19,513 nt of DNA from Acaryochloris thomasi RCC1774 (GCF_003231495.1 NZ_PQWO01000043.1:1-19513), one strand, 5' to 3'; numbered from the stretch's first letter, positions 1-19,513 are shown. Notes: generated by a model from the letters alone, not told the origin. Program-made: numbers and translations.

Positions 1-73
1 CGCGCTACGCATATACATTAGGACTTTTTCCAAAAGCAGCATCAACACAATCTCAAAAGGTCTCAAACGCTCC

Positions 74-726
74 CTAGCGCTGCTTTATCCAATTTTTGAG
101 CACAAAACACCACCGCTCTATCTTGTTGAGGTCGGGTGAATAGGGCGGCAGATACCAAATCTTACAGCCTGCCTCAGTGACTATTTCTTCAATTGCTTGG
201 CCTTTATGAAAGCTAGCCTTATCAATGACGATGATATCTCTACGGTTCAACTGCGGCAGCAGACATTCCTGCGCCACATCTCGAATAGAGAGCGGTTGCA
301 GGAGCAACAGAACGTCATTGGTGCAAACAGTTTGCGGCTCTTGAGCGCTGAGATAAAATTGACTTGCTCAGTTCGTTGCCATAGAGGTAGTCATCTCGAT
401 TATTAATACCAGCTTCATCTACATAGGCGATCCTGACGAGGCTGTTTCGTTTGCAAGCGTTCTATAAGGGCTTGGTGTTGTTCTGCATCTCGTTCTTGAT
501 AACCATAGGTCTTTTTTTTCGAGTAAAGCCGATCTTATTGAGGGCATCGCTGATAGTTTGTGATGGCCTGACAGTCACCCATAGACTCTGCTCGCTCAAG
601 TCATAGGTGTAGGGTGTTGCGACTGATATTGAGCATGCGATACACGTCTACTTTGCGTTGACCGCTGTTGACGGCATCAATAGCTTTGCTGTGAAGGTCA
701 TAGCCGTAAGGAGATGGCATTGGCAT
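74..726 (-). mobile_element. IS630/Tc1-family transposase remnant, decayed by multiple frameshifts, stops and an internal deletion
   Basis: The intact C-terminal ORF (74-307) reads ...IIVIDKASFHKG...YLPPYSPDLNKIE, with 34 residues between the D and the E, as in the IS630/Tc1 DD34E/35E triad. Upstream on the minus strand, other frames give MPMPSPYGYDLHSKAIDAVNSGQRKVDVYRMLNISRNTLHL* from the ATG at 726, then TISDALNKIGFTRKK, YVDEAGINNRDDY and LFAPMTF..CNRSLFEMW. These are IS630-like segments separated by stops and frame changes. The element is about 650 bp, against roughly 1.1 kb for an intact one. Confidence 0.8.
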
Positions 727-858
727 CTCGTCCTCTTAATCTCCAAAACAGTACCAACATAAATTCGTGCTGCTATATATGCTCATGACCGTCGCGATTT
801 ATGGTGATGATCGTATGGTGCAAGAAAGAAATCAGAAGCGCTAGCAAAGGGAAGATTC

Positions 859-1752
859 ATGGGGAAAAAACGAATGCGATACCAGTGGTATCAAGATGTG
901 CCACGCCATGTCTCGCGCCAAGATTATCAGCGGCTTCAGCTTCGCAATTTCTCTTCTCTTGGGCTGGGTTTCGTTGCAGTAGCTATGGCATTGTCTTCAA
1001 TATTTGGGTTGTCTCTGCAGACATCTCAGAACCTGGAGCAAATTGATGGAATGTCGATTGAGAAGGCGATTGCACATGAGGGAGATCCCATCGATCTGAT
1101 TCGACTGGAAGGCTACCTGTTGGCAGATCGTCCGCCAACTATGCCAGACAACAAGAGTCAGACGGTTATTAGAGGTAAGGTTAAGCTTTCTGCTAGAACA
1201 GTCTCAAATTCTGGTTCTGAAGATGCTGGGCCTCCTCAACAACAAGCGCTGTTTGAATGGGAAGAGAATGCAGACCCCGTATTTTTATCTGATGGAGAGC
1301 GCCGGATTCCCCTCAACTTTGACTTGGCGATCTTGCCCATGGAGAGTGATTCGGGTGATTTGTCCCCTCGAATAATTCGTGAGGGCGAGTCTGCGAGAAC
1401 CAGTCGGCCTGTGGCGATTGAGTATGGTGATCAGATTTATGCCCTTCCCCTAGACACTGGGGGGCAAATCGATAGCGTCTTCACCGATTTTGAACGTCAG
1501 ATTTTGCCTCACGGACAAGCGGTCGTTGTTGTTGCAGGTTTGGAGGCAACTCCGCAAGGCAATCAGTTGATTGATCCACTGGGCGATCGCTTACAGGTTC
1601 TCATTGGTACTGAGGCCGGAATTCAGCAGAAAGGACAACAGCTACGCGTCTGGTTTTTTATTCTGGCTATCCCTCTGGGCATTGCCAGTTTCATCGTAGG
1701 GCGATCAGCTAACCAGCTGCGACGAGAGTTTATTGAAAGGTCCAACCAATAG
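859..1752 (+). CDS. Hypothetical membrane protein with an N-terminal and a C-terminal TM helix; possibly GIDE-like
   Basis: 297-aa ORF. The hydrophobic segments are SLGLGFVAVAMALSSIFGLSL near the N-terminus and VWFFILAIPLGIASFIVG near the C-terminus. The middle part (IRLEGYLLADRPP...VFLSDGERRIPLNF) resembles bacterial GIDE-type proteins, but this rests on memory only. Confidence 0.55.
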   Translation: MGKKRMRYQWYQDVPRHVSRQDYQRLQLRNFSSLGLGFVAVAMALSSIFGLSLQTSQNLEQIDGMSIEKAIAHEGDPIDLIRLEGYLLADRPPTMPDNKSQTVIRGKVKLSARTVSNSGSEDAGPPQQQALFEWEENADPVFLSDGERRIPLNFDLAILPMESDSGDLSPRIIREGESARTSRPVAIEYGDQIYALPLDTGGQIDSVFTDFERQILPHGQAVVVVAGLEATPQGNQLIDPLGDRLQVLIGTEAGIQQKGQQLRVWFFILAIPLGIASFIVGRSANQLRREFIERSNQ

Positions 1753-1936
1753 GCAATCTAGCAGTCCCCGGCTGAGTTAGGACAGCCTTTCCTTCGCGCA
1801 GATGGATTTCAGCCATTTTTATGTCCTAATCAATATATGTACCGCTAGATCGATAGATTTTTGTTGCACAAGCATTATGCTTTTCAATAGCTGTGCATCA
1901 ACAGAACCAGTTTCTACTCAACGGGTAACGCAGCCA

Positions 1937-2755
1937 CTAAGCGCGGACTGCAACGCTGTAGCCTGCAAATTTTCGGATATTAATGACGCCCGTATCGAAG
2001 ATTAAATACTGCCCCTTGATGCCCATCAAGGTTCCGCTTACGAGCGGCTCTTTATCAAAATTGAATGACTTGATTTTGTTCGGATATTGATTGACGGGAT
2101 AATGAATTGTGGTGACGTTCGCCTCCAATGGCTGCACTGCATCATCGCCATGATCCAATAGCAGTGATTTTATTGTCTCTTCAATTTGTAGAACAGCATC
2201 ACTAGCTTTCTCCTGTAATGGAATTGAAGCACTGTCACCTTTCAACATCGCTCGCCAATTTGTTCTATCGGCCATGTGTTTCGCTAACTCGACTTCCACT
2301 AATCCAGATATATGCCGGGTCTTGACCCGATATATTGGCAATGCTTCTGTTGCGCCTTGATCAATCCAGCGAGTCGGGATCTGTGATTTACGTGTAATGC
2401 CTACCTTCAAGGCTGATGTGTTTGCAAGGTAAACGATATGATCCACCATGCAATTTTGTTGACCCCATTCTGGCTCTCGACAGGTGCCTTGATGAAAGTG
2501 ACATTGCTCAGGCTTCAAGATGCACATATCGCAAGCGGCAAGGCTCTTCATACAGGGATAGCAGAAGCCTTGCGAATAACTTTTATTGATTTTGCGATCG
2601 CAATTTTTGCAATAGATTTGTCCTAAGAACTCAAGTTCAAGATGCTGTCCGATCAGTGGATTCAAAGCTAGCGACTGTTCTCCGACGGGCAATGCATACT
2701 CGACAACCTCGCTGAGCTTCGTGGTCATTTTGCGCAATGTGCCTTGCATATTCAT
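1937..2755 (-). CDS. DUF2797-family protein with a Cys-rich putative zinc-ribbon region
   Basis: 272-aa ORF with the motifs CKNCDRK...GFCYPCM...CDMCILKPEQCHFHQGTCREPEWG, VYLANTSALKVGITR and PTRWIDQGA, which I recognise as characteristic of DUF2797. Confidence 0.7.
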   Translation of the reverse strand: MNMQGTLRKMTTKLSEVVEYALPVGEQSLALNPLIGQHLELEFLGQIYCKNCDRKINKSYSQGFCYPCMKSLAACDMCILKPEQCHFHQGTCREPEWGQQNCMVDHIVYLANTSALKVGITRKSQIPTRWIDQGATEALPIYRVKTRHISGLVEVELAKHMADRTNWRAMLKGDSASIPLQEKASDAVLQIEETIKSLLLDHGDDAVQPLEANVTTIHYPVNQYPNKIKSFNFDKEPLVSGTLMGIKGQYLIFDTGVINIRKFAGYSVAVRA

Positions 2756-2974
2756 GATGCGGTGGTGTTTTTCTGAAAAATCCTCAGGAAACCGCGAGTG
2801 AGAACTCGGTCGGAGGGTATGGGAGTGTAGTCAATTATTATGCCATCTCCCTTCCTTAGGGATTAGGTCTTGCCATCAATAAGTTGTGGAATGACATTAC
2901 CCATTCTTAGAAGTCTGCCTTTGCGGCTCCACCCGATGCCCCTGCTCAGAAAATCCAATAGTGCTCTAATCTGT

Positions 2975-4168
2975 CTAATTTTGAGCAATCTGGTCGTCTT
3001 GGCAGGTACCCGAAATAGAGAAGGGAGCTGTCTTCGTAAATCTTCCTCTCCGGCCGGGTCTCTGAACTTCTAGGTGTAGATGTGGGCCGGTACTCCAGCC
3101 CGAATTGCCGCTGAAGCCAATCAGCTGACCCGCTTCAACGGAGTCTCCTGCTTTAATTGCGATGCTATCAATAAAATCCTGCTGCAGATGTATATAGGCA
3201 GACCGATAACCATTGTCATGCTCGATCAAGACGTAGTTGAACTTAGCAATTCTATCTTTGCCCCCCCCTGTATCAGGGTATTTGTCCCGGACTGCAATCA
3301 CCTGCCCCGAACGCATTGCATATACGGGCGTCCCAATATCGGCGGCGAAGTCGTAGGCATATTCCATGCGACCTCGGTGCGTCCGACCCCTAATCCCTTG
3401 GCTCAACCAGCCTTTGCCGTTTAAAGGGTGACAGAATCCCTGCAGCGGAGATGAGACGGTTGGCTTATCGTGAAGCGGCTGCTCTACCCGATTCTCTTCT
3501 TGAGAGGACCTAGCTTGTTTAAATGACGTACCCTCGATGTCGGCACCCCCAATTTCCATCAGGTCCATATAGCTAGCTTTGAGTTCGGGGTTGTCCACCT
3601 CTGTTTCGGGATCAACGATGGGAGGAGATACAGAAAGATCACTGTAATGAAGTTTTAGTGAGATCTCATCCTGTGAGATCTCATGCCCATAAGCCACAAC
3701 AGGAGTACTTGATACCAGACGGGTTGCGCCGGGTATCAGAGTCGTAGCGGTTAGTAATACTGTGGTGATAACGTTGCTGCGACGCTGCTCATAGAGTGCT
3801 TGCCGAAGTTGAGTCGGACTGACCCATCCGCGCTGCACCAAAATATCTCCCAACTGAAGACCATTTTGTTTTTGCTCAGTTAAGGCTTGGGTCAGCTGGA
3901 CCTGGCTGATCAGGCCGCGCTGCATCAGGACTTCCCCAATCCGAACTTTCCCCCGCGTAATGTTGCGACGGCGCTGCCCATTGAGGACTTGTTGAAGCTG
4001 AGCCTGACTGACCCAACCCTGCTGCTTACAAATTTCTCCTAACTGAGCACCACTCTGCTTTTGTTCAGCCAAAGCTTGGGTGAGTTGGGACTGATTAATC
4101 AAGCCCCGCTGTAGCATTAGTTCCCCAATACGAATTTTTTCTCGGTTGCGGAAGGATTTTGCGAGCAC
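2975..4168 (-). CDS. M23 (LytM-type) metallopeptidase with two N-terminal MshEN/GspE-N-like modules and a putative TM anchor
   Basis: 397-aa ORF with a GTG start at 4168, preceded by TAGGAG. The C-terminus carries the M23 signatures YAYDFAADIGTPVYAMRSGQV, YRSAYIHL and GNSGWSTGPHLHLEV (HxH). The N-terminus holds two 53-residue modules (aa 13-65 and 76-128). A weakly hydrophobic stretch, VITTVLLTATTLIPGA (aa 133-148), follows. Confidence 0.85.
   Translation of the reverse strand: MLAKSFRNREKIRIGELMLQRGLINQSQLTQALAEQKQSGAQLGEICKQQGWVSQAQLQQVLNGQRRRNITRGKVRIGEVLMQRGLISQVQLTQALTEQKQNGLQLGDILVQRGWVSPTQLRQALYEQRRSNVITTVLLTATTLIPGATRLVSSTPVVAYGHEISQDEISLKLHYSDLSVSPPIVDPETEVDNPELKASYMDLMEIGGADIEGTSFKQARSSQEENRVEQPLHDKPTVSSPLQGFCHPLNGKGWLSQGIRGRTHRGRMEYAYDFAADIGTPVYAMRSGQVIAVRDKYPDTGGGKDRIAKFNYVLIEHDNGYRSAYIHLQQDFIDSIAIKAGDSVEAGQLIGFSGNSGWSTGPHLHLEVQRPGRRGRFTKTAPFSISGTCQDDQIAQN
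3785..4132 (-). repeat. Intragenic tandem duplication (period 63 codons) encoding the two MshEN-like modules
   Basis: RIGELMLQRGLINQSQLTQALAEQKQSGAQLGEICKQQGWVSQAQLQQVLNGQ aligns without gaps to RIGEVLMQRGLISQVQLTQALTEQKQNGLQLGDILVQRGWVSPTQLRQALYEQ. Confidence 0.85.
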
Positions 4169-4409
4169 AAGAGTCTCCTAGATTTCTCGAAATAATGCAG
4201 AGAACGTCGCAGGATCTCTCGTTCGGAGAATGCTGCGGCGCTGGGCCACCCGATGCCTACTGTGAGCTGGAGAAGCAGGGTTAAAAATTGTTCCTTGGCA
4301 ACTTTAGAATCCAAAGGAGTCTAATTGGTTCGTGCCTGGTATTTTAATACTGCCCATTTAGCTATCCAGATTGATCTCCCGCTCAGAAAGGGTTCCGTTG
4401 TCTTGTCTC

Positions 4410-5120
4410 TTAAGCTGCGGGCAAGTCAAACAACAAAAACTCTGCAGGTTGATCGGTGCCTTTAACGATGATTTCCGGGGTGAAATCTGTGATTGCTGCA
4501 CCATCTCCGTTCATTAACGAATGGTCGTCTAACTGTACGCTTCCTCGAGCAATCTGTAGCCAGACGGCCCGACCGGGTTCAATGATGTGTTTAACCTGCT
4601 GTTCCTCGGTCAGTAAGCCTGCGTAGAGATTCACGTCTTGATGAATCGTCACTGAGCCGTGCCGCCCATCCCTTGATCCCACGAGGCGGAGTTGTCCTTG
4701 CCTTTCTGCTGGGGAGATATAGATTTGCTCGTAGCTCGGCTCAATTCCTTGAGTATCGGGCATTAGCCAGATTTGTAAAAAGTGAACGCCCTCAGATTGG
4801 GACGGATTGTATTCACTATGGGAAATTCCGGTCCCGGCAGACATGCGCTGGATATCTCCGGGCCTGATGATCGAGCCGTTGCCGATGTTGTCTTTATGCT
4901 CTAAGGCACCGTTCAGCACGTAGGAAATAATTTCCATGTCGCGGTGGCTGTGGGTCGAAAAGCCTTGAGCCGGATGTACTTTATCTTCGTTGATCACCCG
5001 TAGGGCTGAAAAACCCATGTGGGCCGGGTCAAAATAGTTGCCGAAGGAAAAGGTATGACGGCTATCAAGCCACCCAAAGTTGGCACTGCCTCTCTCGTTG
5101 CCAGGGCGAATGGTAATCAT
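4410..5120 (-). CDS. Pirin-family bicupin protein (YhhW/quercetinase-like)
   Basis: The product starts MITIRPGNERGSANFGWLDSRHTFSFGNYFDP...THSHRDMEIISYVLNGALEHKD..G, a typical pirin N-terminal cupin. I prefer the ATG at 5120, which is preceded by GGAGG, over the longer track ORF that starts at 5174. Confidence 0.85.
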   Translation of the reverse strand: MITIRPGNERGSANFGWLDSRHTFSFGNYFDPAHMGFSALRVINEDKVHPAQGFSTHSHRDMEIISYVLNGALEHKDNIGNGSIIRPGDIQRMSAGTGISHSEYNPSQSEGVHFLQIWLMPDTQGIEPSYEQIYISPAERQGQLRLVGSRDGRHGSVTIHQDVNLYAGLLTEEQQVKHIIEPGRAVWLQIARGSVQLDDHSLMNGDGAAITDFTPEIIVKGTDQPAEFLLFDLPAA

Positions 5121-5185
5121 GGTGTGTAGCCTCCTTATCGCCAGTTGTGTCTTTCGTTTCGGCGATAGATCCATGATAGTTTGAA

Positions 5186-5244
5186 TCTAAAAATAAGACA
5201 ATATACTAAACTATGGACACTCTGTGTCTAAAAATAAGACAATA
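5186..5244. promoter_or_regulatory. Two perfect copies of the 18-mer TCTAAAAATAAGACAATA in the pirin/LysR divergent control region
   Basis: The copies lie at 5186-5203 and 5227-5244, 41 bp apart start to start. Nearby are a TAG-N7-CTA element (5177-5189, T-N11-A type) and a 7-bp inverted repeat, ATAGTTT (5176-5182) / AAACTAT (5208-5214). Confidence 0.5.
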
Positions 5245-6147
5245 GCTGTGGATAAATTTGAAAGTATGCAGGCCTTTACGCAGGTTGTGGAGGCGGGTGG
5301 TTTTGCGGCGGCGGCTAGAGAGGTGGGACTGTCGCGATCGCAAGTGAATAAGCTTGTTGCTAACCTCGAAGTCCATCTGGGTGTTCAGCTACTCCATCGC
5401 ACCACTCGCAAGGTGACGCCTACGGATGCGGGGCGAGCCTATTATGAGCGCTGCATTAATATCCTGGCTGAGCTGGAAGAGGCGGAAACCTCAATTGCCC
5501 GACTGCAGACTGAGGCGAGGGGCACCTTGCGGATTAATGCACCGATGTCCTTTGGTATGAGGCATTTGGGGCGTGCGATCGCAGCTTTTAGTCATCAGCA
5601 TCCACAGCTTCAGGTCGAAGTTACCTTGAGCGATCGCTTCATTGATCCGATTTCAGAAGGCTTTGACGTCACACTCCGAATCTCAGAATATCCCGACGAC
5701 GCCAGTTTAATTTCGCACCTTGTGATGCCAACCCCGAGAGTCCTCTGTGCTGCTCCTCAGTATCTGGCGGAGCGCGGCAATCCCGGTCAACCTAAGCAGC
5801 TTCGAGAGCATTCCTGTCTTCATTACGGACACTTGCCCAGCGCTCATCGTTGGTTTTTACAGGGGCCGGAGGGTGAGGTCGTGGTGTCGATTTCTGGGGC
5901 GCTATGCTCTAACAACGGAGAGGTCCTTCGCAGCGCGGCACTGGAGGGGCTTGGGATTACGCTGTTGCCCACCTTTATCGTGGCGAACGATCTGCAGCAG
6001 GGAGATCTTCGGGTTGTCCTGCCGGAGTATCGTGCCCCTACTCTTTCTTTATACGTTGTATATCCAGTAAATCGGCATCTGTCAGAAAAGGTGAGGTTGC
6101 TTACAGCGTTTATTTGCGATCGCTTTGATACTCATAAGATAAATTGA
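5224..6147 (+). CDS. LysR-family transcriptional regulator, divergent from the pirin gene
   Basis: The N-terminal wHTH reads DKFESMQAFTQVVEAGGFAAAAREVGLSRSQVNKLVANLEVHLGVQLLHRTTRKVTPTDAG, followed by a LysR substrate-binding domain. The track start is the GTG at 5224. The GTG at 5248 (giving MDKFESMQAF) or the ATG at 5266 is more likely, because the second 18-mer repeat lies at 5227-5244. Confidence 0.85.
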   Translation: MSKNKTIAVDKFESMQAFTQVVEAGGFAAAAREVGLSRSQVNKLVANLEVHLGVQLLHRTTRKVTPTDAGRAYYERCINILAELEEAETSIARLQTEARGTLRINAPMSFGMRHLGRAIAAFSHQHPQLQVEVTLSDRFIDPISEGFDVTLRISEYPDDASLISHLVMPTPRVLCAAPQYLAERGNPGQPKQLREHSCLHYGHLPSAHRWFLQGPEGEVVVSISGALCSNNGEVLRSAALEGLGITLLPTFIVANDLQQGDLRVVLPEYRAPTLSLYVVYPVNRHLSEKVRLLTAFICDRFDTHKIN

Positions 6148-6247
6148 TCTAACACTCTATTGAACTTCTGCAGGCATCAGTTTGAAGTCGGGTCAGTCAC
6201 TAAAATAGAGGCTCTACGTTGTCGAACTTACTCTGGACATTGCAAAA

Positions 6248-6796
6248 ATGACTCGTTTCCACATTCCCTCTGTCCTGTCTCAGGTTTTTAATCGTTCCGA
6301 TGATGCTGAGACCGTTTTTTCGGAGTTAATGCCAGTTTTGGGCAGTCTACTGCAGTGCGATCGCATCTTCCTTTACCTGCGTCATCCTGATAGCCGCATG
6401 GGGTGTACTCCCTTTATCTGGCAACAGTCAGAAGAAGTTCCAAGCCTTCCCGATAGCTACAACGCTCAATGGTCTCTTGAAGACCCTCAGCAATTGGAAC
6501 AGCAAGACCCACTATTTGCGGCTGCCCTGACTGGAAAACCCTCCATTTTTATTGAAGACATTGAAGAAGCAGCTAATGACATTATCAACAAAGAGCTTGA
6601 GCACCAGCAGTTTGTTCATCGTGCCTTAGTACATGCCCACTTGTCCCACAATCATCAGCTTTGGGGCATTCTGGAACCCTGCATGTTTGACCAGCCCAGA
6701 ACCTGGACTGCATCTGACCAGGCTTTAATCAACTACACCGTTGCCCAGAGCGAATTGCTGGCCGTCAACTATGTCAAAGAGCACCACGCCCAATAA
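6248..6796 (+). CDS. Stand-alone GAF-domain protein
   Basis: 182-aa ORF. The pattern LGSLLQCDRIFLYLRHPD...HRALVHAHLSHNHQLWGILEPCMFDQPRTWTASDQALI fits a GAF fold. No output domain is present. Confidence 0.55.
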   Translation: MTRFHIPSVLSQVFNRSDDAETVFSELMPVLGSLLQCDRIFLYLRHPDSRMGCTPFIWQQSEEVPSLPDSYNAQWSLEDPQQLEQQDPLFAAALTGKPSIFIEDIEEAANDIINKELEHQQFVHRALVHAHLSHNHQLWGILEPCMFDQPRTWTASDQALINYTVAQSELLAVNYVKEHHAQ

Positions 6797-6947
6797 ACAA
6801 TTCCTAGGGCGTCATCCAAATCAAGTGGAGTCACGAAGGCTGCCCGTCGATTCCTATTGTCATTAGAAGTACGGTGACAAAAACTGTGGCTGTTTTGCCA
6901 TCCTATATCTCTGGGGCTGGGTGTAACAAAGATGGTGCAGTGCTGCT

Positions 6948-8129
6948 TTATCCTTTGACGCAGACCACCTGTCTCAGGGTTGCAACGACCTCAACGAGAT
7001 CGTTCTGATTGGCCATCACCTCTTCAATTGGCTTATAGGCAGCAGGGATTTCATCTAAAATGCCAGCATCCTTGCGGCACTCAATGCCATCCGTTTGTTC
7101 AATCAAGTCATCCAGCGTGAAAGTATGTTTTGCCTTGGTCCGGGACATCAACCGTCCTGCCCCATGGCTGCAGGAACAATAGCTCTCGTGGTTTCCCCTT
7201 CCCTTAACGATGAAGGACTTTGCTCCCATTGACCCCGGAATAATACCGTAATCGGTTGTGCGGGCGCGTACTGCCCCTTTGCGCGTCACATACACTTCTT
7301 CACCAAAGTGTGATTCTCGCTCAGCATAGTTGTGATGACAATTGACCGCCAATTTTGGCTTAAACGGTTTGCCGCCTCCAAGGTGCAGTTCGAGGATTTT
7401 CTTAAAACGGCTCATCATCACATCGCGGTTGAAGCGTGCATAATCTTGTGCCCACTGTAAGTCGTGCCAATACTGCTGAAAGGCATCCGTGCCGGCCACG
7501 AAGGCTGACAAATCTGGATCTGGTAGTTTTTGGTGGGCTAATTTCGCCAAATCCTTTGCTGTGCGGATATGGTTCTGGGCGAGCATATTGCCAATGTTGC
7601 GTGACCCCGAATGCAGCATTAACCAAACATTGTCTTCAGTATCGATACACACTTCAATAAAGTGATTCCCACCGCCGAGAGAGCCCATCTGCTTGAGAGC
7701 CTTCCCTTCTAAATGCTGAACTCCTTTGTGCAGCTCTTTAAATGAATGCCACCCTTGCCAGTTGTATACGGCCTTGTCAATATTTTTATTGGCATCAAAG
7801 CCCACTGGGATAGTCGCTTCAATCTCTTTTCGAATCTTCTTGAGCTTTCCCTCTAATTGATGACTAGAATAGGGCGTTTGAATGGCACACATCCCACAGC
7901 CAATATCGACCCCTACTGCCGCCGGGATAATTGCATCCTGGGTTGCAATGACAGATCCCACCAGCGCCCCTTTGCCCAGGTGGACATCAGACATCAACGC
8001 GACATGCTTGTAGACAAAAGGAAGTGAGGCCACGTTCTTTGCCATCTGGGTTTCACGAGCACCCAGGTCATGGTTGGCCCAAGAGAGAATAGGCTTATTT
8101 GAATTGAGAGAAAGAGATTGAGCAGGCAT
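6948..8129 (-). CDS. rtcB: RNA 3'-phosphate/5'-OH ligase RtcB
   Basis: The 393-aa product is colinear with E. coli RtcB. Shared blocks include MSDVHLGKG, IIPAAVGVDIGCGM, GGGNHFIE, LHSGSRNIGN, CHHNY, GIIPGSMGAKSFIVKG, SCSHGAGRLMSRTKAK and the C-terminal LRQVVCVKG. Confidence 0.95.
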   Translation of the reverse strand: MPAQSLSLNSNKPILSWANHDLGARETQMAKNVASLPFVYKHVALMSDVHLGKGALVGSVIATQDAIIPAAVGVDIGCGMCAIQTPYSSHQLEGKLKKIRKEIEATIPVGFDANKNIDKAVYNWQGWHSFKELHKGVQHLEGKALKQMGSLGGGNHFIEVCIDTEDNVWLMLHSGSRNIGNMLAQNHIRTAKDLAKLAHQKLPDPDLSAFVAGTDAFQQYWHDLQWAQDYARFNRDVMMSRFKKILELHLGGGKPFKPKLAVNCHHNYAERESHFGEEVYVTRKGAVRARTTDYGIIPGSMGAKSFIVKGRGNHESYCSCSHGAGRLMSRTKAKHTFTLDDLIEQTDGIECRKDAGILDEIPAAYKPIEEVMANQNDLVEVVATLRQVVCVKG

Positions 8130-8411
8130 TTACTGTGCTTCTTGGGTACGAATCTTGCGGTTAGGATCTTGTTTGCGAATCCAGGTCAGGAATATCTGCA
8201 TTTGAAGGTCGGCTTGTCACTGTTCAATCGTGCTCAACTCTATTTCTAACGCTTGTTTCGTAAACAGGGAGTGATTGATGACAGGATGCATAAAGATTCG
8301 TGGTTGGACCCAATTTTAGTTTTTTCGTTTGATCTGTTGATGTGAGATCAGATGGTTAACAGTCAGTTTTAAGCAATCACGTTGACAGATGGATATGGGC
8401 AGAGCCGCAAT

Positions 8412-8445
8412 CATAACCTTGCTCTTTATCCAGAGCAAGGTTATG
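8412..8445. terminator. Perfect 14-bp stem with a 6-nt loop; possibly the modBC terminator or another RNA or repeat element
   Basis: CATAACCTTGCTCT (8412-8425), TTATCC loop, AGAGCAAGGTTATG (8432-8445). It lies 130 bp downstream of the modBC stop. Neither strand has a U-tract after the stem, so the terminator role is uncertain. Confidence 0.35.
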
Positions 8446-8447
8446 GA

Positions 8448-8522
8448 GGTTCAATTGCTTGAGTGACTTGTGCTGAACAGTCTCAATTCTGGTTCAAGAT
8501 TGCTGATACCCATCGGGTTCAA
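8448..8522. repeat. Three copies of GGTTCAA within 75 bp, two of them with an extended match (GGTTCAA[GA]TTGCT)
   Basis: The copies lie at 8448-8454, 8491-8497 and 8516-8522. The first two continue as GGTTCAATTGCTTGA and GGTTCAAGATTGCTGA. Confidence 0.5.
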
Positions 8523-8575
8523 ACAGTGAATCTACTCAGAGGGTTTAGATGAATTCGGCAATGCCATGCAATAGA

Positions 8576-10417
8576 TCAAAGATCTTCCAGCAGTAACAAT
8601 CGCGACGGATCTAAGCACACGCTCCAGGGCTGAGGCTGATCTTTAAGCTCACACCATTTTTCTTTAAACACTTCTGCCTGTAGATGATAGTCTTGCTCAT
8701 CGCTTGGGGGGCGATGCAGCTTTAAATACAGGGTCATGCGATGGGGCGTTTCACTGGTCGCCGCTAGCCAGCAGCAAAAGGTATTTTTAGACGAGGCCGA
8801 CGAGGCCGACAATGAAATCTGGTGGGCACGGATGCCAATTTGGGTGAAGTTTGGGGGAAGTGGTTCTAGGGTTTGCAGCTGGCACTGCCAGCGCTGGACC
8901 TCAACTTGGTTCGGGCCGTAGGCGACAGCGGGTGAAAAGTTTTTACAGCCGGTCAGTCGAGCAACACTGACGGTCTGAGGCTGCTCAAAAATACGGTGTT
9001 TGGGACCATTGGCAATGACGGTACCGCTATCCAGGATTAGGAGGTCGTGACACATGCGGTAGGCTTCTTCTAAGTTGTGGGTTACCAATAGGGTAATGCC
9101 CTGGTAGCTCTGGAGTCGGGTGATCAGCTGCCGCTCAATCTGGTTGCGGAGATGCGTGTCAAGAGCGGAAAAGGGTTCGTCTAACAGTAAGACTTCAGGT
9201 TGGCTGGCAAGTGCTCGCGCCAATGCAACTCGCTGCTGCTGTCCCCCCGAGAGTTGACGGGGATAATGTTGAGCGAATGGCTCAAGACGCATGGCAATTA
9301 ACTGCTGAGTCACAGCCCTTGTGATCTGGTTCGGAGACGATTTCTGGCATCGAGGGAGGCCAAAGGCAATGTTTTGAGCAACGGTTAAGTGGGGAAAGAG
9401 GGCATAGTTCTGGAAGAGAATGCTGACGTTGCGATCGCAACTCCCCACATCAATCCCCAACTCAGAATCAAACAGCACTCGATCGTTAAGGATAATCCGG
9501 CCCGAGTCTGGGGTCTCTATCCCTGCAATGCAGCGCAGAATTAAACTCTTGCCCACCCCAGAGGCTCCTAAAACTCCGAGGGGCTGGCCATCCGCAACAA
9601 ATTTGATAGATAGAGTAAACTCCGGCAGATGTTTGCAAATATCCACCTCTAGCTGAAGACGAGTGGACCGTTTGGCCCCCGCTTCTTCGAACCCGCCTCT
9701 GCTCCTGTCAGAAAGGAGCATGGCCTCGGTTTTTCTCCCTTTAGATCTCTGTGTCCATCGAAGCCGAGACCGGTGCTGGGTTAACCCATTTGTGAGGACA
9801 ATCCCCCCGAGCGACAAGCTGAGCACTATCGCTGACCAGAGGGCAGCTTCGCGCAGATCGCCGCCTTCGACCGCGAAATAGATCGCCATCGGTAACGTTT
9901 GAGTGCGTCCGGGGATGTTCCCTGCCAACATCAGGGTTGCCCCAAATTCACCTAAGGCTCGAGCAAAGGCCAAGGTGGTTCCAGCTAAGAGACCGGGTAG
10001 TGAGAGGGGCAGGGTAATGCGCCTGAAGACGTTAAGTTCCGTGGCCTTCAGAGTCCGGGCCGCCTGCTGTAAGCTATCGTCAATCTGCTCAAATGCCCCC
10101 AGAGTCGTTTTGTACATCAGCGGGAAAGCTACTACCGTGGCTGTGATAACAGCGGCATACCAAGTAAAGACCACGCTAATCCCACCTGAGAACAGGACTC
10201 TGAACGGCCCATTTTTGCCGAGCAGCAGCAGTAAGAGAAAGCCCAGGACCGTCGGCGGGAGAACCATCGGGGCAAGAAAAAGACTATCTAATAGCGATCG
10301 CCAACGGCCTCGATAGTGCTGCATAAAATGGGCGGCAGCAATCCCCAAAAAGAACGTTACGACAGTGGCAATTGTCGCAATTCGGAGAGAAATCCAAAGG
10401 GGGGAAAGATTAATCAT
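8576..10417 (-). CDS. modBC: Fused molybdate ABC transporter permease and ATPase (ModB-ModC) with a C-terminal TOBE-like domain
   Basis: The 613-aa product begins with a multi-TM ModB/CysTW-type permease that includes the EAA-like loop ARALGEFGATLMLAGN. The C-terminal half is an ABC ATPase with Walker A GASGVGKS, signature LSGGQQQRVALARAL and Walker B LLLLDEPFSALD. A tail of about 130 aa follows. The gene sits 18 bp downstream of modA. Confidence 0.85.
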   Translation of the reverse strand: MINLSPLWISLRIATIATVVTFFLGIAAAHFMQHYRGRWRSLLDSLFLAPMVLPPTVLGFLLLLLLGKNGPFRVLFSGGISVVFTWYAAVITATVVAFPLMYKTTLGAFEQIDDSLQQAARTLKATELNVFRRITLPLSLPGLLAGTTLAFARALGEFGATLMLAGNIPGRTQTLPMAIYFAVEGGDLREAALWSAIVLSLSLGGIVLTNGLTQHRSRLRWTQRSKGRKTEAMLLSDRSRGGFEEAGAKRSTRLQLEVDICKHLPEFTLSIKFVADGQPLGVLGASGVGKSLILRCIAGIETPDSGRIILNDRVLFDSELGIDVGSCDRNVSILFQNYALFPHLTVAQNIAFGLPRCQKSSPNQITRAVTQQLIAMRLEPFAQHYPRQLSGGQQQRVALARALASQPEVLLLDEPFSALDTHLRNQIERQLITRLQSYQGITLLVTHNLEEAYRMCHDLLILDSGTVIANGPKHRIFEQPQTVSVARLTGCKNFSPAVAYGPNQVEVQRWQCQLQTLEPLPPNFTQIGIRAHQISLSASSASSKNTFCCWLAATSETPHRMTLYLKLHRPPSDEQDYHLQAEVFKEKWCELKDQPQPWSVCLDPSRLLLLEDL

Positions 10418-10435
10418 GGCAGCAAAGGGGCTGAC

Positions 10436-11233
10436 CTAAGCACGGCCAAATCCAAATTCTTCGAAGGTTTGTTGAGCGGCATCCGTGATCAGAAAATTAA
10501 TGAAGGCTTGAGCCGCTTCTGAGTGAGCGGTGCTTTGGATCATCGCAACTGGATATACGATCGGTAGATGAGAGTCTTCAGGGACCGTTGTCAGCACCTT
10601 TACCTGCTGAGAAAGAGCTGCATCAGTCGCATACACCATACCCAGTTCAGCATTACCGTTTTCCACGGCGGCGAGGACATTGCGAACAGTGTTGCCGAAG
10701 ACAAATTTAGTTCGTAGGGGGTCTAGCAGGTCCAATTTTGTGAACACTTGCTGGGCATATTGTCCGGCGGGGACGCTGCGAAATTCACCGACGGCGAAGC
10801 GACTGATATCAATGTCTCTGAGCTGAGTCAGGTCCGTGATCTCGTAATTAGAGTTTGTGGGAGCAATCAGTACCAGACTGTTGGTTACTAAATTTCGTTG
10901 ACTGTCGGGTTGAACAATCCCTTTCTCTGACAGTGCATTCATTTGTTTTGTAGCAGCGGAGCAAAAAACGTCGGCCGGTGCGCCCTGCTCGATTTGCCGC
11001 TGGAGCGCACCGGAAGCACCAAAATTATAGTCAATTGCAATGGTGGGATGGGCGGTATTGAACTGAGTTGCGATCCCATCAAGTGCCTCTTGCAAACTCG
11101 CAGCAGCAGACACTGTGATCGTCACGGAGGTCGTCTGTTCGGTAGAGGTCAGAGAACTGGAGCTGCAGCTCACCAGTAAACAAGCGAGCAAACCTGCCAT
11201 GAACCAGGCAGAAAATTGGCAGCGTTGCATCAT
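10436..11233 (-). CDS. modA: Molybdate-binding periplasmic protein ModA (lipoprotein)
   Basis: 265 aa. The signal peptide carries the lipobox LLVSC. ModA-type motifs include TVSAAASL, NFGASGALQRQIEQGAPADVF.SA and FAVGEFRSVPAGQYA. It lies directly upstream of modBC. Confidence 0.85.
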   Translation of the reverse strand: MMQRCQFSAWFMAGLLACLLVSCSSSSLTSTEQTTSVTITVSAAASLQEALDGIATQFNTAHPTIAIDYNFGASGALQRQIEQGAPADVFCSAATKQMNALSEKGIVQPDSQRNLVTNSLVLIAPTNSNYEITDLTQLRDIDISRFAVGEFRSVPAGQYAQQVFTKLDLLDPLRTKFVFGNTVRNVLAAVENGNAELGMVYATDAALSQQVKVLTTVPEDSHLPIVYPVAMIQSTAHSEAAQAFINFLITDAAQQTFEEFGFGRA

Positions 11234-11390
11234 TGGTGTTCACGGGTAGAGTGCTCTCAAAGGTTCGAGTGAGGAAGCCGCTAGGCTTTGGCCTGAGCTT
11301 TATCCCTAGGATAGAGGCCCCACTGATGGGCCAGCCGATTTTGTTGCCCAATCAGTGAGGGTACGAGAAAGGTAGGATTCCCCTAATTTT

Positions 11391-11606
11391 TTATACACCT
11401 ACCCCAAAGATCTCAGAAATGAAGTGATTCTGAGCGCGAATGTCTCCTTTCTCAACACCGATGCCCTGTCCTTTACGGATGGCATTCATCGACTCATAGC
11501 CTCGGCTCGTTTGCTTGGCACTCCAGAATTTCTGAAATCCTAAGCCCGTACGTATTCCGCGACGCCTGCTGGCAGATCTGACAGATTCTGAACGACTGTT
11601 AAGCAA
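11391..11606 (-). pseudogene. C-terminal fragment of an IS6/IS26-like DDE transposase
   Basis: GLGFQKFWSAKQTSRGYESMNAIRKGQGIGVEKGDIRAQNHFISEIFGV matches the IS6-family tail (..MLGFKSF....L.G.E..HMIRKGQ..). No upstream catalytic portion is present, and AT-rich non-coding sequence follows. Confidence 0.6.
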
Positions 11607-11645
11607 ATCTAATTAATGATAGCTAAGACTTATATGTTTCCTTGG

Positions 11646-11674
11646 TTGATATTTGTTCTAATTATATTTATATT
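11646..11674 (+). promoter_or_regulatory. Candidate sigma70-type promoter: TTGATA-N17-TATATT
   Basis: The -35 element TTGATA lies at 11646-11651 and the -10 element TATATT at 11669-11674, with a 17-nt spacer. It sits about 40 nt upstream of the CP12-like start codon in an AT-rich region. No experimental support. Confidence 0.35.
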
Positions 11675-11715
11675 GGACTCATGTCACCTCTGAAAAACAA
11701 CTTGGAGCGAAAATC

Positions 11716-12018
11716 ATGACTCATGCGATTACATCCCCTAAAGCAGCATCACTCTACGCACTTATTCCTATTGCTGATTCACAAGCCCGATGCAAACCTG
11801 ATTCTGCTCTTGAAACAACCTTTGCCGCAGCGCTCGAACCTGCTCGTCGTCTGACAGATATGTATGGCACTCAAAATATTGAGGTAACGGTTGCTTGGGA
11901 AGTGATTGGGGAGTTGGGGAGAGCCATCACTCGTCAACGGCTCTCGGTACAGACTGCATTTGACCGCTACTGTGCCGCGAATCCAGATGCACCCGAAGCT
12001 CGGATATATGACGTTTAA
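11716..12018 (+). CDS. CP12-domain protein, a variant lacking both regulatory cysteine pairs
   Basis: The C-terminal half reads VAWEVIGEL....FDRYCAANPDAPEARIYDV. This parallels the CP12 core AWD.VEEL and the C-terminal YC..NP.A.EC(R)(I/V)Y(E/D)D. The second Cys of the C-terminal pair is replaced by Ala, and the about 50-aa N-terminal extension has only one Cys. Confidence 0.6.
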   Translation: MTHAITSPKAASLYALIPIADSQARCKPDSALETTFAAALEPARRLTDMYGTQNIEVTVAWEVIGELGRAITRQRLSVQTAFDRYCAANPDAPEARIYDV

Positions 12019-12057
12019 GGTTCTTTGGAAAGGACATTAGATTCGTAAGGTCACTCC

Positions 12058-12813
12058 ATGTTCGCTAATCTTTCAATTCCGATGAATGCTACAGCTCAGG
12101 GCGTCGATCAGTTCGTCAGTAAAGTTATGACGGGCGCGATCGCAGCGCTGCTAAAGCGAACAGAAAAGCTAGACGTTAGGGTCAGAGCAGAACCTGTTGC
12201 AAAGCTGTTTCACGGCAGTATTGATGGGTTTGATTTTATTGGTCAGGGTCTATTGATGCATAGCGGTCTCCAAGTAGACCGCATGGAGTTTTACCTGCAG
12301 GCACTCTCCATTGACTTTGGCGCTCTCTTGCGGGGACAAGTCCAACTTCGGCAATCAACCCAGTCTTCTATGCGGGTTGTATTGACAGAAGAGGATTTGA
12401 CAGCCGCCTTCAACGCATCTTTTCTCACGGAAAAACTGCAGCAGCTTTCCTATGGCGGACAGCCGCTTTTGTTCGAGAAAACACGAATTAGTATCAACGA
12501 AGATCAGTTCCTGCGGATGCAAAGCTGGGTCTACTTCGGTCAGGTCGAACAAATGCTGGAAATCGACATCACGGCTCGTCTGGATTTTAAGGGCCGGCGC
12601 AAGCTCCAGTTTGTAGAGGTGACCTACGGTGGCGATCAGAGGGCCATAGAGCTGGGTCAGATGTTGACTCGTCACGTCAATAATCTAATGGATTTAGACC
12701 AGTTTAGCTTTGATGGGATGAAGCGTCGCGTGGATTTACTGCGACTGAAAGATCAACAACTTACCCCCTATGGCGTTGCCTACATGGAAAAATTTCCACA
12801 GCAGCATGGTTAA
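12058..12813 (+). CDS. DUF2993 (LmeA-like) family protein
   Basis: 251-aa ORF. KLDVRVRAEPVAKLFHGSIDGFDFIGQGLLMHSGLQVDRMEFYLQALSIDFGALLRGQVQL...MRVVLTEEDLTAAFN follows the repeated pattern I associate with cyanobacterial DUF2993 proteins. It starts 39 bp after the CP12-like gene and ends 62 bp before flv4. Confidence 0.55.
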   Translation: MFANLSIPMNATAQGVDQFVSKVMTGAIAALLKRTEKLDVRVRAEPVAKLFHGSIDGFDFIGQGLLMHSGLQVDRMEFYLQALSIDFGALLRGQVQLRQSTQSSMRVVLTEEDLTAAFNASFLTEKLQQLSYGGQPLLFEKTRISINEDQFLRMQSWVYFGQVEQMLEIDITARLDFKGRRKLQFVEVTYGGDQRAIELGQMLTRHVNNLMDLDQFSFDGMKRRVDLLRLKDQQLTPYGVAYMEKFPQQHG

Positions 12814-12875
12814 TGTTCTGCTGTGACTCTGTTCACACCAGTTGAGAGGCTGATTCAACCAAGTATTAGGAGTAA

Positions 12876-14612
12876 ATGATGGCGACTCTATCTGCACCAG
12901 CAAGTGATAGACCACTCAATGGGCGACTGACGATTCAGTCCCAAGAAATTGGGGCAGAGACCCTGGCGCTGCGCTGCCTAGATTGGAATCGAGATCGCTT
13001 TGATATTGAGTTTGGTCTTGAGGATGGCACCACCTACAACTCATTCTTGATATATGGCGAAAAGACGGCCTTAATCGATACCAGCCACGCTAAATTTGGC
13101 CGTCTATATCTAGATGCGCTGGCCAAAAATATTGATTGGTTTGACCTGGACTACTTGATCGTGAGCCATACGGAGCCAGACCACAGTGGTCTTGTGAAGG
13201 AGGTGCTGGCCCTAGCGCCCAAGGTCACGGTGGTGGGTGCCAAGGTGGCGATTCAGTTTCTCGAAAATATGGTCCACCAGCCCTTCTATTCCCAAGTGGT
13301 GAAACAGGGAGATCGCATCGATTTGGGAAACGACCATGAATTGACCTTTGTCTCAGCCCCCAACCTACACTGGCCGGATACAATTTTGACCCACGACGCC
13401 AAAACGAACATCCTGTTCACTTGTGACGTCTTTGGGATGCACTATTGCAACGATCTGCTTTATGACGAAGAACCGGATCGTCTGGCACCTCATTTTCAGT
13501 ACTACTACGACTGCTTGATGCGTCCCAATTCCCGCTCAGTGTTGAGCGCCCTCAAGCGAACTGCGAATCTCAATGTCCAAACTATTGCCACAGGGCACGG
13601 TCCCCTTCTTGAGCAGCATATCCCGGACTGGATAGACCGTTATCGAGATTGGAGCGAACAGCAAGCTCAGCTCGATCAACTCGTGGTTGTGTTTTATGAA
13701 GACGGCTATGGTCACGGAGAAATATTGGCCCAAGGCATTGCCCAAGGCATCACCAAAACAGGAGTGGTGGTTGAATGTGTTGATCTCGAGACTGCAGACC
13801 CCCATGACCTGAGAGAACTCGTTCAAATGGCAGCTGGAATTGTATTGGGAATGCCGTCACAATCAAATCTAGCCACGGCCCACACTGCGTTGAGCAGCAT
13901 CCTGGCAGCGGTACACCGGAAACAGACCGTTGGCCTATTTGAGTCTGGTGGCGGTGAAGATGAACCCATTTATCCTCTCCGCAGTACCTTACAAGAAATG
14001 GGGCTGACCGAGGCTTTCTCGCCGATTTTAGTGAAGGATACTCCCGACCGAGATCTAATGCAGCATTGCGAGGAAGCAGGGATTGATTTAGGCCAGTGGC
14101 TCACGCGAGATCGAACCATTCAGGAGATCAAGGCTTTAGACACAGACTTAGAGCTTGCCCTCGGACGCCTCAGCGGTGGACTTTACATTCTGACGGCCCA
14201 AAAGGGAGAGGTGTCGAATGCGATGCTGGCTTCCTGGGTAACCCAGGCCAGCCTAGAGCCGTTAGGGGTGGCAGTAGCTGTTGCAAAAGATCGGGCCATT
14301 GAGTCATTGCTGCAGGTGGGCGATCGCTTTGTTCTGAATATTTTGGCGGAGGAGACGGCTCAGCACCTGATGCGACATTTCCTGAAGCGCTTTCCTCCAG
14401 GAGGCGATCGGTTTGCCGGAGTCAAGGTCTATGCCTCAAGTCACGGGGCCTCTATTTTGGCAGAGGCACTCGCGTATTTGGAATGTCAGGTGACCAGCCG
14501 TTTGGAGTGCAGCGATCACTGGGTCATCTACAGCACCGTTGAACAGGGCCGGGTCTCTAATTTAGATGGCTTGACCGCTGTTCGCCATCGTAAGGTCGGT
14601 AATCATTATTAA
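12876..14612 (+). CDS. flv4: Flavodiiron protein Flv4 (FlvB-type: metallo-beta-lactamase-like, flavodoxin-like and flavin-reductase domains)
   Basis: 578 aa with the three-domain cyanobacterial Flv layout. The canonical diiron ligands are present: H-T-E-P-D-H (13167-13184), NLHWPD, CDVFGMH and GHGP. It is the first gene of the flv-small membrane gene-flv triad. AGGAG lies 3-6 nt before the tandem ATG ATG. Confidence 0.85.
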   Translation: MMATLSAPASDRPLNGRLTIQSQEIGAETLALRCLDWNRDRFDIEFGLEDGTTYNSFLIYGEKTALIDTSHAKFGRLYLDALAKNIDWFDLDYLIVSHTEPDHSGLVKEVLALAPKVTVVGAKVAIQFLENMVHQPFYSQVVKQGDRIDLGNDHELTFVSAPNLHWPDTILTHDAKTNILFTCDVFGMHYCNDLLYDEEPDRLAPHFQYYYDCLMRPNSRSVLSALKRTANLNVQTIATGHGPLLEQHIPDWIDRYRDWSEQQAQLDQLVVVFYEDGYGHGEILAQGIAQGITKTGVVVECVDLETADPHDLRELVQMAAGIVLGMPSQSNLATAHTALSSILAAVHRKQTVGLFESGGGEDEPIYPLRSTLQEMGLTEAFSPILVKDTPDRDLMQHCEEAGIDLGQWLTRDRTIQEIKALDTDLELALGRLSGGLYILTAQKGEVSNAMLASWVTQASLEPLGVAVAVAKDRAIESLLQVGDRFVLNILAEETAQHLMRHFLKRFPPGGDRFAGVKVYASSHGASILAEALAYLECQVTSRLECSDHWVIYSTVEQGRVSNLDGLTAVRHRKVGNHY

Positions 14613-14625
14613 GGAGTCAGGTTCC

Positions 14626-15162
14626 ATGAGCCTTCTAGACACGCCCATACTTAACAGAATTCGTTGGGTCAACCGCAGTAATATCGTCAGCTCCCTAGAA
14701 TTTGTTCAGGATCTGATTGTCATTTGCCTTTGTATTGGCCTGTTTGGCTTTATGGTGCTACAGCTTCGGGATATGTTCATGTCTTTGCTGCCACCGCTCG
14801 ATCTCCCCAATGTGACTGCAGACATTCTGTTCATCCTGATTTTAGTCGAGCTGTTTCGACTACTCATCATTTACCTGCGGGAGAGGCGTGTTTCCATCGG
14901 TGTGACGGTGGAAGTCTCCATTGTTTCGGCGCTCCGAGAAGTCATTGTAAACGGCATTCTAGAGATTCCCTGGCTGCAGGTCTTGATGACTTGCTTGTTT
15001 CTTGGCACCCTGGCACTCCTGCTGGTGGTGCGGGTCTGGCTGCCCCCTACCTTTGAGGGCATTAACCCCGAAGAACAACTCTCTCAACGCCGTCGCAGCG
15101 AACTACAAAATGACTCGCAGCAAAAGCATTCAATCCCCAATGGATATAGCGCTGAAAATTGA
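14626..15162 (+). CDS. Sll0218-like small membrane protein (PsiE-like family)
   Basis: 178 aa with about four hydrophobic helices. It sits between the two flv genes exactly as sll0218 does in the Synechocystis flv4-sll0218-flv2 operon. Its AAGGAG Shine-Dalgarno sequence overlaps the flv4 stop (TAAGGAG), and the gap is 13 bp. Confidence 0.75.
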   Translation: MSLLDTPILNRIRWVNRSNIVSSLEFVQDLIVICLCIGLFGFMVLQLRDMFMSLLPPLDLPNVTADILFILILVELFRLLIIYLRERRVSIGVTVEVSIVSALREVIVNGILEIPWLQVLMTCLFLGTLALLLVVRVWLPPTFEGINPEEQLSQRRRSELQNDSQQKHSIPNGYSAEN

Positions 15163-15210
15163 GATTGTATGTAGTTCAGCATCCATCCATCATTTGCAAA
15201 GAGACTCACC

Positions 15211-16950
15211 ATGATTTTCAGTCCACCCTCAGTAACCACTCGCCCCCGTGATGTCCAAGTTCAAGACATTGGTGCTCAAACCTTCGCGCTCAGGTCACGA
15301 ACCTGGGAACAGCTTAAGTTTGAGATAGAATATGCCCGCGAGAAAGGCACCACTGCCAATTCCTATCTGATTCGCGCCCAGAAAACAGCTCTAATTGACC
15401 CTCCCGGTGCTTCATTTACTGACATTTATCTGGAAGCTCTGGAAAACTGTATCCCGCTGCACCGGGTGGATTATGTGATTGTGCAGCACGTCAATCCCAA
15501 TCGGCTGGCAACCCTCAAAGTTCTACTAGCAAAAGCAACTCAGGCTCGAATTATTTGTACCAAGCCCGCTGCTCTTGCACTTGAACAAGCGATGGCAGAA
15601 TGGTCAGACCGGATTCAGGCGGTCCGGGATGGCGATACGCTGGCACTCGGCAAGGACCACGATCTCAAGTTTGCCTTTATCCCCACTCCCCGTTGGGCAG
15701 ATGGATTATGTACCTATGATGCCGGCACCCAAATTTTATACACCGATAAACTCTTTGGCGCGCATCTATGCGGAGATGAGCTTTGGGATATTCATTGGCA
15801 GTCTCTAGAAAGCGATCGCAAATATTATTTTGATTGTCTCCATGCCATGCAAGCCAAGCAGGTCGAAGCGACGGTGGCTAAACTGACTGACTATCCAGCT
15901 CGTATGTATGCACCAGGGCACGGTCCTCTGATTCGCTATAGTCTCAGCCGTTTGACGGCAATCTATACCGAATGGTGTCAGCAACAACAACAGCAGGATT
16001 TCAAGGTGATTCTGCTCTACGCTTCTGCCTATGGGAACACCGCCCGTGCTGCCGATGCGATCGCTCAAGGGTTAATTCAGTCGGGGATTCAGGTGCAGTC
16101 TATCAACTGCGAACACGCCGACCCAGTGGACTTGGCGACCTTGATTGAAGATAGTGACGGCATTATCATTGGTTCCCCCACCTTGGGTGGCCATGCCCCC
16201 ATCCAAATTCAAACCGCGCTCAGTACTGTATTAGCCACGGCAAGCTATCGGAAGCTAGTGGGCGTATTTGGCTCCTATGGCTGGAGTGGGGAGGCGATCG
16301 ATTTTATTGAGCGCAAGCTCAAGGACGCCAACTTCAGCTTTGGTTTTGAGACCTTACGGATTCGGTTCAGCCCTACGGAAGCAGTTCTGAAAGACTGTCA
16401 AGCAGCGGGTGTAACGTTTGCGACCGCCCTCCAGAAACATCGAAAGAAGCGGGTCTTTTCCAAGCCGCTGTTAGTGCAGAAGGTCGATCGCACCGCCCAG
16501 GCAATGGGGCGCGTGATTGGCTCCATCTGTGTCGTGACCTATCGGACGGCAACGGGACATCGCAGCATTTTAACCTCTTGGGTGTCTCAGGCGACTTTTA
16601 CGCCGCCCGGTATTATGCTTGCTATCGCATCCGAGCGGGGGCTAGATGATGTGCTTCAGCCGAATACTCCATTTGTGCTTAATTTGCTGCAACACGGACG
16701 TACTTTGCGGCAGCACTTTTTCAGAGATCGCGTGTCTAACCCCACGGTAATTCCTACGCTGAGTACGGAATGTACAGAGCAAGGTGGACTCGTGCTCACC
16801 GAGTCCGTCGCCTATTTAGAGTGTAGAACCCAGCAGCGCATGCTGTGCGGCGATCGCTGGTTAATTTATGCCACGGTAGAGCGGGGCAAGGTGTTAGATG
16901 CCTCTGGGAAAACCGCCATTCACTATCGGGTTTCAGGCCACGAAGAATAA
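15211..16950 (+). CDS. flv2: Flavodiiron protein Flv2 (FlvA-type with a non-canonical metal site)
   Basis: 579 aa with the same three-domain layout as the upstream paralog. The ligand motif is replaced by H-V-N-P-N-R (15487-15504), with PRWAD in place of LHWPD and DKLFGAH in place of CDVFGMH. This matches the described Flv1/Flv2 class. Confidence 0.85.
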   Translation: MIFSPPSVTTRPRDVQVQDIGAQTFALRSRTWEQLKFEIEYAREKGTTANSYLIRAQKTALIDPPGASFTDIYLEALENCIPLHRVDYVIVQHVNPNRLATLKVLLAKATQARIICTKPAALALEQAMAEWSDRIQAVRDGDTLALGKDHDLKFAFIPTPRWADGLCTYDAGTQILYTDKLFGAHLCGDELWDIHWQSLESDRKYYFDCLHAMQAKQVEATVAKLTDYPARMYAPGHGPLIRYSLSRLTAIYTEWCQQQQQQDFKVILLYASAYGNTARAADAIAQGLIQSGIQVQSINCEHADPVDLATLIEDSDGIIIGSPTLGGHAPIQIQTALSTVLATASYRKLVGVFGSYGWSGEAIDFIERKLKDANFSFGFETLRIRFSPTEAVLKDCQAAGVTFATALQKHRKKRVFSKPLLVQKVDRTAQAMGRVIGSICVVTYRTATGHRSILTSWVSQATFTPPGIMLAIASERGLDDVLQPNTPFVLNLLQHGRTLRQHFFRDRVSNPTVIPTLSTECTEQGGLVLTESVAYLECRTQQRMLCGDRWLIYATVERGKVLDASGKTAIHYRVSGHEE

Positions 16951-17274
16951 AATGGGTTAGAGTCTCTGAGAGCAAATGGTCGATAGTAATTGGCATCACA
17001 ATCGCACGGCAGTGTTAACCACCATGCATCGCAAGAAAGAAGTGATCGTTCCCCTCTTTGCCGCCAAGCTTTCGATCTCGGTTGAAGTCCCGCCCCAGTT
17101 TGACACCAATCGCTTTGGAACTTTGCCCGCGAAATCAATCTGTGAATTCCGTTAGGTCCGGCAGGTCAATTTTCCATCCTACGGCCTTGTTATTTCCACC
17201 CATTTCGAGAAACTACAACCCATCACTCGCTATGTAGGTCATCTAATAAGTGAATTGGTATCAGTGGCATTGAA

Positions 17275-18132
17275 TCAGTAATCTGCTGGTTCTGATGGCC
17301 CAGAAGTTTTATGCTCGCGTATGTGAGTTGAGCTGGTCCAACTCCCCTTGTCGTTGTAGTGATGGATCAAGCGTTGCCTTTCAGTGGGACTCACCAACCA
17401 CCCCGCTTCTACAAAGAAAGCCGCCTGGTCGCTATCCAATTTGAGAGGGATATTGCTGGAAGCTCCATCCGGGAGTAAAGTGACAACTCGGGTCATATTG
17501 TCTTCAAAACAGATTTGCTTGCCTTCAATTCTCCCCTTAGAGGTCAGGCTTTGTCCCTCAAATTCTAAGGTTTGGAGCAGTTGGTTCTCACCATGCCGAA
17601 CAACTTCTAGGCGGGTTGAATATTGAGTTGATTTTTGTAAGTCCGTGTACTCGGTATGGGCTTGGCCCTCCCAGACTCCAAGAAGTTGCTCAACCGTGAG
17701 GGGCGGTCGCTCATGGGCCGTGCTTCCAGCCCGAAACTCTCGAATAAGGGTCAGTCCTTGAAATTCCCCTTGCTCGTCATAAAGCTGCACTAAGCGCAGG
17801 CGGCGATCGCTTGTCACCAATCCATATTCTGCACCGAATGTGGAAAAAGGCGCTAACTGTATCGTGCCCTTAGAAAAGGCTCCCGTCTCAAAAACAAGGA
17901 TATACCGACCGAGGGTCCGATGTTCTTGCTGATAGTCTTTTGTCGGTGGGGTGTCATAGTCACCATCGCCAAATCGGCGTACGCGAAAGCGAAAGGCTTG
18001 ATTATTATCAAAGCTCTCCAGGTTGATAATTGAGTCTGTGGAGCTTAGCTGGTCTCCTTCGAGAGAGAACTGAGTAAATGATCCCCGCCACTCGCCAAGA
18101 TTTTTGAAGAAGTTCTCCCACTTTTTGCTCAT
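17275..18132 (-). CDS. DUF3598-family protein
   Basis: MSKKWENFFKNLGEWRGSFTQFSLEGD... matches the typical DUF3598 N-terminus (NLGEW.GSF). I prefer the ATG at 18132. The track ORF starts 14 codons upstream at 18174 and would overlap the dinB tail. Confidence 0.55.
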   Translation of the reverse strand: MSKKWENFFKNLGEWRGSFTQFSLEGDQLSSTDSIINLESFDNNQAFRFRVRRFGDGDYDTPPTKDYQQEHRTLGRYILVFETGAFSKGTIQLAPFSTFGAEYGLVTSDRRLRLVQLYDEQGEFQGLTLIREFRAGSTAHERPPLTVEQLLGVWEGQAHTEYTDLQKSTQYSTRLEVVRHGENQLLQTLEFEGQSLTSKGRIEGKQICFEDNMTRVVTLLPDGASSNIPLKLDSDQAAFFVEAGWLVSPTERQRLIHHYNDKGSWTSSTHIREHKTSGPSEPADY

Positions 18133-18167
18133 TGCGATTCTACTCTCTAGACAGCTTCTGTCTATTT

Positions 18168-19271
18168 CTACCATCGCCGCTGCACAGATAGCTCCGGCAA
18201 CCGTAAGTCTAGCGATAGCTGCATTGGCCCTGATTCCTGCCCACCCAAATTCGAGACCGTCAGCCCTAGTAGTCGCACTGGTTGATTCTCCTCAATGTTG
18301 CTCACCAGCAGCTCATGACCCATGTTCTTGATCAATCGATAACTATCGATGCAGTATTCCAAAGTCCGGGCGCGAGTACTCTGTTGATAGTCGTCAAACT
18401 TCACCTTCAGCGTCAACGTATGGCCCTTGCTTTCAGATTCCTCTAGCCGCTGATGGAGTATTCGTGCGATCTCATTCAAAGCCTCCATCATCTGCTTTTG
18501 ATCAGTGAGATCTTCAGCAAAGCTGCGTTCGGCCCCCATTGACTTGCGGACCCGGTTCGCAATGATAGGGCGATCGTCCCTGGCCCTGGCGATACTAAAA
18601 CAGTGGTGGCCGACCTTACCGAATTGCTCTACCAGAAATGCTTCAGAGCGGAGGCGTGGATCAGCACCAGTGTGCATACCCAGCTCATGCATTTTCCGGG
18701 CAGTCATCTTACCGATGCCGTGAAACTTTTCAATTGCTAGCTTTTGTACAAAGTCAGCCGCAGCCTCTGGCAGGATGACTGATAGGCCATCCGGTTTATC
18801 TAGATCGGAGGCCATTTTCGCTAGAAACTTATTGATCGAAACCCCTGCCGATGCCGTGAGCTGAGTCTCTTTGTGGATCGCCTGCTTGATTTTCTGTGCG
18901 ATCGCAGTGGTGGAGGGGATATCATGCTTGTTCTCTGTCACATCAAGATAGGCTTCATCAAGTGAGACGGGTTCCATTAGCTCGGTATAGCTTTTGAAGA
19001 TAGCTCGAATCTGCTGGGATGCCTCTCTATAGGCATCGAAGCGAGGGCGGACAAAGATCAGTTCGCTGCAGCACTGTGCCGCTGTCCGCGAGGGCATGGC
19101 CGAATGAATGCCGAACTTGCGGGCTTCGTCGCTGGCCGCGCCAACTGCGCCCCGTTACTCTGGATGGCCACCGACTACGACCGGCTTCCCTCGCAGCTCT
19201 GGGAAGTCTCGTTGTTAGATGGAGGCGTAGAAAGCATCCTGATCAATGTGGAGGATTTTGCGAACAGCCAT
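18168..19271 (-). pseudogene. dinB: DNA polymerase IV (dinB) interrupted by two in-frame TAA codons near the 5' end
   Basis: Reading from the ATG at 19271 gives [59 protein letters not shown]..., which runs in frame into the 309-aa ORF (SLDEAYLDVTE, HGIGK.., LLGLTVSNL). The stops are at 19215-19217 and 19155-19157. There is no frameshift across 368 codons. Confidence 0.8.
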
Positions 19272-19371
19272 TTTTCTTCAGTACTTTCGTACTAAAGGCT
19301 AGGGCAACTCAACTGAACATAAGTTGAGGATGAACTGTTGACACTTCTAGGAGGCTATCTAGGGCGTGTCA

Positions 19372-19512
19372 TCAATTAAGCCATACAACAGAGGCTGCTA
19401 GGTAAATAGCTCCTAGAAAATTGACGGCTCGTTTATCGTAGCGTGTGGCAATTGCCCGATACTGCTTGATCTTGGCAAAAAAGTTCTCTATCAGATGTCG
19501 AGCTTTGTAGAG
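19372..19512 (-). mobile_element. IS5-family (IS4/IS5 superfamily) transposase, last 46 codons only, truncated by the window edge
   Basis: The minus-strand frame reads LYKARHLIENFFAKIKQYRAIATRYDKRAVNFLGAIYLAASVVWLN*. It contains the Y-(2)-R-(3)-E-(6)-K signature and the IATRYDK block typical of IS5-family transposases. Confidence 0.8.
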
Positions 19513-19513
19513 G

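Follow-up and report, generated by a model that had tools for sequence, protein, structure and literature searches.

A CP12-like and an LmeA-like gene upstream of flv4-sll0218-flv2 in Acaryochloris thomasi RCC1774: a probable operon fusion through a deletion

In Acaryochloris thomasi RCC1774, a gene for a CP12-like protein (CP12L) and a gene for an LmeA-like protein (DUF2993) are located directly upstream of flv4-sll0218-flv2 on contig NZ_PQWO01000043.1, the entire 19,513 nt of which are referred to here as the window. The flv4-sll0218-flv2 operon itself is known; the fused CP12L-LmeA-flv4-sll0218-flv2 arrangement is new. This raises the question of how the two parts became neighbours and from which promoter the flv genes are transcribed. 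An initial annotation had regarded all five genes as one operon and the linkage as not previously described; no description of a CP12/flv4-2 linkage was found in the literature searched.

Gene content of the locus

Based on ORF listing and Pfam, the locus consists of five intact open reading frames on the plus strand: CP12L (11716..12018, 100 aa, PF02672), LmeA (12058..12813, 251 aa, PF11209), flv4 (12876..14612, 578 aa, Pfam), the sll0218/colA homologue (14626..15162, 178 aa, PF06146) and flv2 (15211..16950, 579 aa, Pfam). The intergenic gaps of 39, 62, 13 and 48 bp, in this order, exactly reproduce the tight packing annotated initially, and all five family assignments held in Pfam, with both the CP12 and the DUF2993 model matching. 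The second ATG of flv4 (12879) aligns with the start position in relatives, so that the LmeA-flv4 gap may be 65 bp. A terminator scan yielded no terminator-like match inside any of the gaps and folding of the gap RNA was no better than that of shuffled sequences (z-scores of +0.4, +1.3 and +1.6), in agreement with the earlier statement that terminators are absent there. An Rfam scan of positions 11000-17400 returned a single sub-threshold match, which was judged to be due to chance; the 39-nt element discussed below corresponds to no known RNA family.

Both flavodiiron proteins feature an ODP/Lactamase_B and a Flavin_Reduct domain (Pfam). The first one, named Flv4 from its operon position, carries the flavin-reductase domain at its C-terminus, matches Flavodoxin_1 weakly (E 0.009) and is 88-89% identical to Flv4 of the relatives L082 and L092 (dN/dS 0.055). 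Flv2 has flavodoxin and flavin-reductase domains (Pfam) and is 87% identical to Flv2 of L082 (dN/dS 0.08). The Sll0218/ColA homologue is a membrane protein of the PsiE family (PF06146; dN/dS 0.12); its 2882 homologues include, as best named ones, proteins from Thermosynechococcaceae and Acaryochloris. All three reading frames are full length and 87-88% identical to those of L082 (dN/dS 0.05-0.12). Compared to relatives, all five genes are under purifying selection with dN/dS values of 0.05 to 0.34, which reflect the entire divergence (dS about 0.6-1.1) and are thus no proof of selection after the deletion described below.

The three genes, their order and their strand are the same as in the flv4-2 operon of Synechocystis sp. 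PCC 6803, in which the flv genes also flank the PsiE-family gene. There, flv4 has its own mapped transcription start site (TSS) and a divergent ctpB neighbour (PMC3460422). In the window, by contrast, the native upstream region of flv4 is deleted, and two extra genes and a different conserved promoter precede flv4. The flv4-sll0218 core was found in 47 of 80 surveyed loci, 42 of which also contain flv2.

The LmeA-flv4 junction in comparison with relatives

In the closest relative (L092), 6.1 kb separate the CP12L-LmeA pair (59% and 73% identity to the window, respectively) from flv4 (86-89% identity), which follows downstream in the same orientation. The interval holds three genes of the opposite strand, namely a CCG/4Fe-4S oxidoreductase gene, a phosphoketolase-like gene and an SBD_N/NBD_C kinase gene, and a search of the window found none of the three. 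In L082, the same kinase gene lies divergently upstream of flv4. The relatives L092, L082, L083 and L001 share a conserved flv4 upstream region of about 300 nt, which includes AATAAAnnATTGACATTTTACAA and an ATAG-N8-CAAT/CTAT box. A search for this region and motif yielded no copy anywhere in the window, where homology to the relatives' flv4 upstream sequence resumes only at position 12855 and about 21 nt of the leader are kept.

Alignments to L092, L082, L083 and L001 identify the 62-nt spacer between LmeA and flv4 (12814..12875, plus strand) as a fusion scar. A stretch of about 20 nt weakly resembles what follows LmeA in L092, another ~20 nt have no counterpart on either side, and the flv4 leader with an AGGAG ribosome-binding site makes up the final 21 nt (12855-12875). 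No repeat was found at the junction. As shown by comparison of these sequences, a deletion of ~6.1 kb joined CP12L-LmeA to flv4-sll0218-flv2 in a lineage-specific fusion. The ancestor of this lineage, which is related to Thermosynechococcaceae and Acaryochloris, would have carried CP12L-LmeA in the same orientation as flv4-sll0218-flv2 and ~6 kb ahead of it, a state that seems to survive in L092. Lost with the deletion were the three opposite-strand genes, the sequence following LmeA and the entire conserved promoter and regulatory region of flv4.

An independent contig from another sample (L081) shows the same CP12L/LmeA junction with a frameshifted CP12L, and in this contig codon 9 of LmeA is fused in frame to codon ~449 of flv4. 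This in-frame fusion indicates that both genes were close together on one strand in a second organism. The flv4-2 genes were repeatedly lost in this clade: L002 retains an internally deleted flv4 and no flv2, just 32 codons of flv4 remain in L085-L087, L081 is affected as described, and flv4 of L092 carries a frameshift.

CP12 or DUF2993 genes directly upstream of flv4 were absent from ~50 canonical flv4-sll0218-flv2 loci and from the nearest relatives L001, L082, L083 and L084, so the gene order of the window is not conserved, an outcome that the initial annotation had named as speaking against its reading. A DUF2993-flv4 linkage as a general feature did not hold either, since DUF2993 adjoins flv4 only in this lineage.

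Promoter, upstream element and transcription

A sigma-70-type promoter is predicted upstream of CP12L at 11646..11674 on the plus strand (TTGATA-17-TATATT; -35 at 11646, -10 at 11669, predicted TSS near 11681). With 10 of 12 matches it was the best of five sites in the consensus scan, which is not significant by itself, since 5.9 ± 2.5 sites are expected in shuffles. About a dozen other loci share the TTGnnA/17 nt/TAnnnT arrangement ahead of their CP12L homologues, and this lends credibility to the promoter, which had already been proposed in the initial annotation. Its -35 hexamer is identical across the window, L092 and L081.

A 39-nt element, GTTAAGCAAATCTAATTAATGATAGCTAAGACTTATATG (11598..11636, plus strand), ends 10 nt before the -35 hexamer and occurs once in the window. 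It was present in all 17 CP12L loci with enough upstream sequence, at a distance of 131-170 nt from the CP12 domain (97 nt in L093). Using a weight matrix of 36.9 bits, matches in 1.64 Mb (both strands) were found only upstream of CP12L genes, and a variant was found upstream of at least 19 standalone sll0218 units. The element was not detected upstream of canonical flv4 genes (median best score of -8.8 bits, 47 loci).

The element holds two dyad-like boxes of the kind bound by LysR-type regulators, GTTAA-N6-CTAAT (also readable as TTA-N8-TAA) and ATAG-N7-TTAT. The published dyads of RbcR, NdhR and CmpR are ATTA(G/A)-N5-(C/T)TAAT, ATAG-N8-CTAT and TTA-N7/8-TAA, and the RbcR regulon probably includes flv4-2 (PMC13249358). 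The half-sites are similar to these dyads, with a spacing that is off by one compared to the consensus of RbcR (N5) and NdhR (N8); the PacR paper gives no motif. The element thus looks like a candidate binding region for a LysR-type regulator. The window has a LysR gene of its own (5224-6147), which was considered for the cognate regulator and rejected. Its product resembles YafC/TtdR and shares no more than 22% identity with the CbbR-like LysR beside Acaryochloris sll0218, and the gene forms a pair with a pirin gene.

Since the conserved flv4 upstream region is lost and only ~21 nt of leader are left, the CP12L promoter is the likeliest source of flv4-2 expression, as far as sequence comparison can tell. 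flv4, sll0218 and flv2 would now most likely be read through from this promoter, which sits under the deeply conserved 39-nt element. We consider it probable that operon fusion has turned the five genes into one derived transcription unit. The co-transcription proposed initially thereby gains from the missing flv4 upstream region.

Other readings of the junction have to be weighed against this one. CP12L-LmeA and flv4-sll0218-flv2 could be separate units, the latter transcribed from a promoter, new or cryptic, that would lie either within the spacer or at the 3' end of LmeA, as would be in keeping with the flv4-2 operon of Synechocystis and its own TSS (PMC3460422). A weak -10-like hexamer of the TAnnnT type (TAATGT, 12816-12821) overlaps the stop codon of LmeA. 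Many cyanobacterial promoters work with a -10 box alone and no -35 box, so that an internal flv4 promoter is possible. However, the plus strand from 11900 to 13800 was free of promoter-like sites in the consensus scan and the relatives' conserved flv4 upstream region is gone from the window, which makes separate units unlikely. Even with an internal promoter, read-through would occur, as no terminator lies between LmeA and flv4.

Alternatively, the fusion may be a neutral or recent accident that deleted the flv4 promoter and left flv4-2 poorly expressed or silent. The repeated decay in the clade, seen in L002 and L085-L087, in the frameshift of L092 and in the LmeA::flv4 fusion of L081, suggests that the fused copy could be heading to silence and loss. 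Against this stand the full-length reading frames of flv4, sll0218 and flv2 with their low dN/dS values (0.05-0.12), the retained ribosome-binding site of flv4 and the conserved, regulated promoter upstream with no terminator in between, and we regard such an accident as improbable. That the junction is an assembly artefact in a chimeric contig is more improbable by far. The window is a single 19.5 kb contig that was seen once; however, in L092 the two segments follow each other on one strand at a distance of 6 kb, which a random chimera would not reproduce, the junction lacks a repeat that could mislead an assembler, and LmeA is likewise joined to flv4 in L081, which comes from another sample.

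CP12L, LmeA and the proposed regulon

CP12L matches PF02672 with an E-value of 5e-15 (56.4 bits, gathering cut-off 22.7; Pfam). Like canonical CP12, the redox-switched GAPDH/PRK scaffold (Thermosynechococcus, PDB 6GVE), it has the full-length domain with an AW(D/E)xxEL-type core, here AWEVIGEL, in which the AWD_VEEL type is kept. In its C-terminal FxxYCxxNPDAxExRIYD stretch, 13 of 20 positions match the crystallised GAPDH-binding peptide of canonical CP12 (PDB 6GVE). In contrast to canonical CP12, it lacks both disulfides and has a disordered N-terminal extension of about 30 residues and its own conserved promoter element. Cysteine positions were read from an alignment to Thermosynechococcus CP12 of PDB 6GFO/6GVE. 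The N-terminal pair in the PRK-binding region is replaced by Thr and Val, and the C-terminal pair in the GAPDH-binding loop, YCAANPDAPEARIYDV, is broken by a change of the second Cys to Ala. With three of four redox cysteines lost, neither disulfide can form. In the subfamily alignment, Ala or Ser replaces the second C-terminal Cys in about half of the members and the N-terminal pair is absent in nearly all of them. The dN/dS of CP12L is 0.34 compared to L092.

The subfamily is rare. As a word-indexed homologue search found one relative only, tblastn, phmmer and an exhaustive representative search were used instead, the last of which returned 11 clusters with E<=1e-10 out of 1.84 billion representatives. 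A 126-aa ORF upstream of a second LmeA paralogue (L090) was rejected as CP12-like due to its identity of 15%.

The LmeA-like protein matches PF11209 over profile positions 2-213 of 217 (E 4e-30; Pfam), hence over the full length, as does mycobacterial LmeA/DUF2993, a Chorein-N and TULIP lipid-transfer protein. Homologues occur across cyanobacteria with identities of 50-73%, and the dN/dS is 0.14. Most DUF2993 proteins are described as secreted, with an N-terminal transmembrane helix as anchor (PMC6791001). In contrast, no evident signal peptide or transmembrane anchor was found here, with residues 1-35 lacking a long hydrophobic stretch; the AF2 model (mean pLDDT 69.7) shows a low-confidence helix at 13-31. 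A PDB sequence search and Foldseek of the model gave nothing significant; the predicted alpha/beta wrap bears a weak, non-significant resemblance to lipid-binding folds (best E-value 0.045, Der p 7 and other lipid binders). LmeA is paired with CP12L in L088, L089 and L092, whereas all other CP12L or flv4-2 loci that were examined lack it. The LmeA link is lineage-specific, and within this lineage LmeA is probably a partner that binds lipids, either soluble or peripheral.

In other lineages, members of the CP12L subfamily adjoin sll0218, flv4-flv2, bicA or sbtAB, with bicA, sbtA and sbtB confirmed by Pfam. In an unbiased, CP12L-anchored metagenome set, sll0218 or flv4-flv2 was located within about 5 kb of CP12L in four of eight independent loci with usable flanks. 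The CP12/flv4-2 linkage thus extends beyond the window as far as the CP12L subfamily is concerned, whereas DUF2993 and the exact gene order do not. Expression of both flv4-2 and standalone colA rises when CO2 is low (PMC6658166; PMC5742850), and in Synechococcus sp. PCC 7002 the standalone Sll0218 homologue ColA showed a 690-fold induction in air compared to high CO2 (PMC5742850). The middle gene of the operon in the window is a ColA homologue, and standalone sll0218 units elsewhere bear the variant of the CP12L upstream element. Unlike standalone ColA, sll0218 of the window sits between flv4 and flv2, with the element two genes further upstream. The element variant and these neighbourhoods suggest that CP12L and Flv2/Flv4/Sll0218 probably belonged to one low-inorganic-carbon regulon before the fusion, which would then have kept a sensible regulation.

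More tentatively, and with more doubt than confidence, CP12L may be a redox-blind CP12 paralogue at the core of an undescribed low-inorganic-carbon regulon, set by the ~39-nt cis element of CP12L and, relocated, of sll0218/colA. The protein function is the weakest step of the operon-fusion reading: with its core and the GAPDH-binding YCxxNPDAxExRIYD motif kept and no disulfide possible, CP12L is expected to modulate GAPDH, and possibly PRK, by the amount made rather than by a redox switch. It would dampen the Calvin cycle while Flv2/Flv4 serve as alternative electron sink and Sll0218 stabilises PSII. The role as a Calvin-cycle regulator homologue assigned initially is unproven, as three of the four redox cysteines are missing. 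The cysteines normally needed for stable GAPDH/PRK complexes are lacking in CP12L, which counts against a CP12L-GAPDH model.

Taken together, L092 and the window represent a natural before-and-after pair, suggesting that a deletion can swap the promoter of an operon. Through a conserved and easily assayed cis element, a CP12 variant is linked to sll0218/colA, and gene neighbourhood extends the link to flv4-flv2 and bicarbonate transporters. The resulting hypothesis is that under CO2 limitation an expression-driven CP12 controls carbon fixation in co-regulation with an alternative electron sink. If the undescribed regulon exists, it would allow cyanobacteria to turn down GAPDH/PRK while they deploy the Flv2/Flv4 sink, stabilise PSII and take up bicarbonate, and the window would be the extreme case with all on one mRNA. 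If the hypothesis is wrong, the locus would still be a clear case of lineage-specific operon remodelling.

Layout of the five-gene cluster

In line with the initial annotation, five genes follow one another on the plus strand with intergenic gaps of 39, 62, 13 and 48 bp, and Pfam, the check it had named, confirmed the family assigned to each. CP12L, a cysteine-poor CP12-like gene (11716-12018, 100 aa; CP12, PF02672, E 5e-15), is followed by the DUF2993 gene LmeA (12058-12813, 251 aa; PF11209, E 4e-30, nearly full length), flv4 (12876-14612, 578 aa), the sll0218-like gene (14626-15162, 178 aa) and flv2 (15211-16950, 579 aa). The sll0218-like gene encodes a PsiE-family protein and lies between the two flavodiiron genes, whose products both contain a Flavin_Reduct domain. 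Neither of the two upstream genes has a specific model in NCBIfam. Compared to relatives, all five genes are under purifying selection.

In a consensus scan, the top promoter-like site was TTGATA-17-TATATT upstream of CP12L (11646-11674), although the number of promoter and terminator sites equalled the shuffle expectation, which makes the scan by itself weak proof. No terminator-like site was found inside any of the gaps and RNA of the gaps folded no better than shuffled sequence. The earlier statements on the promoter and on missing terminators thus hold.

Divergent from CP12L, the minus strand at 8576-11233 carries a gene for a fused ABC permease-ATPase (BPD_transp_1 + ABC_tran, 613 aa), adjoined by a periplasmic binding-protein gene (SBP_bac_11); on a first-pass reading this system is a molybdate or sulfate-type importer. 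Convergent with flv2 is a minus-strand BFA1-like gene (17275-18174; DUF3598_N + BFA1_C), a homologue of an ATP synthase biogenesis factor, and the 324-nt spacer that separates the two genes shows no clear terminator.

The LmeA-like protein is a member of a widespread cyanobacterial DUF2993 family (50-73% identity). Its structure was predicted with moderate quality (pLDDT 69.7) and yielded no significant PDB match; the weak top structural matches are lipid-binding folds. In Prochlorothrix hollandica (L110:5001-6293), the orthologue is flanked by an ABC1 kinase gene and psb35, an arrangement that might indicate a link of this DUF2993 clade to the thylakoid or PSII. The psb35 gene encodes a small PSII-associated protein. 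In genomes of the clade to which the window belongs, there are two or three closely related LmeA paralogues that share 66-73% identity with LmeA of the window (L088/L092 and L090/L091 in one MAG, GCA_050330855.1; P0128, P0131 and P0141 in A. thomasi). In GCA_050330855.1, just one of the two has a CP12L partner.

Gene order in other cyanobacteria

The five-gene order, for which the initial annotation had looked to related genomes, is not conserved, being absent from the nearest relatives and from all 80 loci, each from a different species, of a synteny survey anchored on the Sll0218-like protein. The pair flv4-sll0218 occurs in 47 loci, 42 of which also have flv2, and five of the 80 loci are rearranged. 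The LmeA-like protein had no match in the 80 loci, even at E 0.01, while CP12L matched only L025, L062 and L079, plus weakly L005, and was upstream of flv4 in none of these four. Outside the lineage of the window, LmeA was never found beside CP12L in the loci examined. The closest relatives by Sll0218 identity, L082 (88%), L083 (84%), L001 (83%) and L084 (77%), all feature flv4-sll0218-flv2, and the genes upstream of it are either unrelated or divergent. In Synechocystis, flv4 has its own mapped TSS and a divergent ctpB upstream (PMC3460422).

Synechococcus 7002 was called unique for having ColA, the Sll0218 homologue, alone (PMC5742850), whereas standalone sll0218/colA is common here: 28 of the 80 species loci lack any flv gene within 10 kb. 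These include L005, L011, L013, L014, L018, L020, L031, L042, L052, L054, L055, L064, L067, L069, L072, L073, L076 and others, with sll0218 around position 10001 in most.

Deletion upstream of flv4 and transcription of the cluster

The best named homologue of LmeA is P0124 (73% identity) from a Thermosynechococcaceae MAG, whose gene lies 21 bp 3' of a 91-aa CP12 gene (59% identical to that of the window). On the extended contig, L092, the order is CP12L, LmeA, three minus-strand genes (a CCG/4Fe-4S oxidoreductase, a phosphoketolase-like gene and an SBD_N/NBD_C kinase) and flv4, which is 86-89% identical, lies on the strand of CP12L and extends to the contig end. The kinase gene is likewise present in L082, divergent and upstream of flv4. 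Since all three intervening genes are absent from the window and the order is otherwise shared, the window equals the L092 neighbourhood minus approximately 6.1 kb. Left of the junction, the window remains homologous to L092 up to the end of LmeA and, at a weak level, over roughly another 20 nt; no repeat was found at the junction.

Across L092, L082, L083 and L001, approximately 300 nt upstream of flv4 are conserved, containing AATAAAnnATTGACATTTTACAA and an ATAG-N8-CAAT/CTAT box. Homology of the window to this region begins only at 12855, 21 nt before the ATG, and no copy of the conserved motif exists elsewhere in the window, hence the native flv4 control region is gone. The remaining 21 nt of the leader cover the AGGAG ribosome-binding site.

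A misassembly at the LmeA/flv4 junction is highly improbable given the synteny with L092 and the independent contig L081, in which LmeA codon 9 is joined in frame to flv4 codon ~449. As no terminator follows LmeA, transcription of flv4-2 (flv4-sll0218-flv2) would most simply come from read-through that begins at the CP12L promoter, and this would yield a pentacistronic mRNA starting near 11681. We consider it rather probable that the deletion thereby joined CP12L-LmeA and flv4-2 into one operon. An internal promoter driving flv4-2, for which the weak -10-like hexamer TAATGT at 12816-12821 is a candidate, appears unlikely. Still more doubtful is a silent cluster en route to loss: flv4-2 decays repeatedly within the clade, but the ORFs of the window are intact and conserved. 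In this locus, a lineage-specific deletion has produced a modified form of the known flv4-2 operon.

In Acaryochloris and related organisms, the flv4-2 cluster is undergoing decay. In L002:9046-10522, flv4 is internally deleted and flv2 is missing, and in Acaryochloris plasmid loci (L085:9824-10531, L086, L087) flv4 is reduced to its last 32 codons next to an intact sll0218. Around codon 275, the flv4 gene of L092 (16869-18553) is frameshifted, which may reflect either an assembly error or a pseudogene. The short contig L081 (638-1058), derived from a different sample, resembles a degenerate version of the neighbourhood of the window: a 4-nt deletion wrecks the C-terminal RIYD motif of CP12L, and LmeA codons 1-9 are fused to flv4 at a 6-nt microhomology (GCTGGC).

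CP12L, its upstream element and its neighbours

When aligned with Thermosynechococcus CP12 (PDB 6GFO/6GVE), CP12L keeps the AW(D/E)xxEL core and FxxYCxxNPDAxExRIYD, whereas Thr and Val stand in place of the two N-terminal cysteines and Ala in place of the second C-terminal one. With 63 representative clusters at E ≤ 1e-3 and 11 at E ≤ 1e-10 out of 1.84 billion, this subfamily is rare. Its members feature a Pro/Thr/Ala-rich N-terminal extension without the N-terminal Cys pair, and the second C-terminal Cys is missing from about half of them.

The 130 nt 5' of CP12L align well among the window, L092 and L081, and the promoter architecture recurs in distant lineages: a 39-nt element (11598-11636 in the window; consensus GTTAAGCAAAnCTAATnAAnCATAGATAAAACTTATATG), a spacer of about 10 nt and TTGnnA-17 nt-TAnnnT. 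The element was present in 17 of 17 CP12L loci with enough upstream sequence. Scanning 1.64 Mb on both strands with its weight matrix (36.9 bits) returned two kinds of sites only, one 5' of CP12L and a clear variant, GTTAAGCAGnnnTTATnnnnCATAAAnnAAATTTATAT, located in front of at least 19 standalone sll0218 units. The variant often precedes a conserved ORF of about 107 aa (Mo-nitro_C, PF06967), followed by sll0218. No copy of the element was detected 5' of canonical flv4 genes, and it matched no known Rfam family.

The Mo-nitro_C ORF shows the motifs PLRQWLN...CPFER...PPLCKLNPLYEEV. Many standalone units consist of the element, this ORF, sometimes a small membrane ORF (GWSVxIYxRxRRLL) and sll0218 (L062:9477-10540, L072:9315-9965, L014:9082-9965, L064:3057-3582).

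The element contains GTTAA-N6-CTAAT (or, read differently, TTA-N8-TAA) and ATAG-N7-TTAT. These half-sites are similar to those of the published RbcR, CmpR and NdhR dyads, with a different spacing (PMC13249358), and we propose that a carbon-responsive CbbR-type LysR regulator may control the CP12L promoter. On the Acaryochloris plasmids, a divergent CbbR-like LysR gene (L085:8142-9056; also L086, L087) precedes the sll0218 remnant locus by about 0.9 kb, and its product might be the cognate regulator of the cluster in this genus. A divergent pair in the window (4410-6147), pirin (minus) and a YafC/TtdR-like LysR gene (plus), apparently has no connection to the flv cluster.

In a CP12L-anchored metagenome scan, unbiased as to flv or sll0218, sll0218 or flv4-flv2 lay within about 5 kb of CP12L in four of eight independent loci with usable flanks: CP12L is immediately 5' of sll0218 in L102 and in L104, the latter with a convergent bicA, flv4-flv2 is upstream of CP12L in L105, and sll0218 is about 4.5 kb away in L098. 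The Sll0218-anchored loci show flv4-flv2-CP12L-x-sbtA-sbtB-MoNitroC-sll0218 (L062), flv4-sll0218-flv2-x-CP12L-bicA (L079) and CP12L-sll0218 (L025). By our estimate, chance would give roughly 1% per locus, so that this recurrent association is not due to chance, although related genomes do not count as independent events.

Literature searches on flv4 with CP12, cyanobacterial DUF2993 and low-CO2 CP12 paralogues yielded no description of the linkage, in agreement with the novelty claimed initially; the CP12 classification of Stanley et al. (2013), outside the scope of this search, may mention CP12 gene neighbourhoods.

CP12L would act on GAPDH/PRK via its abundance and not as a redox switch, and this action would accompany the O2-photoreduction sink Flv2/Flv4 (PMC6658166) and Sll0218/ColA, which supports PSII under low CO2 (PMC5742850). 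Taken together, the element and neighbourhood common to CP12L and sll0218 point to a shared regulon, a lead that is directly testable and the more interesting part of this locus.
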